This document shows positions 1-64,000 of a DNA stretch of 64,000 bases, one piece after another. The notes beneath the pieces are model-generated. The model searched no databases, was not told where the DNA came from, and saw nothing but the letters and a program-made list of their open reading frames with translations. The stretch comes from a virus: IMG/VR virus record IMGVR_UViG_3300009130_000013, positions 29,196 through 93,195 of that record; one strand, 5' to 3'. The translations under genes were made by a program, and so were the position numbers. Numbering within the stretch: the first letter of the stretch is position 1; each line of letters starts with the position of its first letter.

Positions 1-1
1 C

Positions 2-64
2 GAAATATACGGAATTATGCTGATTTCATTGCCATTTGTCCTATTTTTTCTTACAAAAGACTAA
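2..64 (+). CDS. 3' end of an upstream small hydrophobic protein (partial)
   Basis: Open frame EIYGIMLISLPFVLFFLTKD ending TAA 62-64. Confidence 0.4.
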   Translation, partial: EIYGIMLISLPFVLFFLTKD

Positions 65-105
65 AAAAGCCAACAAATTCAATGATTTAAAAGCACAAAT
101 ACTGG

Positions 106-134
106 TTGACAGATTGGATATTTGGTGCTATTAT
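106..134 (+). promoter_or_regulatory. sigma70-type early promoter (copy 1 of repeated module)
   Basis: TTGACA 106-111, 17 nt spacer, TGc-TATTAT 129-134; SD AAGGAG before ATG 170. Confidence 0.8.
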
Positions 135-169
135 AATAGTATAGTTAATAATAAAGTTAAGGAGTAAAA

Positions 170-508
170 ATGTTAGAACAAGCAATTAAAACACTACAAC
201 AAGCAATCAAACAAGACTACATCGATTGGTCTACTTCATATGGGAAGAAACCATTAACTGGTTATTCTAAAGAGCAGGTAGATAATTTCGATGATAATAT
301 GTCTGTTAAAGACGGTAAGAAATATATCAAAATTATCAGAGATAGAAGTGTTTGGGGTTTCATAGTTAAGGAAGACTTTAAACATTTTAGAAAAGGTGAT
401 ATTTTAAAGGCGGCAGGTTATAATGCTCCAGCATTAAATCAAGCCAGAGGTAACATCTTAGATGGTGGTTATACAATCCAATGGACTGGACCACTTTACT
501 TAAAATAG
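170..508 (+). CDS. conserved early phage hypothetical protein
   Basis: SD, promoter; KGDILKAAGYNAPA motif recalled from marine T4-like phage early proteins. Confidence 0.75.
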   Translation: MLEQAIKTLQQAIKQDYIDWSTSYGKKPLTGYSKEQVDNFDDNMSVKDGKKYIKIIRDRSVWGFIVKEDFKHFRKGDILKAAGYNAPALNQARGNILDGGYTIQWTGPLYLK

Positions 509-516
509 GAGGAACA

Positions 517-774
517 ATGGGATTAGAAAAGAAAGTATTAAATTCAATCAAGACTACATTTGAGTCAAAAGGTTTAACAAAACCTATGGCTTGGTTTGAG
601 TATGGTACTCTTTGGGCTGACACAGAAAATCCGATGGCTGTTGCTCTAATAAAAGATTCAATTGAAAATGTTATTGTACCAGCAACTGGTGACCCAGATA
701 ATTTTGGAGTCAAAGTAACAAAATTTAAACCAACAAAAAGGGAGCCTTGGACACATTGGGCTTTTGATTTCTAA
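517..774 (+). CDS. hypothetical protein
   Basis: SD AGGAGG favours ATG 517 over 481. Confidence 0.7.
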   Translation: MGLEKKVLNSIKTTFESKGLTKPMAWFEYGTLWADTENPMAVALIKDSIENVIVPATGDPDNFGVKVTKFKPTKREPWTHWAFDF

Positions 775-776
775 AA

Positions 777-1280
777 ATGGATAGATTCTTTATTGGCGAT
801 ACCCATTTTGGGCATGACGCCGTATACACATTTACACATCCTGACGGAACAAGGGTTAGAGATATAGCAGATAACTCTGAGGAGGGCGATGCTATTATGG
901 TTGACCGTTGGAATAAGGTTGTGAAACCAAACGACAGAGTTTATCATTTAGGTGACGTAGCATTTCCTAGAAGGAAATTGGCATTACTTGATCAACTAAA
1001 TGGAAATAAGATTCTTATAAAAGGCAATCATGATATGTTTGATCTAAAAGATTACATGAAATACTTTAAAGATATCAGAGGAGCATTTGAACTTTATAAG
1101 ATGATATTAACACATATACCTGTACATCCTGACCAGCTTTATAGGTTTGATGCTAATATCCACGGTCATATACACGATACCACGATGGGAGATCGTAGGT
1201 ACGTCAACGTTTCGGTAGAGCAGATAAACTATACGCCTATCACTCTAGACGAAGTTCTCTATAGGAGGGGAAATGAATAA
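777..1280 (+). CDS. calcineurin-like metallophosphoesterase
   Basis: GDTHFGH, HLGD, GNHD, THIP, HGHIH motifs. Confidence 0.9.
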   Translation: MDRFFIGDTHFGHDAVYTFTHPDGTRVRDIADNSEEGDAIMVDRWNKVVKPNDRVYHLGDVAFPRRKLALLDQLNGNKILIKGNHDMFDLKDYMKYFKDIRGAFELYKMILTHIPVHPDQLYRFDANIHGHIHDTTMGDRRYVNVSVEQINYTPITLDEVLYRRGNE

Positions 1281-1815
1281 GAAACTATTTTTAATATTAA
1301 CTTTTGCTGTAGTATGTTGGGCACTATTTTTTACTAGTTCAACAAAGGCAGAAGACAGGGGTCCTGGAGCCATTTTAATAGAATTTGGTCCAAGTGGATA
1401 TGGTGATATAGATAAAGGACCTACACTAAAAGGATTCGGTGGAGCATTTTTTGATGCTTTAGACGGTAAAGTACCTGACGACAAAGGTCCACTTTTAGAT
1501 AAAAGTATGGGACTATGGGATAAAATTTATACAGATTTATTCTATCATGGATTTAGATGGGACTGGCATATTGAATTATGTGCTAGTAATAGAGCATTAG
1601 ATTCTATTAATGGCGAAGGATCATTTGATAAAAGACTTAAAGCATCTGTAGAAGCAGGTGGTATGCCTTGTCCAACAGGCGGCCCAAATCATCCAAGCTG
1701 GGCATATGATTGGAAAGGTCATATTGATGAACACTGGTTAAAGATTAGTGAACATAAAAAACCAATGGGGCGAATGGGAATACCTACAGCGCCTTGTTGT
1801 ATGATAAGAGGATAA
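1273..1815 (+). CDS. exported hypothetical protein
   Basis: N-terminal signal peptide (MNKK-hydrophobic-TKA); SD GGAGG. Confidence 0.7.
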   Translation: MNKKLFLILTFAVVCWALFFTSSTKAEDRGPGAILIEFGPSGYGDIDKGPTLKGFGGAFFDALDGKVPDDKGPLLDKSMGLWDKIYTDLFYHGFRWDWHIELCASNRALDSINGEGSFDKRLKASVEAGGMPCPTGGPNHPSWAYDWKGHIDEHWLKISEHKKPMGRMGIPTAPCCMIRG

Positions 1816-1816
1816 T

Positions 1817-3181
1817 GTGAGACCAAATAGAGGATTATTTCAACTTGTTACACTAACTTTGTTATGTCTAATGATATACAGTTATGCCAATGCGAGTGAA
1901 TGGCCTAGTGGTAAGACCTGGGCTTATAATTGTGCTAAAACTGGCGACTGTAATATAATAATTGATGATATAGAGAAAGAACCTAAGTTGTTTATAGGTA
2001 AAAGTGTATTCAACAATAAGAACAGAGTTATTAATATTGCTGACAAAGATAACAAATTCTCACTATCAAATTACAATGGTAAGATGGTAGGAGTATGGGG
2101 AGAAAACTGGACATCTCGTAAAGCCATACTTGGTGAATGTCGTAAAAAACAAACAAACTATGCTCAAAATGGCAACTGTAATGAAATGTCATGGAGTGGA
2201 GAATATGATAGTATACTTTATGCTCCTTCACCTGACGATGGCAATGAAATTTTTCTTAATAAGCAATTTAAAAATAAAATTATGGATGGTGGTGATATAA
2301 AACCATGGAGACATACATATGATATCGCTTACTTAATACAAGCAGGTAAATTTAAATCATTAAAAATAGGTTTGGTTAAAGGAGCAGAAGGTAAATGGTT
2401 AAAAGAATTACAAGCAGATACCTACATCTATAAAAGTGGGTCATATAAAGACTACCAAGCATATAGTAGTTCCTTGAATGTCTTTTACCCTACAATTTTT
2501 TCTTTGTTAGAAGCACATATTATACTACAACGAAAAGGGTTATACACTGAAGAAGAATTTAATCTAGTACACAAATGGCTAGAAAAAAGAGTGTGGGCAT
2601 TAGAACAAGGTCCTTTAGATGGATTAGTATCAAGTGCCTGGGGCTGGAAACATTTCTTTGAACCTGCTAACCATGAGTCAATTAATAAAAGATTGGCTTA
2701 TATGTTATGGGGTATTGCTGACCAAAATGATTATTATTTTAAAGCAAGTATGAATGGGTTTGAAGATGTCTATAGTACTATGAGAGAAAATGGTACATTT
2801 AAAAACGAGCACAAAAAAGGTAACGGAGCAAACTATGGAATTTCTTCAGGTAATAAATTGGGTCAAGCAATGGTCTATATGGCAATTATACTACATAATC
2901 AAGGATTTGATATTAAATTAAAATATCCTAAGATTGAAAAATTTGTTGAATGGGCAATTAAAAGTTATAATGATCCTAAGAAAACAGGATACACATCAGG
3001 CGGTAATAGTAACTTAAGATTTTTAGGTGAAGACCCCCAAAAAGACAATACATTAGCATATTTGATTTTATTTGATAAAGTATTTGGAACAAATCATTTA
3101 AATAATAAAGACATATTTGATAATGGCAGAGCTTATATACCACTTGGTATTTCAGATGCCAATAAAATTAGAATAAAATAA
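1817..3181 (+). CDS. exported protein with possible alginate-lyase-like (alpha/alpha) domain
   Basis: Signal peptide ending ANA; C-terminal ANH...MLWGIA...NGTFKNE resembles the PL5 NNH...G.LP.E pattern. Confidence 0.5.
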   Translation: MRPNRGLFQLVTLTLLCLMIYSYANASEWPSGKTWAYNCAKTGDCNIIIDDIEKEPKLFIGKSVFNNKNRVINIADKDNKFSLSNYNGKMVGVWGENWTSRKAILGECRKKQTNYAQNGNCNEMSWSGEYDSILYAPSPDDGNEIFLNKQFKNKIMDGGDIKPWRHTYDIAYLIQAGKFKSLKIGLVKGAEGKWLKELQADTYIYKSGSYKDYQAYSSSLNVFYPTIFSLLEAHIILQRKGLYTEEEFNLVHKWLEKRVWALEQGPLDGLVSSAWGWKHFFEPANHESINKRLAYMLWGIADQNDYYFKASMNGFEDVYSTMRENGTFKNEHKKGNGANYGISSGNKLGQAMVYMAIILHNQGFDIKLKYPKIEKFVEWAIKSYNDPKKTGYTSGGNSNLRFLGEDPQKDNTLAYLILFDKVFGTNHLNNKDIFDNGRAYIPLGISDANKIRIK

Positions 3182-3195
3182 TTGTCCAAAAAAGG

Positions 3196-3223
3196 TTGAC
3201 AATAATCTAAAAGATGTTATATT
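3196..3223 (+). promoter_or_regulatory. sigma70-type promoter
   Basis: TTGACA 3196-3201, TGt-TATATT 3218-3223. Confidence 0.65.
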
Positions 3224-3252
3224 AATATAAACCATTAATGAAAGGCCGTTAA

Positions 3253-3447
3253 ATGTACCTAACGACAATCGACTACAAACACAAGAACAAAATAGAAACA
3301 ACAGAAGCCTGGGAAGGCAATACATCAAAAGAAAGTATTGACAAAGCCATAAAATGTTGTGAGCGAGAAAACATTAAAGCAAATCAAATCCTTGCTATCG
3401 TTACATTTGAAAAATGGATGCTAGGCAAGAAAGGAATTTTAGTATGA
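3253..3447 (+). CDS. hypothetical protein
   Basis: ORF with SD GAAAGG downstream of promoter. Confidence 0.65.
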   Translation: MYLTTIDYKHKNKIETTEAWEGNTSKESIDKAIKCCERENIKANQILAIVTFEKWMLGKKGILV

Positions 3448-3563
3448 TTAAACGATTATGGAATTGGGAAGTTAAAATAATTAAAGCAAACCCTGTTTTT
3501 TGGTGTTACTTTAGTTTTTTAAAAGGCTTAATAATCGGTATGTTAATAGTATGGTATTTTTAA
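3444..3563 (+). CDS. small membrane protein (39 aa, not in ORF track)
   Basis: ATGA overlap, SD AAGGA; MIKRLWNWEVKIIKANPVFWCYFSFLKGLIIGMLIVWYF. Confidence 0.55.
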   Translation: MIKRLWNWEVKIIKANPVFWCYFSFLKGLIIGMLIVWYF

Positions 3564-3578
3564 TATGAGGAGAATAAC

Positions 3579-3869
3579 GTGGCTTTTACACGAAAACAAA
3601 AAGAGCAGATGGAATCACTATTCCAGATTGCTGACAACAAGGATCTAGGAGACATTTCAGAGTTATATCAACTTCGTAGAACTTGGTTGAATAATAAAGC
3701 ACGAAGAAGTTTTATTAAAGGCGAGAACGTTACATTTAATCACAACGGAAATACAATCAGAGCAATAATTAGAAAAATTAACCCTAAGACTATTGAAGTA
3801 GGGGTTACCACCGGGGGCCAAACTACTGTATGGAAAGTGGCTCCTACTTATCTTAACAAAGTAGCTTAA
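3579..3869 (+). CDS. hypothetical phage protein (SH3-like C-terminus)
   Basis: GTG start with SD GAGGAG; KINPKTIEV...WKVAP. Confidence 0.75.
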   Translation: MAFTRKQKEQMESLFQIADNKDLGDISELYQLRRTWLNNKARRSFIKGENVTFNHNGNTIRAIIRKINPKTIEVGVTTGGQTTVWKVAPTYLNKVA

Positions 3870-3883
3870 ACGAGGATCAAGCA

Positions 3884-4099
3884 ATGGCTAAGAAAGAAGT
3901 AAAATCTACTCAATATCGAGCAGAAGAAATGGACCTGGCGGCTTCACAGGCTGTATATGGTTTACAATTAAGTAAGGATAAGGCAATACGTTTTATTCTT
4001 CGCAGGGTAAAAGGAAGTGATGTTAAGCAGGCTCGTAAAGCTCTTCATTATGTTTGTACGAGTTACAAAACTGATGAACCAGATTATGGGTTCAAATAA
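3884..4099 (+). CDS. hypothetical protein
   Basis: SD GAGG, in operon. Confidence 0.65.
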   Translation: MAKKEVKSTQYRAEEMDLAASQAVYGLQLSKDKAIRFILRRVKGSDVKQARKALHYVCTSYKTDEPDYGFK

Positions 4100-4135
4100 A
4101 TAATATTGCTACTTTTTAAGCATTTGAAATATATC

Positions 4136-4165
4136 TTGACAAGTAGATGATAATTATAGTATAAT
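4136..4165 (+). promoter_or_regulatory. sigma70-type promoter
   Basis: TTGACA 4136-4141, TATAAT 4160-4165 (18 nt spacer). Confidence 0.7.
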
Positions 4166-4171
4166 ATAACT

Positions 4172-4306
4172 ATAATTTCGAATTGGAAAGACCATTAAAG
4201 TTCGCTATAATTTGTTATGTGGGCTGAACAGATCGAGAACGGCAGGAATGGTCACTTAAAGGACGGAGACTAGGGGGTCACTTTAGGAACTGATGAGTAA
4301 CTGACT
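4172..4306 (+). ncRNA. candidate structured leader/ncRNA
   Basis: GC-richer non-coding stretch after promoter; GACCATT/AATGGTC and TAAAGGAC/GTCACTTTA stems. Confidence 0.3.
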
Positions 4307-4438
4307 ATGGGCAAAAGAGCAATACCAGGAATAATAGTAAAAAGAGGCCAGCCAAGACTTAGAAAGAATATGAGTCATGGAACGTTTCGTTGTAAAAGGC
4401 ATCCTAATTCAAAGAGATGTCAGAGTGGGAAAGTATAA
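4307..4438 (+). CDS. small basic protein (43 aa, not in ORF track)
   Basis: MGKRAIPGIIVKRGQPRLRKNMSHGTFRCKRHPNSKRCQSGKV; TAATG coupling to next gene. Confidence 0.55.
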   Translation: MGKRAIPGIIVKRGQPRLRKNMSHGTFRCKRHPNSKRCQSGKV

Positions 4439-4620
4439 TGCCAACAGTAAGTGATTTCATGTATGGATGGAAAGCAGATGGAAATCCTAAACCAAATGAA
4501 CACAACAGAAAAGAAAGAAGAAAGGCGGCTAAGATAGCCTATAAGGTTTATAAGAAAACACAAAAGGCATTAAAGCAAAAGAACCAAGATGGCGTACAAA
4601 GTAAAGAGGCTAATTTGTAA
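4438..4620 (+). CDS. small basic hypothetical protein
   Basis: Start re-assigned to ATG 4438 (TAATG overlap). Confidence 0.55.
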   Translation: MPTVSDFMYGWKADGNPKPNEHNRKERRKAAKIAYKVYKKTQKALKQKNQDGVQSKEANL

Positions 4621-4709
4621 ATTACGAATGTGGTATGCTGAATTAAGAGGACACAAAGGAAAACGTTGGAACTACGAACCTTCAGAACATTATATGGGAA
4701 GAGGTAGAC

Positions 4710-4817
4710 ATGGAAAAATGTAAAAATTGTAATCACGACGCTCACTGTCCTGAAGTATGTTCAATGGAAGAATGTACTTGTAAAAAATGTAATTGTTCAG
4801 TATGTACAAAAGAATAA
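4710..4817 (+). CDS. metallothionein-like Cys-rich peptide (35 aa, not in ORF track)
   Basis: SD GAGG 4701-4704; MEKCKNCNHDAHCPEVCSMEECTCKKCNCSVCTKE, 9 Cys + 2 His. Confidence 0.7.
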   Translation: MEKCKNCNHDAHCPEVCSMEECTCKKCNCSVCTKE

Positions 4818-4820
4818 TAT

Positions 4821-5342
4821 ATGACAAATGATTTAAAATGGCACGAAAGATTAAGACTTAAAATAGTCCGAATATTACTGAGCATTATAGATCGTTTATT
4901 AAAAAGAAATCCAAACTCATTACAGAAATTTATTGAGCAGAAAAATGTTGCTATGGATTCAGCTTTAACAGAAGCTGTCAATAAAAAAATGGCAAGCGAT
5001 ATTGCCAAAGTATTAATACCACCAGTACCAGAACCTACTTTCGAAGAAACTAAACCTAATCTAGCTATTAGAGATATAGATTTTAATCTATCTAATGATG
5101 AAAAGGCTAGTGATGATTTAATAATGTTTTATGCTGAACTAGAAAATTTAATTGAAAAACATATGGTCGGTACTAGTGCTCTAGTTATCGCTGGACCTTT
5201 AATGGCCCATTCAATGAAAATATATCGTACTGTATTACCTCAAAATGAATACGATCAAATACTATATCATGTTTATAATACAAGAAACAAGATAGAACCA
5301 ATAATCCTACCAGATTCAAATTCTCCAAAAACAATACACTAA
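4821..5342 (+). CDS. hypothetical protein
   Basis: Long ORF in operon. Confidence 0.7.
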   Translation: MTNDLKWHERLRLKIVRILLSIIDRLLKRNPNSLQKFIEQKNVAMDSALTEAVNKKMASDIAKVLIPPVPEPTFEETKPNLAIRDIDFNLSNDEKASDDLIMFYAELENLIEKHMVGTSALVIAGPLMAHSMKIYRTVLPQNEYDQILYHVYNTRNKIEPIILPDSNSPKTIH

Positions 5343-5355
5343 TAAGTATTAGTAC

Positions 5356-6129
5356 ATGAACGAAAACCTAACAATTTACATTAGCCAACCTATGGAAAAT
5401 AATAGCCGAACAGATAGGTTATTTGAGCATACCAAAAATAATTGTTATGAAATGTACCCAAGTGCTACGATTAATAGTTTCCCTACAGAGGATTCTCGTC
5501 AAAAAGATATCTGGAATTCAATATATTTTAATAGAGATAGCCTAGGTATTGTTTGTGTAATTTCAGCAGGACATATATTTTTAGAGCCTAACAAAACATT
5601 TGAATTAGTATTAGAGCAAACCAAAGGTAAAACTTGGTGGGCTTTAGGCCATATGTTAGATCGTACAAACGAAGGAACATATCTGAGAATATTTAATAGT
5701 TGTTACTTTGTAAATGTACCAGAGATTCGTTCAATCTTAAGCAAAAGAGAAAAAGGAGTATTTCCAGGCTATCGTCCTACTGGTGGAATAAAAGAACCAT
5801 GGAAAAATTGGACAAGAAGTAAACAAAATCATCATGGAACCTATACTCCATTGTGGATTGAAAATGGAAAGGGTTATTACGAAGGACCCCCTTTAAAAGA
5901 ACATTGTGGATCTGTAATGATACACGAAGGAATTAAAAGAAACATCAGATTTGAAAGTTTTAACCAGAAAATTAGAGATAGTAAAGAATTTGCCTATATG
6001 AATTGGGATGATTTTGGTACTATTGATTGGGAGAATATGATTGGATATTTGGACTCAAAAGTCATTCCAAACGGTGAAAATGACGATAATTATTGGTGGT
6101 TTTACAGAGATTCCGAAATAAAATCATAA
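5356..6129 (+). CDS. hypothetical protein
   Basis: 257 aa ORF preceded by TAAGTA late-like box. Confidence 0.7.
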   Translation: MNENLTIYISQPMENNSRTDRLFEHTKNNCYEMYPSATINSFPTEDSRQKDIWNSIYFNRDSLGIVCVISAGHIFLEPNKTFELVLEQTKGKTWWALGHMLDRTNEGTYLRIFNSCYFVNVPEIRSILSKREKGVFPGYRPTGGIKEPWKNWTRSKQNHHGTYTPLWIENGKGYYEGPPLKEHCGSVMIHEGIKRNIRFESFNQKIRDSKEFAYMNWDDFGTIDWENMIGYLDSKVIPNGENDDNYWWFYRDSEIKS

Positions 6130-6179
6130 AAATCCAACAAAATCAACGACATATCTAGGTAAAAAAACCGTCTTTTTGG

Positions 6180-6208
6180 TTGACAGATTGGCCAAAAGGT
6201 GGTATAAT
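6180..6208 (+). promoter_or_regulatory. sigma70-type early promoter (copy 2 of repeated module)
   Basis: Consensus TTGACA-N17-TATAAT. Confidence 0.9.
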
Positions 6209-6242
6209 AGTAGTTATATTAGTTAATTAAGGAAAGGAAAAT

Positions 6243-6614
6243 ATGTCAAATTGTTCAAAAAGCTGGATCAAAGAGAGTTTCAATTATCACGGCAAGTACT
6301 TAACATATAAATTCGGTGGCGAAGATAAATTCGTTGGTCGTTTCAAATATGGTGGAATGGGTCATTTTAAAACCTTCCTGAAAAAGAATTTTACACCTGA
6401 AGAATACTTTAAAATGTATGATGAAGGTTTTACACCAGTAGGAATACTAGAAACAAAAGGTTATGTTTCTAAGAACTTACAGGAGTTCGCTAAACATTAT
6501 GGGTTTGAACCTACTCAACGTGGAGTACAACAAGCTCTTAAATATGTTAGGGACGAAAAAGATCGTAAAGAAGACGCCCAGTTTTTAGGCGTTGAAGTGG
6601 AGGCGTTAGCATAA
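6243..6614 (+). CDS. hypothetical early protein
   Basis: SD AAGGA, downstream of consensus promoter. Confidence 0.75.
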   Translation: MSNCSKSWIKESFNYHGKYLTYKFGGEDKFVGRFKYGGMGHFKTFLKKNFTPEEYFKMYDEGFTPVGILETKGYVSKNLQEFAKHYGFEPTQRGVQQALKYVRDEKDRKEDAQFLGVEVEALA

Positions 6615-6841
6615 TGACAATTAGAGCTAAAACTGAACCAACAGAAAGAATTATAGACTTAACAGGACCAGATGGTAATGCTTTTGTCTTAATGGGATAT
6701 GCCCAAAACTTCGCAAAACAACTTGGCATGATATCAGGTGAAATTGAAATAATGCTAAATGAAATGAGGTCGGGCGATTATGAAAACCTGATTCAAGTAT
6801 TTGATAGATATTTTGGATCGTTTGTAGTATTGGAGAGGTAA
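6614..6841 (+). CDS. conserved small phage protein
   Basis: IDLTGPDGNAFVLMG motif; coupled start. Confidence 0.8.
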   Translation: MTIRAKTEPTERIIDLTGPDGNAFVLMGYAQNFAKQLGMISGEIEIMLNEMRSGDYENLIQVFDRYFGSFVVLER

Positions 6842-7074
6842 TGATAGATGTTATCACAGACATTGAAGTTTTAACAACGGCACTGGAGAACTTAAAGCCA
6901 ACAGATAAGAAAGGCAAAGCCAGTCGAGAAATGCTAGTAAACTTATTAAATAAAAAAGTAAGGATACTCGCAGACTTTGAAAGAACAGAGCCGTTAAAAT
7001 GGGAGAAGGTTATAAACTCCCCAACGGCTCAAGAAGCATTTGAACCTGTAACTTTTAAGAAAGTAGGAACATGA
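6841..7074 (+). CDS. hypothetical protein
   Basis: TAATG coupling, SD GGAGAGG. Confidence 0.65.
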   Translation: MIDVITDIEVLTTALENLKPTDKKGKASREMLVNLLNKKVRILADFERTEPLKWEKVINSPTAQEAFEPVTFKKVGT

Positions 7075-7256
7075 ATACAAAATATTCAACAACACCTAGC
7101 ACAGAAGACAGATTGCTTAATGTTAAAGTTTGGAAAAATATGAATAAAGACAACGCCTGGGTACAATTTATTAGTAAGATTTGGATCAGACGTTTAGCAA
7201 GAGACCTTTCATTAGAAAAGGTTGGGTTAACTCATCACGATGGGTTATATAAATGA
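7071..7256 (+). CDS. hypothetical protein
   Basis: ATGA coupling, SD AGGA. Confidence 0.6.
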   Translation: MNTKYSTTPSTEDRLLNVKVWKNMNKDNAWVQFISKIWIRRLARDLSLEKVGLTHHDGLYK

Positions 7257-7300
7257 ATTTGTTTGGGTACGCCAAACATTTAACTGAGGAAGGAGACAAA

Positions 7301-7768
7301 ATGAAGAAACTATATAAACAATTAGCAACAATACTTTTTATTATGGGTATGGTAATTTCTATGCCAACGTTTGCTTATAGTGAAGGGTTTATAAGACAAG
7401 GAAAGGTTATTGATCATTATAAGATGGTTATTGATCGTGTACCTTACCAAGTTGAAGTATGCCAAAAAGTAACAGGTCAACCTGGTGCTTCATCGGCTGA
7501 TGTCATAGTTGGTGCTATAATTGGTGGTGCTGTAGGTAACCAAATTGGTAAAGGCAAAGGTAACGATGCCGCAACTATTTTGGGTGCTATTTTAGGTGCC
7601 GATATTGCCAATAAAAGTAAACCAGGTACTACAGGTTCAACTCAATGTTTTTTAGAAACTCGTTATAATGAAACTGAAAGAAACATATACAGCCATTCTG
7701 TATTACACTTTGAATATGCTGGACGTATGTATTCTGTTTCGTTTGTAAGAGACGGCGTTAACAACTAG
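7301..7768 (+). CDS. glycine-zipper 2TM exported protein
   Basis: SD AGGAG favours ATG 7301; GAIIGGAVGNQIGKGKGNDAATILGAILGA. Confidence 0.85.
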   Translation: MKKLYKQLATILFIMGMVISMPTFAYSEGFIRQGKVIDHYKMVIDRVPYQVEVCQKVTGQPGASSADVIVGAIIGGAVGNQIGKGKGNDAATILGAILGADIANKSKPGTTGSTQCFLETRYNETERNIYSHSVLHFEYAGRMYSVSFVRDGVNN

Positions 7769-7779
7769 TAGATAAAATT

Positions 7780-8271
7780 ATGACAATGAGTTTAGCACGT
7801 GGTCTGACCATGCTGAATACAAAAAAGCGAAAACGTAAGACTATTACGGAAAAGCAAAGATTAAAGTATAAGGCAGATCTTAAAGCACATAACAAACGTT
7901 TGAGACAACTACATCTACATAATTCTCAAATGAACCTTGATGATTATATTGATTATGTTCAAGGTTATTATCAGCCACGTAACACATTTCAAGTCCGTAA
8001 AACAATTACCGGGCCTATTTCCACTTCACCTAGGAGTGTAGTGTCAACGGTTAGCACGGCGGTCTCCAAAACCGCAAGTGGGGGTTCGAATCCCTCCGCT
8101 TCTGCCAACCATTCTTGGCGTAACAATTCTAACGGTGGTACTAAAGATTGGAAGGAGCAACAAGAACGTATTGAGATTAGTAAACAATATGCTATTGTTC
8201 CAGCTTATAACAAAGGCCCGTACATGGTCGTATCAAAAGAGGATTTAAAGACGGCCGGGAAGAAGGTCTGA
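7780..8271 (+). CDS. conserved phage protein containing an in-frame tRNA
   Basis: Basic N-terminus and C-terminal PAYNKGPY motif; uninterrupted frame through the tRNA. Confidence 0.7.
   Translation: MTMSLARGLTMLNTKKRKRKTITEKQRLKYKADLKAHNKRLRQLHLHNSQMNLDDYIDYVQGYYQPRNTFQVRKTITGPISTSPRSVVSTVSTAVSKTASGGSNPSASANHSWRNNSNGGTKDWKEQQERIEISKQYAIVPAYNKGPYMVVSKEDLKTAGKKV
8032..8107 (+). tRNA. trnW: tRNA-Trp (anticodon CCA), encoded 3' CCA
   Basis: Acceptor AGGAGTG/CGCTTCT, D stem GTGT/GCAC, anticodon stem GCGGT/ACCGC with loop CTCCAAA, T arm GGGGG-TTCGAAT-CCCTC, G73, CCA; 76 nt. Confidence 0.95.
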
Positions 8272-8475
8272 TTGTCCGACTCAAAAGATTCACATATATT
8301 TAAAAATGACAGCGGTAGAAAGATTGTAAGAATTCCTGTAAAGGAATTTGTTTGTATAGGTGAAACGCCACCTATGGATCATCCACACGTTTTTTTAACT
8401 ATGGGCAATAAAGATTTTATGTATTGTCCTTATTGTAGTACGAGGTATGAATATGGCGGGAATGATGAAACGTAA
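8272..8475 (+). CDS. zinc-finger (zf-CHCC) domain protein
   Basis: C-x8-HPHVFL...CPYC, as in alphaproteobacterial NDUFS6-like proteins. Confidence 0.85.
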   Translation: MSDSKDSHIFKNDSGRKIVRIPVKEFVCIGETPPMDHPHVFLTMGNKDFMYCPYCSTRYEYGGNDET

Positions 8476-9115
8476 ATTTAAAAAATGGACATATATAATC
8501 TTAGGATTTATATTTGGATTAATATTAACATTTGTTGTAGGAACATTTTACCCTAACTTTTATGTTGTATCAAAATTACAACAACAATTTGATGATAAGA
8601 TTCAATCTGTTTGGGAAGACTTTGGTATAATAGAACCTGCTATAGAATATTCAAACAATAACGAATTTGTTTTATCTGTTAGTAAATGTATTCAATGGAT
8701 AAATTTAGGCGTTAAAACACACGAAAGAATAGATAGAGAAATTATCATAGCAATGGCTGTTCTTGAAACAGGATACGGAAAGAGTAGATTTGCTAACGAA
8801 GGTAATAACTTATTTGGTATTAGAACTTGGGATGATGAAATACCACAACTAAAACCATTAGGAAATCCTGACGTTGTTTGGGGTGTAAGAGTATACAAAA
8901 CCAAGTGCCAATCAGTTCAAGATATGATAAGTACTATTAACAGACATCCAGCCTATGAACTGTTTAGAATTGAAAGAGCAAAACAGTTAGAAACAAATTC
9001 TATTAACATTAATAAACAAATCGATCTTCTAAACAAATGGAGCACCAACCCTGACTACACAAAACTAATTAAGCAAAAGGTTATAAAGATTAAAAAAATA
9101 TTAGAGAATGGGTGA
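8462..9115 (+). CDS. membrane-anchored glucosaminidase (GH73/Bax-like)
   Basis: TM anchor; AVLETGYGKSRFANEGNNLFGI; WSTNPDY. Confidence 0.85.
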   Translation: MMKRKFKKWTYIILGFIFGLILTFVVGTFYPNFYVVSKLQQQFDDKIQSVWEDFGIIEPAIEYSNNNEFVLSVSKCIQWINLGVKTHERIDREIIIAMAVLETGYGKSRFANEGNNLFGIRTWDDEIPQLKPLGNPDVVWGVRVYKTKCQSVQDMISTINRHPAYELFRIERAKQLETNSININKQIDLLNKWSTNPDYTKLIKQKVIKIKKILENG

Positions 9116-10358
9116 ACCGATTTATAGTTTAAAAAATCTCAACACAATCCAAGTAGAACTTACAGCCAATTGTAATGCTATGTGTCCTGCTTGTGACCGG
9201 TGGGTTAGAGATACCGATAATAAAGATAAAACACTAAAGGTTGGTGACTTAAACCCTACCATTAAACCTTACCAAGGTAGTAAAGGACATTTTACTTGGG
9301 AGGCTTGGCAAAATTTATTCAATAAAGAAACATTAGCAGACTTAAGAATGATCACCTATAATGGAACTTGGGGTGATGCTATTTTACATCCTGATATATT
9401 TTCGTATACACAACATATCATTGATACAATAAAAGAAACAGATAATAAATTTTGTGCTCTTGAAATTAGTACCAATGCTGGTTTACATTCTACAGATTGG
9501 TGGAGAGAATTAGCAAACTTAAACAAACAATTTTATCAGCCATGGAGTAAAGTTATATTTTGTATAGATGGACTTGATGATAAAACCCATCAACTATATC
9601 GTAGAGCAGTTAAGTGGGAAAAGGTTATGGAAAATGCCAAAGCATATATAGACGAAGGTGGTAGAGCTGTTTGGCAATGGTTACAATTTGATCACAATAA
9701 ACATCAAACAGAACAAGCAGAGGAATTAGCAAAAGAATTAGGGTTCGCTGAATTTTGGTTAAGAGGCAGTCGAGGTGAACGTTTAGCAGTACAAAAAACA
9801 ATAGCAAAATTAGGTGACGACGATACTGATATCGGAAATGTAGACGTAGCCTTGTATAATAGCAAAGCAGTAAACAGACGTGTTAAACATAATGAAGCGA
9901 AAGAGGGCTCTATATCGTATATTACAGATAAGGATAAAGTATCAGTTAATACAAAAGAAATAACATCTAAATATAAGAATTACGAAGATTATAGAGAGAA
10001 TACAACGATTTCTTGTTCCTGGGGGAACAAAGGAAAAATCAACGTGGAGTTCAACGGTTTAGTCCATCCATGTTGTTACGTTAACCACTATATGAATAAC
10101 TTCTGGAGTAAAGAACTAGATGGTCATTTAGAGGGTAGCGAATATGAGATTATGACAGATAGTTATGTTGGTCATTGGAATAATTTGAACCATAACAATC
10201 TACAGAACATATTATCTCATAACTTTTATATGAACGACCTGGAGCAATCTTGGAAAAATAAGACAGGTGATTTAGAACTTCCAAGACTAGGTGTTTGTGT
10301 AAGTCATTGTGGTGAAGGCCACGAAAACATCAGAAGTTATGATGTAAGCAAACTGTAA
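9108..10358 (+). CDS. radical SAM protein with C-terminal SPASM/twitch-like Cys
   Basis: CNAMCPAC (CxxxCxxC), G.WGDA, STNAG, FCIDG, VHPCC, CVSHC. Confidence 0.9.
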   Translation: MGEPIYSLKNLNTIQVELTANCNAMCPACDRWVRDTDNKDKTLKVGDLNPTIKPYQGSKGHFTWEAWQNLFNKETLADLRMITYNGTWGDAILHPDIFSYTQHIIDTIKETDNKFCALEISTNAGLHSTDWWRELANLNKQFYQPWSKVIFCIDGLDDKTHQLYRRAVKWEKVMENAKAYIDEGGRAVWQWLQFDHNKHQTEQAEELAKELGFAEFWLRGSRGERLAVQKTIAKLGDDDTDIGNVDVALYNSKAVNRRVKHNEAKEGSISYITDKDKVSVNTKEITSKYKNYEDYRENTTISCSWGNKGKINVEFNGLVHPCCYVNHYMNNFWSKELDGHLEGSEYEIMTDSYVGHWNNLNHNNLQNILSHNFYMNDLEQSWKNKTGDLELPRLGVCVSHCGEGHENIRSYDVSKL

Positions 10359-10369
10359 AGGAGAATATT

Positions 10370-10528
10370 ATGGATTATGTTACAGATAGAATGAAAGAAA
10401 AAGCATCGCACGGTGGAGCAGGCTTAATCGCTATTGGAGTTTTAGTTTTAGTAGGCGGTAGTTTGGTACATTGGGCGGCCTGGGCCGCGATTGCCTATGG
10501 TGCTTATCAAGTATTAAGCAAAGGCTAA
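10370..10528 (+). CDS. small membrane protein (52 aa, not in ORF track)
   Basis: SD AAGGAG; MDYVTDRMKEKASHGGAGLIAIGVLVLVGGSLVHWAAWAAIAYGAYQVLSKG. Confidence 0.7.
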   Translation: MDYVTDRMKEKASHGGAGLIAIGVLVLVGGSLVHWAAWAAIAYGAYQVLSKG

Positions 10529-10536
10529 TTTTAACT

Positions 10537-10848
10537 ATGAGTACGTTCAAATGTATTACAAGATCGGGACGTGAATTTGATGTTGAGTACAATGAGAACG
10601 ATAACATCATGGTGGCACTATATGATCACTTCAAAGGCGAACCTTGGGGAGACTGTGGAGGGTGTTGTATATGTGCCACCTGTCATGTTGAAATTATAAA
10701 AGGGTATCCTAATATACCACACGAAGATGAAGAGGATACCTTAGAAGGGTCTTTTGAGAAGGTTGACAATAGCCGACTAGGTTGTCAATGTCCATTAAAA
10801 GGCATAAAAGATAAGTCACTAGTCGTGAAAGTTCATCATATAGACTAA
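10537..10848 (+). CDS. fdx: 2Fe-2S ferredoxin (adrenodoxin/ISC type)
   Basis: CGGCCICATCHV...SRLGCQ; start re-assigned to ATG 10537. Confidence 0.9.
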   Translation: MSTFKCITRSGREFDVEYNENDNIMVALYDHFKGEPWGDCGGCCICATCHVEIIKGYPNIPHEDEEDTLEGSFEKVDNSRLGCQCPLKGIKDKSLVVKVHHID

Positions 10849-10882
10849 TAACGATAAGTATTATTAGTTAGGAATTATTAAA

Positions 10883-11215
10883 ATGATAGAAGTAACACAA
10901 AAAGCAAAAGACTATCTACTACAAGCTACAAACAGAAATGATCAACAATATGCTACTTTTTCTATAAAAGGTGGTGGTTGTAGTGGATTTACCTACGAAT
11001 GGGAATTTGCTAACGAAATAAAAGATCCTAAAGAATGGATTGAAGTACAATTAAGCGATAAATCAGATAAAAAATTAATGATAAATCGTCTCGCTGAAAT
11101 GTATGTTTTAGGTAGCACAATAGACTATGTAGAAGAATTAGGTGGTTCCTTCCTAGCAATTAAGAACCCACAAGCCAAATCAAGCTGTGGCTGTGGCGAT
11201 TCATTTGCTGTTTAA
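10883..11215 (+). CDS. iscA: IscA/HesB A-type Fe-S carrier
   Basis: GGGCSGFTY, IDYVEE, NPQAKSSCGCGDSF. Confidence 0.92.
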   Translation: MIEVTQKAKDYLLQATNRNDQQYATFSIKGGGCSGFTYEWEFANEIKDPKEWIEVQLSDKSDKKLMINRLAEMYVLGSTIDYVEELGGSFLAIKNPQAKSSCGCGDSFAV

Positions 11216-11218
11216 GAA

Positions 11219-11226
11219 TATAAATA
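11219..11226 (+). promoter_or_regulatory. T4-type late promoter
   Basis: Exact TATAAATA upstream of structural genes. Confidence 0.75.
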
Positions 11227-11255
11227 CAATATAACATAAAAATAGGAACACGGAA

Positions 11256-11921
11256 ATGGCAAAACAAACTGTAAATCTAGGTAGTTCAGCAAATGACGGA
11301 ACAGGTGATCCGTTAAGAACAGCCTTTGATAAAATTAATGATAATTTCGACGAACTATATAGTGCTGGAGCGGCCGGTACAAACTTAGACTTAACCGGAA
11401 ACAGTATAACAAGCATAGACACAAACGGCAATATTACACTTGATCCAAACGGAACAGGTAAAGTAGTAGTTAATACAGCCGCTAAACTAAACCTAGCTGA
11501 CCATAATGACCATTCCATCCTATTTACAAATACAGCAGGTGATGTTAGCAATAGCACAAAATTAACTTTTAATGCCGCAACTAGCACTTTCTCATTTGAA
11601 GATCTATCAGTAAATGCTAGTACTATTTCATCTAATAACTCAAATCAAGATATAACACTTGACCCAGCTGGTACTGGAAGAGTAGCTGTTAACAGTTCAC
11701 TAATTCCAGTTGATACAGCACAAGAAAGTTTAGGATTAGCAACTAAACAATGGTTAACTGTATTTGCTAGTACAGGTACATTTGGTACAACTAGTGCTAA
11801 TTCATCTTTACACAATCCAGGTTCGGCTCCAGGTTCACCAACAAATGGTATGATCTATTATGATAGTACAGCCCATAAATTCAAAGGCTATGCCAATGGT
11901 GCTTGGGTTGACTTACATTAA
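11256..11921 (+). CDS. baseplate/tail fibre protein (gp9/gp10-like N-terminus)
   Basis: ANDGTGDPLRTAFDKINDNFDELY; S/T/G-rich repeats. Confidence 0.8.
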   Translation: MAKQTVNLGSSANDGTGDPLRTAFDKINDNFDELYSAGAAGTNLDLTGNSITSIDTNGNITLDPNGTGKVVVNTAAKLNLADHNDHSILFTNTAGDVSNSTKLTFNAATSTFSFEDLSVNASTISSNNSNQDITLDPAGTGRVAVNSSLIPVDTAQESLGLATKQWLTVFASTGTFGTTSANSSLHNPGSAPGSPTNGMIYYDSTAHKFKGYANGAWVDLH

Positions 11922-11934
11922 TAGGTAATACTTA

Positions 11935-13353
11935 ATGGCATATACAAGACAGATAGTAAACGTAGGTACAACAGCAGACGACGGTTCTGGTGATTACTTA
12001 CGTGATGCTTTAATAAAAGTTAATTCAAACTTTGAAAACTTATGGAGTGTCACAGCAGTAAATTCTGATTTAGACTTTACTGGTTCTACTATTTCGTCTG
12101 TGGTTACTAACGAAGATATTATTTTAGATCCAGCAGGTACTGGTAAAATTATAGTAGCTAGTTCAATAGAACCACAAACAACAGCAACAGCTACATTAGG
12201 TTCATCTAGTAAAGAATTTTCAAATGTTTATTCAGACATTGTAACAACAGATACATTAGCTTTAAATGGTTTATCTTCTGCTCCTTCAAGTCCAGCAGAT
12301 GGTTATTTGTATTATGATAGTGCTACTAAAAAGTTTGTTGGTCGTGTAGACGGTGGTTGGTTAAACGTACAAACTGTTGCCGTAGGTGCTGACAATAAAT
12401 GGACAACTTTTAATGCTGACACAGGAAGTACGGCGGCAAATACAACTACAGACGCTTTAACAATTACAGGTGGTACAGGAATTACTACAGCAATAAGTGG
12501 TGATACAGTTACTATTACAAGTTCAAATCCTTCAGGATTAGATAATGTTGTAGAAGATACTACACCTCAACTAGGTGGTGGATTAGATACACAAGGTAAT
12601 ATTGTTTCAGCAAGTACTGGATACTTAAAATTTGGTGCGACATTACCTGGATCACTAGCAACTAGAACAGTTGGTCTTGGTGCTTATTTTACTTCAAATA
12701 GTGATAACTCACAAAGACATTATTCTAGTAGTTGGATGAACAAACAAACATTAACAGCTAACGTCGATGCCAATAATAAAAAACAAGGTTGGTCATATGA
12801 TAATACTTTAGATATAGCAGGCTTTACACATGGAATTGACGATGCTACTAATTCTTCTAAAAACTGGGGCGATTATGAATATACTATTGTTACAAATTCA
12901 AGTGCTTCAGCTAAATCAATAAATGGTGTAACAGGTAGATTTGTTAAAGGTGAAATTGCTTACGATTCAACTGGAGATATTTCAGCAACTAACGTAATTG
13001 GTTTAGAAGCAGTAGGATCAACTGACACAGGCGGAACAACTACAAACTTAATTGGTGTTAAGGCTAAAACTGATAAAGGTGGTAGTACTACAGTAACAAA
13101 TAGATATTCAATTTATGCTGATAATAGTGACGATACATTGTATAGTGTAGGTCCTATTAAAACAGATGCTAAAGTAACAACTACAAGCGATAAATTTAAT
13201 GTAGCAACTAAACTTACACCTGGTTCAGCAGTAGGATCAGCTGGTGATGTTACTGGTGATATTGCTTTTGATGATGATTACATCTACTACTGTACAGCTG
13301 ATCATGACGGTTCAACAGCTATTTGGAAAAGATCAGCACTCTCTACTTGGTAA
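11935..13353 (+). CDS. tail fibre-like virion protein
   Basis: ADDGSGDYLRDALIKVNSNF N-terminus; DTTPQLGG motif; C-terminal YIYYCTAD...WKR. Confidence 0.8.
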   Translation: MAYTRQIVNVGTTADDGSGDYLRDALIKVNSNFENLWSVTAVNSDLDFTGSTISSVVTNEDIILDPAGTGKIIVASSIEPQTTATATLGSSSKEFSNVYSDIVTTDTLALNGLSSAPSSPADGYLYYDSATKKFVGRVDGGWLNVQTVAVGADNKWTTFNADTGSTAANTTTDALTITGGTGITTAISGDTVTITSSNPSGLDNVVEDTTPQLGGGLDTQGNIVSASTGYLKFGATLPGSLATRTVGLGAYFTSNSDNSQRHYSSSWMNKQTLTANVDANNKKQGWSYDNTLDIAGFTHGIDDATNSSKNWGDYEYTIVTNSSASAKSINGVTGRFVKGEIAYDSTGDISATNVIGLEAVGSTDTGGTTTNLIGVKAKTDKGGSTTVTNRYSIYADNSDDTLYSVGPIKTDAKVTTTSDKFNVATKLTPGSAVGSAGDVTGDIAFDDDYIYYCTADHDGSTAIWKRSALSTW

Positions 13354-13385
13354 AATCCTAACTATATTTTCTGATAAATACTTGT

Positions 13386-15707
13386 ATGAGTAAACCCATA
13401 TGGACAACGCCAGCGGGTAGTCTAGGAACTATCCAAGAGAACGAATATTATAGCCTTCCAATAGAATGTGATTACGGTGAAAGGCATGATATTGTTTATA
13501 CCCTACAGGCTGGCAAATTACCACAAGGATTATTAATTAGACGAGACGGTATCTTAGAAGGACAACCTACTTGTAAGGTTGATGTTGCTGGTATTCCAGT
13601 GGAAGTAGGGCAAGATGTCAAAAGCACATTTGCCATAAGGGCTTCAGCAGATGGGTTTGTAACAGATAGAACATTTGAATTAACAGTAACAGGACAAGAT
13701 GCTCCTATGTTTACTACATCAGCAGGTGTTATTGGAACATTTGTAGATGGTCAAGAAGTTAATTTACAACTAACAGCACACGATCCAGACCCAGACGACA
13801 CATATACATTTTTAAAAACATCAGGTGAATTACCACCAGGTGTTACAATGGATTCAAGTGGTAAAATTACAGGGTTTATTACACCTTCTAAAATACCTGG
13901 ATCACCTGATCCTGGTTTAGATAAAACATACTTTGACCTGTATAGTTTTGACTTCACAAACAACTATATTAGTAAAGCATATGAATGGACAGTAGCAGTA
14001 ACTGATAGTAAAGATACAGCAATAAGAACATTTGCTATTGATGTTAAAGCATCTTCTACATTAAGAGCCTCAACTGATGCCATAAAAGCCAGTAACACAA
14101 TAATGACAGCTGATTCTAGTGTTTTTCATCCACCACAAATAACAAATAAAAGTTATGTGTTTGATAATATCTTACATAGTAACAAATGGTACTTACAAGT
14201 ACTTGGTTACGACTATGACGAAACACCTATAACATATAGTATTAGTTCTGGAGCACTACCATCTGGGCTATCAATTAATTCAACATCAGGTTGGATAACA
14301 GGAAACTTACCATCTATTACTGACATCAAAAAACAATACAAGTTTACAGTAAGGGTTACAAAATCAGACAATCCAAATTACTATAGCGAAAAAGAATTTA
14401 CACTTAACCTTGTAATAGATAGTGCTGTTACTCCTACATGGAAAACTCCTGCTATATTAGGAACAGTTATTAGTGGAGAACCTAGTAGACTTTATGTTGA
14501 AGCTACAAGTACAATGTCAGAAAGTTTTTCTTACAGAATTAAATCAGGAACTAAAAGTGGATTGCCACAAGGACTACAACTAGAAACAGATGGAACAATA
14601 TCTGGTGTACCTAGCTTTGGTAGTTTCTCAAATGATAATAATACTACAACATATGATAACAAGTTATTAACATTTGACAAATCATTTAAGGTTACAATCC
14701 AAGCCGTTAATGCCAACGGAAGTGTAAGGGCTGAAAGAGAATTTACAATATTAATTAAGAACGAAAACTTTAAGCCTTATGAAAATGTTTATGTTGTTAA
14801 TCAATCAACTGATGTTAATAGAACAGCTTGGTTTAATATGGTTAACAATCATGATAACATACCAAACGAATTTATATATAGACCAAACGATCCATTTTAT
14901 GGTGTTGAACGAAGTCCTAAAATATTATTAGCACATGGATTATATCCTAAATTAAGTTCTGAATACATGACAGTTTTACAGAAAAACTTTTATAAAATAG
15001 ACTTAAACTATGGAGAAATAAAAACAGCTCAAGCAGTTGATCCTGATACTGATAAAGTAGTATATGAAGTTGTATATGCTGAAATAGTAGATCGACACAC
15101 CGAAAAGAACACAGATGGAAAACTAATCCCAGGCAATGTAAAAATTGTAGCCAATTCGGCAACTACAATTACCAGTTATAGTTCTCCTTTAACAGTTGAT
15201 GAGATAACTAAAGGTAACACTAATTTAATTACTGGTGATGTTAAAAACAAAACAATACTTTATCCAAGTGGACTTGAAATTATGCGACAAGCTATTATTT
15301 CAAGTATTGGACATTTAGATAGTAGAGTTTTACCATTATGGATGAGAAGTGCTCAAGCAGATGGCAAGATTTTAGGTTACATACCAGCAGTTATCTTATG
15401 TTATGCTAAACCAGGCAAAGCGGCACAGATCAAGTATTATTTAGATAAAGATAAAACAATAGACTTAAAGAAACAAATATTTACTGTAGATAGATTCCTT
15501 TGGGATAACAGTCGAAGTAAAAACTTTAATAAAACTACTCAAAAGTGGAGTACAACAACTGAAACAACATATGATGGTGATACAACTACTTTTGAGGGCT
15601 CTTATACCAGCTTTTTTGGTAATGTTGATAAAAGAGAACAAAATTGGAACACAGGCGATCAATATTTGAAGTTCCCGAGAGAACATATAATGGATACGCC
15701 GAACTAA
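13386..15707 (+). CDS. virion protein with tandem Ig-like (He_PIG-type) repeats
   Basis: Repeated G.LP.GL...G.I.G and P.W.TPAG motifs. Confidence 0.8.
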   Translation: MSKPIWTTPAGSLGTIQENEYYSLPIECDYGERHDIVYTLQAGKLPQGLLIRRDGILEGQPTCKVDVAGIPVEVGQDVKSTFAIRASADGFVTDRTFELTVTGQDAPMFTTSAGVIGTFVDGQEVNLQLTAHDPDPDDTYTFLKTSGELPPGVTMDSSGKITGFITPSKIPGSPDPGLDKTYFDLYSFDFTNNYISKAYEWTVAVTDSKDTAIRTFAIDVKASSTLRASTDAIKASNTIMTADSSVFHPPQITNKSYVFDNILHSNKWYLQVLGYDYDETPITYSISSGALPSGLSINSTSGWITGNLPSITDIKKQYKFTVRVTKSDNPNYYSEKEFTLNLVIDSAVTPTWKTPAILGTVISGEPSRLYVEATSTMSESFSYRIKSGTKSGLPQGLQLETDGTISGVPSFGSFSNDNNTTTYDNKLLTFDKSFKVTIQAVNANGSVRAEREFTILIKNENFKPYENVYVVNQSTDVNRTAWFNMVNNHDNIPNEFIYRPNDPFYGVERSPKILLAHGLYPKLSSEYMTVLQKNFYKIDLNYGEIKTAQAVDPDTDKVVYEVVYAEIVDRHTEKNTDGKLIPGNVKIVANSATTITSYSSPLTVDEITKGNTNLITGDVKNKTILYPSGLEIMRQAIISSIGHLDSRVLPLWMRSAQADGKILGYIPAVILCYAKPGKAAQIKYYLDKDKTIDLKKQIFTVDRFLWDNSRSKNFNKTTQKWSTTTETTYDGDTTTFEGSYTSFFGNVDKREQNWNTGDQYLKFPREHIMDTPN

Positions 15708-15730
15708 ATACAGTATACGGAGAATAGAAA

Positions 15731-16501
15731 ATGGCAAGTAGTATTACACCGACTAACATAAGCGTAACTTTCCCAATAGCTGGGCAAGATAACGACTCGC
15801 AAGGGTTTAGAGATAACTTTAATAACATTAAAACTAACCTAACTTATGCTAAAACAGAATTAGAAGATATACAAGCAAAAGGTATATTTAAAAGTGCTTT
15901 AACAGGTACAACACTATCTAATGATGGTGCTGGTGCTGTTCTTGAAGACTTTGAACTTAAAGACATTTCCGAAACTAAAATTGACAAAGGTACAAACTCA
16001 GGTACTGTAGCAATTGATTTCTCCGCAGGTCATTTCCAAACAATTCAAACAAGTGGTGATGTTACTTTAGACTTTACTAATTTTCCAGCAAGTGGTAAAA
16101 TTGGTTCTGTAACAGTTGAAGTTAACGTTACTACAGCACACAAATTAGGATTACCTGCTACAGTAACTATTGGCGTTGCTGACTTGGCAGACTATAATTC
16201 AACAGCTAGAAAAATTGGGTTTGCGGCAGATGGAAAATATAGATTTAAATTTACATCATACGATGGCGGAACTTCTGTAGCAATAGAAGATCTTAATAGA
16301 GCACCAAATAGAGTACATGGTAACACATTACAACTTGTTCCAGTTCCTGGAAGTGATGTTGCTAACTTTAAAACTGTTGGTGTTGCTGGTAATAAAGCCG
16401 GAATGATAGCCATTGATGCTGATGCTATCTATATTTGTACAGCAGATTACGATGGCTCTGCCAATATTTGGAAAAAAGCTACATTAGTAGCAAGTTCATA
16501 A
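15731..16501 (+). CDS. virion structural protein
   Basis: FPIAGQDNDSQGFRDNF N-terminus; same C-terminal module as 11935; TAAATA at 15705. Confidence 0.75.
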   Translation: MASSITPTNISVTFPIAGQDNDSQGFRDNFNNIKTNLTYAKTELEDIQAKGIFKSALTGTTLSNDGAGAVLEDFELKDISETKIDKGTNSGTVAIDFSAGHFQTIQTSGDVTLDFTNFPASGKIGSVTVEVNVTTAHKLGLPATVTIGVADLADYNSTARKIGFAADGKYRFKFTSYDGGTSVAIEDLNRAPNRVHGNTLQLVPVPGSDVANFKTVGVAGNKAGMIAIDADAIYICTADYDGSANIWKKATLVASS

Positions 16502-16511
16502 TAAAAAATAC

Positions 16512-16541
16512 TTGACTTTGTAACCTCTTTGATGCTATAAT
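16512..16541 (+). promoter_or_regulatory. sigma70-type promoter
   Basis: TTGACT...TGc-TATAAT. Confidence 0.75.
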
Positions 16542-16562
16542 AGTATTTTATGGAGGCTATAG

Positions 16563-16970
16563 ATGACAACCATCTTAAACAACTATTCAAAATTTGTTGA
16601 AACTGTCACAAGCGAAGAAGCAAATGACACAAATACCCTTATAGATAAACTTAAAGAGATAGAAGCATCTTCGGGAGTAAACTTGGCTTTACTTATGAAT
16701 GGTGCGATTGGTATCTCATCAGAAGGAGGAGAATTCAGTGAAATTGTTAAAAAATGTGTGTTCCAAGGTAAGCCACTTAACGATGAAACTATATTTCATT
16801 GTAAACGAGAACTTGGTGATATTATTTGGTATTGGAGTAATTGCTGTAGGGCTCTTGGCTTGGACCCAAATAAAGTCATAGAAGAAAATATAAACAAACT
16901 ATCAAGTCGTTACCCAGGCGGTTCATTTGATGTATATCATTCTGAAAATAGAAAAGAGGGAGACCTATAA
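16563..16970 (+). CDS. mazG: MazG-like NTP pyrophosphohydrolase
   Basis: SEGGEFSEIVKK...RELGDIIWY...NINKLSSRYP. Confidence 0.88.
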   Translation: MTTILNNYSKFVETVTSEEANDTNTLIDKLKEIEASSGVNLALLMNGAIGISSEGGEFSEIVKKCVFQGKPLNDETIFHCKRELGDIIWYWSNCCRALGLDPNKVIEENINKLSSRYPGGSFDVYHSENRKEGDL

Positions 16971-17248
16971 TGTTTAATCCACTCGCTCCTAATCTAGATG
17001 ATTACAGCATAGATGATTTAACTAAAAGATTATCCCAACTAAATGCTAGACTATCTGGTGCTATTAAAAGTGGTAACCCTACTGTAGCACAACAGGTAAG
17101 AGTATTAATAATGGAAGCTTCTGAAGAACTTGCTAAACGTAACAGAGATTTAATGAAAAAAACACAAGAAGAAATGAATAAGGGTAAAGAACCTGTAAGA
17201 AAAGATCTTGACCCTGAAAACACAGACCCAATGGATATAGGCGAATGA
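16970..17248 (+). CDS. hypothetical coiled-coil protein
   Basis: Coupled ORF. Confidence 0.7.
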   Translation: MFNPLAPNLDDYSIDDLTKRLSQLNARLSGAIKSGNPTVAQQVRVLIMEASEELAKRNRDLMKKTQEEMNKGKEPVRKDLDPENTDPMDIGE

Positions 17249-17487
17249 AAGGAATCAGAGCACACAAACGGAAACCAAAAGAAAAAGATTTCTTAGAAGA
17301 AGCCGAAAAGGAGAAAAGAGAATTGAACGAATCTTATCAAGAGTCAAAACGACAAACTAAAGAAAGAAAATATCAAAACCTAGCTGACTGTATTAGATCC
17401 GATCAGTTATCAGCAAGACAAGTAGTACAAGAAATGGAAGCTGATCCTGAGTTTAAAGAATGGTACAAAAAAAGGTACTTAAAATGA
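17245..17487 (+). CDS. hypothetical protein
   Basis: Coupled ORF. Confidence 0.7.
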   Translation: MKGIRAHKRKPKEKDFLEEAEKEKRELNESYQESKRQTKERKYQNLADCIRSDQLSARQVVQEMEADPEFKEWYKKRYLK

Positions 17488-17681
17488 CAACAAAGCCATT
17501 TAAAAAAATGTGGCAATTAAGAATTCCATTTCCTGATATGCCAGAGTTATGGCAAGATTGGAATTGGGAATACAATAAAGAAGAAGCAAAAGCAAACATT
17601 GAGAAAAAAATGAAAGCATGGCGTGAAAGCGAAGGCGGTAAAAAGTTTTTTAAACATTTTGGTAACAGATATGATCGATAA
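17484..17681 (+). CDS. hypothetical protein
   Basis: ATGA coupling favours start 17484. Confidence 0.6.
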   Translation: MTTKPFKKMWQLRIPFPDMPELWQDWNWEYNKEEAKANIEKKMKAWRESEGGKKFFKHFGNRYDR

Positions 17682-18180
17682 GTACGGGCAAGTATACTTT
17701 AATGAAAACGAAGCTATAAATTTAGTTTATGCTAACCCTAAAATAGACTTGAGTAATATTAAAATTGAAGACCCAAGTAAATTTAATAAAGCAGTAGAAG
17801 AATTATACAGTGACGTACCAAAGTTAAAACAATATGTACCTTTGGATATAAGTATCGAAGAATTCGATAGAAACAATCAAAATAATTGGTTTATGCCTAA
17901 AGAATATATCGAGTTTGATATAGCAAAATGGGTATTAGAACAATGTGATGGTGATGCTGAATTACAACGGGCTGGAGAAGAATTAATGTCTTTTCAAGAA
18001 CGTAATTTATTACCATTATTAAATTTTATGTATTATCTAGTTAACATCATGAGAGAAAATAACATAGTCTGGGGTGTAGGTAGAGGATCTAGTGTATCTA
18101 GTTTTGTATTATACAAAATTGGAATTAATAGAATAAACCCGATATATTACAGTTTAGACTTCTCTGAGTTTCTAAGATAA
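17671..18180 (+). CDS. stand-alone DNA polymerase III alpha (DnaE)-like fragment
   Basis: VWGVGRGSSVSSFVLYKIGINRINPI...L.FSEFL parallels DnaE GPGRGSAAGSLVAY.LGIT..DP...L.FERFL. Confidence 0.8.
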   Translation: MIDKYGQVYFNENEAINLVYANPKIDLSNIKIEDPSKFNKAVEELYSDVPKLKQYVPLDISIEEFDRNNQNNWFMPKEYIEFDIAKWVLEQCDGDAELQRAGEELMSFQERNLLPLLNFMYYLVNIMRENNIVWGVGRGSSVSSFVLYKIGINRINPIYYSLDFSEFLR

Positions 18181-18206
18181 TATATACATATACAGGAGAA
18201 TAACTT

Positions 18207-18821
18207 ATGGCAAAAAGAGAATATAAGACAGCAAGTGGTAAAAGAGTAGACTTTGATACTTTAATGATCAAAGGCGAAGAAACTATTGCTGTTGGAAATA
18301 TGGGTGTTAATGCCAGGGGTGATAAACTAGGTGAAGGTGGAGCAGTAGTTCAAAAACGTGAAGAGGTAATAGCTGATTATTACAGAATTCACAATGGCAC
18401 TATTCCACAAGACCGTCCAATTCCAGATGGTTCACCAGAGCCTGATCAAGTTGATTTACAACAAACAACAGGCCCAGAAGTAACAAACATTAACCCTAGC
18501 AAAGATCCTATTTTAGCAGAGCTAGAGACTGAAAGTCCTAGTGAACGTGATATTGTTACCAGTGATGAACTTGCTTCAGCATTGGCTTCAACAGCAGAAG
18601 TAGTAGTCCCAGCTACAGATCACGCTGAACAAAAGACTTATGAAAATGAAGTTGATAAAAGTTCAGAAACTGAAACAGTAGTAGAAGAACCCGTTGTAGA
18701 AGAAAAACCTCGTGGAGGATTGGCTTCAGCAGTAGCAAAAGTAAAATCTACAAAGCCTGTTGTTAAAGAAAAAACAGCAGATGAAACGACAAAGGCAAAG
18801 CCAGGAGTAAAACGAGTTTAG
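18207..18821 (+). CDS. conserved phage protein, acidic low-complexity tail
   Basis: AVGNMGVNARGD motif; SD AGGAG. Confidence 0.75.
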   Translation: MAKREYKTASGKRVDFDTLMIKGEETIAVGNMGVNARGDKLGEGGAVVQKREEVIADYYRIHNGTIPQDRPIPDGSPEPDQVDLQQTTGPEVTNINPSKDPILAELETESPSERDIVTSDELASALASTAEVVVPATDHAEQKTYENEVDKSSETETVVEEPVVEEKPRGGLASAVAKVKSTKPVVKEKTADETTKAKPGVKRV

Positions 18822-18822
18822 T

Positions 18823-20019
18823 ATGAAAATACTTTGTATTTTATATGACGACCCTACAAAGGGTATGCCTACAAACTATCCAGTAAAAGATTTACCCAAG
18901 CTGGACAAATATCCTGATGGGATGACATTACCAACACCTAAAGGTAGAGATTATACTCCAGGTGAATTACTAGGTTGTGTCTCAGGAGAATTGGGTTTAA
19001 GAAAGTTCTTGGAAGACCAAGGACATACATTAGTTGTTACGTCTGATAAAGATGGTGAAGGTTGTACAGCTGATAAAGAGTTAGTTGATTCTGACATTGT
19101 TATATCACAACCATTTTGGCCTTACTACTTAACAAGGGAAAAAATGGAATCAGCACCAAACTTAAAGATGGCAATTACGGCAGGCATAGGATCTGATCAC
19201 GTAGACTTACAAGCGGCAATGGATAATAAAGTTGACGTAGTTGAAGTAACTTATTGTAATTCAAGATCAGTAGCAGAACATATTGTTATGATGATACTAG
19301 CATTAGTTAGAGATTATCATAATCAACACGCTATCGTAAAAGCAGGCGGCTGGCATATTGCTGACGCTGTTCAAAGAAGTTATGATGTTGAAGGTATGAA
19401 CGTAGGTACTATTGCGGCAGGACGTATTGGTATTGATATGTTAAGAAAAATGAAACCATTTGATGTACATTTACATTACATGGATAGACATAGATTACCT
19501 GAAGCTGTGGAGCAAGAGTTAAATCTTACTTTCCACGAAACAGTAGAATCTTTAGTAGCAGTTTGTGACGTTATTAACATTAGTTGTCCACTACACCCTG
19601 AAACAGAACATTTGTTTAATGACGAAATGATTAGTAAGTGTAAGCCTGGTGCTTATATTATTAATACAGCACGTGGTAAGATTTGTGATAAAGATGCTAT
19701 TGCTAGAGGACTTGAGTCAGGTCAGTTAAGTGGTTATGCAGGAGATGTTTGGTTTCCACAACCAGCACCTAACGATCATGTGTGGAGAAGTATGCCACAT
19801 CATGGAATGACACCACATACATCAGGAACAAGTTTATCAGCACAGACAAGATATGCTGATGGCGTTAGAGAAATACTAGAATGTTTCTTTGACGGTACAC
19901 CAATTAGAGATCCATACTTAATTGTACAAAATGGAGAACTAGCAGGTATGGGAGCTCACTCTTATAGTAAGGGTACAGCTACTGGTGGCTCTGAAGAAGC
20001 CGCAGAATATAAAAAGTAA
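18823..20019 (+). CDS. fdh: NAD-dependent formate dehydrogenase
   Basis: LLGCVSGELGLR, SQPFWP, AGIGSDH, AAGRIG, DRH, NTARG, DVWFPQP, PHTSGTSLSAQ.RYA. Confidence 0.95.
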   Translation: MKILCILYDDPTKGMPTNYPVKDLPKLDKYPDGMTLPTPKGRDYTPGELLGCVSGELGLRKFLEDQGHTLVVTSDKDGEGCTADKELVDSDIVISQPFWPYYLTREKMESAPNLKMAITAGIGSDHVDLQAAMDNKVDVVEVTYCNSRSVAEHIVMMILALVRDYHNQHAIVKAGGWHIADAVQRSYDVEGMNVGTIAAGRIGIDMLRKMKPFDVHLHYMDRHRLPEAVEQELNLTFHETVESLVAVCDVINISCPLHPETEHLFNDEMISKCKPGAYIINTARGKICDKDAIARGLESGQLSGYAGDVWFPQPAPNDHVWRSMPHHGMTPHTSGTSLSAQTRYADGVREILECFFDGTPIRDPYLIVQNGELAGMGAHSYSKGTATGGSEEAAEYKK

Positions 20020-20037
20020 GGCAGAGAGTTTAAGACT

Positions 20038-20403
20038 ATGATTAATCCTACTATTATGGGAGGTAAAGTTCCCCAATACAATGCCATTAAAGGGAAACTT
20101 ATACCAATAAAAAACAATGTTATTATCGAAGACATGGCATTCGGTGAAACAGTAACAAAAGGCGGAATTATATTACGTGATGATGACGGGACAGATGAAG
20201 GAATTAAACCTCGTTGGGGCAGAGTATATGCTAAAGGCCCTGAAAACAAAGACGATTACGAGATAGGCGATTGGGTATTAATTGCCCATGGACGTTGGAG
20301 TAGAGGTATTGATGTTGAAGACCCTGACTCAGGTAACATTGTTAAACTACGAAGAGCAGACCCTGAAGACATCATGGCTGTATCAACAGAGGAACCAAAT
20401 TAG
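20038..20403 (+). CDS. groES: GroES-like co-chaperonin
   Basis: PIKNNVII...TKGGIIL...GRVYAKGP...GDWVL...DIMAV. Confidence 0.85.
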   Translation: MINPTIMGGKVPQYNAIKGKLIPIKNNVIIEDMAFGETVTKGGIILRDDDGTDEGIKPRWGRVYAKGPENKDDYEIGDWVLIAHGRWSRGIDVEDPDSGNIVKLRRADPEDIMAVSTEEPN

Positions 20404-20406
20404 TAT

Positions 20407-20577
20407 ATGACTTGGAAAAATCACGAAGATGATCCAACAGAACAAATGAGAAGACATTTATTAGCTTCAGAGGAAAGATGCTCTATACTTAAAAAGCAAA
20501 TCCAAGAAGAAGTAAAAGAAAAATATGCTTTATACAAACGGATTAAAGAATTAAGAGAAGAAATAGATGCCAAATAA
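20407..20577 (+). CDS. small coiled-coil protein (56 aa, not in ORF track)
   Basis: Fills the gap; overlaps next start. Confidence 0.55.
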   Translation: MTWKNHEDDPTEQMRRHLLASEERCSILKKQIQEEVKEKYALYKRIKELREEIDAK

Positions 20578-20728
20578 AAATAAAGATCGTCCTAAGATAT
20601 ATGAACGTAATCCTGACACTGGAGTAATACGTTGGAGATATGTAGGCGAAAGCCCTGATGATTATGGTTGGCCACATTATGGAAACATTCTAACTAAAGA
20701 AGAAGAGAAAGAGTTAGATGGCAAATAA
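20567..20728 (+). CDS. small hypothetical protein (53 aa, not in ORF track)
   Basis: MPNKNKDRPKIYERNPDTGVIRWRYVGE... Confidence 0.6.
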   Translation: MPNKNKDRPKIYERNPDTGVIRWRYVGESPDDYGWPHYGNILTKEEEKELDGK

Positions 20729-21038
20729 AAGAAAAATGACAACAAACGAATATGTTAGGTCACTACCGCCAAAAGATCCTAAAGACATAGCAGTTGGTAT
20801 ACTCCTTAAAGAAAATCGTAAAAATAGAGAACTCTTAGATACTTTAAAATTAGAATCAATCCAATCAATTGAAAATGCTAAAAAAGAATCTGATGAGTTA
20901 ATGATGGCTAAAGTTATAAAATACGAAAACGAAATAGCTATGTTAAAGAAAAACATTTCCGAACTAGAACAGCAATTACTTACAGCTCAAAACGACGCCG
21001 ATGCCAACAGAGCAATGGCCAATATTCCACAATATTAA
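20718..21038 (+). CDS. hypothetical coiled-coil protein
   Basis: Coupled ORF. Confidence 0.65.
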   Translation: MANKRKMTTNEYVRSLPPKDPKDIAVGILLKENRKNRELLDTLKLESIQSIENAKKESDELMMAKVIKYENEIAMLKKNISELEQQLLTAQNDADANRAMANIPQY

Positions 21039-21040
21039 AC

Positions 21041-21069
21041 TTGACTTTTATCATAAATTGTTATATAAT
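21041..21069 (+). promoter_or_regulatory. sigma70-type promoter
   Basis: TTGACT-N17-TATAAT. Confidence 0.8.
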
Positions 21070-21095
21070 ACTTGTTATATGAAAAGGTATAGCAA

Positions 21096-22016
21096 ATGAA
21101 AGAACTTTGGACAGAAAAATATAGACCTACAAATCTTAATGATTATGTATTCCGTGATGAAGCACAACGAAGACAAGTAGAATCATGGATAGATTCTGGT
21201 ACTATTCCACACTTATTATTCAGTGGTGCTCCTGGTGTAGGAAAAACTACACTAGCAAAACTACTATTGGGTATATTGGAAGTAGATCAATATGACACAT
21301 TAGAAATTAATGCTAGTAGAGAAAACTCTGTAGACACAATTAGAGATAAGATAACAGGCTTTGTACAAACAATGCCATTTGGTGACTTTAAAGTAGTATT
21401 ACTTGATGAAGCAGATTATATTAGTCCAAACGGACAGGCGGCATTACGTGGTGTTATGGAAATGTATGCTCAAACGGCAAGGTTTATATTAACTTGTAAC
21501 TATCCTAATAGAGTTATTCCAGCATTACATAGTAGATGTCAAGGATTTCATATTGAGAAATTAGATGTAACTGACTTTACACATAGAGTAGCAACTGTAT
21601 TAGTAGAAGAAGATGTTAAAGTTGATATAGATGTATTAGATAGCTATGTTAAAGCAACATACCCTGACTTAAGAAAATGTTTAAACTTATGTCAAATGAA
21701 TACAGTTAATGGTTTATTACAACGACCACACGAAGCTGAAAATAGTTCAGCAGATTATAGACTACAAATGGTAGATATGATTAAAGGTGGAAAGATTAGA
21801 GAAGCTAGACAACTATTGTGTAGTCAAGTACGCCCAGATGAAATGGAAGAACTATTTAGATGGATGTATGATAATTTAGGTTTATGGAGCACAACTGTAG
21901 AAGGTGAAGACGAAGCAATTTTAATTATAAGAAAAGGTTTAGTTAATCATCCTATGGTAAGTGATCCAGAAATTAACTTATCAGCGACATTAGTTGAATT
22001 AGCAAATATTAAATAA
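21096..22016 (+). CDS. clamp loader ATPase subunit (RFC small/gp44-like)
   Basis: WTEKYRP, GAPGVGKT, EINAS, LDEAD, SRC. Confidence 0.93.
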   Translation: MKELWTEKYRPTNLNDYVFRDEAQRRQVESWIDSGTIPHLLFSGAPGVGKTTLAKLLLGILEVDQYDTLEINASRENSVDTIRDKITGFVQTMPFGDFKVVLLDEADYISPNGQAALRGVMEMYAQTARFILTCNYPNRVIPALHSRCQGFHIEKLDVTDFTHRVATVLVEEDVKVDIDVLDSYVKATYPDLRKCLNLCQMNTVNGLLQRPHEAENSSADYRLQMVDMIKGGKIREARQLLCSQVRPDEMEELFRWMYDNLGLWSTTVEGEDEAILIIRKGLVNHPMVSDPEINLSATLVELANIK

Positions 22017-22030
22017 GGTTAAATATTTGT

Positions 22031-23329
22031 ATGTTTTTAGACCCAACGAAACTCAGAAGAATCACGATAGAAATTACAGCAAACTGTAATAGTTTCTGCC
22101 CTCAATGTTTGAGAAGAGTATCAGGTGATATTCCACATTTAAATTTAAAAGAAGGTGATGTTAATCCAGCAATTAAAGTAGGTAGTTCTGGTAATATGCC
22201 TATGTCTACTATTAAGAATATCTTTACTCCTACAGTAATGGGTGGACTTAAAACATTAGACTTAAATGGTTCGTTTGGTGACGCTATTAATCACCCAGAC
22301 ATGATAGAGATACTTCATTATATTGCTGATGTAAGTGATAGTGTAAAGTCACAGAGATTAAAGAATGATCGTAACACTAGAACAGACCTATGGGTTAGTA
22401 CTAACGGTGCTATGAGAAACAAAGAGTTTTGGACTGACCTTGGGCATTTAGCAAGTCAACGATACAATCCTAACAACTCAGAATTAATATTTGCTTTAGA
22501 TGGAACAGATGATAAAACACATCAACTATATCGTAGAGGTTGTTCATACGAAAAAGTTTTAGAGAATGCTCGTTACTTTATGGAGGCTGGCGGCAAAGCT
22601 ATATGGCAAATTATTGAGTTTGACCACAACAAACATCAAATAGAAGAAGCAAAAGAACTAGCAAAGAAATTAGGATTTGTTAGAATTGATGTAAGACGTA
22701 GTAGATGGGCTGAAAGAATTAGTAATCAATTAAGAGAAAAAGCAATTAAAACAGGTGTTGTAAGTGTAAAAGAAAAAGAAACAGACTTCGACCATAAAGG
22801 ATTTGGTAACGTTAAGAAAAAGAAGTTTGAAAACAAATCACATAAGCCACCTACAGATCATTACAAGTCAATGGAAGAAAAAGCTAAGAAAATTGTTGTA
22901 GAAAAGTTTGACAATAGTATGGATGACTATGCCAACAACTGTAACATTTGGTGCTCATGGGGTAATGAAGGAAAGTTACAAATTGAATGGGATGGTCGTG
23001 TACACGTTTGTTGTCACTTTACAGCCTATTTTGCTCGTTCATGGCGTAAAGATATGGCTAACCCTGATGGTAGCCCTAATAATACATACCATAACAAGTA
23101 TGTGTCGAACTATGATGAGAAATGGAATTATACCAGCCATCATACATTAGAAGATGTGTTAGGACATAAGTTCTTTCAAACGGATTTACAGGATAGTTGG
23201 AAAAACCGTACTGACGATCCAATTAAACCTAGAATGGAGATCTGTGTAGATAACTGTGGTAGTATCGTACAAGAGCTCAGAGATAAAAAAGAAGATAGAA
23301 TATCTTTAGACGGAGGTAAAACAACATGA
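22031..23329 (+). CDS. radical SAM protein (paralog of 9108..10358)
   Basis: CNSFCPQC, GSFGDA, STNG, FALDG, VHVCC, CVDNC. Confidence 0.9.
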   Translation: MFLDPTKLRRITIEITANCNSFCPQCLRRVSGDIPHLNLKEGDVNPAIKVGSSGNMPMSTIKNIFTPTVMGGLKTLDLNGSFGDAINHPDMIEILHYIADVSDSVKSQRLKNDRNTRTDLWVSTNGAMRNKEFWTDLGHLASQRYNPNNSELIFALDGTDDKTHQLYRRGCSYEKVLENARYFMEAGGKAIWQIIEFDHNKHQIEEAKELAKKLGFVRIDVRRSRWAERISNQLREKAIKTGVVSVKEKETDFDHKGFGNVKKKKFENKSHKPPTDHYKSMEEKAKKIVVEKFDNSMDDYANNCNIWCSWGNEGKLQIEWDGRVHVCCHFTAYFARSWRKDMANPDGSPNNTYHNKYVSNYDEKWNYTSHHTLEDVLGHKFFQTDLQDSWKNRTDDPIKPRMEICVDNCGSIVQELRDKKEDRISLDGGKTT

Positions 23330-23652
23330 ACCCAGAAGATCAATTAGAATTAGATTTAACGTATATAAGAGACAAGATAGATGTATTATCATACGACGAA
23401 GATGATATGTGGAGCAAAGCTGGAGCAGGATTTGATATGGGTGATACACACGAGGACCAAAGCTCTAAAATAAATGACATTGGTCAAAGATTAACTCTTA
23501 TAGAAAAAGCATTAGGTATCCCACCTAAGTTAAAAGTAAATCTCGACATGGAAGAAGAGTATCCACACATTAAAAAATTACGTGAAAAATACGAGCTTGA
23601 AGTAGAGAAACACTTAACTTTAAAACTTTTAAAACCTGAGCTACCTTATTAA
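23326..23652 (+). CDS. hypothetical protein
   Basis: SD GGAGG, ATGA coupling. Confidence 0.7.
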   Translation: MNPEDQLELDLTYIRDKIDVLSYDEDDMWSKAGAGFDMGDTHEDQSSKINDIGQRLTLIEKALGIPPKLKVNLDMEEEYPHIKKLREKYELEVEKHLTLKLLKPELPY

Positions 23653-24521
23653 TGAATCAGTCGTATGCTTTTATAGGAACAAGTTATCTCGAGGCTTGTG
23701 AAGAAAGTTATACTCCGAACGCCTGGCGGACTGATCCTGCCTTATCAACCGATTCAACTTTAACTCCAAGATTTGAATACAAAACAAATCTAATTCAAGC
23801 AGTATCTAAAAGAAATCCTAGCAACACCATTTATAATTGTAGTGAAAGTGGACATGGTATTACAACATACTATAAAAGAATACTAACTCTACTAGATAGG
23901 TATGACCCAGATGTATTTGTATTTGAAATACCAAATGGACAACGTATGTTAGCACATACAGATAATGAGTACGGTGAAAACTACGACCTTCATTTTCCTG
24001 TACAAGTATACGAAGCAGGACAACCTCAAAACCTAGATGAAGAGTACCGCAAGGTTTCGGCCGCAATAATTGATGATTGTCAAGTACTCATGTCATCACA
24101 TAGATTAAACAAGTATTGGACTACACATACTAATATGGTATTTAATTTAGGGGACAAACAATGGCAAGGCTATACAAGAATACTATCAACTCTTGATGAT
24201 GGTATGAAGTCTAAGTTTTCAGATATTGTAGCACAATGCGAAATAATAAACGAATTTTTAGTAAGCAAAGGTAAAAAAGTATATTGGTTTAGTTGGTTTA
24301 AAGATTACCGACTAGAAGTTAACCCTGACAAAATAACGTTATTAAGCCCAGACAACATTCAGCAATGGAAATTCGATAAAGACGGTCAAGTGTCTCCACG
24401 AGTTAGCAGACAACAAGATCTAATAAAGAAGTATTATAAGCAATTTTCTTATGATAACAGCCACTTACATTCCAAATATATGCCCGAATTTGCTGAATAT
24501 TTCGACCAAATCTTTAAATAA
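23652..24521 (+). CDS. SGNH/GDSL-like protein
   Basis: FIGTSY, NCSESGHG, C-terminal DNSH. Confidence 0.55.
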   Translation: MNQSYAFIGTSYLEACEESYTPNAWRTDPALSTDSTLTPRFEYKTNLIQAVSKRNPSNTIYNCSESGHGITTYYKRILTLLDRYDPDVFVFEIPNGQRMLAHTDNEYGENYDLHFPVQVYEAGQPQNLDEEYRKVSAAIIDDCQVLMSSHRLNKYWTTHTNMVFNLGDKQWQGYTRILSTLDDGMKSKFSDIVAQCEIINEFLVSKGKKVYWFSWFKDYRLEVNPDKITLLSPDNIQQWKFDKDGQVSPRVSRQQDLIKKYYKQFSYDNSHLHSKYMPEFAEYFDQIFK

Positions 24522-24577
24522 TTTCCAAAATCTATATAAATCAACGACTTATCTCGACTAAAAAACCGTCTTTTTGG

Positions 24578-24609
24578 TTGACTTTTTGGCTAGTTTAGTG
24601 TATTATAAT
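24578..24609 (+). promoter_or_regulatory. sigma70-type early promoter (copy 3 of repeated module)
   Basis: TTGACT 24578-24583, TATTAT/TATAAT 24601-24609. Confidence 0.8.
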
Positions 24610-24637
24610 AGTATAGTTAATAAGGAATAGTTGAAAA

Positions 24638-25441
24638 ATGTATAGAAATAATATATCCGCAGTTAATAGAGCTAGTAACTTTATGTCAACAAAATCAAGA
24701 CCAATGAGAACTTATAGTACACAAGCAGTATTAGAAGCTTCAGTGGCCGCGAATCGTTTTAACGGTGCTTATATTAAACAGAACAAAACCAAATACATTA
24801 AAGACGAAAACGACAATGATACAACAAAGTATATTGTTGAAATGGCTTGTAATAAGTCATTAGTATATTTCCTATTAAACAAGAAATTACCAGATGTTAA
24901 GTACCATAAAGAAGAAAATGCTTATCTGTCTAACATTCAAAATATACTTAAAGTAACAGATGCTGATAAAGAAACAGCTAACGATATTAAAGACCATTTT
25001 CAAAGCAAACTGTTTCAAGCATTAGGTGGTAAGCTAGATGAATATACTGATCAAATTTGGAAAGTATTAGATACTGAAGAGGTTACAGCACGTGAAGTAG
25101 GCTTATTAACTAGTACGCCATCTGCTTATAATAGAGATCTTAATAAAGAAGTAGTTGAAGATACAGTTTTAGAAAGATGTGCTGATGAATATGTTGGCAG
25201 TAAAGGCGAAAAGATTGAAGGACCTGTCGAACTTGTAAATGTAATTTACTCTAGTCGATTTGAGTCATACATTTACACAGGCATTTATAAAGATAAGTTT
25301 CTTGTTAGTTTTTGGAACGGTGTAGAGCTAGGCAAGAAAGGTGAAACTATTAATCTTAAAGCAAGAATCAAAAAACTTGCTCTTAGTAGATTTTACAACG
25401 GTGCTTGGGAAACTCAATTAAATTATGTTAAGAAGGTATAA
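24638..25441 (+). CDS. hypothetical early protein, possible C-terminal OB fold
   Basis: YVGSKGEKI...LKARIK...ETQLNYVK. Confidence 0.7.
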   Translation: MYRNNISAVNRASNFMSTKSRPMRTYSTQAVLEASVAANRFNGAYIKQNKTKYIKDENDNDTTKYIVEMACNKSLVYFLLNKKLPDVKYHKEENAYLSNIQNILKVTDADKETANDIKDHFQSKLFQALGGKLDEYTDQIWKVLDTEEVTAREVGLLTSTPSAYNRDLNKEVVEDTVLERCADEYVGSKGEKIEGPVELVNVIYSSRFESYIYTGIYKDKFLVSFWNGVELGKKGETINLKARIKKLALSRFYNGAWETQLNYVKKV

Positions 25442-25755
25442 TGGTTAAAGACGTGAAACAAAAACTTAATGATAAAATAAAGGCCCTAAATTCAACTAGG
25501 GTTTTTAAAAAGATTACACCACAGTATGAACTTACTTGGTACATCAAATGGTCAGCAAGTTTATTTCTATTATTAGGAATGGCTTTAGTGACAGCAAACA
25601 TACAACCACTTCAAATGATAGTTTCACTAGTAGGTGTTGTTGGTTGGCTAGTAGTTGGAATGATGTGGCACGATAGAGCATTAATTTTTATTAACGGTAT
25701 TGCCTGTTTTATATATACTACAGGTTTAATTAAATATTTCCACTCAGGATTATAA
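25441..25755 (+). CDS. small 3-TM membrane protein
   Basis: WYIKW.AS...W.DRALI..N. Confidence 0.75.
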   Translation: MVKDVKQKLNDKIKALNSTRVFKKITPQYELTWYIKWSASLFLLLGMALVTANIQPLQMIVSLVGVVGWLVVGMMWHDRALIFINGIACFIYTTGLIKYFHSGL

Positions 25756-25756
25756 T

Positions 25757-26083
25757 ATGGATGATTTTGTACAACGAGATTTATTCGAAGACGTGGGGTT
25801 TGATGACAAAGATCGTCAAGCAGAAGTTAAAGAAGATTTACAAACAAAAATTCTAGAAGTTACATTTACTAAAAAGGATGGCGAAGAACGAGTAATGACG
25901 TGTACACTTATGTCAGAAGCTATTCCTTTAGAACGTAGACCTAAACCTTTAGCAGAAGGTGAAGTACTAAAACCAAAGCCTGAAGGTTTACAAAGTGTTT
26001 GGGATGTCAAAGCTGAAGGTTGGCGTAGTTTTTATTGGGATAAAGTAACAGCCGTTAAGGTTGCCAACATTGAAACAGTCTAA
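25757..26083 (+). CDS. WYL/Sm-like SH3 beta-barrel protein
   Basis: VTFTKKDGEERVMTCTL...VWDVKAEGWRSF. Confidence 0.8.
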   Translation: MDDFVQRDLFEDVGFDDKDRQAEVKEDLQTKILEVTFTKKDGEERVMTCTLMSEAIPLERRPKPLAEGEVLKPKPEGLQSVWDVKAEGWRSFYWDKVTAVKVANIETV

Positions 26084-26531
26084 CAAATTTAAAAGCAGTT
26101 TAAGGTTTGGCAACAAACTAGAAAAGAATCATGCTCTTAGAGTAATCGAGCAAATCCATCCAAAGTGTACTATACACGAACCAGACGAATACAGAGAGAA
26201 TGGATTAGCAGTTCCTGATCATATAATAAAGAAAGGCAAAAAAATCGTAGCCTTTTATGACAGCAAAAACAAACGTTCAACATATAAAGTTACAGGTGAA
26301 CCAGAAAGAATTTGGAGTGTTGATGAGAAACTTTTAGAATATAGAAAATATGCTCTAAAACATAAAGCACCTTGTTACTTAATATTCTATCATAAAGATA
26401 GCGATAAAAATAATGTGTATATTGTGGATGTTAGTATTGAACCAAAGTTCTATAGAAGAATCAATAACAAGTACGGTGAACACTGGTACGGTTATTACAT
26501 ATCACAAACAACACCATATTCAATTGATTAA
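26061..26531 (+). CDS. putative PD-(D/E)xK nuclease-fold protein
   Basis: G..LE...PD...YDSK. Confidence 0.55.
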   Translation: MPTLKQSNKFKSSLRFGNKLEKNHALRVIEQIHPKCTIHEPDEYRENGLAVPDHIIKKGKKIVAFYDSKNKRSTYKVTGEPERIWSVDEKLLEYRKYALKHKAPCYLIFYHKDSDKNNVYIVDVSIEPKFYRRINNKYGEHWYGYYISQTTPYSID

Positions 26532-26558
26532 AAAGCCCTCTGTAAGGAGGGCTTTTTT
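26530..26558. terminator. bidirectional intrinsic terminator
   Basis: AAAAGCCCTC-tgtaag-GAGGGCTTTTTT between convergent genes. Confidence 0.85.
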
Positions 26559-26562
26559 ATGA

Positions 26563-26634
26563 TTACTTTTTCTTTTTCTTTTTATTTTTAGCCTTCGCTT
26601 TTTTAGAAGGCTTTTTTTTCTTTTTCTTAGCCAT
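26563..26634 (-). CDS. poly-lysine micropeptide (23 aa, not in ORF track)
   Basis: MAKKKKKKPSKKAKAKNKKKKKK; SD GAAAGG; TAAATA box at 26678-26673. Confidence 0.6.
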   Translation of the reverse strand: MAKKKKKKPSKKAKAKNKKKKKK

Positions 26635-26687
26635 GTTAATGACCTTTCTAAAGGCTTAAAGCCTTTAGCTCGTATTTATGAGTCCAG

Positions 26688-27284
26688 TTACTTAATATCT
26701 TCTATCTTATCACACAACTTTAAGGTTTTAGCCTCTTTGGCACTCAACCATACGTCCTGTGGTGGAAGTAAAAACTCTCTAATTTTCTTTTCAGTTAACC
26801 CTGTACATTTTTTGTAGTGGTTAATCATACGTTCTGTAGTTAATTCTAGTTCTTTAACACGAGCAAATAATTCGTGTTCTTTACCAGCACTACCCCAACT
26901 ATATTGATGTGATAGTATTGCTGTATTAGGTGTAAGTATTCTACGACCTTTCTTACCTGATATGAATAGTAACAAGCCACAAGAAGCAATCATACCTAAT
27001 CCTATTGTTCTAACAGGTATTGAAGATGCTCTCATAACATCAATTAAAGCAAAACAGGCATTTAAGTCTCCACCTCTGGAGCAAATTCCCAAGGTTAACT
27101 CTTTTGCCTTATTCCCTTTCTTCATATTTTCAGCAAGAATCCAATCGACGATCGGGCTCAAAGTGTCCATTGTTACATCACCCATGAACACATACATACC
27201 ATTCATAAGTAATTCTATTTTAGGTAGCATCATTTCTGGTCCAGGTGGTTTTGGGGCACCGTTAGCCGGTTTTTTATCTGACAT
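26688..27284 (-). CDS. clpP: ClpP protease proteolytic subunit
   Basis: SRGG, IASCG (Ser), LSHQ (His), QDVWLSAKEA (Asp). Confidence 0.9.
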   Translation of the reverse strand: MSDKKPANGAPKPPGPEMMLPKIELLMNGMYVFMGDVTMDTLSPIVDWILAENMKKGNKAKELTLGICSRGGDLNACFALIDVMRASSIPVRTIGLGMIASCGLLLFISGKKGRRILTPNTAILSHQYSWGSAGKEHELFARVKELELTTERMINHYKKCTGLTEKKIREFLLPPQDVWLSAKEAKTLKLCDKIEDIK

Positions 27285-27325
27285 TTTCTTGTTCTCCTTG
27301 ATCCTTTGTTATATGTTCCATTGTG

Positions 27326-27844
27326 TTAAAATCCCACACTAGAGTCGTTGTCTTCATAATTACGATCTTTTGTTATATGTTCCATTTTATTAAAGTCCCA
27401 CAACTTTAATGTTTTTTCTGTAAATTCATTACCCGAATCCTCAGGTAACATCATTTTTTGAGGAAGTCCTTGTCCTTGCCTTTGTTTGGCTTCCGATAAT
27501 TTCTTTTCTCTTTCTTTAGTATATTTTATTTTATATGATCTAGGTTCCATTGACCTTGACATATCAACAGCCCAAATGTATATCCATTTTTGCTCATGTC
27601 CAACTAAATGAGTTATATAAACTTGCTCTTGTTTAGAGTTAAAATTAGTTGGATAGCCGAGCATATTTTCTATATTTGTTTTAACACTCATAGAAAGAAA
27701 TAAGATTAAAGGTATCATAACATACGTCCACCTATTTACCTTACCATATCTAATCATTGTTAACAATGAAAAAGACATTAAAACAAATATAGAAATAGTT
27801 AAGATTGTCTTAACAGTTTCAAAATCGAAATAACTAAAGACCAT
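27326..27844 (-). CDS. 2-TM membrane protein, partner of MotA/TolQ-like pair
   Basis: Two TM helices, LGYP, WIYIW, PRSY; overlaps upstream gene. Confidence 0.7.
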   Translation of the reverse strand: MVFSYFDFETVKTILTISIFVLMSFSLLTMIRYGKVNRWTYVMIPLILFLSMSVKTNIENMLGYPTNFNSKQEQVYITHLVGHEQKWIYIWAVDMSRSMEPRSYKIKYTKEREKKLSEAKQRQGQGLPQKMMLPEDSGNEFTEKTLKLWDFNKMEHITKDRNYEDNDSSVGF

Positions 27845-28562
27845 GTTCCGCTCCTTCTCCTGGCGCTGGATTTAAATTCGTACTTGGAATATGACCTTCT
27901 AAATCACCTTCCGACTCATAAGCATTTTGAGTTGGTTTGCCTTTAATAAGATGTGAAGGCCTATTATTAAAACCCACCCAGTTACCTTTCTTGTCTATAG
28001 TAAATCTGACTAGGCTTTTTTCTTCCCAACGTCTACTGTATGTTCCTTCGCCTTTATACATAACTTTATACGGGTTAATTTTAATAACTTCTATTGTATA
28101 CTTTGTTGGTACCCTGTCACCTTTTATACCACCATCTACTTTCTTTACAAAAGGTCTCGCATATACGTGAAGCATAACTTGGTATTCACCAGCATAAGTA
28201 CCTCTTAATGTAACTATCTCCCTATTCAATTCTATTATAGTTTCATTACCATATTCATCTATCATTTTATCGTTTTTAGAACCTAAGTCATCTTTTTCAA
28301 GATTCATAAAACCACTAGTCTTGTTTTTAAAACTAACTACTCCACCACTTGGATCAGAAACCCAAAGATCTATATCATCTTTTGATTGGTGTTCCCATTC
28401 CATTACAATTATATACTCTGCTTTTTTTACTATATCAGCCTCTTTTGCTGGTGGTTGAATAAGCAAAAAAGCAATAATAAACATGGCTCCGAATCCTGCT
28501 AACAAGATCCAGAGCATATCTAAGAACGAGGTTATACTTTTAAATTTTGTTCTATTCGCCAT
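27834..28562 (-). CDS. ExbD/TolR/MotB-like single-TM protein with atypical extracytoplasmic domain
   Basis: SFLDMLWILL (TM Asp); W...DDIDLWVSDPSG beta-rich domain. Confidence 0.7.
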   Translation of the reverse strand: MANRTKFKSITSFLDMLWILLAGFGAMFIIAFLLIQPPAKEADIVKKAEYIIVMEWEHQSKDDIDLWVSDPSGGVVSFKNKTSGFMNLEKDDLGSKNDKMIDEYGNETIIELNREIVTLRGTYAGEYQVMLHVYARPFVKKVDGGIKGDRVPTKYTIEVIKINPYKVMYKGEGTYSRRWEEKSLVRFTIDKKGNWVGFNNRPSHLIKGKPTQNAYESEGDLEGHIPSTNLNPAPGEGAEHGL

Positions 28563-29043
28563 CTTCTTGATCAAATTCTATATTCATTAATTGAACTTTT
28601 GTAATTAAAGCACCTATCATACCACATATAGTAGTATACATCGCAGTTGAAAGTCCCCTAGCCATATGACCCAAAGCGTCTTTAAGATCTTCTGGGTTAC
28701 TTGGATCTATCTGGTCGAATATCATTCCAAATAAATATATCATTCCTGCGATCGTTCCAATCAATCCTAATGTCATCATTGTTTCTGAACAGAACCAACA
28801 GACATCAATAACCTTTTTGGTGAATCCATTATACTCTTTATCTTTAGCATCAATGTTAGTTCTATAGGCGGCAATACCTGTTAGTATTGTTGCTATTAAA
28901 AATACGCCATATATTATAAAACTAATATTAGTAACGTCAGCATGATAGATATCTTTAAATACACCAAAATGCCATAACGGATAAATGCCACACAGAGTAA
29001 TCGTTGTAAGCAACCACCAACGAGGCAGAGTTTTTCTTATCAT
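28552..29043 (-). CDS. MotA/TolQ/ExbB proton-channel family protein
   Basis: LGLIGTIAGMI...GLSTAMYTTICG. Confidence 0.88.
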   Translation of the reverse strand: MIRKTLPRWWLLTTITLCGIYPLWHFGVFKDIYHADVTNISFIIYGVFLIATILTGIAAYRTNIDAKDKEYNGFTKKVIDVCWFCSETMMTLGLIGTIAGMIYLFGMIFDQIDPSNPEDLKDALGHMARGLSTAMYTTICGMIGALITKVQLMNIEFDQEDGE

Positions 29044-30065
29044 TTTGTTTTTCCTTCTGCTTCATCTAGAGCTCCGTTGAATTCCCTTATACGTTTAATA
29101 ACTGATAAAAAGTCTACGATAGTAGTCCATCTATCTATAAAGAATCCCATCGAACTTTCAACTCGTCCAAAGGCGTTAAGCACTTGGAACAAGACCCCTA
29201 GAGTAATTAGTTGATCAAAGTATGCTGGTGCTAATACAATTAAAGCTAAATTACCAACAGCTAATCCAAAAGAAGTTTGCCAAACACCAAAGCCCATATA
29301 CCAGTTAAACAGTCTGTAATAGTTCTTTTTAACTGCCGAGAACATTGGAAATAAAACATCTGTAGCTCTTTCTTTAAAATTGTCTTCTGAAAATACTAAT
29401 TGCTTCCTAAAAGTTGCTTCTACTTTCTGGTTGTTATATTCAAGTTTAGGAAGTTTCCAACCCAGAACAACTGATATTAGTGTACCACCCAATGATACGC
29501 CTAATGCTACCCATACTAAAAACCCAGGAATTATTTGGCCATTCCATACTGGTAAGCCTTCTGATAAATTCCATAGGATTGGAAGGAAGGCAAACAATAT
29601 CAATATAGACGAAAAGAATCCAGTAAACAATCCTTGTAATGTTTTACCGAATATCATTAAGTCTTCTTGAATACGCTGGCTTCCACCTTCTATTTGAGCG
29701 TCACAATTTTCCCACCTTCTTAGGTAGTAGTGTGTATTAGCCTCTCGCCAATGGAAACAATATCTTTGTGTTTGCCACGTGGCGTAAACGGCTATTGGAA
29801 CATACAAGCCTATAATTTCAATAAATGAAGGCATGGTATCTTCTGTTAGTGTAACGAAATCCCAAATCCTCTCGAGATTAAACCCTAGAAATAATTCCCA
29901 AAATCTATCTTCTTGAAGAGATTGAATAGCGTCATAAATTTCTTTATTCCAAGCATTATAAAATACTAGAATTTCTACAGTATACCAAGATATACTTAAT
30001 AATAATGACAACATAACCCAAGCATAAAAGGCCTGACTTCGTTCTAAGAAAAATGACTTTAACAT
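29040..30065 (-). CDS. sbmA: SbmA/BacA-like peptide transporter
   Basis: NAWNKEIYDAIQ, FHWR, IEGGSQRIQED, LEYNNQKVEATFRKQLVFSED, W.TIV...SV.KR. Confidence 0.88.
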   Translation of the reverse strand: MLKSFFLERSQAFYAWVMLSLLLSISWYTVEILVFYNAWNKEIYDAIQSLQEDRFWELFLGFNLERIWDFVTLTEDTMPSFIEIIGLYVPIAVYATWQTQRYCFHWREANTHYYLRRWENCDAQIEGGSQRIQEDLMIFGKTLQGLFTGFFSSILILFAFLPILWNLSEGLPVWNGQIIPGFLVWVALGVSLGGTLISVVLGWKLPKLEYNNQKVEATFRKQLVFSEDNFKERATDVLFPMFSAVKKNYYRLFNWYMGFGVWQTSFGLAVGNLALIVLAPAYFDQLITLGVLFQVLNAFGRVESSMGFFIDRWTTIVDFLSVIKRIREFNGALDEAEGKTK

Positions 30066-30077
30066 TGACTATCTCCT

Positions 30078-30902
30078 CTAATCATGTGTCCCTGACAGTA
30101 AAACTCCTTCACCTGTCACTCCCCAAAAGTTTTTATAATGTGTAGCCAATGTAGCAAGTGCTGGCTTGTACTGAAAATCTCTTGGATTTAAAAAGTACAT
30201 TGACGTAGATGGTACTTGAAGAAACAAGTACTTAATATCATCGTCTGTTATACCTAACTGATCAAGCAACATCATTATTGCCGCACTAGTTCTGTACGTT
30301 TGTGCCTCTAAAGCTCGTTTACCAACTTGTGGTAATACTTCATCTGGAGTTCTAGGACTATGTATACCAAAGTACACGTCACCAATTAAGTAACGTTTAT
30401 CTCCGCCTAAAAATATTAATGAACACGAAGAAGCACACATAACTTTGCCGTCCTTACTTGGCCATCCTGGTATTGATACCTTGCCAGGATCGTATAGTAT
30501 TTCACCGTCTTCATTAATAACAGGTGTATCTCTAACTACTGTAACTACATTTCGATGTTTTAAATGAGCCGCCAAACAAGCCCCATCAATTAATGATCCA
30601 CCGGGGCTTTCTAATATTACAGAAAAAGGCGAGCCATCATTAGGCAATTTAGCTACAATCTTTTCACAGTCGTCAACTTGAACGTAACCAGTCATTGAAT
30701 ATAATGACTTTGATAATTGTTTAAATTCTAACCCCGGTAATTGTTCGTCATTAAGTGAATGAGTATAGGGCGGGAATGGCGAAGCACCAGAACCTGTATC
30801 TTGGTTGCTAACAAACCAAAAAATATTTCCCACAAGTATCGATACTAATATAATGCCCGATAATAGGAACCATCTAGTTTCCTGAAAAAACGACTTAAAC
30901 AT
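30078..30902 (-). CDS. membrane-anchored ClpP/crotonase-fold exported protein
   Basis: N-terminal TM; LESPGGS, CASSCSLIFLGG, GIHSP. Confidence 0.75.
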   Translation of the reverse strand: MFKSFFQETRWFLLSGIILVSILVGNIFWFVSNQDTGSGASPFPPYTHSLNDEQLPGLEFKQLSKSLYSMTGYVQVDDCEKIVAKLPNDGSPFSVILESPGGSLIDGACLAAHLKHRNVVTVVRDTPVINEDGEILYDPGKVSIPGWPSKDGKVMCASSCSLIFLGGDKRYLIGDVYFGIHSPRTPDEVLPQVGKRALEAQTYRTSAAIMMLLDQLGITDDDIKYLFLQVPSTSMYFLNPRDFQYKPALATLATHYKNFWGVTGEGVLLSGTHD

Positions 30903-31093
30903 ACCTTTGTTTTCCTTTTCTTCTTAGTAGCCATTTTTGTTTCCTATTTGGGCTTAGAGTTATTTCTGTGACACCTATTGTCTTAATGATAGTCTACACA
31001 TCCTTATTAAAATGTTATAGTATTATTTATTTTAAAATCAAACCATAGATAAATGGCCATTAAAGTTTTTATTTTTTTAACATAAATTAGGTC

Positions 31094-31122
31094 TTGACAA
31101 GTTGCTCGAAATGTGTTATAGT
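31094..31122 (+). promoter_or_regulatory. sigma70-type promoter
   Basis: TTGACA-N17-TATAGT with extended TG. Confidence 0.75.
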
Positions 31123-31156
31123 ATACTAATAATAACGAAAATGAATAATCAATAAC

Positions 31157-31774
31157 ATGAAAAAAACAATATTAACAGATGTAGATGGAGTACTCTTAAA
31201 TTGGGAGTATGCTTTCGATGTTTGGATGATCGAACAAGGATTTAGAAAACAAGAAGGCGAAGAATTTGTATACGGAATGAATGTTCGTTACGGAATTGAA
31301 CAATCACAAGCCAAAAAACTCATTAAAACCTTTAATGAGAGTGCTGTAATGGGGTTTATTCCTCCTTTAAGAGATGCTGTTGAATATGTAACTAAAATGG
31401 CTGATGAAGGATATACCTTTCATGCTATTACTAGTATGAGTACACAATATCATGCTAAAAAACTTCGTAAACAAAACTTAGACAAATTATTTGGAGAAAA
31501 TGTATTTACAGAAGTTGTTTGTTTAAGTACAGGTGCTGATAAAGACGAAGCATTAGCAGTATACAAAAATAGTGGAATGTGGTGGATCGAGGATAAAGTA
31601 GTTAACGCTCATGCGGGAGCAAGAGTAGGATTAAAGCCTATTGTTATGGAACATGGTTTTAATATGAACGATGAACATTCATTTCCTGTAGCAAAAACCT
31701 GGAAGGACATTTACAACATTGTCAAAGGTAAATCAATAAAAACCGATATACTCAAGATTCAAAAAACTGGATAA
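31157..31774 (+). CDS. HAD-family 5'-nucleotidase-like phosphatase
   Basis: TDVDGVL, ITS, K, WIED motifs. Confidence 0.85.
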   Translation: MKKTILTDVDGVLLNWEYAFDVWMIEQGFRKQEGEEFVYGMNVRYGIEQSQAKKLIKTFNESAVMGFIPPLRDAVEYVTKMADEGYTFHAITSMSTQYHAKKLRKQNLDKLFGENVFTEVVCLSTGADKDEALAVYKNSGMWWIEDKVVNAHAGARVGLKPIVMEHGFNMNDEHSFPVAKTWKDIYNIVKGKSIKTDILKIQKTG

Positions 31775-31784
31775 TCACTCAAGA

Positions 31785-31813
31785 AAATAGAGCGATTTTA
31801 GGTCGCTCTATTT
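31785..31813. terminator. bidirectional intrinsic terminator
   Basis: AAATAGAGCGA...TCGCTCTATTT between convergent genes. Confidence 0.8.
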
Positions 31814-31827
31814 AAATATTACTTTGA

Positions 31828-31935
31828 TTAACCGCCAGTTACTTCTGCCGGTGTAGGAGTGAAAATTCCGTATTGCCATAACGCCAAAGCGACAACAATA
31901 ACTATTCCTCCCCATATCCATTTATTCTTCATCAT
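31828..31935 (-). CDS. single-TM micropeptide (35 aa, not in ORF track)
   Basis: MMKNKWIWGGIVIVVALALWQYGIFTPTPAEVTGG; SD GAGGA. Confidence 0.65.
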   Translation of the reverse strand: MMKNKWIWGGIVIVVALALWQYGIFTPTPAEVTGG

Positions 31936-32038
31936 TTCAATTTCCTCTAAAATGAGTAAAACTGAGTGCGGTTCAGACTCGCAAAGTTTTTAATTAACTC
32001 TTAGCCACACTCGGAGTCAAACATAATATTCTAATAAC

Positions 32039-32272
32039 TTACTTCGCTTTATATAAGTTATATAAAATCCAAACAGCAACCAAACCAAGTAAACCTTGCT
32101 CTGAGAACCCTGCTAGAATTGACTGAACATTACCTATAACAGATATGTTCGGCCAGAACGGAATGTTTTGACCACTAAAAAGAACTTCAAGCACTATGCC
32201 TAAAGCTATTAGGCTTACGCCTGTGTCAGCTAGAGACGATGCCCAGCCTTTTATTTTTGTCATAATGTCCAT
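32039..32272 (-). CDS. small 2-TM membrane protein
   Basis: SD AAGGAG; TAAATA upstream; hydrophobic. Confidence 0.75.
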   Translation of the reverse strand: MDIMTKIKGWASSLADTGVSLIALGIVLEVLFSGQNIPFWPNISVIGNVQSILAGFSEQGLLGLVAVWILYNLYKAK

Positions 32273-32460
32273 ATTGGATCTCCTTTATGTTCACTGAAAA
32301 AGTTAATCAGCAGTAATATTTACTGGTTCTCCGATCATGAGTTATAACATCTGAAATGGTCTTAGGTACCAAAAACAGCGAAACCGCCAGGACTAATATT
32401 CGTGGCCAGCCAGTTATCCACAAGTTATATAGGTGTTTAACCTCTATTCTTAATTATTCT

Positions 32461-33183
32461 TTAAATTTCGCCATATAATGCTAAAACCTCCGCAACAGCT
32501 GGATGCCGTTCGATGTCTTTGTTTGTGAACTGACAAGATCTAATATATCTCATTTCTTTTCCATTGGTGATCATGTTAAAATTCAATAACCCATTATTAG
32601 AATCTTTCTTATCAGCTTGTTTGACGTCACCGGTTACTACAATCTTTGAACCTTCACCTAAGCGGGTAAGTAACATCTTTATCTGACTTGGAGTGGCATT
32701 TTGCATTTCATCTGCTATGATCCACGATTTTTTAAAAGTTCTTCCTCGCATGAATGCTAGTGGACTAATTTCTATTATTTCTTCTTCTAACATCCTAGTA
32801 ATTTCTTTAGGACTGTAATATTCCTTCAACACGTCAAAGAGGGGCTTTGTCCACGGTTCCATTTTCGCATTTAAATCACCTGGTAAGAAACCATGTCGTT
32901 CGTCATCAACTCCTACAGCTGGTCTTGTTAATACTAATTTATTAACGTGACTTAATCTCAAAGATCTAATAGCCGCTAACATGGCCAAATATGTTTTACC
33001 AGTACCAGCTGGGCCGCTAGTAATAGCTATTGAACATTTGGGGTCTGTTAGTATATCCACATAGTGTTCTTGTGCTAAAGATCTAGGTATTATTTGTGGG
33101 GGTTTATTACGAATGTTGTCAAAATGTAATGTATTATCAGCATAAGCTAGGTTATGCTTTTGTTTTCTGTGTTTTCTTGACAT
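32461..33183 (-). CDS. phoH: PhoH-family ATPase
   Basis: GPAGTGKT, LTRPAV, GFLPG, MRGRT, DEMQN, TRLG, GD..Q.D, RHP. Confidence 0.95.
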   Translation of the reverse strand: MSRKHRKQKHNLAYADNTLHFDNIRNKPPQIIPRSLAQEHYVDILTDPKCSIAITSGPAGTGKTYLAMLAAIRSLRLSHVNKLVLTRPAVGVDDERHGFLPGDLNAKMEPWTKPLFDVLKEYYSPKEITRMLEEEIIEISPLAFMRGRTFKKSWIIADEMQNATPSQIKMLLTRLGEGSKIVVTGDVKQADKKDSNNGLLNFNMITNGKEMRYIRSCQFTNKDIERHPAVAEVLALYGEI

Positions 33184-33350
33184 TAGTGCCTCCTATAAAC
33201 AATGTCTAGTGGCTCGATTCTTATCCATTTCTATCAGTGGATTTATCTTAACCACTATAAGTATTTAATGAGCAGGAGCAAAACCATATAACTTATGTAA
33301 TATTCTTGTTTTTCGAGCTAAATACAACATACATATAGACGGATTATTAA

Positions 33351-33899
33351 ATGAAAGCATTGGACATAACTGAAACACTTAAAACACTATACAACTCTGA
33401 TAGTTTTACAGAAACACTAGTAGACTTTGAAAGAGTACTAGATGCTGTTCACCTTTACAGTTATAAGAACTGGTTAGACGGTGAATTAGTCTTAGGACCT
33501 GTTACTGAACGACATTGGGTAACAGCTTCTTTTTTATGGCCTGAAAAGAAAATGCCAGACCCAGATGGTGCTAGACGACTTTTAGACTATGGTGCTAAAG
33601 TAACTTTTCGAAAAGACATTTTAGAAACACCTATGAAAATAACAGCTGACATGGTTCATAATAGAGACAGCTTTACAGACAGTGGTCGCTATCCTAAAAT
33701 GATTAAAGAAAAAGTTTGGATAGTAGAAATTATTATGCCAAAGCAACTAATGACAGAAATTTATAGAGGTAGTGTTGAGATCGAAGGCGACACTTACGAC
33801 ATGGAAGATATTACAGCAACAAACGAAACTGGAACTACTGAAACAGATATAGTAACTCCAGAACCTGGAGCAGAAATAGACGCAGGAGTAGAAATATAA
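33351..33899 (+). CDS. conserved phage protein
   Basis: DFERVLD...NW..GE...MPDPDG; TAAATA at 33319. Confidence 0.75.
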   Translation: MKALDITETLKTLYNSDSFTETLVDFERVLDAVHLYSYKNWLDGELVLGPVTERHWVTASFLWPEKKMPDPDGARRLLDYGAKVTFRKDILETPMKITADMVHNRDSFTDSGRYPKMIKEKVWIVEIIMPKQLMTEIYRGSVEIEGDTYDMEDITATNETGTTETDIVTPEPGAEIDAGVEI

Positions 33900-34357
33900 T
33901 GGGACTCAAACACGGCGACCTTAGAATGACAATTAACGATCATGTTGAAGTAGATCGTTATAAAGCAAAAATGGGCACAGACGAAGATGTTTGTGTTGTT
34001 AACTTTTTTGTTGAAAACAAAGAAGCAGGAAAAGATTTAGTTGACTTTCTAGAATCAGGTTATGAATGGATCTTAGATGCGGCTGTGTCACCAGGCACTA
34101 ATAGACACGGAAAATATATGGTGTTTGTTGAAGCTGAAAGAGATGAAAGCATTAGAGAAAATATTGGATATATGCTTTCAGAAGTAAGCAAAGTTGCTGA
34201 AATTGAAAAATGGAAATTTAGATACAGTAAAAGCCCAATCAGTAAAGAAGTTAATGAAGAAGCATTGGCTTCAATACCAAATTCAGCTGAAACTTATAAT
34301 CATTTTTTAGCTGACTCAGAAATAATTGACAATATCAAAAAGGCAATAAACTTATAA
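33899..34357 (+). CDS. conserved phage protein
   Basis: Coupled ORF; KMG.DEDV.V..F...DL..F.E.GY. Confidence 0.75.
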   Translation: MGLKHGDLRMTINDHVEVDRYKAKMGTDEDVCVVNFFVENKEAGKDLVDFLESGYEWILDAAVSPGTNRHGKYMVFVEAERDESIRENIGYMLSEVSKVAEIEKWKFRYSKSPISKEVNEEALASIPNSAETYNHFLADSEIIDNIKKAINL

Positions 34358-34406
34358 TTGCCTTTAATAAGTATGTTAGAAGCATACAACTAGAAGGACA
34401 TATCAA

Positions 34407-35243
34407 ATGAGTTTTAAGTTCGATTTTACAAAAGATCAATTATCAAGTATTCTATCAAAAAACAATGAAGTAAATGAATGGTATGAACTAATGAAAGACT
34501 TACTACCAAAATACGACATTGATACAGAAAATAGAGTAGCAGGATTTTTAGCACAATGCGGACATGAAAGTTTACAGTTTACAGTATTAAAAGAAAACTT
34601 AAACTACAGTTCAGATGCTCTTAACAGAGTATTTCCAAAGTATTTTAAAAATGCTGGCAGAGATGCTACAGAGTATCACAGGCAACCTGAAAAAATTGCT
34701 AACGTTATCTATGCTAATAGGATGGACAACGGAGACACAGCGTCAGGAGATGGATATAGATTCCGTGGACGTGGTGTAATACAATTAACAGGTAGAAGTA
34801 ACTACACTAGATTTGGTGAGTCTATTAATAAATCACCAGAAGAAGTTGTAGAATATTTAGGAACTAAACAAGGTGCTCTTGAAAGTGCTTGTTGGTTTTG
34901 GAGTACAAATGGATTAAATAGATATGCTGACAGTCAAGATATTGTTGGTATGACTAAAAGAATTAACGGCGGAACAATAGGTTTAGAAGATCGTAAAAAA
35001 CATTATGAACACGCTCTTGAAACATTTGATGGACATTATAAACCTATAAGAAGTTTTGAATCAGTTAGAAAAGGTTCTAAAGGACAAACGGTTATGGAAG
35101 TACAAAGAAAATTAGGAATTATGCCAGTTGATGGCATCTTTGGTTCTGGTACTGAGAACCGTGTTAAAAGATGGCAACAAAGTGTTGGCCTAACTCCAGA
35201 TGGTATTATGGGACCAAAATCTTTAGGAAAACTACTAGGATAA
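34407..35243 (+). CDS. GH19 endolysin with C-terminal peptidoglycan-binding domain
   Basis: FLAQCGHES, ENLNYS, RGRGVIQLTG, RINGG; DGIFG...WQ...GL.PDGIMG. Confidence 0.92.
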   Translation: MSFKFDFTKDQLSSILSKNNEVNEWYELMKDLLPKYDIDTENRVAGFLAQCGHESLQFTVLKENLNYSSDALNRVFPKYFKNAGRDATEYHRQPEKIANVIYANRMDNGDTASGDGYRFRGRGVIQLTGRSNYTRFGESINKSPEEVVEYLGTKQGALESACWFWSTNGLNRYADSQDIVGMTKRINGGTIGLEDRKKHYEHALETFDGHYKPIRSFESVRKGSKGQTVMEVQRKLGIMPVDGIFGSGTENRVKRWQQSVGLTPDGIMGPKSLGKLLG

Positions 35244-35247
35244 AATT

Positions 35248-35742
35248 ATGGGACTAAAACTAGCATTGATAATGATGGTATTAATGGCCGCCATGGGCGG
35301 AGCAGGATATTGGTATTATCAAGATACACAGAAAAAAATGAATATACTTGTAGCTAATGAGGCCAAAGCAACTGTGGCGGCTGAAGTGGCAGAAGCATCT
35401 GTACAAGCTATGAAAGAATCCTATGAAGCTATGGACCGAGAAAACAAAATAATCAAAGCAAAGTATAAAGAAATAGAAGACCGAGCTGATAGATTACAAA
35501 ACAAATTATCTAAACATGACATAGGCGTACTAGGAATTGCTAGAGATAGTTTAACAGAACAAGTAATTACTAAAATGTCAAATAGTTCTTTACGATGTAT
35601 AGAAATTACTAGCGGAGCAGAGTTAACAGAACAAGAATTATTAGCAACTAAACCAAGTGAAATTAATTCTGAATGTTATGAAATAGCTAACCCTAACTTT
35701 GATCCTAAATTATATCCTGTATGGCTGGAGAAAAATCAATGA
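35248..35742 (+). CDS. putative inner-membrane spanin (Rz-like)
   Basis: N-terminal TM, coiled coil, two Cys; follows endolysin. Confidence 0.65.
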   Translation: MGLKLALIMMVLMAAMGGAGYWYYQDTQKKMNILVANEAKATVAAEVAEASVQAMKESYEAMDRENKIIKAKYKEIEDRADRLQNKLSKHDIGVLGIARDSLTEQVITKMSNSSLRCIEITSGAELTEQELLATKPSEINSECYEIANPNFDPKLYPVWLEKNQ

Positions 35743-36185
35743 GAACAATAGCTATTTTTATTATCGCTACTCTGTTTTTGGCAGGCTGTAGCACTACACC
35801 TAGAGTACTAGAAGTTTCAGCAGTACCTATAGACAAACCTCAACTAATATTACCAGATGTTGATAAACTAGAACTAAAAGAAATTGAATGGATTGTAATT
35901 AATGAAGCAAATGTCCAAGAAGTTTGGAAACGTATATCAGACGATAAAAAAGATGTAGTCCTGTTTGGGCTAACTGATGACGGATATGAACAATTATCAA
36001 TAAACTTATCTGACATAATGACATTGATACAACAACAAAAAGCTATCATAGTGGCTTATAGAAATTACTATGAAGAAGCCAACGAAGCTCTTGATAATGC
36101 TAATTCGCAAAACAAGAAAGTAAACAAACAAGTCGAAGATGCTAACACAAAAGAAGCTAATAAAAAGTGGTGGCAAATCAAGTAA
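35739..36185 (+). CDS. putative outer-membrane spanin lipoprotein (Rz1-like)
   Basis: Lipobox LAGC; ATGA coupling at 35739. Confidence 0.7.
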   Translation: MRTIAIFIIATLFLAGCSTTPRVLEVSAVPIDKPQLILPDVDKLELKEIEWIVINEANVQEVWKRISDDKKDVVLFGLTDDGYEQLSINLSDIMTLIQQQKAIIVAYRNYYEEANEALDNANSQNKKVNKQVEDANTKEANKKWWQIK

Positions 36186-36285
36186 AGTAGCTTTACACCT
36201 CTAAGAACGCTATCCAAATGCTTTCTTAATCTCTCCTTTTGACCTTTTAATCTTAATAAATACATAATAAAGGAGCAATTTTAAT

Positions 36286-36528
36286 ATGTGGTTTTTTCTA
36301 ATTAAAGCAATAGCTGGTGGAATCATTGGCAATGCTACAGCAAATTGGTTTCGTGATACAAAACTAGGTGTCTGGTTTTATAACAAAATGGATAGTTTAT
36401 ATAACTGGGCGGCTAAACGTTACCATCTCAAGCTTCTAACTGACGAAGAAAAACAAATGAAGAAATTCCCAGCTTTAAAAGAAAGACTGGACTCAATGGA
36501 CAAACGACTTAAAAAGTTAGAAAAGTAA
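36286..36528 (+). CDS. hypothetical protein
   Basis: SD AAGGAG; TAAATA at 36257. Confidence 0.7.
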   Translation: MWFFLIKAIAGGIIGNATANWFRDTKLGVWFYNKMDSLYNWAAKRYHLKLLTDEEKQMKKFPALKERLDSMDKRLKKLEK

Positions 36529-36532
36529 GACA

Positions 36533-36967
36533 ATGGAAATATTCGACCAAATGGGAATGGACGTAGCTGATTTAATAGGGCCGTGGATAGCGATCCTAAT
36601 ATCAGTTTCTGCGGTATTCTGGTTTAAAGACTTTATAGGTAATATGGTACAGGGTTTAAAGTTTAAATGGAACCCTGCTTTTAAAGAAGGCGATAGTGTA
36701 TTACTTGATGGCGATGATGCTATTATTGTTAAAATAGGATTATGGTCAACTGTATTTGGTGTGTATGGCGAAAAAGGATATACTTGGAGGTATGTTCCAA
36801 ATACTCGTATACCATTTTTAAAATTAGAAAAAATAGTTAACCCTGATTTACACTTGGATAGTAAAGGTGAAAAGGGTAGACGAATAAAAGAATTACTCGA
36901 CGAAGCTCAAAATCAAGCAATATCAAAAAATAGAGAAGACATCGATAATTTAAAAGGTAAGAAATAA
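36533..36967 (+). CDS. MscS-like (short) membrane protein
   Basis: KDFIGNMVQG...FKEGD.V.LDG....VKIGL.ST......VPN. Confidence 0.65.
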   Translation: MEIFDQMGMDVADLIGPWIAILISVSAVFWFKDFIGNMVQGLKFKWNPAFKEGDSVLLDGDDAIIVKIGLWSTVFGVYGEKGYTWRYVPNTRIPFLKLEKIVNPDLHLDSKGEKGRRIKELLDEAQNQAISKNREDIDNLKGKK

Positions 36968-36979
36968 GGAGTATAATAA

Positions 36980-37288
36980 ATGAGTGATGAAGTCACAAAG
37001 AAAAAAGTAAATATTGAGCTTGAAGTAGATACAAGCATTGTAGATAGTTCTCAGAACAAATATCGTACAGTAATCGATTTAGCGAAAGCAGTAGACAGTT
37101 GGCGAATTTTCCCAAGAATTTTCATCACTACATATATAGTTCTGCTCTACAAAGTAGTTGTTTGGTTTATGGCCTTAGAAGCTCCAAATTTTGAACAAAG
37201 TGGATTAGTATCAATAGTAGTTGGTGCTGGTGCGGCTTGGTTCGGTTTATATTGTGGTTCTAGCAAGTTTAAAGGCAACAAAGAATAA
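36980..37288 (+). CDS. holin-like 2-TM protein
   Basis: DSWRIFPR, two TM helices, near lysis genes. Confidence 0.55.
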   Translation: MSDEVTKKKVNIELEVDTSIVDSSQNKYRTVIDLAKAVDSWRIFPRIFITTYIVLLYKVVVWFMALEAPNFEQSGLVSIVVGAGAAWFGLYCGSSKFKGNKE

Positions 37289-37293
37289 TTAAC

Positions 37294-37322
37294 TTGACAA
37301 AGAACTTGATATATTATATAAT
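37294..37322 (+). promoter_or_regulatory. sigma70-type promoter, probably leaderless dnaJ mRNA
   Basis: TTGACA-N17-TATAAT, ATG follows after a 7 nt gap. Confidence 0.8.
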
Positions 37323-37329
37323 ATAAACT

Positions 37330-38160
37330 ATGACTAGAGACCCTTACGAAGTATTGGGTGTATCCCCCGACGCAGATGAAAAAACAATAAAAAAAGCCTA
37401 CAAAAAAATGGCAATGAAACACCACCCCGATCGTACGGGCGGTGACGAAACCAAAATGAAGGAAGTAACTGAGGCTTATAATAGAATTACTAAAGGGGAC
37501 ACACAACAAAATCCATTTGGGGATGGGTTTCACTTTTCTACTAATTCTAATATGTCGCAAGAAGATTTACACGACATACTATCAGGATTTGGCGATTTCT
37601 TTACAAGAGGATTTGGCGGATTTGGCGGACCACACCCTGATGTAAAATATAGAGATAGTCAAAGAAAAGGCCGTGATGTCGCAATGGACTTACCAATATC
37701 CTTTCATCAAATGTGGTTTGGGCATGAACATTTCTTACAAATAAATGGTAAAACTCTTAGTGTTAAAACACCTCCAGGTGTTCGTAATGGTGCTAGAATA
37801 CGTTACACAGGGCACGGACTGCCTCCTAATCAATTAGGTACTCCGGGAGACTTAATAATCACGGTACTTGTACAGCAAGACGATAAGTACAGTATAGAAG
37901 GTAATACAGTTATTGCTAACCAGCACATATCAGTTTGGGACGCAATCATCGGAGGAGACGTTGAATACAAACACGTTGATGATAGAGTTCTCAAAATCTC
38001 AATTAATCCAGGAACACAACATGGTCAGCTTTTTCGTATACCAGGATATGGTGTTAACAATGGTGACCTAATAGTTAGAGCTGTTATTGAAGTTCCGAGT
38101 TCTAAGAGCTTGACAAAGGAGCAAAAAGAAGTTATAATGAAATGGAAGAATAAAAAGTGA
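37330..38160 (+). CDS. dnaJ: DnaJ/CbpA-type chaperone (no zinc finger)
   Basis: DPYEVLGV, HPD, G/F region, C-terminal domain. Confidence 0.92.
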   Translation: MTRDPYEVLGVSPDADEKTIKKAYKKMAMKHHPDRTGGDETKMKEVTEAYNRITKGDTQQNPFGDGFHFSTNSNMSQEDLHDILSGFGDFFTRGFGGFGGPHPDVKYRDSQRKGRDVAMDLPISFHQMWFGHEHFLQINGKTLSVKTPPGVRNGARIRYTGHGLPPNQLGTPGDLIITVLVQQDDKYSIEGNTVIANQHISVWDAIIGGDVEYKHVDDRVLKISINPGTQHGQLFRIPGYGVNNGDLIVRAVIEVPSSKSLTKEQKEVIMKWKNKK

Positions 38161-38693
38161 TACGGTTAGATCCACAATATCTTCATAACAAAGCAAAACG
38201 TTGCCTATGGCATAACTTTGAAAAAGATAAAAAAATGTATCAAATGCTATCAGCTCAAATGATTGAACTTATGATAGCTGAACATGGATTAGGATTGGCC
38301 GCAAATCAAGTAGGTATGAACTTACAAATGTTTGTTATGAAAAGAGAGAACGGAGATAAGATTGCTTGTTTTAACCCTGAGGTAGTAAAGGTAGGTACTG
38401 ACTGGCACGGTGATGTTATGTGGGCCGACTTTGAAGAAGGTTGTTTAAGTTACCCAGACGTACATTATAAAATATTACGTCCTAGAACTATAACAGCTAA
38501 ATGGACTAACTATCAGTCAACAGATGTTGTACAAGATTTAACAGATATGGAAGCCAGATGTTTTTTACATGAATTTGATCACTGTCAAGGAATCACTTTT
38601 GAACAACGATATAATAACACCATAAAGAAAGAGTACATATCGGATAATATTATATTAGAAGAGAAACCAATAAAACAAAGCGTGGCTATATGA
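38157..38693 (+). CDS. def: peptide deformylase
   Basis: GLGLAANQVG, EGCLS, HEFDH. Confidence 0.93.
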   Translation: MIRLDPQYLHNKAKRCLWHNFEKDKKMYQMLSAQMIELMIAEHGLGLAANQVGMNLQMFVMKRENGDKIACFNPEVVKVGTDWHGDVMWADFEEGCLSYPDVHYKILRPRTITAKWTNYQSTDVVQDLTDMEARCFLHEFDHCQGITFEQRYNNTIKKEYISDNIILEEKPIKQSVAI

Positions 38694-38923
38694 GAACATA
38701 CAAATGGATTGAAGGAATAGTTAGACCAGTAAAAGGCGTTAAAGAAGAATACAAAGATATAAACGAAGAAACTGAAGACAGAAGTTTTAAAAAAGCATTA
38801 AAGTCATTTCAGAATAAAGTTAAAGAATGTCGCTGGTTAAGAGTACAATATAAAAGTAAAAAAGGTAAAGACCTAGATCGTTGGGTTGAAATACCATTAG
38901 GACGTAAGAAGAGAATTGGATAA
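38690..38923 (+). CDS. hypothetical protein
   Basis: Coupled ORF. Confidence 0.65.
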   Translation: MRTYKWIEGIVRPVKGVKEEYKDINEETEDRSFKKALKSFQNKVKECRWLRVQYKSKKGKDLDRWVEIPLGRKKRIG

Positions 38924-41243
38924 AATGATAAAACACAACCCGGAAATGGATTTAATCTTAAGCAAGGCTTATGACTTTGCTCATAAACTTAATCACAAAT
39001 ATGTAACTATCGAACACTTGATGTTGAGTTTAGTTAACTATAAAAATTTTAAAATTATGCTTGAAGAATTTGGTTGCGACCAAGAAAATCTTGCTTTAGA
39101 AATTAAACATCACGTTGAAACATTACCCATAGCATCTAAATCGCCAGTTGAACCTCAAAAGACACACGGCTTAGATAGAGTATGTAATAGAGCATTTACT
39201 CAAGTACTATTCAGTGGTAGACAACATTTACAAACTATAGACTTGTTTCATAGCATAATGACTGAACAAAGAAGCTATGCTTTTTATTTGTTCGCAAAAT
39301 ACAATGTTGACAAAGATGAACTAACAAAATTCTTTAATAAAACATATACCGGTGATGATGAAAAAGCATTACATCAACAAATGGCACAAGAAACACTAGG
39401 CGAGTATTGTACAAATTTAAACGATCAAGCTAAAGTAGGAAAGATAGATCCTGTTATAGGCAGAGAAAACGAAATTGAAGAAATGTGCCAAGTACTAGCA
39501 AAGCGAAATAAATCAAATGTATTACTAATAGGTGAGCCAGGTGTAGGTAAAACAGCACTTGCTGAAGGACTTGCTATGAGAATTTTAGATGGCGATGTTC
39601 CTGATTACCTAAAGAACTCTCGTGTTTACAACTTAGACATGGGTAGTTTAATAGCTGGTACAAAGTACAGAGGAGAATTTGAAGAACGATTAAAAGAAAT
39701 TATTTCCGCGGCAAAAATATTGCCAGGATCAATACTTTTCATTGATGAAGCACATCAAATGAGAGGTGCCGGCGCCGGGGGAAACAGTGGACCAGATTTT
39801 ATGCAAATGCTCAAACCAGCATTGGCTAAAGGAGATGTGAAAGTAATCGCATCTACTACTTGGGAAGATTATACGTCTAGTTTTGAAAAAGACAGGGCGT
39901 TTATGAGAAGATTTTATAGACTAACAGTTGAAGAGCCCACACCAGAGGTAGCGAAAGATATACTTACTGGTCTTAACAAATATTTTATGGAATTTCATAA
40001 AGCGAAAATATTTCCAGAGGCTATTGAAGCCGCTGTTGACCTTAGCGTCAGGCACCAACCAGATAAAAAGTTGCCTGACAAGGCAATTGATTTAATAGAT
40101 AGTGCCTGTGCTAGACAACGTTTCCTAAAACAAACTAACTATAAGATTCGTAAGTCTAACATTATAGAAGAACTATCTAAAGCAACTAGAATACCATTAG
40201 AACAATTAAACTCAGAAGCTACAAAGAGCTTGGCTGATATAGACGGTCATATTAAAACAAAACTATTCGGTCAAGACCACGTTATAGATACTGTGGTTAA
40301 TAAAATTATGGTATCTAAAGCAGGACTTAAGAGTATTCATAAACCAATTGGTGTATTTTTACTATTAGGTCCAACTGGTTCTGGTAAAACAGAGTTTGCT
40401 AAACTACTTGCTGAAAACAGTCAAGCAAAACTATTAAGATTTGATATGAGTGAATATCAAGAGAAGCATACAGTCGCAAGACTAATTGGTGCTCCTCCAG
40501 GTTATGTAGGTTATGAAGACGGTAATCTAGGAGGTGGACTATTAATTAGTCAAATTGAAAAGAATCCACACGCCATTGTATTGTTTGACGAGATAGAAAA
40601 AGCACACCCTGATGTTAGTAACGTTTTACTACAACTAATGGACGAAGGCTTTATTACTAGTACAAATGGTAAAAAAGCAGATGCTAGAAATACAGTTATC
40701 TTAATGACATCTAACTTAGGTGCCAAAGACAATGAAATGAATAATATAGGATTTAGTCAAGAACTAGAAAAGTCGGGTGAAGAAGATAAAGCAATGAAAA
40801 ACTTCTTTAAACCTGAATTTAGAAATAGACTAGATGGAGTATGTAAGTTTAAACATTTATCAAATGACGTAGTAAGAAAAATTGTTGGTAAGTTTAAAAA
40901 TGAAATAAATGACTTACTAGCAGAAAAAGGTATTAAGATAGAATTTATGGAAAAAGCTGTAGCCCAATTAGCCAAACTTGGCTATGATAAGAAAATGGGT
41001 GCTAGACCACTTGGTCGAGTTATTGAAGATAAAATTAAAATACCTCTATCTAAAAAGATATTATTTGAGAGTATTAAAGAAGGTTCTTTAATATTAATTG
41101 ATTATACGAAAAAAGAATTTAGTATAACAGTTAACCCTAACGAGGCTAATGCTGATGGCGAATTACAAGATACCAAATCTAAAACCGGAGTCGATAAATC
41201 AGGTCTTATTGTACTGGACCAATTTAAACCAGAACCTAAATAG
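38916..41243 (+). CDS. clpA: ClpA ATP-dependent unfoldase
   Basis: N domain, GEPGVGKT and GPTGSGKT Walker A, IGF loop. Confidence 0.93.
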   Translation: MDKMIKHNPEMDLILSKAYDFAHKLNHKYVTIEHLMLSLVNYKNFKIMLEEFGCDQENLALEIKHHVETLPIASKSPVEPQKTHGLDRVCNRAFTQVLFSGRQHLQTIDLFHSIMTEQRSYAFYLFAKYNVDKDELTKFFNKTYTGDDEKALHQQMAQETLGEYCTNLNDQAKVGKIDPVIGRENEIEEMCQVLAKRNKSNVLLIGEPGVGKTALAEGLAMRILDGDVPDYLKNSRVYNLDMGSLIAGTKYRGEFEERLKEIISAAKILPGSILFIDEAHQMRGAGAGGNSGPDFMQMLKPALAKGDVKVIASTTWEDYTSSFEKDRAFMRRFYRLTVEEPTPEVAKDILTGLNKYFMEFHKAKIFPEAIEAAVDLSVRHQPDKKLPDKAIDLIDSACARQRFLKQTNYKIRKSNIIEELSKATRIPLEQLNSEATKSLADIDGHIKTKLFGQDHVIDTVVNKIMVSKAGLKSIHKPIGVFLLLGPTGSGKTEFAKLLAENSQAKLLRFDMSEYQEKHTVARLIGAPPGYVGYEDGNLGGGLLISQIEKNPHAIVLFDEIEKAHPDVSNVLLQLMDEGFITSTNGKKADARNTVILMTSNLGAKDNEMNNIGFSQELEKSGEEDKAMKNFFKPEFRNRLDGVCKFKHLSNDVVRKIVGKFKNEINDLLAEKGIKIEFMEKAVAQLAKLGYDKKMGARPLGRVIEDKIKIPLSKKILFESIKEGSLILIDYTKKEFSITVNPNEANADGELQDTKSKTGVDKSGLIVLDQFKPEPK

Positions 41244-41943
41244 ATTTTCAGCTAGAGTTAGAATAGCTGATAAACGATTTTATACTTCATATCCTATACG
41301 AATACGTTTCTATCCAATATGTCATTTTAGATTCTTCTGGAGTAACCGTTCTAAGTTTGTTAATCTTACTTGGCCGGAATATCGAAAAACATTATCCACT
41401 TACGAAAAAGAATTACTTGTAAAATACATATCTTGGGCACGTTACCCTGTGCCTATGCCAAAAACTCTTAACAATAGAGAATTTCAAACTACATTTACAT
41501 TATGTAAATGGTTAATGGATAACATTGAAAAACCAAAGATTCGAATGGAATCAAATACTGTAGATTTTTATACAACTGACCCTCAAGTGTTTACGCCATT
41601 AGAGGATATTGGACCTTTAGTATGGGAAGTAGACCTAGTAAATCCAAATCTTGCTATTGACGAAATTGAATGCGATAACTTTCCACTTGACAAATACGAA
41701 TATCGTGTTATACTTAAAGAAGTAAAGTTAAAAAATGATAATATCCTAAACGTAATTGATGAATTAAATAGCCAAGGAGACATCAAAATTACAGATAGAA
41801 GACTATCAGATTTTAAAAAATTTAGAAATTCCCATGGTGATTGGCTTTATGTTAAAGACGATTACATTCTAACAATAGTAAATCTAACCCTTGGGCATTT
41901 AGTATCTAGAATACTAAAATATGTTAAAGTAGGAGAAAAATAG
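41149..41943 (+). CDS. hypothetical protein
   Basis: Long ORF; exact start uncertain. Confidence 0.65.
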   Translation: MLMANYKIPNLKPESINQVLLYWTNLNQNLNRFSARVRIADKRFYTSYPIRIRFYPICHFRFFWSNRSKFVNLTWPEYRKTLSTYEKELLVKYISWARYPVPMPKTLNNREFQTTFTLCKWLMDNIEKPKIRMESNTVDFYTTDPQVFTPLEDIGPLVWEVDLVNPNLAIDEIECDNFPLDKYEYRVILKEVKLKNDNILNVIDELNSQGDIKITDRRLSDFKKFRNSHGDWLYVKDDYILTIVNLTLGHLVSRILKYVKVGEK

Positions 41944-41944
41944 A

Positions 41945-42211
41945 ATGAAAATAGATCAATGGAAAACGTTTTTAAGTAGAAAACTAATACAACAAGGCAC
42001 TAGAGTTTATGCTGAAGTAACAGCTAAAGGAATTGCCGATGACCCAGTTAGAGTTATGAAAGAATTAAGCATTATTGACGTTAATAAAGACGGCGGACTC
42101 GGACATTTTGTACGAGATCATACAGAAAATTATACATTTACATATGATACTGTTAAAACAATAGATAGTATGACGCCAGAACGTTTAGCTAAAGCGTTCA
42201 AGATTAAATAA
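41945..42211 (+). CDS. hypothetical protein
   Basis: SD AGGAG. Confidence 0.7.
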   Translation: MKIDQWKTFLSRKLIQQGTRVYAEVTAKGIADDPVRVMKELSIIDVNKDGGLGHFVRDHTENYTFTYDTVKTIDSMTPERLAKAFKIK

Positions 42212-42233
42212 ATAAGTAAAATAGGAAAACATT

Positions 42234-42629
42234 ATGCCAGCAATAGCAACAACACTTATACCAAGCACATCACACGGTACAGCTACAGGTAATTATGACG
42301 GTAGTTCAATATACTTCTATAGCGATGCCGCTAAAGGTGATGGTTATTATGGATATAGTGATGGATTACATACTGTTAGTTGGCAAGTAACATCATTTAT
42401 TGGTGATATTAAAATACAAGGAAGCCTTGTTGAAACACCTGCTACTGATGATTGGTTTGATATTACAATGACTGACCCAGCTGGAGCAACGTACACTAGC
42501 CCATATGATGGTAGTACAGCACAAACGGCTCACGTAGCATACAATTTTACAGGAAACTTTGTCAATATACGAGCATCTGTTACAAACTTTACAGCAGGCT
42601 CTATTAACAAATTAAGGTTTAATTACTAA
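42234..42629 (+). CDS. probable virion protein
   Basis: KGDGYYG..DGLHTV...NFTGNFV.IRA; late-like box upstream. Confidence 0.6.
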   Translation: MPAIATTLIPSTSHGTATGNYDGSSIYFYSDAAKGDGYYGYSDGLHTVSWQVTSFIGDIKIQGSLVETPATDDWFDITMTDPAGATYTSPYDGSTAQTAHVAYNFTGNFVNIRASVTNFTAGSINKLRFNY

Positions 42630-42880
42630 TGGTAAACTGGATTAAATTAAAATTAGGACATACACCTACAGTACAAGAACAACGTGTCTTTGCTGGTGCT
42701 ATTGCTATGGTGTTAGGTAAAAACTTAACTGAAAGTAAAGACGACTGGTATATAGACGTATTAGATGATCATGCTTTAGGTTGTAAATTTAAAACAGCAT
42801 TTACAGAAGATGAAGCTAATAGATTAGCTCACGTATTATCGAGAACTATCCCCGATCACGAATTAGAAATATCAGTTTAA
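42629..42880 (+). CDS. hypothetical protein
   Basis: Coupled ORF. Confidence 0.65.
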   Translation: MVNWIKLKLGHTPTVQEQRVFAGAIAMVLGKNLTESKDDWYIDVLDDHALGCKFKTAFTEDEANRLAHVLSRTIPDHELEISV

Positions 42881-42891
42881 ATAGGTAATCA

Positions 42892-43590
42892 ATGTTCACT
42901 GACGAACAATCAAAAAGAATACAAAACAGTTTCTTAGCAATATGTACTCCTTGTTACGGAGGACAACTCACAGAAAAACATTATGTAAGTATGGTTTCAT
43001 ACGTTATTGCTTGTATGAAAAATAATATGATGTTTAGTTTAGAAACTATGGCTAACGAAAGCCTTGTTACTAGAGCTAGGAATAATCTAGTAGCAAAAAT
43101 GATGATGAATCCTAAAACTACCCACCTAATGTTTATAGATGCTGATGTTGGTTTCCCAACTGACGCTATGTATAAACTTATAGCACACGATAAAGATGTT
43201 GTTGGTGGTATATATCCTAAAAAAACATTTGAACCTGACTATGTTTTTAATCCTTTACCTGATGCTAAAAGAGAAGGTGATGTAATAGAAGTTGATGATA
43301 TAGGTACAGGCTTTTTACTAATCAAACGTGAAGTTATTCAAAAGATGTTTGACAGTTTTCCTAACTTAAAATACAAAAATAATATCAATATTGGCAATGA
43401 CGCTGAGCCGTTCATGTATGCCTTATTTGATACTCACCTCGACGAAAAAGGCAATTACCTAAGCGAAGATTACACTTTTTGCGAACGATGGCGTAGTTTA
43501 GGTGGCAAAATATATGCTGATACTAGCATAGAATTAACACATACTGGCTATTATCCATTTACAGGCGACGTCACGTTGCTTCAAAAATAA
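42892..43590 (+). CDS. GT-A fold glycosyltransferase-like protein
   Basis: TPCYGG, RARN, FIDAD, GTGFLLIKR, SEDY.FC. Confidence 0.85.
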   Translation: MFTDEQSKRIQNSFLAICTPCYGGQLTEKHYVSMVSYVIACMKNNMMFSLETMANESLVTRARNNLVAKMMMNPKTTHLMFIDADVGFPTDAMYKLIAHDKDVVGGIYPKKTFEPDYVFNPLPDAKREGDVIEVDDIGTGFLLIKREVIQKMFDSFPNLKYKNNINIGNDAEPFMYALFDTHLDEKGNYLSEDYTFCERWRSLGGKIYADTSIELTHTGYYPFTGDVTLLQK

Positions 43591-43620
43591 CTAAATACAT
43601 TATAACTGGAGTAATTTAGT

Positions 43621-45330
43621 ATGGCGAGTAAAATCGTGGCAATATACGCGGGAAGATTTCACCCATTTCATAAGGGCCATAAGGCTGTCTATGACAGTAT
43701 GGTTGATAAGTTTGGTGAGAATAATGTTTATATCGCTACAAGTAACAAAACAGGTCCTGGATCACCATTTACATTTAAAGAAAAACGTGTTATGATGATG
43801 CTTACAGGTGTGCCTGCTAGTGCTATTAAACAAGAAATATCTCCGTATAAACCCGAAAATACGCTGTCTACAGTACCGAAAGATACAGCGGCCATCTTTG
43901 CTGTAGGGCAAAAAGATATGGCTGAGAATCCTCGTTTTAAACCAGGACTTAAAAAAGATGGCAACCCAACTTATTATCAAGATTTAGATGCTTGGCTTAA
44001 AGCAGGGAAAAAATTAGAAGGCTATGAAACACATGGCTACTTAATCGCAATACCATCAGTTAAATTTACAGTACTTAATAAGCCGGCAGATTCGGCTACA
44101 CAATTAAGAGCTCAATATAAAACATTAGATGATGAGAAACGTAAAGAGTTTATAACAGATTTATTTGGACAATACGACGATATGGTTAAAACAGTAATGG
44201 ATACTAAATTAACTGAAGATTTTAATCCACAAGATCATTATGATCCAAAAACAGGAAGATCTTTTGTGAATAAAAATCATCCAGAATTTAAAAACAGAGT
44301 GTTTGGTGGCGATAAAGGAATAATTGTAAAACAAATTAAAAGACTATCTTATGTTATAGATGACATAGAAAAACTTGTTAAAGATAAAGCTATCGACAAA
44401 GAAACAATGGCAACTATTAAATCACAATTAGATAGAATAGGTGATAGTTTACATGGTACACCAGTAGCAGAAAAATGGAGTAAGTTTGTTGAAACATTAT
44501 GGCAACTAAACAAAGAAGAACCAATGGACAGCGAAATTTTAATACAAGGTCTTGGACGAATGACTCTACAACAAGCAATCCGCAGAGTAAAAGAATATGC
44601 TGATGAAATAAGCAGAGTAGTTTCAGACGAAGATGCTTGGTCTCATCAAGGTAAACTAAACCATCATATAGAAATATTAAGTCATTATAACAAAGCTATA
44701 CAAGATGCTTATAAAGATTTGGCCGCTATCCGTAAGAAAGGCGGAACAAGAAGCAGAGGAATTGACAAATACATTGAAGGTGATGTAGAAGCAGATAAGA
44801 AAAATCCTGTAGCAAAAAAACATATTAATAAGCCTGAATGGAAGGCTTTACATGATATGGATGATGACATTATCAACGATTATATTAAACATAAAAAAGT
44901 TAAAGAAGCAAATGATTATGGCGAAGCAAGACTTTTAGGTATTGCTCAAGCACATCTAAGCCATGGATTAGAAATGGCCCAATACATATTAGATGGTGAC
45001 GAGTTCAAAGCTAAAAGCATAGCCAGAAGCATTGTACAAAATTGGCCAGAAGCAATTGACAAAATACAAAATGTGTATAAAGAAACAATTGGAGAGGCAG
45101 ATTCATATTCGCCACCAACTATTAAGGTAGGTGACGAAGTTAAAGTTGGTCGATTTAAAAATAGAAAAGCTGAAGTCAAAGGTTTCACAAAAGATGAACA
45201 CAATCAACCAGTACTCAAAACTAACAAAGGTGACCAAAAATTATTTAAACCACGAATAGTGAAGTTAGAAGTCAGTGAAACTTTTGATACTGTAGAGAGG
45301 GCGTACAATGAGAATAAGAGAAGTAGCTAA
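43621..45330 (+). CDS. HxGH nucleotidyltransferase fused to additional modules
   Basis: GRFHPFHKGH, SATQLR; ~370 aa extension; TAAATA at 43592. Confidence 0.8.
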   Translation: MASKIVAIYAGRFHPFHKGHKAVYDSMVDKFGENNVYIATSNKTGPGSPFTFKEKRVMMMLTGVPASAIKQEISPYKPENTLSTVPKDTAAIFAVGQKDMAENPRFKPGLKKDGNPTYYQDLDAWLKAGKKLEGYETHGYLIAIPSVKFTVLNKPADSATQLRAQYKTLDDEKRKEFITDLFGQYDDMVKTVMDTKLTEDFNPQDHYDPKTGRSFVNKNHPEFKNRVFGGDKGIIVKQIKRLSYVIDDIEKLVKDKAIDKETMATIKSQLDRIGDSLHGTPVAEKWSKFVETLWQLNKEEPMDSEILIQGLGRMTLQQAIRRVKEYADEISRVVSDEDAWSHQGKLNHHIEILSHYNKAIQDAYKDLAAIRKKGGTRSRGIDKYIEGDVEADKKNPVAKKHINKPEWKALHDMDDDIINDYIKHKKVKEANDYGEARLLGIAQAHLSHGLEMAQYILDGDEFKAKSIARSIVQNWPEAIDKIQNVYKETIGEADSYSPPTIKVGDEVKVGRFKNRKAEVKGFTKDEHNQPVLKTNKGDQKLFKPRIVKLEVSETFDTVERAYNENKRSS

Positions 45331-45787
45331 AGCAATAAAAGAAGGGGTGGACTTTAATGCGGGCCATCTCAACAAAGAAAAAGGATACTGGACTAGCGAT
45401 ACTGATTCTGGGCAACGATATAAAGATGAATTTTATGGTCCAGATTCTGATCCGTATGCGGAACCAGAATACCATCCTGATTACAAACCAGAATTAGATT
45501 TACATTTAACTGGTTCAAGCATGGGTCAAGTGTTTGCTGAGCTCGGATACGACTCAGAAGCACATCCGCCAATAGATGAATTTATAGCAAGAACAACACA
45601 ATGGTTACAAAAAGCAATAGGTAAACCTTCTCCAGAAGAACCTACTACAATAGATAAAAGTGGTGGAGGTGCTACAATGATAAGTGGTGGCAAACGTGAA
45701 GGTTACTTTAATGATGTAATTATGAGAATGAATAAAATTGCTAGATATGGTAAAGAAAACGGCGCAACCCATGTTTGGGCGGCCTAA
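45308..45787 (+). CDS. probable internal head protein
   Basis: MRIREVAKAIKE N-terminus. Confidence 0.6.
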   Translation: MRIREVAKAIKEGVDFNAGHLNKEKGYWTSDTDSGQRYKDEFYGPDSDPYAEPEYHPDYKPELDLHLTGSSMGQVFAELGYDSEAHPPIDEFIARTTQWLQKAIGKPSPEEPTTIDKSGGGATMISGGKREGYFNDVIMRMNKIARYGKENGATHVWAA

Positions 45788-45796
45788 GGACCTGTA

Positions 45797-48214
45797 ATGA
45801 ACATCGGAGAAGTAGACAATCCAAAACCCGTAGTATATGTAGACATGGACGGCGTCTTGGCAGACTTCTTCTCTGAATGGGCTAAAATGGCAGGAGTAAA
45901 GTCAGGCAGTTATAGAGATATACCCCCAGCAAACGTTGACCCTACACTTAACAAAATGATTGGCACAGACTTCTTTGCTAAATTACCAAAATTTCCTACA
46001 ACTGATAAACTAATCCAATTAGTTATTAATCGCTTTGGCTCGTATAAAATATTAAGCTCGCCATTAAGAAACGATCATGCTAACAGCAAAAAACATAAAA
46101 TAGATTGGGTTGGAAGAAAGTTAAAAATTAAACCTACTGAAACTATTATTGTAGCAAACAAAACAGGTTATGCTAAACAACCAGACGGCACCCCTAATAT
46201 ACTAATCGACGACAGGGGACTTAACATTGAACGCTGGAACCAAGCAGGCGGATACGGTATTAAGTATCAAGCAGATGAGGACTCGTTAGAAAAAGTAGTA
46301 AAAGGATTAGATGACTACCAACAAAAGTTAGGTGAGCGTGGAGTAATGAGTATTGGTGGCATACAATATGGTGGCTTTAGACGACCATTAAAAATTAAAA
46401 AATCTACACCGGGCAAATTACACTACAGCAAACCTAAAGGTAAAAAGATTAAAATGGGTGCTGATGGTAACTTGAGTTATAAAAAGTTTGTAAGAAAAGT
46501 ATACGAAGTAACAGCAGATGAACTAAAACAAATAGAAACGTATGCTGATAGACTATTTGCTAAAGTAGGTATAGATGTAAGATTTACAAAACATTTTTTA
46601 GATAGAGTTAACGATACTAGAAATGAAAAAGAAATAACACCTGCTGAACTTACACGTTTATTCAAACAAGAATTTAAAAAATGGGGAAGACCTATTGCCC
46701 AAATGGGGCCTGATGCTGAAGCTGTAATGAAAGATATGAGAACAGATGTTAATGTACCTTTTGCTTTGGTATGGGACAAGAACAACAACGAATTAGATTT
46801 GGTTGCTAAAACAGTAATGAAAAAGCCAGACTTTAAAACATCTAACAGAGAATTTACTATTGAAAACGAAGAGATAGATTCTACAGCATTTAATGAAATT
46901 ATAACACCAGCACTAGAACGTTTAGACAAAGCATTTAAAAAAGATAACTTTGAAATAAGAATAGTTGGCGGTGCTGTTAGAGATATTGCTTTAGGTAAAA
47001 CACCTAAAGATATTGACTTGGCAACTGATGCCACACCTGATGAAATGATTGAACTGTTTGATAAAAATAATATTAGACATAAACCTACAGGACTAGAACA
47101 CGGCACAGTTACAGCAATAATAGACAGTGAACCATTTGAAATTACAACACTACGGGCAGACGTTAGTACTGACGGTAGACACGCTGATGTAGAGTTTATT
47201 CGTAACTGGAAAGAAGATGCTCAACGTAGAGACTTAACGTACAATGCTATGAGCTTAGACTTTGATGGTAACTTATACGATTACTTTAATGGTATGGACG
47301 ACTTACAAGATAAAGTTAGTAACTTTGTAGGTGACCCAGAAGAACGTATTAAAGAAGACTATCTAAGAATATTAAGATACTTTAGATTTCAGAGTAAATT
47401 AGATAGTCCTAAATGGGATAAAGATACACTAGTTGCTATAAAAGATAATGCTAAAGGATTGCCACAAATTTCTGTAGAAAGAATATGGCAAGAAATGGGT
47501 AAACTTCTTGTAGGAAATAGTGTAATTCAATCTTTAGCATATATGTCAGCAACTAACGTAGATCGAGCAATAGGATTAGATACTAGTAACATACAAAAAC
47601 TAAAAGATTTAAAAGGTAATACAGATCCTATTATGGCTCTAGCATTATTAGTAGACAGTCTTGCTATTGCTAATCAATGGAAATTAAGTAACGCTGAAGA
47701 ACAAGACTTAAAATTTTATCTTAGTTACAGAGATAAAAAATTAAACAAAGAACAAGCAGAACATTTAGTAATTGATGGTACGGATAAATTAAAAGTTAGT
47801 AACTTATTAAAACTACAAAAACAAGATAAGTTAGCTAGTTACATAGAACAATTTCAAATGCCAGAGTTTCCTATAACAGGAAATGATCTTATACAACGTG
47901 GTATGAAGCCTGGTCCCGATTTAGGCAATACATTAAACAAATTAAAAGATTTGTGGAAGAAAAGTAACTATGATTTATCAGCAGATGAATTGCTTGGTGC
48001 TGTTAGTTTTGAATCTACAGAAGAAGCTAAACGTATGAATGATATGTTAGGTATTACAGAAGGTGTTGGAATCATAACAGCATACAATACAACAAAAGAT
48101 GTTAAGCCAGGTGAAACAGCTCGGCAAGCCAACAAGCTCGGCTTACAAGTAAAAGGCGAAGGCAAAGTCGCTTTTTTAAGAAGGAGTTGGGAAAATGAGA
48201 AACAAATCAAATGA
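45797..48214 (+). CDS. cca: fusion: HAD 5'(3')-nucleotidase + unknown domain + class II CCA-adding enzyme
   Basis: DMDGVLADF...LIDD; GGAVRD, DIDLAT, EITTLR, RRDLTYNA, EDYLRILRYFRF. Confidence 0.88.
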   Translation: MNIGEVDNPKPVVYVDMDGVLADFFSEWAKMAGVKSGSYRDIPPANVDPTLNKMIGTDFFAKLPKFPTTDKLIQLVINRFGSYKILSSPLRNDHANSKKHKIDWVGRKLKIKPTETIIVANKTGYAKQPDGTPNILIDDRGLNIERWNQAGGYGIKYQADEDSLEKVVKGLDDYQQKLGERGVMSIGGIQYGGFRRPLKIKKSTPGKLHYSKPKGKKIKMGADGNLSYKKFVRKVYEVTADELKQIETYADRLFAKVGIDVRFTKHFLDRVNDTRNEKEITPAELTRLFKQEFKKWGRPIAQMGPDAEAVMKDMRTDVNVPFALVWDKNNNELDLVAKTVMKKPDFKTSNREFTIENEEIDSTAFNEIITPALERLDKAFKKDNFEIRIVGGAVRDIALGKTPKDIDLATDATPDEMIELFDKNNIRHKPTGLEHGTVTAIIDSEPFEITTLRADVSTDGRHADVEFIRNWKEDAQRRDLTYNAMSLDFDGNLYDYFNGMDDLQDKVSNFVGDPEERIKEDYLRILRYFRFQSKLDSPKWDKDTLVAIKDNAKGLPQISVERIWQEMGKLLVGNSVIQSLAYMSATNVDRAIGLDTSNIQKLKDLKGNTDPIMALALLVDSLAIANQWKLSNAEEQDLKFYLSYRDKKLNKEQAEHLVIDGTDKLKVSNLLKLQKQDKLASYIEQFQMPEFPITGNDLIQRGMKPGPDLGNTLNKLKDLWKKSNYDLSADELLGAVSFESTEEAKRMNDMLGITEGVGIITAYNTTKDVKPGETARQANKLGLQVKGEGKVAFLRRSWENEKQIK

Positions 48215-48437
48215 CGAATATTTTAACCAAAATCCTAAACCGAGGCACAGTTACTTAAAACATAAAGCTATTCAATATCTCGGTTTTAACACTGAAAAAA
48301 AGTTAAGTAAAACTGAAGCCAAGAAACTCAGAATTAAAACAAACAAATTAAAAGTTTCAGAGAAAAAAGCTCGGAGGCATTTCGGCCACGAATTTTTTAA
48401 ACAGGTTTCATATGTTTTTAAATCAGGATTTAAATGA
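48195..48437 (+). CDS. small basic protein
   Basis: SD AAGGAG. Confidence 0.55.
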   Translation: MRNKSNDEYFNQNPKPRHSYLKHKAIQYLGFNTEKKLSKTEAKKLRIKTNKLKVSEKKARRHFGHEFFKQVSYVFKSGFK

Positions 48438-48925
48438 AAGTAGCAATTACAGGACACACATTAGGATTAGGTAGAGCTTGTTACATACATTATGGCACAA
48501 ATGCTGTAGGATTTAGTAGAGGTAATGGTTATGACATTAATAACCCTGCCGATATTATAAAAGACTCAACTGACTGTGACATTTTTATTAACAATGCTTA
48601 TGATGGGTTTGCCCAAGTAAATTTGCTATATGAACTTATAAAAACATTTAAAGGTAAAATTATTAATATATCAAGTAACAGTAGCACAGGTGTTAAAAAT
48701 AAAGTGTGGCCTTACTCTGTACACAAAGCCGCATTGGATAAAGCAAGTGAGCAATTATCTCATAATGGATATGATGTAAGTAATATTAGATTTGGTTATA
48801 TTGATACAGCTAGAATTAAACATATAAAAGAACCTAAAATAAGTATTCAAGAAGCTGTTTTAACTATTGATGATGTTATTAACAGTCCAAATCCTATTCC
48901 GCTAACAACTTTATTACCTAAATAA
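48434..48925 (+). CDS. short-chain dehydrogenase/reductase-like protein
   Basis: ITGHTLGLG, INNA, NISS, YSVHK. Confidence 0.8.
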   Translation: MKVAITGHTLGLGRACYIHYGTNAVGFSRGNGYDINNPADIIKDSTDCDIFINNAYDGFAQVNLLYELIKTFKGKIINISSNSSTGVKNKVWPYSVHKAALDKASEQLSHNGYDVSNIRFGYIDTARIKHIKEPKISIQEAVLTIDDVINSPNPIPLTTLLPK

Positions 48926-48938
48926 GATAAGTACTAAT

Positions 48939-49181
48939 ATGAAGATAAAAGATATTATTGAAACCGCAACAGCAGGTGCTACAGCAAGTGGTAACATCGC
49001 CACCGTTGTAAATCCTCATATTGCTATAGGAAGTAAAGCACAACAGAAAAGTTATGCTGGATCGCCAGGTAAAATGGGTAAAACACCTAAACATCCTAAA
49101 CCCAAAAAACAAAAACCTACTGATAATGCTTTAAATATGAAAGATACAAGTATATTTGGTGGGCCAATGCTAAAGCGATAA
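48939..49181 (+). CDS. probable internal head protein
   Basis: MKIKDIIE-TATAGATASGNIATVVNP. Confidence 0.7.
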   Translation: MKIKDIIETATAGATASGNIATVVNPHIAIGSKAQQKSYAGSPGKMGKTPKHPKPKKQKPTDNALNMKDTSIFGGPMLKR

Positions 49182-49239
49182 TAATATATTTTAAATAAAT
49201 AACTTATAATAAAACAATTAATTAATTCGGGGTTAAAAA

Positions 49240-49725
49240 ATGAGAGCTAAACAAATAATAAGAGAAGATTTGTCCATGGACACTCGTGTTATGGAAACAG
49301 ACCACGAAGTACAAATGGCTAGAGCAGACTTATTTAAAATAGCAAAGTACTCCGTAGAACTACACAAGATGCTTAAAAACATTTCCGAAGCTGAAGGTCT
49401 TGAGGGTTGGGTACAAGCTAAGATTACTAAAGCGGCGGATTATATTTCAAGTGTAAAACATCATTTAGAATACGAACAAGCTGAAGTAGATGTTTCACCA
49501 GAACCACAAGACGCTACTATTGAAATTCCAGCTGAAAGTATTACAGAAGGTGAATACACTGAAAAAGAAATTAAAATGGCAATAGGTATTGCTTTTGATC
49601 CAAGATATAAGCAAGGCAATATGAGTGGTGCCGTTACAGCAATTAACAAAATTAAACCAGGGTTAGCAGATCATCCAAAGGTAAGTGATGCTTTAAGAAG
49701 AGCTAACGAGTCTAAAGGAAAATAA
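49240..49725 (+). CDS. probable internal head protein
   Basis: MRAKQIIRE; MARADL...LEGWVQAKITKAADY. Confidence 0.7.
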   Translation: MRAKQIIREDLSMDTRVMETDHEVQMARADLFKIAKYSVELHKMLKNISEAEGLEGWVQAKITKAADYISSVKHHLEYEQAEVDVSPEPQDATIEIPAESITEGEYTEKEIKMAIGIAFDPRYKQGNMSGAVTAINKIKPGLADHPKVSDALRRANESKGK

Positions 49726-49726
49726 G

Positions 49727-50398
49727 ATGGAAGATAATTCATTCTCAAGTCTGGTAGCTAAACTTAATGAAATGAGTGAAACTGGTGCTCCAGCAAAAAA
49801 ACATAAAGAAATTAAAGTAATTAAAAAAGCAAAACATGAAGGTAAGAAACACGAAGACCCTAATGTAAATGCTATGGCTGAATTGCTTGAGTCAATTGAT
49901 GAAGGTAAGAAACCAAATCATTTAAAAGGTAAACACAAATTAAAAACTGTTCCAGCTGGAGAACATGATGGCACAACTAAAAATCCTAGTAAAGGAAAAT
50001 TAGTTGGTGAAGAACACATACCAGTTGATGAAGATTTAATTGCTGATTTATCTACAAGATTTAGAGATTTATTAGAGCCAACTAAAGTAGCAGAAGAAGA
50101 ACCAACAGACGAAGCAGTTGGTGAATTTGCTGAACCATTATATACACTACAAGATGAATTAGGTCTTGAAGATAATGTTTTAGTAGATGAGCTTACTCGT
50201 TGGATGAGTGGTGACGACATTAAAGACTTTGTTGCTCATTTCCGTCAAAATCACGATATGCCAGAAGGTGGACGTGAGTATGAAGGTGTTGAAGAAGGTA
50301 AGAAAAAAGATCACGACAAAGATGGTGATGTAGATAGCGACGATTATTTGGCCGCAAAGGACAAAGCAATTAAAAAAGCAAAAGCCAAGGAAAAGTAA
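49727..50398 (+). CDS. probable internal head/core protein
   Basis: Many [ILV]xE motifs; DHDKDGDVDSDDY...DKAIKKA. Confidence 0.65.
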   Translation: MEDNSFSSLVAKLNEMSETGAPAKKHKEIKVIKKAKHEGKKHEDPNVNAMAELLESIDEGKKPNHLKGKHKLKTVPAGEHDGTTKNPSKGKLVGEEHIPVDEDLIADLSTRFRDLLEPTKVAEEEPTDEAVGEFAEPLYTLQDELGLEDNVLVDELTRWMSGDDIKDFVAHFRQNHDMPEGGREYEGVEEGKKKDHDKDGDVDSDDYLAAKDKAIKKAKAKEK

Positions 50399-50402
50399 TA
50401 CA

Positions 50403-51842
50403 ATGGCACACGTTGACCTACATAAAATAAACGAATTACTTCAAAAAATTCAACACGAAGATTCAAGTGATCTAGCTCAAGCTAAAGCCACTGGTAAAGA
50501 TCATAAATTAAGATCTGGTCGTTATCACGATATGGCTCAACAAGATACTGAAGGCATGAGCGATGGTGACATGGTTGACGTTATTGCTAACTTATATTAT
50601 AGATTAGATAAACTACACGCCTTAGAATCAATAAACGAAATAGACCCAAGCAGATCACCATGGACACAATCAGGTAAACATCCTGGTGCGATGAATAGAG
50701 AAGAACTAGAAAAAGAAATTGCTGTATTTGATGAATTGAGAGCTAGAGGTGATCATTTATCACCAAAAGAATTAGCACAAGAAGATTCATTATATCATTA
50801 CTTAGATCAAACTAACGAAGACGAAACACCAAATTTTAATCCTAAAGGCGGCTCCTTTGCCAAAAGAGCAGATGCGGCCAGAGGTATGTGGGCATCAAGT
50901 AATGAAATACAAAAAAGATTTAAAACTTGGCAAGACTTTATGAATTCAGAAGATTTTGATGACTGGTTAGATGACAAGTTTAGAGATGAACTTGGAGAAG
51001 ATAGCGGTTGTCCTTGTTGCGGATGTGATAGTGTAGCAGAATGTACTTGTAGCCCAGACTGTCCTAATTGCGATTGTCATAGCGGCGTAACTGAAGATGA
51101 TAGATATACAAAATATGCTAGTGTTCCAGGTCGCGAATATGATAAGGACGACAAAGCAGAAGCAAAACTATTATCATTACAAGATCGAAAATCAAAACTT
51201 TTAAAAAAATTAGATAGAATTTCCGATGAAGGTGGTAAAATTGGCATTAATGATCCTGAATATAAAGAACTTCAAGCAGTTAAAAAAGCAATAGCAGGTC
51301 TTAAAGAAGATGAAGCTAGTGATCTTTATCACGATAATGTTAAATCAGGTAAAGATTATAATGACTACAAAGGTATCCAAATCCATAATTTAAGAAAAGA
51401 ATTAAAACAAGTGAGAAAAACACTTCTTAACCTACAAGACATTGAAGGTAAAGATAACAGTTCAGATATGCTTAATAACATTAAAGGTATGCTGGGCGGT
51501 TATGAACAAGTAGTTGACAATATGGAAGATGCTTTTAACAAACTTCGGATTGGTAGACATCGTAAAGAATCATCAGAATTTCAAAAAAGAGTTAAAGAAG
51601 CTGAACAAGGAAGTACTGAATACTACAGAGAATTAGATAAAAATCAACTTGATCACACTCATCAACTATTAATGAAAGCTATGAACCAATTAAACGTAGC
51701 AATAGCACAAAGATCAAAATTTGGTAAAGAGCTAATGGGGTCAGGCGACAGAGCAGGCACAGGTCACTTATACGGAATATTACAAAGACTTGAAGCAATA
51801 AGCAACGAGTGGGATAGAGAAACAGAGTTGTACGGAAATTAA
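50403..51842 (+). CDS. modular acidic protein with Cys-rich module
   Basis: Short modules separated by xxE-D motifs. Confidence 0.7.
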   Translation: MAHVDLHKINELLQKIQHEDSSDLAQAKATGKDHKLRSGRYHDMAQQDTEGMSDGDMVDVIANLYYRLDKLHALESINEIDPSRSPWTQSGKHPGAMNREELEKEIAVFDELRARGDHLSPKELAQEDSLYHYLDQTNEDETPNFNPKGGSFAKRADAARGMWASSNEIQKRFKTWQDFMNSEDFDDWLDDKFRDELGEDSGCPCCGCDSVAECTCSPDCPNCDCHSGVTEDDRYTKYASVPGREYDKDDKAEAKLLSLQDRKSKLLKKLDRISDEGGKIGINDPEYKELQAVKKAIAGLKEDEASDLYHDNVKSGKDYNDYKGIQIHNLRKELKQVRKTLLNLQDIEGKDNSSDMLNNIKGMLGGYEQVVDNMEDAFNKLRIGRHRKESSEFQKRVKEAEQGSTEYYRELDKNQLDHTHQLLMKAMNQLNVAIAQRSKFGKELMGSGDRAGTGHLYGILQRLEAISNEWDRETELYGN

Positions 51843-51844
51843 CA

Positions 51845-52903
51845 ATGAGAGCAACTGATTTACTAGATAGAAAATTAAGTGGGGGCGAAAAGCGTTCTAA
51901 AGAAGCACACGTCAAAAAACTTAAAAAGCACAAAGGCGACTTTGAAAAACGTTACGGTGATGATGCTGAAAGTGTCATGTATGCTGTAGCAACTAAAAGA
52001 GCTAAAGGTGAATCAGTAGAAAAAGAAGGCTGGCATAAACTTCCAGATATGGATAGAGAAAGATATCAAGAACGTGATGGACTAGAAGGTCCTATTATGA
52101 CACGCTCTGGTAAAGTAGTTTACTACGATAATAAAGAAGGCAAATACTACGACCCAGATACAGATATGTACATTGATGACGAAGATATGAGAGCTTTAAC
52201 GACAGTTAGAACAGAAGACAACTTTGATGCTGAAGGACAAAAACCCAAAGCATTAATGGCTTTATATAAAGATAACGAACATAACAACTATCACTCAGAA
52301 AACAATTTATTACTAGCTAAAGCATTTGGTACTCCTAAAGAAGTACAAATGGTAGAATTAATTCTTAAGAAAAATCAAAAACAAGGCTACACATCAAACG
52401 AAGATTCTGAATGGATGTACAAAAACATAAACAAAAAATACTATAAAGAACTAGTTAAAGGAGCACTAGGTGAAACTTATGGTTCTTTAATGACAGTTGG
52501 TGCTGATCCTAAACCAAAATATAAGGATGAAAAACCAGGCAAATATAAAATTGGATTAACTAAAAAACCTAAAAATGCTAAAGAACCTTATATTGCTAAA
52601 AAGGAAAGTATATTTGACGAGGTTTGGGGAGAAGCAGAAGTAGATGACGTAAAAGTAAAAAAGAACGACATAAAATTATCTGGAAGTGTTACACCACAAA
52701 TGATTGCTAAACAACTACCAGGTGTACAAGATCAAAAAAACTTAATAATGGCATTAATGAAAATGAAACGTGGTGACCCGAATTATAGTAGACCACAAAT
52801 GATTGCGGCCGCGGATGCTTTTAAAGAACTAATATCAAAAACACCAGAAGAAACACAAAAAATAATGATGCTATTAAAACGTGTCAAAACACTAGGGGAT
52901 TAA
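51845..52903 (+). CDS. modular probable internal head protein
   Basis: MRATDLL; F..RYG.....VMYA.ATK.AK; GLEGP...YYD.KEGKYYD. Confidence 0.7.
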   Translation: MRATDLLDRKLSGGEKRSKEAHVKKLKKHKGDFEKRYGDDAESVMYAVATKRAKGESVEKEGWHKLPDMDRERYQERDGLEGPIMTRSGKVVYYDNKEGKYYDPDTDMYIDDEDMRALTTVRTEDNFDAEGQKPKALMALYKDNEHNNYHSENNLLLAKAFGTPKEVQMVELILKKNQKQGYTSNEDSEWMYKNINKKYYKELVKGALGETYGSLMTVGADPKPKYKDEKPGKYKIGLTKKPKNAKEPYIAKKESIFDEVWGEAEVDDVKVKKNDIKLSGSVTPQMIAKQLPGVQDQKNLIMALMKMKRGDPNYSRPQMIAAADAFKELISKTPEETQKIMMLLKRVKTLGD

Positions 52904-52904
52904 A

Positions 52905-53609
52905 ATGTCTAGATTAGCAGAAGAATTAAACACTTATGTTAAAATGGTAAGTGATAATCTGATTAAAGAAAAACATTATCAATCTATACACGACATTCTT
53001 CAAGCTCACCCAAAAGAAGTAGATGCTTTTAAAAGCAATCCTCATAATTTCCCTATACAAAAACACAAAGAATTTTATAAAGATCTTTGGGATCTGTATA
53101 GTAACTCGGGCGAAATGCCACACGAAGTAGTAACAGCATCAAGTGAAAAATATAAAGCACAATGGATAATGGACAAACTACACGACGAAGTTAGTAGCCA
53201 AGAACCAGAAGACTTTGATCCACATGATGACGCATCAAATGACCATTTTGATATGGACTTAGATTATGATGAAGACTGGGACACATTAGGATTTGACCCT
53301 GCTTACGAAAATAACAAAGTTAAAGAAGAATTACCACATACTGAAGGTCCACCTTTAGCAGATAAAATTCATGATAGTTTACATAATACTTGGATGAACG
53401 GTGGCGAAGAAGCTCTTCAGGCAGAAATGAAAATGGACGACAAAGATTGGCAAAATGCTATAACAGATATTTCTATTAACACAGGTTGGCATCAAGATGA
53501 CGATAGAGAAGAAATTATTACTAAAATAATCGATGATTATGTTGACAATTATGCTACTGGCGAATCAACTACTCCAATTTCAAAAATGAAACATCTAGCC
53601 GGCTTGTAA
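52905..53609 (+). CDS. acidic probable internal head protein
   Basis: C-terminal ES...MKHLAGL. Confidence 0.65.
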   Translation: MSRLAEELNTYVKMVSDNLIKEKHYQSIHDILQAHPKEVDAFKSNPHNFPIQKHKEFYKDLWDLYSNSGEMPHEVVTASSEKYKAQWIMDKLHDEVSSQEPEDFDPHDDASNDHFDMDLDYDEDWDTLGFDPAYENNKVKEELPHTEGPPLADKIHDSLHNTWMNGGEEALQAEMKMDDKDWQNAITDISINTGWHQDDDREEIITKIIDDYVDNYATGESTTPISKMKHLAGL

Positions 53610-53654
53610 ATCATTAACTACCCATATAACTACCCATTCTAAATAATTACTAGT

Positions 53655-54380
53655 ATGTTAAACAACGATTTAAATATTCGTAAAAAAACTTCCTATAAAT
53701 CTATTGGCCCTACTGGTATACCAGAAGGCTTTATACTAGATAGTCCATCTAAAAGTGAACTAGGTGCTGAAGGTTGGAAAAATCATATGTGGCAAAACTT
53801 TAGCTACACATACAATGAAGATGGCTTTAGAACAACATTTCCTTATACAAACTCAGGAATAATTGCTATAGGTGATAGTTTTACAGAACATCACGGAGGC
53901 CCTGAAGAAGAACAATGGACACAACATATACATGGCCCAGGCACTAAAACGCCAATGGATGCTATAGTTATGGTTCCTAAGATTGATGTTATTAACTTAG
54001 GTATGGATGGGGCTGGTAATGATACTATTGCTGATATTGTAGAATGGGGAGTAAACAAATTTAAACCTCATACAGTATTAATAATGTTTAGCTTTTTACA
54101 TAGATGGAATGATAACGGCGAATTAAAAGCAGATGATACTAATGATGAAAGATGCCGAGAACGTATGTTGTTTAACTTTAATAGAATAGTAGAATATACT
54201 AAAGGATTAAAACTAATATACAGCTTCATACCAGATAGATTAGTTAGCAACAATGAATGGATAAACGAACATTTTCCTGATAGAATAAAGTATAGGCAAA
54301 CTGATTATGCTCGTGATGGAGTACATTTTGGTTATGATACTGTAAGATCAATTGGCGACTTGTTTAGTCGGGCTCTTTAA
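53655..54380 (+). CDS. SGNH/GDSL hydrolase-like protein
   Basis: IGDSFT, NLGMDGAGN, DGVH. Confidence 0.75.
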   Translation: MLNNDLNIRKKTSYKSIGPTGIPEGFILDSPSKSELGAEGWKNHMWQNFSYTYNEDGFRTTFPYTNSGIIAIGDSFTEHHGGPEEEQWTQHIHGPGTKTPMDAIVMVPKIDVINLGMDGAGNDTIADIVEWGVNKFKPHTVLIMFSFLHRWNDNGELKADDTNDERCRERMLFNFNRIVEYTKGLKLIYSFIPDRLVSNNEWINEHFPDRIKYRQTDYARDGVHFGYDTVRSIGDLFSRAL

Positions 54381-55290
54381 TAAATTCTGCTTCTAGTTTA
54401 GCTTCTTCTTTTTTAACTACTTTTTCTTTTCTAATATGTGGATAAAATAATGGAGCCGGAGATAAACTAGTACACCATGGGTCTTTTTTATCAATAGCTT
54501 GTTTTATTTTAACACCCCAATATACTAAATTAGGTTTATGAATTTCAATAGCTTGTTTCCAATCAAACGTACGAACGCCTGTGTCTAACACAATTTTACT
54601 ACCAGCATACATTAAAGGTAAAATACAATTTACTAACTGAGATACTTGATTTCTTGTATCTTGTTCTATATAAGCTACCGCTGGTGCCTCCATAACACTT
54701 GATTTACCATCAGGTGTATGTACAGCAGAAAAACTTTTAATAAGTTCATCTAAGTTTGATTTTTTATATTTGTGAAGTTTAGTATCGCGATGTTCAATAA
54801 TAACACCATCTATATTTTGGTATTCTTTACATTCATCTGGATACTCATATGGTTCTGAATATTGAACAAAACTACGATGGAAAACTAAACGTACAGATTT
54901 TTTATCAGGTCCTGCTTCGTATCTTCCACCTGGTAAAACTAAATCTTCCGAGCCAACCATTATTACTGTTGGCTTAACTTTTTTATACCATGCTGGTGTT
55001 AAATTATTAGCATTATCAAAATAAAGTGTATGACCACATTTAACAGCGGCAAAAAGCATAGCTAATACTGTAATAGATGTATGCCCTTTAATAACAATTC
55101 TCATTGGGTCTAGTATATAAACCGGATCAGGCATTTCACCTGGTTCATGAACTAGTGTACCTTTTACTCTTAAATGGTTAAAATATCGTCCCCAATAGTT
55201 AACGGCTGATTCAAAACGTCTACTATCAATCCAATTTCCGTCATCTTGGATAATTTTGAATTTACCAAATTTACTAAAATCTAAGTCCAT
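54364..55290 (-). CDS. hypothetical protein, weak adenylate-forming-enzyme resemblance
   Basis: SD AGGAG; VIKGHTS..VLAMLFAAVKCG. Confidence 0.6.
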   Translation of the reverse strand: MDLDFSKFGKFKIIQDDGNWIDSRRFESAVNYWGRYFNHLRVKGTLVHEPGEMPDPVYILDPMRIVIKGHTSITVLAMLFAAVKCGHTLYFDNANNLTPAWYKKVKPTVIMVGSEDLVLPGGRYEAGPDKKSVRLVFHRSFVQYSEPYEYPDECKEYQNIDGVIIEHRDTKLHKYKKSNLDELIKSFSAVHTPDGKSSVMEAPAVAYIEQDTRNQVSQLVNCILPLMYAGSKIVLDTGVRTFDWKQAIEIHKPNLVYWGVKIKQAIDKKDPWCTSLSPAPLFYPHIRKEKVVKKEEAKLEAEFIKEPD

Positions 55291-55333
55291 ACTGTCAATC
55301 TCCTATTGTACTAGTATGTATCACTAAAAGAGC

Positions 55334-55362
55334 TTGACTTCTTTCGAAAGTGGTAGTATAAT
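55334..55362 (+). promoter_or_regulatory. sigma70-type promoter
   Basis: TTGACT-N17-TATAAT. Confidence 0.8.
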
Positions 55363-55395
55363 ATAAACTATTAAATTTAATAAAGGAGACTCCAA

Positions 55396-55653
55396 ATGTC
55401 TGATAGATATTTTAACCCTGAAGAAAAAGCAAAACTGACCCAAGTTATTAACGAAGGTATGACAGTAATGCAAGAAGTCGAAGATTTGTCGGCAGGTCTT
55501 AACGAAACAGTTAAAGCCGTTGCTGAAGAATTCGAAATTAAACCAGCTGTACTTAAAAAAGCAATAAGAACAGCACATAAAGGAAACTTTGCCGAAGTTA
55601 GTACTGATCAAGAATTGTTAGAAACAATTTTATCAACAGTCGGAAAAGTGTAA
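55396..55653 (+). CDS. T4 DsbA/GapR-like dsDNA-binding protein
   Basis: Helical 85 aa, VAEEFEIKPAVLKKAIR; upstream of DNA pol. Confidence 0.65.
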   Translation: MSDRYFNPEEKAKLTQVINEGMTVMQEVEDLSAGLNETVKAVAEEFEIKPAVLKKAIRTAHKGNFAEVSTDQELLETILSTVGKV

Positions 55654-55935
55654 GTGAATAAAGTTGCCCAATTTTGGGTTAACTCTTATAAAAGCGACCA
55701 AATAGCATTTAGTTTTGAACTTGTTAGTTTTATATTTACAGTAGCGGCAAGTTTAACATTAGCCTTAACGGCACTAGATCCAAATATGGTATTGATATAC
55801 CCGCTTTTCTTTATAGGGTCAACAACTCAATGTTATGCTTCTATGAGAAGAGGTGCGGCTTGGGTAATGTTATTAACAGGGTGGTTCGTTTGTGTTAATG
55901 TATTCGGATTCCTTGTAGCAACTGGGATTTTATGA
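55654..55935 (+). CDS. small 3-TM membrane protein
   Basis: Hydrophobic ORF. Confidence 0.7.
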   Translation: MNKVAQFWVNSYKSDQIAFSFELVSFIFTVAASLTLALTALDPNMVLIYPLFFIGSTTQCYASMRRGAAWVMLLTGWFVCVNVFGFLVATGIL

Positions 55936-55962
55936 TAATTATATGTATAAGGTAAACTTTCA

Positions 55963-58620
55963 ATGTATGTAGATGCTTTCTTTGATCGCCAACGTGATCG
56001 AATTCACATTGTTGAGCGAGACAAAAATCAAATTAGACAATACCACGATCATCAAGCAAAATATATAATGTATTATGATGACCCGAAAGGTAAGTTTAAG
56101 AGTATCTATGGCAATCCGGTCAGTCGAATTCAATGCCGTACTAATAAAGACTTTAGACGTGAAAAAGCTCTTCATGTAAATGTTAGAACATACGAGTCGG
56201 ATATGAATCCAGTATTTCGTTGTTTAGAAGAAAACTATTTAGGTCAAAATGCTCCAAAACTACATACAGCATTTTTTGATATTGAAGTTGACTTTGACGT
56301 CACTAGAGGATTTAGCCCACCAGAAAACCCATTTAACCCAGTTACAGCAATATCAATATACTTACAATGGTCTAAACAATTAATAACATTGTTAACACCA
56401 CCTAAAGGTATGTCTAAAGACGAAGTTGATAAAATTATTAGTAAGTTTGAAAATACATTTGTATTTGAAAACGAAGCAGATTTACTTAATACATTTTTAG
56501 ATGTAATCGAAGATGCTGATGTATTAAGTGGTTGGAACAGTGAAGGTTATGATATTCCATACATGGTTAATAGAGTTAAAAGTGTATTAAGCAAAGATGA
56601 TACAAGACGTTTTTGTTTATTTGGGCAATTTCCTAAAGAACGAAAATTTGAACGTTTTGGTAAGGAACAAATTACACACGATTTAATAGGTCGTGTACAT
56701 CAAGACTATATGCAACTTTATCGAAAATACACCTATCATGAGATGCATTCTTATTCATTAGATGCGATTGCTGAATATGAATTAGGTGAAACTAAAGTAC
56801 AATACACAGGTACATTAGATCAACTATTTAATAATGACTGGGAAAAGTTTATTGAATACAATAGACAAGACACAATGCTATTAAACAAGTTAGATGAAAA
56901 GTTAAAGTTCTCAGATTTAAGTAACGAACTAGCTCATGCTAATACTGTTTTACTACAAACAACAATGGGTGCTGTAGCAGTTACAGAACAAGCAATTATT
57001 AACGAAGCACACGAACAGGGCTTTGTTGTACCAGATAGAAAAAAGCACGACAAAGAAAATACAACGGCGGCTGGTGCCTATGTGGCATATCCTAAGAAAG
57101 GATTACATGACTGGATTGGTGCTATAGATATTAACTCACTATATCCAAGTGCCATTAGAGCATTGAATATGGACCCAGCAACTATTATTGGACAACTTAG
57201 ACCAGACTATAGTGACGCTCACGTTAACGAGGCAATGGGCAATAAGAAATCATTTGCTGAAGCTTGGGAAGGTAAGTTTGGTAGCACAGAATATCAAATG
57301 GTTATGGATCAAGATAAAGTAGATGAAATTGTTGTTGAATGGGAAAATGAAGCAAATGAAATATTAACAGGTGCTGAAATTTATAAGAAAATCTTTTTAA
57401 GTGGTAACAAATGGATGTTAAGTGCTAATGGTACTATTTTTACACACGAAAAAGAAGGAATCATTCCGGGATTATTAAAACGTTGGTATAGTGAACGGCA
57501 AGACATACAAAAAGTTAGGGCTTCTGCTAACACACCAGAAGAAAGAGCATTCTGGGATAAAAGACAATTAGTTAAAAAGATTAACCTAAATAGTTTATAT
57601 GGTGCTATACTTAACCCAGGTTGTAGATTCTTTGATAAACGTATTGGGCAAAGTACAACATTAACAGGACGAACGATTGCTAAATTTATGAGTAGCAAAG
57701 TTAATGAAATTATTACAGGTGAATTTGATCATAGAGGAAAGTCTATTATATATGGTGACACAGACTCTGTATATTTTAGTGTTTGGCCAATAATCAAAGA
57801 TACTGTTGAGAAAAAAGAAATGGAATGGAGTAAAGATATATGTGTTAAACTTTATGACAATATATCTGAACAAGTTAACGAAGATTTTCCAAAGCATATG
57901 AAAGAAGCTTTTAATTGTCCAAGAGAAAACGGTGAGATTATACAAGGTGGTAGAGAGATTGTTGCTATTAAAGGATTGTATATTACTAAAAAACGTTATG
58001 CTGTTTTAATTTATGACTTAGAAGGATCTAGACTAGACAGGTCAGGTAACCCAGGTAAAGTAAAAGCTATGGGTTTAGATCTTAAACGTAGTGATACACC
58101 AAAAGTAATACAAGACTTTTTAAGTGAGATATTGTTAGGTGTTTTAACAGGTGACAGTCGAGATACTGTTATTGAAAAAATTAGAAACTTTAAACAAGAC
58201 TTTAAACACAGACCTGCTTGGGAAAAAGGATCACCTAAACGTTGTAACAATTTAACAAAGTTCACTGAAGCAGAAAGACGTGAAGGTAAAACAAATATGC
58301 CAGGTCATGTTAGAGCAAGTATGAACTGGAATACTTTATGTGATATGAATCATGACAAGTATAGTGAAAAGATTATGGACGGGCAAAAGGTTATTGTTTG
58401 TAAACTTAGACCTAACCCGTTAGGATATAAAAGTGTAGCATATCCTACAGATCAACTACACTTACCTACATGGTTTAAAGAGCTTCCATTTAATGAAGCT
58501 GATATGGAAAATACTGTAATTAGTAATAAGATAGACAACTTGTTAGGAGTATTAGATTGGGATTTAGTTAGTGACACAGATACTTCAACAACATTTGATT
58601 CGTTGTTTACGTTTGAATAA
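55963..58620 (+). CDS. family B DNA polymerase
   Basis: Exo DIEV, YN..D; DINSLYPS, K..LNSLYG, YGDTDS, KKRY. Confidence 0.96.
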   Translation: MYVDAFFDRQRDRIHIVERDKNQIRQYHDHQAKYIMYYDDPKGKFKSIYGNPVSRIQCRTNKDFRREKALHVNVRTYESDMNPVFRCLEENYLGQNAPKLHTAFFDIEVDFDVTRGFSPPENPFNPVTAISIYLQWSKQLITLLTPPKGMSKDEVDKIISKFENTFVFENEADLLNTFLDVIEDADVLSGWNSEGYDIPYMVNRVKSVLSKDDTRRFCLFGQFPKERKFERFGKEQITHDLIGRVHQDYMQLYRKYTYHEMHSYSLDAIAEYELGETKVQYTGTLDQLFNNDWEKFIEYNRQDTMLLNKLDEKLKFSDLSNELAHANTVLLQTTMGAVAVTEQAIINEAHEQGFVVPDRKKHDKENTTAAGAYVAYPKKGLHDWIGAIDINSLYPSAIRALNMDPATIIGQLRPDYSDAHVNEAMGNKKSFAEAWEGKFGSTEYQMVMDQDKVDEIVVEWENEANEILTGAEIYKKIFLSGNKWMLSANGTIFTHEKEGIIPGLLKRWYSERQDIQKVRASANTPEERAFWDKRQLVKKINLNSLYGAILNPGCRFFDKRIGQSTTLTGRTIAKFMSSKVNEIITGEFDHRGKSIIYGDTDSVYFSVWPIIKDTVEKKEMEWSKDICVKLYDNISEQVNEDFPKHMKEAFNCPRENGEIIQGGREIVAIKGLYITKKRYAVLIYDLEGSRLDRSGNPGKVKAMGLDLKRSDTPKVIQDFLSEILLGVLTGDSRDTVIEKIRNFKQDFKHRPAWEKGSPKRCNNLTKFTEAERREGKTNMPGHVRASMNWNTLCDMNHDKYSEKIMDGQKVIVCKLRPNPLGYKSVAYPTDQLHLPTWFKELPFNEADMENTVISNKIDNLLGVLDWDLVSDTDTSTTFDSLFTFE

Positions 58621-58629
58621 AGGAGATGT

Positions 58630-59364
58630 ATGAGAATAAGTGTAACAGGTAGTAGAGGTTTTGTTGGCACTAGATTAGTTCAAATATTAAAAGAACAAGG
58701 TCACGAAATTGTTGAATGGGATAGAAATATAAGTGAAGAAAGAGATATAGAAGAATGGCGACCTGAAGATTGTTCAGCTGTAATACATCTGGCGGGTATT
58801 GCCAATGTACGAAAAAGTATAGAAAATCCAGAAGAATATTGGTATACTAACGTTGAGCTCAGTAAAAAGTTATTTTACCTAGCATTAACTAACAATATGC
58901 GAATAATTTATGCTAGTAGTTCTTGTGCTAAACGTTGGTGGTTATCACCATATGGTACAAGTAAAAAAGCTATGGAACTAATTGCCCCACCTAGAAGTTT
59001 GGGTATGAGATTTACAACTGTATATGGAGAAGGCAGTAGAAAGGATATGTTTGTTCATCGGCTTAAAACTAAAACACTAGAATATGTAACTGATCATGTT
59101 AGAGACTTTATTCATGTAGACGATGTATGCCAAGCTATTATAAAAAACCTAAATAATAACATACTATCAGGAATTATTGACGTAGGTACAGGTAACGGTA
59201 TAAGCATACAAGAATTAACCCAGATAGCTGGATATGAAGATGGGCAATTAAGATTACAAAAAGGATTATCTTGTGAAATGCCTGAGAATACAGCTAACAT
59301 AGGACCATTGTTAGGAACTGGTTGGAAACCTACAATTAAAATAGAAGATTATATAAAGGAGTAA
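58630..59364 (+). CDS. NAD-dependent epimerase/dehydratase
   Basis: TGSRGFVG, HLAG, YGTSK, RDFIHV. Confidence 0.9.
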   Translation: MRISVTGSRGFVGTRLVQILKEQGHEIVEWDRNISEERDIEEWRPEDCSAVIHLAGIANVRKSIENPEEYWYTNVELSKKLFYLALTNNMRIIYASSSCAKRWWLSPYGTSKKAMELIAPPRSLGMRFTTVYGEGSRKDMFVHRLKTKTLEYVTDHVRDFIHVDDVCQAIIKNLNNNILSGIIDVGTGNGISIQELTQIAGYEDGQLRLQKGLSCEMPENTANIGPLLGTGWKPTIKIEDYIKE

Positions 59365-59367
59365 AAT

Positions 59368-59613
59368 ATGGCTGACGATTATAATCCAATGATAGAACAA
59401 AATGTTGGCGATGTTTCTGGAGACTTTACAAAAAGTGTTACAATAACCGATAGTGGTAATACAGAAACAACAGGTACTGGTAGTGATGTTGAAGCTGGTG
59501 TAGAAGCAATCCATACTATATTTCAATACATACCAGAGTTAATTTTTGTTTCAATATACGGCTTATTAATGTACGCCGCGGTGCTTTGGATCACCAAAAA
59601 GATAAAGGGGTAG
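59368..59613 (+). CDS. small membrane protein
   Basis: SD AAGGAG; C-terminal TM. Confidence 0.7.
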   Translation: MADDYNPMIEQNVGDVSGDFTKSVTITDSGNTETTGTGSDVEAGVEAIHTIFQYIPELIFVSIYGLLMYAAVLWITKKIKG

Positions 59614-59614
59614 T

Positions 59615-60454
59615 ATGAAGTTTATTATAGCAGGATATGGATTTGTTGGTAGTGCTATTGGAAGTGTATTAGAACCACATCACGAAATAATACCGGTAGA
59701 CCCAAGACTTAATGTTAATAAAATAGAAGACCATATTAAAACAGCAGATGGCGTGATTATTTGTGTAAGCACACCTCCAAAAGATACAGGTGAGTGTGAT
59801 GCTAGTAATATTTGGAATGTATTAAAACAGATTCCAGGACCACTAGATGTTCCAATCCTAATTAAAAGTACAGTACCATGGATTGATTTAGATCAAATGG
59901 TTGAATATAATAAACAATGGAATAAAAGCAGTATTACATACTACCCAGAATTTTTAAGAGAAGAAACAGCATTAGAAGATTTCGTCAATCAAAAATATGT
60001 TATACTAGGAGGCGATAATACAAAATTTTGGTCAGATGTATTATATAAACATCTACCATTAGTAGAACACATACACACTTGTACGATAAAAGAAGCAAGT
60101 ATTATAAAGTATTTCTCTAACAGTTATTTGGCAACTAAACTTACGTTCTTTAATGAACTGTATGAGTTATGTGAAAAAGTCAAAGCAGATTATGATACAG
60201 TTAGTGAATTATTAGGATTGGATACTAGAATTGGCAAAAGCCATACAACTGTACCAGGGCCTGATGGAAATTTTGGTTGGGCAGGCCATTGTTTTCCAAA
60301 AGATACAACTGCCTTAATAAAAATAGCAGATGATTTGGATATTGAATTGTCTGTACTTGAACAAGCTATGTCAACAAATGTCGAACATAGGAAAAAAGAC
60401 TTGACAACCAGGCCTGAAACAAGTTATAATAAAGACATAAATGGAGAAAACTAA
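59615..60454 (+). CDS. ugd: UDP-glucose 6-dehydrogenase-like protein (lacks C-terminal domain)
   Basis: GYGFVG, IKSTV, PEFLRE, KYFSN, GHCFPKD. Confidence 0.88.
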   Translation: MKFIIAGYGFVGSAIGSVLEPHHEIIPVDPRLNVNKIEDHIKTADGVIICVSTPPKDTGECDASNIWNVLKQIPGPLDVPILIKSTVPWIDLDQMVEYNKQWNKSSITYYPEFLREETALEDFVNQKYVILGGDNTKFWSDVLYKHLPLVEHIHTCTIKEASIIKYFSNSYLATKLTFFNELYELCEKVKADYDTVSELLGLDTRIGKSHTTVPGPDGNFGWAGHCFPKDTTALIKIADDLDIELSVLEQAMSTNVEHRKKDLTTRPETSYNKDINGEN

Positions 60455-61186
60455 ATGAAAGATTACTTACAAGATATCGTACAACATACTCATGGTCTTG
60501 GGTTTATTGATCTAGTAAAGATTGATGGATCAGACGAAGAGACGTTGCTCGAAGGAATAGCAGAAGATCGTTCTGTTATTGTTAAAGCAAAATTTAAAAA
60601 TCCAGTAGCAGACTTTGTTGGCACGTTTGGAATGCCAAACATCAATAAACTGGATTTGTTATTGAAGATCCCAGTTTATAGTGAAAACGCTAAATTGGAA
60701 TTACAACGCCAAGATCGTAATGGTACATCAGTACCAGTTGGCATTCATTTTGAAAATGATGCTGGTGATTTTAAAAACGACTATCGTTTTATGACTAGCG
60801 AAATTATTAATGAAAAGATTAAAAGTCTTAAATTTAAAGATGTAACGTGGGACGTAACTATTGAACCAACTGTGGCGGCAATACAACGTTTGGCATATCA
60901 GGCTCAAGTTCATGCTGAGGAAGTAACATTCATTGCTAGAACTGATGCTGGACATCTTAAATTTTACTTTGGTGATCACTCAACTCATGCTGGAGACTTT
61001 GTATTCCAACCTGATGTTGAAGGTACACTTAAACACGGATGGGCTTGGCCTGTTCTACAAATACAACAAATATTAAAACTACCTGGCGATAAACAAATGA
61101 TGTTTTCAGAACAAGGTGCCGCTCAAATTAATGTTGATAGTGGACTTGCTGTTTACGAATATATCTTACCAGCACAAAGCAAGTAG
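60455..61186 (+). CDS. probable DNA sliding clamp
   Basis: 243 aa, clamp-like secondary-structure pattern ending YEYILPA; near DNA pol. Confidence 0.6.
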   Translation: MKDYLQDIVQHTHGLGFIDLVKIDGSDEETLLEGIAEDRSVIVKAKFKNPVADFVGTFGMPNINKLDLLLKIPVYSENAKLELQRQDRNGTSVPVGIHFENDAGDFKNDYRFMTSEIINEKIKSLKFKDVTWDVTIEPTVAAIQRLAYQAQVHAEEVTFIARTDAGHLKFYFGDHSTHAGDFVFQPDVEGTLKHGWAWPVLQIQQILKLPGDKQMMFSEQGAAQINVDSGLAVYEYILPAQSK

Positions 61187-61195
61187 GAGAAGTAA

Positions 61196-61744
61196 ATGTT
61201 AGCAAGTTTTATATATGTAAGTCGTGAAGCATTAGAAATGATGTTTTTGACTTTATTAATATCAACAACTATTGGAATGAACTGGAAAGTTTATTCAGCT
61301 GGTGCTGTAGGATTACTAGCAGGACTAGGATCAGGATTAGTACTAGGCGATTTTTTAGAAAACTATGAAGTAGGTATGTATACTTTACTTTCAGCATTAA
61401 TGCTTTACTTGTTCTATACTAGTAAAAATATGGCACAGCACATTAAAGGACACGTTGAAACAATTCAAAGTGGGCAACAAGGTATGCTTGTAGGATTGTT
61501 TACAATATTCTTTATATTTGCTAGAGAGTTTATGGAAATTTTTATTTTTATGTTTCAAGCAGTAAATAATACTAAAGATGGCTGGATTGGAGCCACACTT
61601 GCTGTAGCATTAATATTTGGATGTTTTCCTTTAATCAAAAAGTATGCTGATACATCAACAATGTTTAAAGTAACTAGGTATGCTTTCTTAGTATTTGCTT
61701 TTTGGTTTGGCTATGAAGCATTGGAACACGCTCATATTTTATAG
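61196..61744 (+). CDS. FTR1/EfeU-type iron permease (short)
   Basis: Two RExxE motifs (REALE, REFME) in a multi-TM protein. Confidence 0.75.
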   Translation: MLASFIYVSREALEMMFLTLLISTTIGMNWKVYSAGAVGLLAGLGSGLVLGDFLENYEVGMYTLLSALMLYLFYTSKNMAQHIKGHVETIQSGQQGMLVGLFTIFFIFAREFMEIFIFMFQAVNNTKDGWIGATLAVALIFGCFPLIKKYADTSTMFKVTRYAFLVFAFWFGYEALEHAHIL

Positions 61745-61756
61745 GATAAAAGAATA

Positions 61757-63211
61757 ATGGATACCAATTTAACTACAGAACAAAAAGACTATGCTATATT
61801 TTTACCTGCTATAAGTTCTTTTTATTCAACATTTATTGGTAAACAACGCTACGAAGAATACATTTCTCAAAGTAGATTACCAACAAACATGAATGGCCTT
61901 GTAGAAAGCGGAAACTGGCTCGAACCAGCGGCCGCTCTATGGCAATATAAATGGGGATTACACTCGGCAGGTCACGCCAGCTTAGATTTAGGACATATTC
62001 CTAAAGAAGATATGTATCGTAATAGAGACAGAAACAATAGTTGGCTATTAGGTGACTCAGGTGGATTCCAAATAGGTAAAGGTAAATGGGAAGGTGACTG
62101 GCGGCCAAACAGCGGTGATCCTAGATGTCAAAAAAAGAGGGAACAGGTCTTAAAATGGATGGACGAGTATATGGATTATGGAATGATCCTAGACATCCCG
62201 GCATGGGTTTCACGATCACCTGAAGGGGCTAAAGCAAGTCATATTAATTCATATCAAGAAGCTGTTGAAGGAACACAACAAAACAACGAATACTTTATAA
62301 ACAATCGCAACGGTAATTGTAAATTTTTAAATGTATTACAAGGTGAGAACTTCGCACAAGCAGATGACTGGTATGAGCAAATGAAAAAATATTGCGATCC
62401 TAAGCAATATCCAAATGAACACTTTAATGGTTGGTCAATGGGAGGTCAGAATATGTGTGACATCCACCTCGCTTTGAAACGTTTGGTTACATTAAGATAC
62501 GATGGTTTACTTGAAGAAGGTAAACAAGACTTAATGCATTTTTTAGGAACCTCAAAACTAGAATGGGGTGTAATGCTAACGGCCGTTCAACGAGCTGTAC
62601 GAAAGTATCACAATTCTAAATTTACAGTAACATACGATTGTGCTTCTCCATTTTTATGTACAGCGAACGGCCAGCAGTATACTAATTGGAGACTGGATCA
62701 TAACGGTAAATGGTCTTACATTATGGAACCTGCTCCTGACAATAAAGATTATAAACAAGACACAAGACCTTGGGACGAAGAATGTACTAAACATCATGCT
62801 AATTGGAATCCAAGTCCAATATCAGAAGGATTAAAAGTAAATGATATTTGTGTTTATGGCCCAGGAGACTTAAATAAGAATAACAAAGAAGGAAACACTA
62901 GTTGGGATAGTTTTAGTTATTTCTTAATGATGAATCACAACGTTTACACACACATTAAATCTGTACAAGAAGCAAATAAGGCAATGGACAATGGTTCATA
63001 TCCTAACTGGCTTGTCAATGATACATTTGAAAGACAAGCTGTATGTGAAATGATCGACAGAGTATTCGAAATTGACGACAGAGATAAAGCAATAGATTTC
63101 ATTAATCAAAATGAAAAACTTTGGATGATGGTGCCCGGTACTAGGGGTGCTATTGGCAAAAAAACAATCAATGCTAGTACACAATTCGGAAACTTATTTG
63201 AAGAGGCATAA
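61757..63211 (+). CDS. TGT-fold guanine transglycosylase (DpdA-like candidate)
   Basis: DSGGFQ, MILD.P, VLQG, HFLG, YDCASP. Confidence 0.75.
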   Translation: MDTNLTTEQKDYAIFLPAISSFYSTFIGKQRYEEYISQSRLPTNMNGLVESGNWLEPAAALWQYKWGLHSAGHASLDLGHIPKEDMYRNRDRNNSWLLGDSGGFQIGKGKWEGDWRPNSGDPRCQKKREQVLKWMDEYMDYGMILDIPAWVSRSPEGAKASHINSYQEAVEGTQQNNEYFINNRNGNCKFLNVLQGENFAQADDWYEQMKKYCDPKQYPNEHFNGWSMGGQNMCDIHLALKRLVTLRYDGLLEEGKQDLMHFLGTSKLEWGVMLTAVQRAVRKYHNSKFTVTYDCASPFLCTANGQQYTNWRLDHNGKWSYIMEPAPDNKDYKQDTRPWDEECTKHHANWNPSPISEGLKVNDICVYGPGDLNKNNKEGNTSWDSFSYFLMMNHNVYTHIKSVQEANKAMDNGSYPNWLVNDTFERQAVCEMIDRVFEIDDRDKAIDFINQNEKLWMMVPGTRGAIGKKTINASTQFGNLFEEA

Positions 63212-63390
63212 TGACAGTACCAAAAATTAGTATAGAAGCTAAATTGCTTCAACATTTTTCAAAAGAAGAACTTGAAGAAATGACAACAGAAAAAAAAGAA
63301 ATGTGGATTAGATTTTTTGAAAAAGGTGGGAATATAGAAAAACTACCAGACCACATAACAAAAGAAATGCTTGATAATTGGAGGTTTTAG
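63211..63390 (+). CDS. small hypothetical protein (59 aa, not in ORF track)
   Basis: TAATG coupling; FFEKGGNIEKLP. Confidence 0.65.
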   Translation: MTVPKISIEAKLLQHFSKEELEEMTTEKKEMWIRFFEKGGNIEKLPDHITKEMLDNWRF

Positions 63391-63917
63391 TGAAGCGTGA
63401 ATATTCAGGTGTAACTAAAGATGATGCTGTATTTTTTACAGGCATCGAAGTAGAAAAGACACCAGCATACGGTAAACAAACTTTGTTTGTAACAGGCATT
63501 CAAGACTATAACAAAATCAAAGAATACTATAACAACTTAGGTTGTGAACATATATTCTTTGGTGCTAATCACAGTTATAATCCTAAAACAAATGATGAAT
63601 TCGAAGACTGGGAATTTATGATCAAAGCATTTCTAGATGAAGGAATACTTTGTAGTTTAGATATACCTAGTACTGTTAACCTGTCTTGGGTGTTAGAAGG
63701 CGGGTATACTGAATTCAACAACTTTATCCCACAAATTAGATTAGTAATTCCATATGTAGATCAATGGAACTATAACACTATGGTTAAGATTGATGATGTA
63801 GGATATGATGAAACTAACCCAGGAGTATGGTGCCACAGTTTACATGACTTGAAAAACAGAGACAAGTTTACTAGTTGGGATCAATATACTAAAGATAAGG
63901 AGATAGATGATGAGTAA
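63390..63917 (+). CDS. conserved phage protein
   Basis: GTG 63390 with SD GGAGG; GIEVEKTPAYG.QTLFV, HIFFGANHS, NPGVWCH. Confidence 0.75.
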   Translation: MKREYSGVTKDDAVFFTGIEVEKTPAYGKQTLFVTGIQDYNKIKEYYNNLGCEHIFFGANHSYNPKTNDEFEDWEFMIKAFLDEGILCSLDIPSTVNLSWVLEGGYTEFNNFIPQIRLVIPYVDQWNYNTMVKIDDVGYDETNPGVWCHSLHDLKNRDKFTSWDQYTKDKEIDDE

Positions 63918-64000
63918 AGTTAAAACTGAAATGCGTGAATTACAAGAACAACATAAGATGTTAGACCGTAAAACAACCGATTTAGAAAAAGAAAGAAGAG
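63907..64000 (+). CDS. small coiled-coil protein (partial)
   Basis: SD AAGGAG; runs off window. Confidence 0.55.
   Translation, partial: MMSKVKTEMRELQEQHKMLDRKTTDLEKERR

What the first reader, a model, noticed from the sequence alone, without database searches (positions are those of the whole stretch)
7780..8271. Complete tRNA-Trp nested in frame inside a protein-coding gene (dual-coding mRNA/tRNA)
Seen: a canonical 76-nt tRNA-Trp (8032-8107; anticodon CCA 8066-8068; bacterial Trp identity elements A1-U72 and G73; encoded CCA) starts exactly at codon 85 and is read without a stop as the linker RSVVSTVSTAVSKTASGGSNPSASA. The downstream part (…PAYNKGPYMVV…) looks like genuine conserved coding sequence and has no ATG or SD of its own, so it can only be made by translating through the tRNA. 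Both Trp codons of the protein lie downstream of the tRNA, the first a few codons after it. Inference: tRNA excision by RNase P and 3' nucleases and translation of the full protein are mutually exclusive. The locus could be a switch coupling protein and downstream operon output to tRNA processing, or a sensor/decoy for host tRNA-cleaving defences.
Basis: partly seen in the sequence, partly recalled or inferred. Interest (0 to 1): 0.88.

Follow-up and report, generated by a model that had tools for sequence, protein, structure and literature searches.

The report
tRNA gene nested inside phage gene
A working-looking tryptophan tRNA gene sits in frame inside the floppy middle of a small conserved marine-phage protein gene, and related phages keep Trp, Ala, Thr, Asp, Glu or Pro tRNAs at the same spot with the frame always open, so selection keeps one stretch of DNA as both tRNA and protein code.

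Summary
A tRNA-Trp(CCA) at 8032-8107 lies in frame inside ORF 7780-8271.

It is not a chance ORF.
- The ORF belongs to a family of about 500 small phage proteins. In all of them the N- and C-terminal parts form one ORF joined by a variable, predicted-disordered linker.
- Most members have no tRNA. 17 distinct related genes carry tRNA-Trp in that linker, always with an unbroken frame.
- The frame stays open across different flank lengths, different tRNA lengths (75 and 76 nt) and different codon phases.
- The tRNA keeps its cloverleaf by compensatory changes.
- The coding part downstream of the tRNA is under purifying selection (dN/dS about 0.2).

The pattern extends further. Wider relatives carry Ala, Thr, Asp, Glu, Glu+Ala, Pro or a 74-nt Trp tRNA at the same spot. 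A second, unrelated phage gene family also carries tRNA-Trp in frame, with near-isogenic tRNA+ and tRNA- alleles.

Best reading: one transcript is either translated through the tRNA or processed to release it, and the linker acts as a swappable docking site for tRNAs. This is inferred; no expression data could be obtained.

The only published precedent found is selC nested in selB (Mukai 2021). This scan has reported the same phenomenon before on other DNA (e1-5337812 and e1-5337828 for the same family, and four other notes).

The parts
7780..8271 (+). Host gene: 163-aa ORF of an unnamed small phage protein family (basic N-terminus, helical hairpin, variable linker, conserved C-terminal PAYNKGPYMVV domain)
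   Evidence: ORF listing. 498 homologues, all a single ORF. AF2 model: residues 24-61 have pLDDT above 90, the linker at about 70-120 is below 50, and a small alpha/beta C-domain spans 124-157. No Pfam, PHROG, PDB or Atlas assignment.
7780..8031 (+). N-terminal coding part (codons 1-84) up to the tRNA
   Evidence: Aligns with the N-terminal part of tRNA-less homologues. dN/dS median 0.22 among tRNA-bearing genes.
8032..8107 (+). tRNA-Trp(CCA), 76 nt with encoded CCA. Also read as codons 85-109 plus the first base of codon 110 (peptide RSVVSTVSTAVSKTASGGSNPSASA).
   Evidence: ARAGORN. Infernal 56.9 bits. Among 14 nested copies, 98.6% of cells are paired and 9 of 21 pairs show compensatory change, with 0 of 500 shuffles as high. 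GC is 58% against 34% for the window, and about half of the 25 codons are rare in this phage.
8066..8068 (+). Anticodon CCA
   Evidence: ARAGORN places the anticodon at tRNA position 35; sequence.
8108..8271 (+). C-terminal coding part (rest of codon 110 to the stop), including the conserved WKEQQER...PAYNKGPYMVV...TAGKKV domain
   Evidence: This is the most conserved part of the family. dN/dS median 0.19 among tRNA-bearing genes. It is in frame only if the 76 tRNA bases are translated, because 76 is not a multiple of 3.
6180..6208 (+). Likely promoter of the transcription unit: TTGACA, 17-nt spacer, TATAAT with an upstream TG (12 of 12 matches). Tightly packed + strand ORFs follow from 6243 to at least 10358, with no terminator-like site between.
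   Evidence: Consensus scan and ORF packing. Use of this promoter is inferred, not shown.
8272..8475 (+). Next ORF (67 aa, zf-CHCC zinc finger). It starts on the base after the host gene's stop codon, so it may be translationally coupled to read-through of the tRNA.
   Evidence: ORF listing. Pfam PF10276, E = 3.5e-13. Coupling is inferred.

Best explanation
A functional tRNA-Trp gene is nested, on the same strand and in frame, in the disordered linker of a conserved small phage protein.

The gene lies in a tightly packed early-type operon. I infer that each transcript copy of this segment has one of two fates. (a) A ribosome that starts at 7780 reads straight through the 76 tRNA bases. This gives the full 163-aa protein with a tolerated 25-aa Ser/Thr/Val-rich insert and delivers ribosomes to the abutting next gene. 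(b) The tRNA folds and is cut out by host RNase P and 3' processing enzymes. This yields tRNA-Trp and destroys that copy of the mRNA.

The linker of this protein family is a recurrent docking site for tRNA genes. Phages exchange these as cassettes by recombination in the conserved coding flanks. Only insertions in a stop-free frame and the right phase survive, which is why the frame is always open.

Shown here: selection on the tRNA structure, selection on both protein halves, unbroken frames, recurrence, and cassette exchange.
Inferred: that both products are made from one transcript, and how the two fates are balanced.
For: 1. One gene. 498 homologues of about 140-150 aa have the N and C parts in one ORF with a variable linker, and most have no tRNA. 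The cultured Pelagibacter phages Mosig and HTVC008M have tRNA-less versions.

2. Unbiased search for the tRNA itself in metagenomes. Most copies of this tRNA-Trp type sit in ordinary tRNA clusters. Every copy that lies upstream of the family's C-domain is inside an unbroken ORF. That gives 17 distinct genes.

3. Frame is maintained through change.
- The distance from the N-terminal anchor to the tRNA takes the values 33, 45, 48, 60, 69, 72 and 87 nt.
- The distance from the tRNA to the C-terminal anchor takes the values 83, 86, 95, 98 and 104 nt.
- In the 75-nt tRNA variant the upstream frame is shifted by one base and rejoins after the shorter D-loop.

4. The tRNA is under structural selection. 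98.6% of cells are paired and 9 of 21 pairs change on both sides. It is the only tRNA-Trp in the 93-kb record.

5. The protein is under selection on both sides of the tRNA. dN/dS is 0.22 for the N part and 0.19 for the C part. Only 25 short-fragment clusters exist, none showing a systematic split at the tRNA.

6. The tRNA peptide falls in a predicted disordered linker.

7. Recurrence.
- tRNA-bearing genes are scattered over the protein tree, needing 8 changes, at least 3 of them forced by well-supported branches.
- They carry three different tRNA-Trp lineages.
- Recombinant genes are visible, for example P0033/L176.
- In 81 distinct ORFs of wider relatives, 45 hold Ala, Thr, Asp, Glu, Glu+Ala, Pro or a 74-nt Trp tRNA in frame. 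None has a tRNA beside the ORF rather than inside it.

8. A second, unrelated secreted-protein family holds tRNA-Trp in frame in 3 of 71 genes. The tRNA+ and tRNA- alleles are about 98-100% identical outside a cassette of about 110 nt.
Against: - There is no direct evidence that the mature tRNA or the full-length protein is made.
- About half of the 25 tRNA-encoded codons are rare in this phage and the segment is GC-rich and structured, so read-through may be inefficient.
- The minimum-free-energy fold of the tRNA in its mRNA context does not give the full cloverleaf and is not unusually stable, z = -1.5. This is a weak point, because such folds often miss tRNAs.
- An internal start after the tRNA cannot be strictly excluded.
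- Frame maintenance could partly serve ribosome delivery to downstream genes rather than the protein itself.
- Why this particular family is a hot spot is unexplained, and the function of the host protein is unknown.
Confidence: 0.7

Rival explanations
1. Regulatory switch or sensor. The nesting has been selected so that tRNA processing tunes the amounts of the host protein and downstream genes, or senses tRNA-Trp supply or host tRNA-cleaving defences.
For: On one RNA molecule the two fates exclude each other (logic; the same model is proposed for selB/selC in PMC8124441). The arrangement is retained in many lineages. The next gene starts right after the stop codon.
Against: The conserved Trp codon W124 is also present in tRNA-less homologues, and W113 is not conserved. 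The same site holds six tRNA species. Presence or absence is polymorphic even between near-isogenic phages, which suggests the nesting is dispensable. No defence or counter-defence gene was recognised beside it.
Confidence: 0.12
2. The frame is kept open mainly for ribosome traffic. Translating through the tRNA preserves translational coupling and avoids polarity in a tightly packed operon. The tRNA-encoded peptide, and perhaps the host protein in tRNA-bearing phages, matter little.
For: ORFs in this operon abut or overlap. The host gene's stop is directly followed by the next start (8271/8272). Mukai noted the same stop/start overlap for selB.
Against: The C-domain downstream of the tRNA is under clear protein-level purifying selection in tRNA-bearing genes, dN/dS 0.19. 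This would not be expected if only ribosome passage mattered. This reading complements the best explanation more than it excludes it.
Confidence: 0.1
3. Dead tRNA. The tRNA sequence is a relic exapted as linker coding sequence, and no tRNA is made.
For: It lies in a protein linker. Mukai 2021 described tRNA remnants inside selB.
Against: Infernal scores are 52-72 bits for the nested tRNAs. Compensatory changes keep all four stems. The tRNA is far more conserved (mean column identity 93%) than the linker beside it. Identity elements are intact. The peptide it encodes varies freely wherever the tRNA structure allows.
Confidence: 0.03
4. Chance or artefact. Two separate genes, or a pseudogene, flank an intergenic tRNA that happens to lack stops in one frame.
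For: 75% of phage tRNA contexts have some frame open across the tRNA.
Against: Homologues are single ORFs. 17 distinct tRNA-Trp genes and 45 genes with other tRNAs all have unbroken frames despite varied flank lengths and phases. dN/dS is about 0.2 on both sides. Only 1 of 320 non-Trp tRNA contexts in the control set had 40 or more open codons on both sides.
Confidence: 0.02

Closest known systems
selC (tRNA-Sec) nested inside the selB ORF of Alphaproteobacteria (Mukai 2021, Int J Mol Sci 22:4605, PMC8124441; read)
   Same: A whole tRNA gene lies on the same strand inside a protein ORF and is read as codons. The trait is conserved across relatives yet lost in some. The stop codon abuts or overlaps the next start. 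The proposed model is the same: tRNA processing and full-length translation are alternatives. That evidence is also bioinformatic only.
   Different: In selB the tRNA forms a non-conserved C-terminal extension, and the host protein is the tRNA's own elongation factor in cellular genomes. Here the tRNA lies between two conserved domains of a phage protein of unknown function. Several tRNA species (even two in tandem) occupy the site in relatives. tRNA lengths are mostly not multiples of three. The unit is exchanged as a cassette. A second unrelated gene family shows the same arrangement.
tRNA-Lys(TTT) of mycobacteriophage Fionnbharth overlapping gene 37 (PMC10865867)
   Same: A phage tRNA gene overlaps a protein-coding gene and changes the protein: gp37 is extended by 18 aa compared with a tRNA-less relative.
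   Different: It is on the opposite strand and at the 3' end of the gene. It is not nested and not read as sense codons from the same transcript.
Phage T4 tRNA gene region with interspersed ORFs and the SegB homing endonuclease (PMC2330249; title and abstract seen. The processing by RNase P is from my own knowledge.)
   Same: Phage tRNAs are co-transcribed with ORFs and cut out of long transcripts. The tRNA region is passed preferentially between co-infecting related phages.
   Different: In T4 the tRNAs lie between ORFs, not inside one. No homing endonuclease was recognised beside the gene here.
tmRNA and dual-function small RNAs such as SgrS/SgrT (own knowledge)
   Same: One RNA carries both a structured RNA function and a coding function.
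   Different: In those cases the coding and RNA parts are separate segments of one functional molecule. Here the same nucleotides serve both roles, and the two products come from alternative fates. ARAGORN reports no tmRNA in the window.

Membership tests
Bacterial-type elongator tRNA-Trp | Cloverleaf with 7/4/5/5-bp stems that scores above the tRNA model threshold | tested here: met
   ARAGORN. Infernal RF00005 56.9 bits against a gathering score of 29.
Bacterial-type elongator tRNA-Trp | Anticodon CCA, with the bacterial TrpRS identity set G73 and A1-U72 (the identity set is from my own knowledge of E. coli tRNA-Trp) | tested here: met
   The sequence at 8032-8107 shows A1, U72, G73 and CCA at 8066-8068. 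Some relatives have G1-U72.
Bacterial-type elongator tRNA-Trp | Stems kept by compensatory change among relatives | tested here: met
   98.6% of cells paired, 9 of 21 pairs changed on both sides, 0 of 500 shuffles as high, and slid controls at 42-54% paired.
Bacterial-type elongator tRNA-Trp | Mature, aminoacylated tRNA is produced | not testable with these tools
   No expression data were available.
tRNA nested in an ORF (selB-selC type, Mukai 2021) | Entire tRNA inside an ORF on the same strand, read without a stop | tested here: met
tRNA nested in an ORF (selB-selC type, Mukai 2021) | Nesting conserved across diverged relatives | tested here: met
   17 distinct tRNA-Trp genes, and 45 of 81 wider relatives with other tRNAs.
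tRNA nested in an ORF (selB-selC type, Mukai 2021) | tRNA forms a C-terminal extension of the host protein | tested here: not met
   Here 54 codons, including the family's most conserved domain, follow the tRNA.
tRNA nested in an ORF (selB-selC type, Mukai 2021) | Host protein is a functional partner of the nested tRNA | tested here: inconclusive
   The host protein has no recognisable family or fold match. The N-terminus is strongly basic, which is only a hint.
Unnamed small phage protein family with C-terminal PAYNKGPYMVV domain | Full-length similarity of both the N and C parts to the family | tested here: met
   498 hits, the best at E = 2.5e-97, many covering 100% of the query. Alignment.
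Phage tRNA cluster (T4-type tRNA region) | tRNA stands in an array of tRNAs separated by short spacers | tested here: not met
   It is the only tRNA in the 64-kb window. The record's five-tRNA cluster lies about 30 kb away, outside the window. Out-of-gene relatives of this tRNA do sit in clusters.
Programmed translational bypass (T4 gene 60 type) | Stop codon after a take-off codon, and a coding gap that ribosomes skip | tested here: not met
   There is no stop in or next to the tRNA. The frame is continuous only if all 76 bases are read.
tmRNA | tRNA-like domain plus a tag-peptide ORF | tested here: not met
   ARAGORN searches for tmRNA and reports none.

The most novel reading that the evidence does not exclude
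This protein family is a dedicated tRNA-carrier gene. Its linker is an evolved docking site that lets phages swap tRNA cassettes by recombination. Its strongly basic protein acts in cis on the tRNA it is translated across, for example by co-translationally binding, chaperoning or protecting the tRNA, or by setting the balance between processing and read-through. The nesting would then be a functional partnership rather than a tolerated insertion.
Probability: 0.15. Interest if true: 0.9.

Novelty: new variant of a known kind. Interest (0 to 1): 0.78.

Why it matters
The same nucleotides are kept by selection both as a folded tRNA and as sense codons between two conserved protein domains, and this recurs for at least six tRNA species and in two unrelated gene families.

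- It is a clear natural case of RNA/protein dual coding.
- It gives a tractable system for asking how translation and tRNA folding or processing compete on one transcript.
- It reveals a cassette route by which marine phages gain and lose tRNAs.
- It has a practical consequence for annotation. Pipelines that forbid coding sequences from overlapping tRNAs will split or delete these genes, while gene callers that ignore tRNAs will hide the tRNA, so the arrangement is probably under-reported.

In the literature I could search, only the selB/selC prediction (Mukai 2021) describes a nested tRNA in a prokaryotic ORF, and nothing describes it for phages.

Tried and rejected
- Function of the host protein. 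All of these gave nothing usable: Pfam, PHROGs (only phrog_4593 of unknown function at E = 0.008), a PDB profile search, Foldseek against viral structures on a low-pTM model, the ESM Atlas, and Pfam on family 2 and on distant members.
I fetched DNA of database proteins through the search for related loci instead.
- Folding the tRNA in its mRNA context. The minimum-free-energy structure keeps the anticodon arm but not the whole cloverleaf (z = -1.5). This is uninformative.
- tRNA relics in the linkers of tRNA-less genes. A permissive Infernal search of ten loci found none. The apparent PxVRET / SVVST resemblance in the protein alignment is therefore not evidence of a decayed tRNA.
- Excision and religation of the tRNA like an intron. 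Rejected, because 74, 76 and 77 nt are not multiples of three, so the frame needs the tRNA bases.
- Split forms of the gene. A search for shorter proteins found 25 clusters. They are mostly C-terminal fragments of tRNA-less types or look cut by contig ends, and show no pattern of a split at the tRNA.
- Near-isogenic tRNA+ and tRNA- pairs in family 1. None were found in the DNA at hand. They were found only in family 2.
- Other deeply nested tRNAs in the fetched loci. Only one borderline tRNA-Cys turned up, at L148:995-1072 with 46 and 40 open codons. I did not pursue it.
- T4-type late promoter TATAAATA. There is only one in the window, at 11219, and it is not near the gene.

Full report
**Observation**

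ARAGORN reports one tRNA in the window: tRNA-Trp at 8032-8107 (+), anticodon CCA at 8066-8068. Infernal gives 56.9 bits against the tRNA model, whose gathering score is 29. The sequence shows A1-U72, G73 and an encoded CCA.

ORF 7780-8271 (163 aa) runs through the tRNA. tRNA base 1 is the first base of codon 85.

The window is part of a 93-kb IMG/VR virus record. It belongs to a large marine myophage with a family-B DNA polymerase. Its closest cultured relatives are the Pelagibacter phages HTVC008M and Mosig. The record's other tRNAs are Arg(UCU), Cys, Glu, Phe, Ser, Gln and Arg(GCG). They lie elsewhere, five of them in a cluster, so the nested tRNA is its only tRNA-Trp.

**Is it chance?**

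An open frame across 76 bases is common. Only 19 have 40 or more open codons on both sides. Eighteen of those are the nested tRNA-Trp genes described here, and one is a borderline tRNA-Cys.

The decisive evidence is comparative.
- The ORF has 498 database homologues of about 140-150 aa.
- In all of them a basic N-terminus with a helical hairpin and a highly conserved C-terminal domain (WKEQQER...PAYNKGPYMVV...TAGKKV) are joined in one ORF by a variable linker.
- Most have no tRNA, including Mosig_00174 and HTVC008M AGE60505.
- 18 of the top 120 protein clusters carry the tRNA-encoded peptide in the linker.

**Unbiased DNA test**

I scanned metagenome contigs for the tRNA itself, using its D-arm and anticodon-arm sequence and ignoring any gene. 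Most of the roughly 100 copies stand in ordinary phage tRNA clusters. Every copy that lies upstream of the family's C-domain is inside an unbroken ORF that starts at the family's MTM start.

This gives 17 distinct tRNA-bearing genes.
- The distance from the conserved YIDY motif to the tRNA takes the values 45, 48, 60, 69, 72 and 87 nt. It is 33 nt from another anchor in a distant member.
- The distance from the tRNA to AYNKG takes the values 83, 86, 95, 98 and 104 nt. All keep the frame.
- In the L012 type the tRNA is 75 nt because of a shorter D-loop. There the upstream frame is shifted by one base and rejoins the usual frame after the D-loop.
- Because 76 is not a multiple of three, the C-domain is in frame only if the tRNA bases are translated. 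Cutting the tRNA out and rejoining the ends would shift the frame.

A search for shorter proteins found only 25 fragment clusters, with no pattern of a split at the tRNA.

**Both layers are under selection**

tRNA layer: among 14 nested copies, 98.6% of stem cells pair. Nine of 21 pairs change on both sides. None of 500 shuffles, and none of the slid controls, comes close.

Protein layer: among tRNA-bearing genes the median dN/dS is 0.22 upstream of the tRNA and 0.19 downstream. Synonymous sites are near saturation between clades. The downstream part has no conserved start of its own.

The AF2 model puts the tRNA-encoded residues 85-109 in a linker with pLDDT below 50. This linker lies between a confident helical hairpin (24-61) and a small alpha/beta C-domain. 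The tRNA segment is 58% GC in a 34% GC genome, and about half of its codons are rare. Its sequence is therefore set by the tRNA, not by codon adaptation.

**History**

On a protein tree built without the linker, tRNA-bearing genes form several patches among tRNA-less ones. The tree needs 8 changes, at least 3 of them forced by well-supported branches. All patches lie in the MTM half of the family.

Recombinants are visible. P0033/L176 has the N-terminus of a tRNA-less lineage and the linker plus C-terminus of a tRNA-bearing one. P0040 and P0063 share the N-terminus but have wholly different linkers.

The nested tRNAs belong to three tRNA-Trp lineages. The 75-nt type nests among out-of-gene cluster tRNAs with good support. 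No tRNA relic is detectable in tRNA-less linkers.

**The site hosts other tRNAs**

A profile search of protein representatives gave members with tRNA-like peptides. I fetched their relatives from IMG/VR.

In 81 distinct ORFs of the wider family, 45 hold at least one whole tRNA in frame:

| tRNA | Length (nt) | Codon phase | Distinct ORFs |
|---|---|---|---|
| Ala(UGC) | 76 | 1 | 16 |
| Thr(UGU) | 76 | 1 | 7 |
| Asp(GUC) | 76 | 1 | 2 |
| Glu(UUC) | 77 | 3 | 5 |
| Pro(UGG) | 77 | 1 | 1 |
| Trp(CCA) | 74 | 3 | 18 |

Four of the five Glu tRNAs stand in tandem with an Ala tRNA in the same ORF. No ORF has a same-strand tRNA beside it rather than inside it. Infernal confirms the nested tRNAs at 52-72 bits.

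**A second host family**

One out-of-family copy of the same tRNA-Trp clade, at L178:881-956 (-), lies in frame in the variable linker of an unrelated secreted protein of 209 aa.
- That family has tRNA-less homologues.
- 3 of 71 IMG/VR genes hold a tRNA-Trp at the same linker position.
- L199 (tRNA+) and L244 (tRNA-) are virtually identical for more than 600 nt on both sides and differ only in a cassette of about 110 nt. L197 and L205 are a similar pair. All four alleles are intact ORFs.
- So gain or loss is recent and happens by replacement of the linker segment.

**Mechanism (inferred)**

A perfect sigma-70-type promoter at 6180-6208 precedes a run of abutting + strand ORFs from 6243 to at least 10358, with no terminator-like site.

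I propose that each transcript copy is either translated through the tRNA or processed.
- Translation through gives the full protein and delivers ribosomes to the zf-CHCC gene, which starts on the base after the stop codon.
- Processing by RNase P and 3' enzymes yields tRNA-Trp plus a non-stop 5' fragment.

Ribosome passage would unfold the tRNA, so the two fates compete kinetically. The disordered linker tolerates the insert. Conserved coding flanks provide homology for cassette exchange between co-infecting phages. Only stop-free, in-phase insertions survive.

The Trp-codon link fails. W124 is conserved in tRNA-less members, W113 is not conserved, and other tRNA species use the site. Nothing supports a defence sensor or decoy. 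A regulatory role cannot be excluded, but the near-isogenic presence/absence polymorphism argues that the nesting is dispensable.

**Known precedents**

Phrase searches for nested tRNAs return only Mukai 2021 (PMC8124441). That paper predicts selC inside a C-terminal extension of selB in Alphaproteobacteria. It calls this the first nested tRNA in a bacterial ORF and proposes the same either/or model.

Fionnbharth's tRNA-Lys overlaps gene 37 on the opposite strand (PMC10865867). The pelagimyophage survey PMC7029224 does not mention nesting.

This scan has reported the same phenomenon before on other DNA: e1-5337812 and e1-5337828 for the same family, and e1-5379051, e1-5827392, e1-5903734 and e1-5903750.

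**Verdict**

This is a real, selected dual-coding arrangement. I class it as a new variant of the nested-tRNA kind, and it is much broader than the one published case. The function of the host proteins is unknown, and so is the reason why these families are hot spots.

Noticed in passing
L178:684-1313 (-), L197:693-1346, L199:570-1235; tRNA-less partners L205:2992-3636 and L244:2983-3627: A second, unrelated phage gene family also carries tRNA-Trp in frame in its variable linker. It encodes a secreted protein of about 210 aa with a VFPYVEDTRKCIM motif. The tRNA+ and tRNA- alleles are nearly identical outside a cassette of about 110 nt.
   Followed up: yes
L278:1738-1898, L279:1244-1404, L281:318-478, L292:2431-2588: Two tRNAs in tandem, Glu(UUC) then Ala(UGC), both lie in frame inside one small ORF of the wider AYNKG family.
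   Followed up: partly
window 45797-48214 (+): An 805-aa protein with an N-terminal 5'-nucleotidase-like (NT5C) region and a PolyA_pol head domain plus its RNA-binding domain. This is a phage-encoded CCA-adding enzyme or poly(A) polymerase relative, possibly relevant to phage tRNA upkeep.
   Followed up: no
window 6180-6208 (+): A perfect sigma-70 consensus promoter (TTGACA, 17 nt, TATAAT, with TG) stands in front of the run of small abutting ORFs that includes the host gene.
   Followed up: partly
window 8272-8475 (+): A 67-aa zf-CHCC zinc-finger ORF starts (TTG) on the base after the host gene's stop codon. It overlaps the following glucosaminidase-domain gene (8447-9115).
   Followed up: no
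window 38916-41243 (+): A phage-encoded ClpB/Hsp104-like double AAA+ protein of 775 aa.
   Followed up: no
window 7253-7768 (+): The gene just upstream of the host gene encodes a 171-aa protein with an N-terminal hydrophobic segment and a glycine-zipper 2TM domain (PF05433).
   Followed up: no
L148:995-1072: A tRNA-Cys(GCA) with 46 and 40 open codons on its two sides. It is the only non-Trp tRNA in the control set that is deeply inside an open frame, and it may be chance.
   Followed up: no
L169:2975-3049 and L118: An out-of-gene 75-nt tRNA-Trp lies at the 5' end of a 370-aa stop-to-stop frame. The real start is probably downstream of the tRNA. This is an example of how gene callers may extend ORFs over tRNAs.
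   Followed up: no

Follow-up and report, generated by a model that had tools for sequence, protein, structure and literature searches.

The window analyzed here, a stretch of 64,000 nucleotides, is part of a 93-kb fragment of an uncultured marine jumbo myovirus. It carries a tightly packed six-gene membrane operon on the minus strand (30902–26688), the genes of which are called g1 to g6 below. All six ORFs were found where they had been predicted, and the operon is real and widely conserved among viral contigs. Between g1 and g2 is a gap of 12 nt that contains a GAGGAG ribosome-binding site, and between g5 and g6 is one of 41 nt with an AAGGAG site. The other three junctions overlap, in agreement with the original prediction: g2/g3 through an ATGA, g3/g4 by 11 nt, and g4/g5 by 11 nt. 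The overlap given for g3/g4 applies to a g4 start at ATG 28562 and becomes 23 nt if translation begins at TTG 28574; the ATG is the favored candidate because of the homologues and a 242-aa cluster member (P0121). The island in which the operon lies is flanked by other auxiliary genes (nucleotidase and PhoH).

An ATAAATA box (31030–31024, minus strand), located approximately 122 nt before the start of g1, is a candidate T4-type late promoter. It contains the TAAATA box noted earlier, which is indeed present but, with 56 copies in the window, is a weak signal taken alone. The heptamer is strongly avoided (9 sites, compared with 45 ± 7 expected), and the ORF map places its sites mostly in intergenic regions upstream of genes on the same strand; this avoidance and placement make a T4-type late promoter plausible. 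In a comparison of sequence snippets, ATAAATA at such a distance from g1 was not conserved in relatives. A terminator-like hairpin (GCCCTC-cttaca-GAGGGC followed by TTTTT; 26530–26552, minus strand) follows g6 and a poly-Lys mini-ORF; it was read directly from the sequence and was not listed by a consensus terminator scan.

The product of g1 (30078–30902; 274 aa) consists of an N-terminal transmembrane (TM) anchor and a ClpP-fold domain. Searches with g1 gave no Pfam or PHROG match, and no Pfam or NCBIfam threshold was reached. The AlphaFold (AF2) model (pLDDT 84) matched ClpP in Foldseek with a probability of 1.0 and in VIA with a Z-score of 14.0 (rmsd 2.9, 157 residues aligned); SppA and the NfeD protease gave Z-scores of 10.8 and 9.2. 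An hhalign comparison with the ClpP profile (89.8% probability) aligned S158 with the catalytic Ser of ClpP. The motifs ESPGG (oxyanion loop), C156-A-S158-x-C160, and I-H181-x-P have ClpP-like spacing, and Ser158, His181, and four Cys are invariant among 32 homologues. The earlier description of g1 as a membrane-anchored ClpP-fold protein retaining Ser and His is thus confirmed. Sec signal peptides occur in distant bacterial relatives, alongside PAN or Sel1 domains as extracytoplasmic partners, and the catalytic domain of g1 is probably periplasmic. In a manual sequence register, the Asp of the ClpP triad had no conserved counterpart in g1, and the chemistry of g1 may therefore differ from that of ClpP.

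E. coli SbmA and Sinorhizobium BacA belong to the SLiPT family of proton-driven peptide importers. The product of g2 (29040–30065; 341 aa) is a short-form member of this family, as originally proposed, based on matches to Pfam SbmA_BacA (PF05992; 1.8e-78) and to the SbmA structure 7p34 in the PDB (4.8e-53; aligned to SbmA residues 83–394). Of 66 informative viral loci, 65 have g2 as the next gene after g1, so that the pairing is near-obligate; a g1–SbmA fusion protein, the absence of which is weak evidence, was not found. Gln144 of g2 occupies the position of E. coli Glu203. In the g1-linked SbmA clade, this position is Gln in 26 cases and Asn in one, and the Glu378 position is mostly Asp, whereas the Glu203 position is Glu in all 51 other phage, five triad-linked (see below), and six alphaproteobacterial SbmAs. 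Replacement of the proton-entry Glu203 by Gln or Asn is new and, in the sequences compared, appears only in the g1-linked clade; the transporter has therefore changed together with g1. In E. coli SbmA, Glu203 is essential for proton-coupled import, and no transport remains when it is lost (PMC8442886). Import driven by the proton-motive force, an element of the original prediction, can therefore not be assumed to be unchanged in g2; the protein may be uncoupled, differently gated, or no importer at all.

g3 (28552–29043; 163 aa) encodes a miniature channel subunit of the MotA/ExbB/TolQ family, and its assignment as MotA/TolQ-like holds with a match to MotA_ExbB (PF01618; 1e-6) of 29 bits against a cut-off of 22.9. 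The TM motifs G..GT..G and tA..TT..G are kept from phage to bacterial homologues. g4 (27834–28562; 242 aa from ATG 28562, the ORF list start being TTG 28574) has a single N-terminal TM helix with an Asp (D19) that is invariant in an alignment of homologues. The GxxGT/TT motifs of g3 and the TM Asp of g4 are conserved across marine phages, Rhizobium phages, and bacterial chromosomes. g4 gave no Pfam match. In its AF2 model (pLDDT 79.5), the domain following the helix resembles TerD structures (Z-scores of 9.6 and 8.2, the next match being 6.1; Foldseek E about 1e-4), and this TerD-like β-sandwich is probably periplasmic. Of the ExbD/MotB-like character proposed for g4, the TM helix stands; homology to ExbD or MotB was rejected, as neither the sequence nor the periplasmic fold fits. 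g5 (27326–27844) encodes, as expected, a protein with two TM helices, with a small C-terminal domain and LGYP and PR.YKI motifs. Its alignment takes in Rhizobium phage homologues, and no family match was obtained in Pfam, PHROG, or NCBIfam. Its structural neighbors in the Atlas are viral hypothetical proteins; one of them, a weak lead, belongs to a viral cluster with a phage lysozyme domain.

The last gene, g6 (26688–27284; 198 aa), encodes a ClpP-family serine protease subunit (PF00574; 3.7e-27). The catalytic triad, Ser101-His126-Asp177, is invariant among 13 homologues, and the family of this presumed cytoplasmic ClpP was correctly recognized. A ClpA-type double AAA+ unfoldase is encoded on the plus strand, 10 kb from the operon (38916–41243). 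It has Clp_N, AAA, AAA_lid_9, AAA_2, and ClpB_D2-small domains, two Walker A motifs, and a single IGF motif (loop residues 611–613), and is the likely partner of g6.

In the synteny survey, dozens of viral contigs contained the genes together, contrary to what would have refuted the original prediction; at least three gene orders were seen (g1-g2-g3-g4-g5-g6; g6...g3-g4-g5-x-g1-g2; g6-g1-g2-g3-g4-g5). The operon is not one indivisible system; it is made up of three modules, g1-g2, g3-g4-g5, and g6, each of which can occur apart. In virtually all of the 78 viral loci, g4 is directly flanked by g3 on its upstream side and by g5 on its downstream side, and these genes form a fixed triad. The triad stands alone in 51 of the 78 loci; cultured Rhizobium phages carry it as well, and so do 53 of the 401 alphaproteobacterial chromosomes sampled, with no SbmA, g1, or ClpP within 9 kb of the bacterial loci. 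g6 is only loosely linked to the other modules, and many g1-g2 loci have no g6 within a distance of 7 kb. A second SbmA lineage (34–35% identity, no g1) lies 0–2 kb downstream of the triad in eight further loci and has joined it independently. One complete phage (342.6 kb) lacks g1 and has its triad 42 kb away from an SbmA, another phage, 91% complete, carries only the triad, and a 67%-complete contig contains g1-g2 without g4. Literature searches revealed no described system of such composition, in line with what had been stated at the outset.

Tentatively, and with appreciable doubt, we regard the locus as a late-expressed phage envelope operon in which periplasmic proteolysis is combined with peptide import and in which the motor is a separate transducer of the proton-motive force. 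g1, as an anchored Ser-His peptidase, would act at the membrane surface, cleaving polypeptides of the periplasm or envelope, and the adjacent inner-membrane transporter, g2, would carry peptides into the cytoplasm, where g6 and the phage's own ClpA-type unfoldase would degrade proteins and peptides. This sequence of cleavage outside, import, and degradation inside, which had been proposed originally, seems the most economical reading of g1, g2, and g6, although import driven by the proton-motive force may not carry over unchanged. The triad would have been acquired from Alphaproteobacteria. In it, g3 would form the channel ring of a miniature 5:2 ion-driven motor of the MotAB, ExbBD, and TolQR family, g4 would be the Asp-bearing axle, holding out into the periplasm a TerD-like sandwich that probably binds Ca2+, and g5 would be a third partner with a force-receiving or anchoring role. 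Such a motor, which might be coupled to the transporter, would use the proton- or ion-motive force to do mechanical work in the periplasm. As the benefit to the phage, we favor salvage of amino acids or peptides, or clearance of envelope proteins, late in infection.

A joint function could also be lacking altogether, the genes being independent host-derived auxiliary genes gathered in one hypervariable, counter-oriented jumbo-phage island. The separation of the modules at both locus and genome level is consistent with this, as are the flanking nucleotidase and PhoH genes and the stand-alone SbmA genes with varied neighbors that are common in marine viral contigs. Yet g1 and g2 are almost always adjacent, the modules remain neighbors even where their order differs, another SbmA lineage has been recruited independently beside the triad, and a start/stop codon overlap spans the module boundary at g2/g3, and we consider this explanation rather unlikely. 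Superinfection exclusion, the alternative offered at the outset, or envelope defense is also unlikely. Peptidase and motor would here act at the inner membrane, destroying or dislodging bacteriocins, peptide toxins, or the ejection proteins of incoming phages, while SbmA would clear the fragments. Membrane exclusion genes, such as T4 Imm and Sp, are common in phages, every operon part except g6 would be in the envelope, the g3 core resembles the defense motor ZorA, and the temperate Rhizobium phage 16-3 carries the triad near a gene for a periplasmic trypsin-like protease. However, exclusion genes usually act early, so that a late-type promoter fits poorly; the long ZorA tail, ZorB, ZorC, and ZorD are absent, and the ZorA scores are far below the cut-offs. 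In addition, many Alphaproteobacteria carry the triad as a core-chromosome cassette, beside genes that look like housekeeping genes (N-terminal sequence), a context unlike that of a defense island.

Control of late lysis or of the envelope state, with the motor sensing or dissipating membrane potential and the peptidase remodeling periplasmic or cell wall–linked proteins to time or aid lysis, would suit the late-type candidate promoter, the envelope location of the operon proteins, and the lysozyme-domain cluster neighboring g5, itself a weak lead. Pfam and PHROG recognized no holin, endolysin, or spanin in the operon, however, the chromosomal triad points to a housekeeping envelope role, and we know of no role of SbmA in lysis; this explanation is very improbable.

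g6 is an ordinary member of the ClpP family (S14) with an intact triad, although of a divergent type (95 bits, compared with 215–259 bits for a second ClpP in related jumbo phages). g1 shares the fold and the ESPGG, A-S158, and I-H181-x-P motifs with ClpP, and membrane anchoring and a probably extracytoplasmic catalytic domain with SppA and NfeD (S49). It differs from all three by an insertion of about 30 residues before the putative catalytic Ser and by its invariant Cys, from ClpP by having no evident triad Asp, and from SppA and NfeD by having His where these use Lys. Like E. coli SbmA, g2 keeps Tyr116, Arg190, Glu193, Glu276, Arg280, Lys281, Glu287, Asp288, and Arg385, but it lacks the first ∼80 residues and has Gln for Glu203 and Asp for Glu378, both changes being confined to the g1-linked clade. 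Among NCBIfam models, g2 fits the short “putative transporter” PRK12369 best, with a score below the cut-off of that model. The g1-type partner upstream of g2 has no equivalent at six bacterial SbmA loci (±1.5 kb).

The triad resembles the 5:2 motors ExbB–ExbD–TonB, TolQ–TolR–TolA, and MotA–MotB in that g3 belongs to PF01618 and has the family TM motifs, g4 shares with ExbD, TolR, and MotB a lone TM helix at the N-terminus, with an invariant Asp, and its gene directly follows g3 and begins within it, and g5 adds a third membrane protein to make up a set of three genes, as in the TonB and TolA systems. No Pfam ExbD, MotB, or TonB match was obtained in the operon. g3 is short and has a trimmed cytoplasmic domain compared with its bacterial homologues, two TM helices are present in g5, for which no similarity to TonB or TolA was detected, and g4 has a TerD-like sandwich in place of an ExbD/TolR or OmpA-like fold. 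Among defense libraries, the best matches of the g3 membrane core are to ZorA of Zorya (PADLOC, 1.2e-8; NCBIfam ZorA_4, 4.4e-6), but these cover ∼110 core residues and reach 25.9 bits against a cut-off of 500, and the ZorB peptidoglycan-binding domain and ZorE are lacking as well. The g4 domain aligns to TerD structures and has conserved acidic motifs, DDxDLW and KDDLG..ND, which we take to recall the Ca2+ sites of TerD. TerD is soluble, whereas the g4 domain, which has no sequence-family match, is fused to a motor-type TM helix.

The six minus-strand genes lying between positions 30902 and 26688, here called g1 to g6 in transcription order, form an operon that is real, conserved and composite. 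All six open reading frames were confirmed at the coordinates of the original prediction. The source viral record is 93 kb long and is estimated by IMG/VR to be 26% complete, which implies a full genome of roughly 350 kb. The window has a GC content of 34%, and its family-B DNA polymerase has its nearest relatives, at 43–48% identity, in jumbo myoviruses (Sinorhizobium phage Phosso, Agrobacterium phage Atu_ph07, Vibrio phage 2.275.O, and 350-kb Salmonella/Escherichia phages). A nucleotide-level search among cultured phages gave zero matches. The operon occupies one of the few minus-strand-coded stretches, and the GC skew flips at 26–34 kb. Its genes are closely packed: a 12-nt gap with a GAGGAG site separates g1 from g2, g2 and g3 overlap by ATGA, the g3/g4 and g4/g5 junctions are 11-nt overlaps, and a 41-nt gap with AAGGAG precedes g6. 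The start of g4 was placed at ATG 28562, as backed by homologues and by a 242-aa cluster member (P0121). A gene for an NT5C-type 5' nucleotidase (31157–31774, plus strand) and a PhoH-like gene (32461–33183, minus strand) flank the operon, and both are kept beside it in its closest relatives (loci L002, L008, and L009).

The first gene encodes a 274-aa protein with no Pfam or PHROG family match and only marginal matches to NCBIfam ClpP-related models (E 0.01–0.03), which does not place it in a sequence family. Hundreds of homologues occur in metagenomes, all of them without a name, and tblastn among cultured phages gave no match. In an alignment of 32 sequences (A1), the N-terminal transmembrane (TM) helix is followed by an acidic linker that varies and by a strongly conserved domain with the motifs ILESPGG, C156-A-S158-x-C160, and G-I-H181-x-P and four invariant cysteines. 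Since the g1 profile matched no PDB sequence, a fold search was needed. The AlphaFold model (pLDDT 84.4) matched ClpP in Foldseek (probability 1.0, E 5e-7) and in an independent aligner (Z 14.0, rmsd 2.9, 157 residues aligned), ahead of SppA (Z 10.8 and 10.2), crotonases (Z up to 9.6), and the NfeD-type 1510-N protease (Z 9.2). Profile–profile comparison (hhalign) with the ClpP family of the operon itself gave 89.8% probability (E 1.8e-6) and pairs ESPGG with the oxyanion loop of ClpP and S158 with its catalytic serine. The spacing from S158 to H181, 23 residues against 25 in g6, is ClpP-like. With ClpP, g1 shares the fold and, in register, the catalytic Ser and His. The triad Asp has no conserved counterpart in A1, where, in a manual register, the expected position holds S, T, A, or N.

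Distant bacterial relatives of g1, which share the motifs ESPGG, CASAC, and GxHQ, have Sec signal peptides and are joined to extracytoplasmic partner domains, for instance PAN in a protein from Roseovarius and Sel1 repeats in one from a betaproteobacterium. Given these signal peptides, the invariant cysteines, and the distribution of charge around the TM helix, g1 is most likely a periplasmic, membrane-tethered serine peptidase.

The 341-aa product of g2 belongs to the SbmA/BacA (SLiPT) family (PF05992, 1.8e-78, 264.6 bits with the cut-off at 24, profile positions 5–313 of 315). It aligns to residues 83–394 of E. coli SbmA (7p34, 4.8e-53), which makes it a short form that lacks ~80 residues at the N terminus. 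Among NCBIfam models, the short-form PRK12369 fits best, with 299.6 bits (cut-off 385); the score for the E. coli SbmA equivalog PRK11098 is 229.9 bits against 492, and both thus stay under their cut-offs. Proton-coupled transport by SbmA needs each residue of a glutamate ladder (Glu193, Glu203, Glu276, Glu287, and Glu378), of which Glu203 is the proposed first proton-binding site and is essential for transport (Ghilarov et al. 2021, PMC8442886). Mapped from the residues in that study, g2 retains Tyr116, Arg190, Glu193, Glu276, Arg280, Lys281, Glu287, Asp288, and Arg385. Its ladder is incomplete, as Glu378 is replaced by Asp and Glu203 by Gln144.

The replacement of Glu203 follows the presence of g1. 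Among 27 SbmAs of the g1-linked clade, the position is Gln in 26 and Asn in one, whereas it is Glu in 51 other phage SbmAs, in five SbmAs linked to the g3–g5 genes without g1, and in six alphaproteobacterial short SbmAs (38–44% identity). This sharp split by clade indicates that the transporter was altered at a mechanistically critical site alongside the acquisition of g1. Judged from the aligned sequences, loss of the proton-entry glutamate is specific to the g1-linked clade and is a new point here; because of it, energy coupling or gating in g2 would differ from that of E. coli SbmA.

Gene neighborhoods single out g1–g2 as the tightest unit of the operon. A survey seeded with SbmA found g1 directly upstream in 27 viral contigs, and in a survey seeded with g1, SbmA lay directly downstream in 65 of 66 informative loci. 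In the sole exception (L153), g1 bears a signal peptide and is secreted, and SbmA is missing. In the bacterial loci inspected, no g1–SbmA pair was found: two g1 relatives (L087 and L089) had no SbmA-looking neighbor, and six alphaproteobacterial SbmA loci had no g1. A search for longer proteins, which is weak evidence, revealed no fused g1–SbmA proteins. An origin of g1 and g2 by duplication, proposed from a shared M(F/L)KSFF N terminus, was rejected: the match covers only 17 nt and 6 aa and is confined to the closest g1 clade, and the NCBIfam match between the g1 and SbmA N termini has an E value of 0.24. The covariation of Glu203 with g1 argues that g1 and g2 function jointly.

The next three genes constitute a triad. 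The 163-aa g3 protein belongs to the MotA/ExbB family (PF01618, 29 bits against a cut-off of 22.9; homologues from Rhizobium phages and bacteria score 26–38 bits) and conserves the TM motifs G..GT..G and A..TT..G. Bacterial g3 homologues have an extra, probably cytoplasmic, segment of ~70 residues between predicted TM helices 2 and 3, which is lost in the phage proteins. A single N-terminal TM helix with an Asp is the hallmark of ExbD, TolR, and MotB. The g4 protein, always encoded after g3, has such a helix, whose Asp, D19, does not vary across 32 sequences and recurs in the homologues from Rhizobium phages. It has no Pfam or NCBIfam match at E ≤ 0.1 to 1, and hence no ExbD/MotB family assignment. 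Its periplasmic domain is predicted to be TerD-like rather than of the ExbD/TolR type or OmpA-like: the model of the soluble domain (pLDDT 79.5) matched TerD with Z 9.6 (133 residues aligned, rmsd 3.7) and Z 8.2, the next match having Z 6.1, and Foldseek gave E 1.3e-4 to 6e-4 for the TerD fold. No TerD Pfam match was obtained for g4, and acidic motifs are conserved in the domain. In the g5 protein, a pair of TM helices is combined with a small conserved domain (motifs LGYP and PR.YKI), and searches found no known relatives. Zorya and other defense systems were ruled out by PADLOC/NCBIfam scores and by missing components; g3, at only 163 aa, has no long ZorA-type cytoplasmic tail and matched ZorA weakly and in the core only, and no match was found to the other Zor proteins (ZorB with its peptidoglycan-binding domain, ZorC/D, and ZorE). 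The triad is predicted to represent a new branch of the 5:2 motor family, and a minimal one.

The triad was intact as a unit in all 78 loci of a survey seeded with g4, standing alone in 51, together with g1–g2 in 12, and beside a different SbmA lineage in eight. That second lineage (34–35% identity) has kept Glu203 and has no g1; its SbmA gene either comes right after the triad or is separated from it by two or three small lipoprotein genes. In L205, L210, and L233 (~8260–8920), these are two or three tandem genes between g5 and SbmA, for lipoproteins of 70–79 aa with a VVGC or SSC lipobox. The module orders include g1-g2-g3-g4-g5-g6, g6...g3-g4-g5-x-g1-g2, and g6-g1-g2-g3-g4-g5. Four contigs have g1–g2 and the triad within one genome at a distance of 28–47 kb from each other. 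In a complete 342.6-kb phage, the triad is accompanied by an SbmA gene 42 kb off and g1 is absent; a phage that is 91% complete carries just the triad, and a 67%-complete contig carries g1–g2 and no g4.

Hundreds of viral contigs carry the triad (234 confirmed matches), as do cultured Rhizobium phages (RHph_I1_18, RHph_N3_13, the P10VF group, and the temperate phage 16-3, with p038, p040, and p042), from all of which SbmA and g1 are absent. Trypsin-like serine protease genes lie 1–2 kb from the triad in two unrelated phages, 16-3 (L082, p036) and RHph_N3_13 (L084, EVB79_071). These proteases are probably periplasmic, and by analogy their position is possibly a counterpart of the association with the g1 peptidase. 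The triad also occurs in 53 of 401 sampled alphaproteobacterial genomes, about one in eight, within large chromosomal contigs. Its neighbors there, identified from N-terminal sequence only, include RodA/FtsW-like, APRT-like, and cytochrome c-like genes and look like housekeeping genes; no SbmA, g1, or ClpP gene was found within 9 kb. Bacterial triads are followed by a gene for a ~260-aa lipoprotein with a weak DUF3108-like match.

The last gene, g6, encodes a member of PF00574 (95.8 bits against a cut-off of 20.2) with an invariant Ser101-His126-Asp177 triad, although it scores under the NCBIfam ClpP equivalog cut-offs. The window also encodes, on the plus strand, DnaJ (37330–38160; J domain and DnaJ_C) and a 775-aa ClpA-type double AAA+ unfoldase with a single IGF loop (38916–41243), which together with g6 make up a phage-borne proteostasis set. 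The presence of DnaJ and of an IGF loop in the ClpA-type protein makes a phage-borne ClpAP protease, formed by that protein and g6, likely. The best PHROG match of g6 is "head maturation protease," and a prohead protease was considered; a ClpAP-type protease is favored, though not proven, by the ClpP-like size of 198 aa, the intact triad, best matches to NCBIfam ClpP-subunit models, and the phage ClpA with its IGF loop. Two related jumbo phages, G408 (342.6 kb) and G403 (246 kb), each have two ClpP paralogues, a canonical one (215–259 bits against PF00574) and a divergent one (113–122 bits), which g6 (95 bits) resembles. The two types hint at a ClpP1/ClpP2-like pair.

Regulatory signals at the operon were also assessed. 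The TAAATA box originally noted upstream of it is, by itself, commonplace, with 56 copies in the window, but it is embedded in ATAAATA at 31030–31024. This longer motif is about fivefold rarer than expected (nine observed; 45 ± 7 expected), its sites being 11220, 13374, 49195, 26679 (minus strand), 31030 (minus strand), 36256, 42208, 4096, and one antisense within g3; most are intergenic, a short distance upstream of a same-strand gene. The sequence TATAAATA occurs once, with 13 occurrences expected. ATAAATA thus resembles a T4-type late promoter that purifying selection keeps out of genes, which makes late expression of the operon plausible. At the other end, a GC hairpin followed by T5 (26552–26530, minus strand) lies 3' of g6 and of a short poly-Lys open reading frame of 23 codons (MAKKKKKKPSKKAKAKNKKKKKK; 26562–26633, minus strand). 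This frame has its own late-type ATAAATA box (26673–26679) and a hairpin (26648–26668). It was rejected as a conserved seventh gene of the module because no equivalent K/R-rich frame follows g6 in 10 related loci. Another small frame (MATKKKRKTKV...; 30848–30934, minus strand, ATG 30934) overlaps the start of g1 in a different frame and may be a leader or translational-coupling element. In L002 and L009, the two closest relatives, an ATGGCT start again lies ~30 nt 5' of the g1 ATG, beside a TAAGCC(T/C)AAATAG-like block.

The original reading of the operon as one pathway of periplasmic cleavage, SbmA import, an ion motor, and ClpP is borne out in part: the pairing of g1 with g2 stands, and the triad, being often solo, does not require SbmA. 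In the simplest mechanism, proteolysis at the membrane surface would supply the peptide importer, and ClpAP together with host peptidases would complete degradation. Output of the motor would be delivered via the TerD-like domain of g4 and its 2-TM partner g5. The rival roles for the operon are superinfection exclusion and lysis or envelope control. Mere co-location of the genes is a further explanation; the 51 solitary triads are what it would predict, and the tie of the triad to two independent SbmA lineages, a linkage that outlasts rearrangements, points instead to a functional relation and suggests that triad and SbmA share a process or complex. A more specific model, which we regard as improbable, is that g1 docks on the Glu203-less SbmA to form a proteolysis-coupled importer whose gating or energy comes from the mini-motor or from g1 and not from the transporter's own first proton. 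If true, this importer would be a phage-built harvester of periplasmic or envelope proteins driven by the proton-motive force, and its motor would be the first known of the 5:2 type to serve an inner-membrane transporter and not an outer-membrane or cell-wall target.

Research on SbmA/BacA transporters has treated them as entry routes for antimicrobial peptides; they have no clear physiological role as yet, and abundant ocean phages carry them. An SbmA clade that co-evolved with a dedicated, probably periplasmic ClpP-fold peptidase and lost the proton-entry glutamate is a natural experiment on what the transporter is for and how it is energized. For marine virology, the operon would extend phage auxiliary genes with an envelope-level nutrient or remodeling function. 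The function of the triad is directly testable, since cultured Rhizobium phages carry it, including the genetically tractable 16-3. A literature search returned no description of phage SbmA genes or of phage Mot/Exb-like motors such as the triad. The operon is assembled from known kinds of parts; what is new here is that one clade alone has lost the proton-entry glutamate, that the g1–g2 pairing has been put into numbers, and that SbmA was recruited independently a second time.
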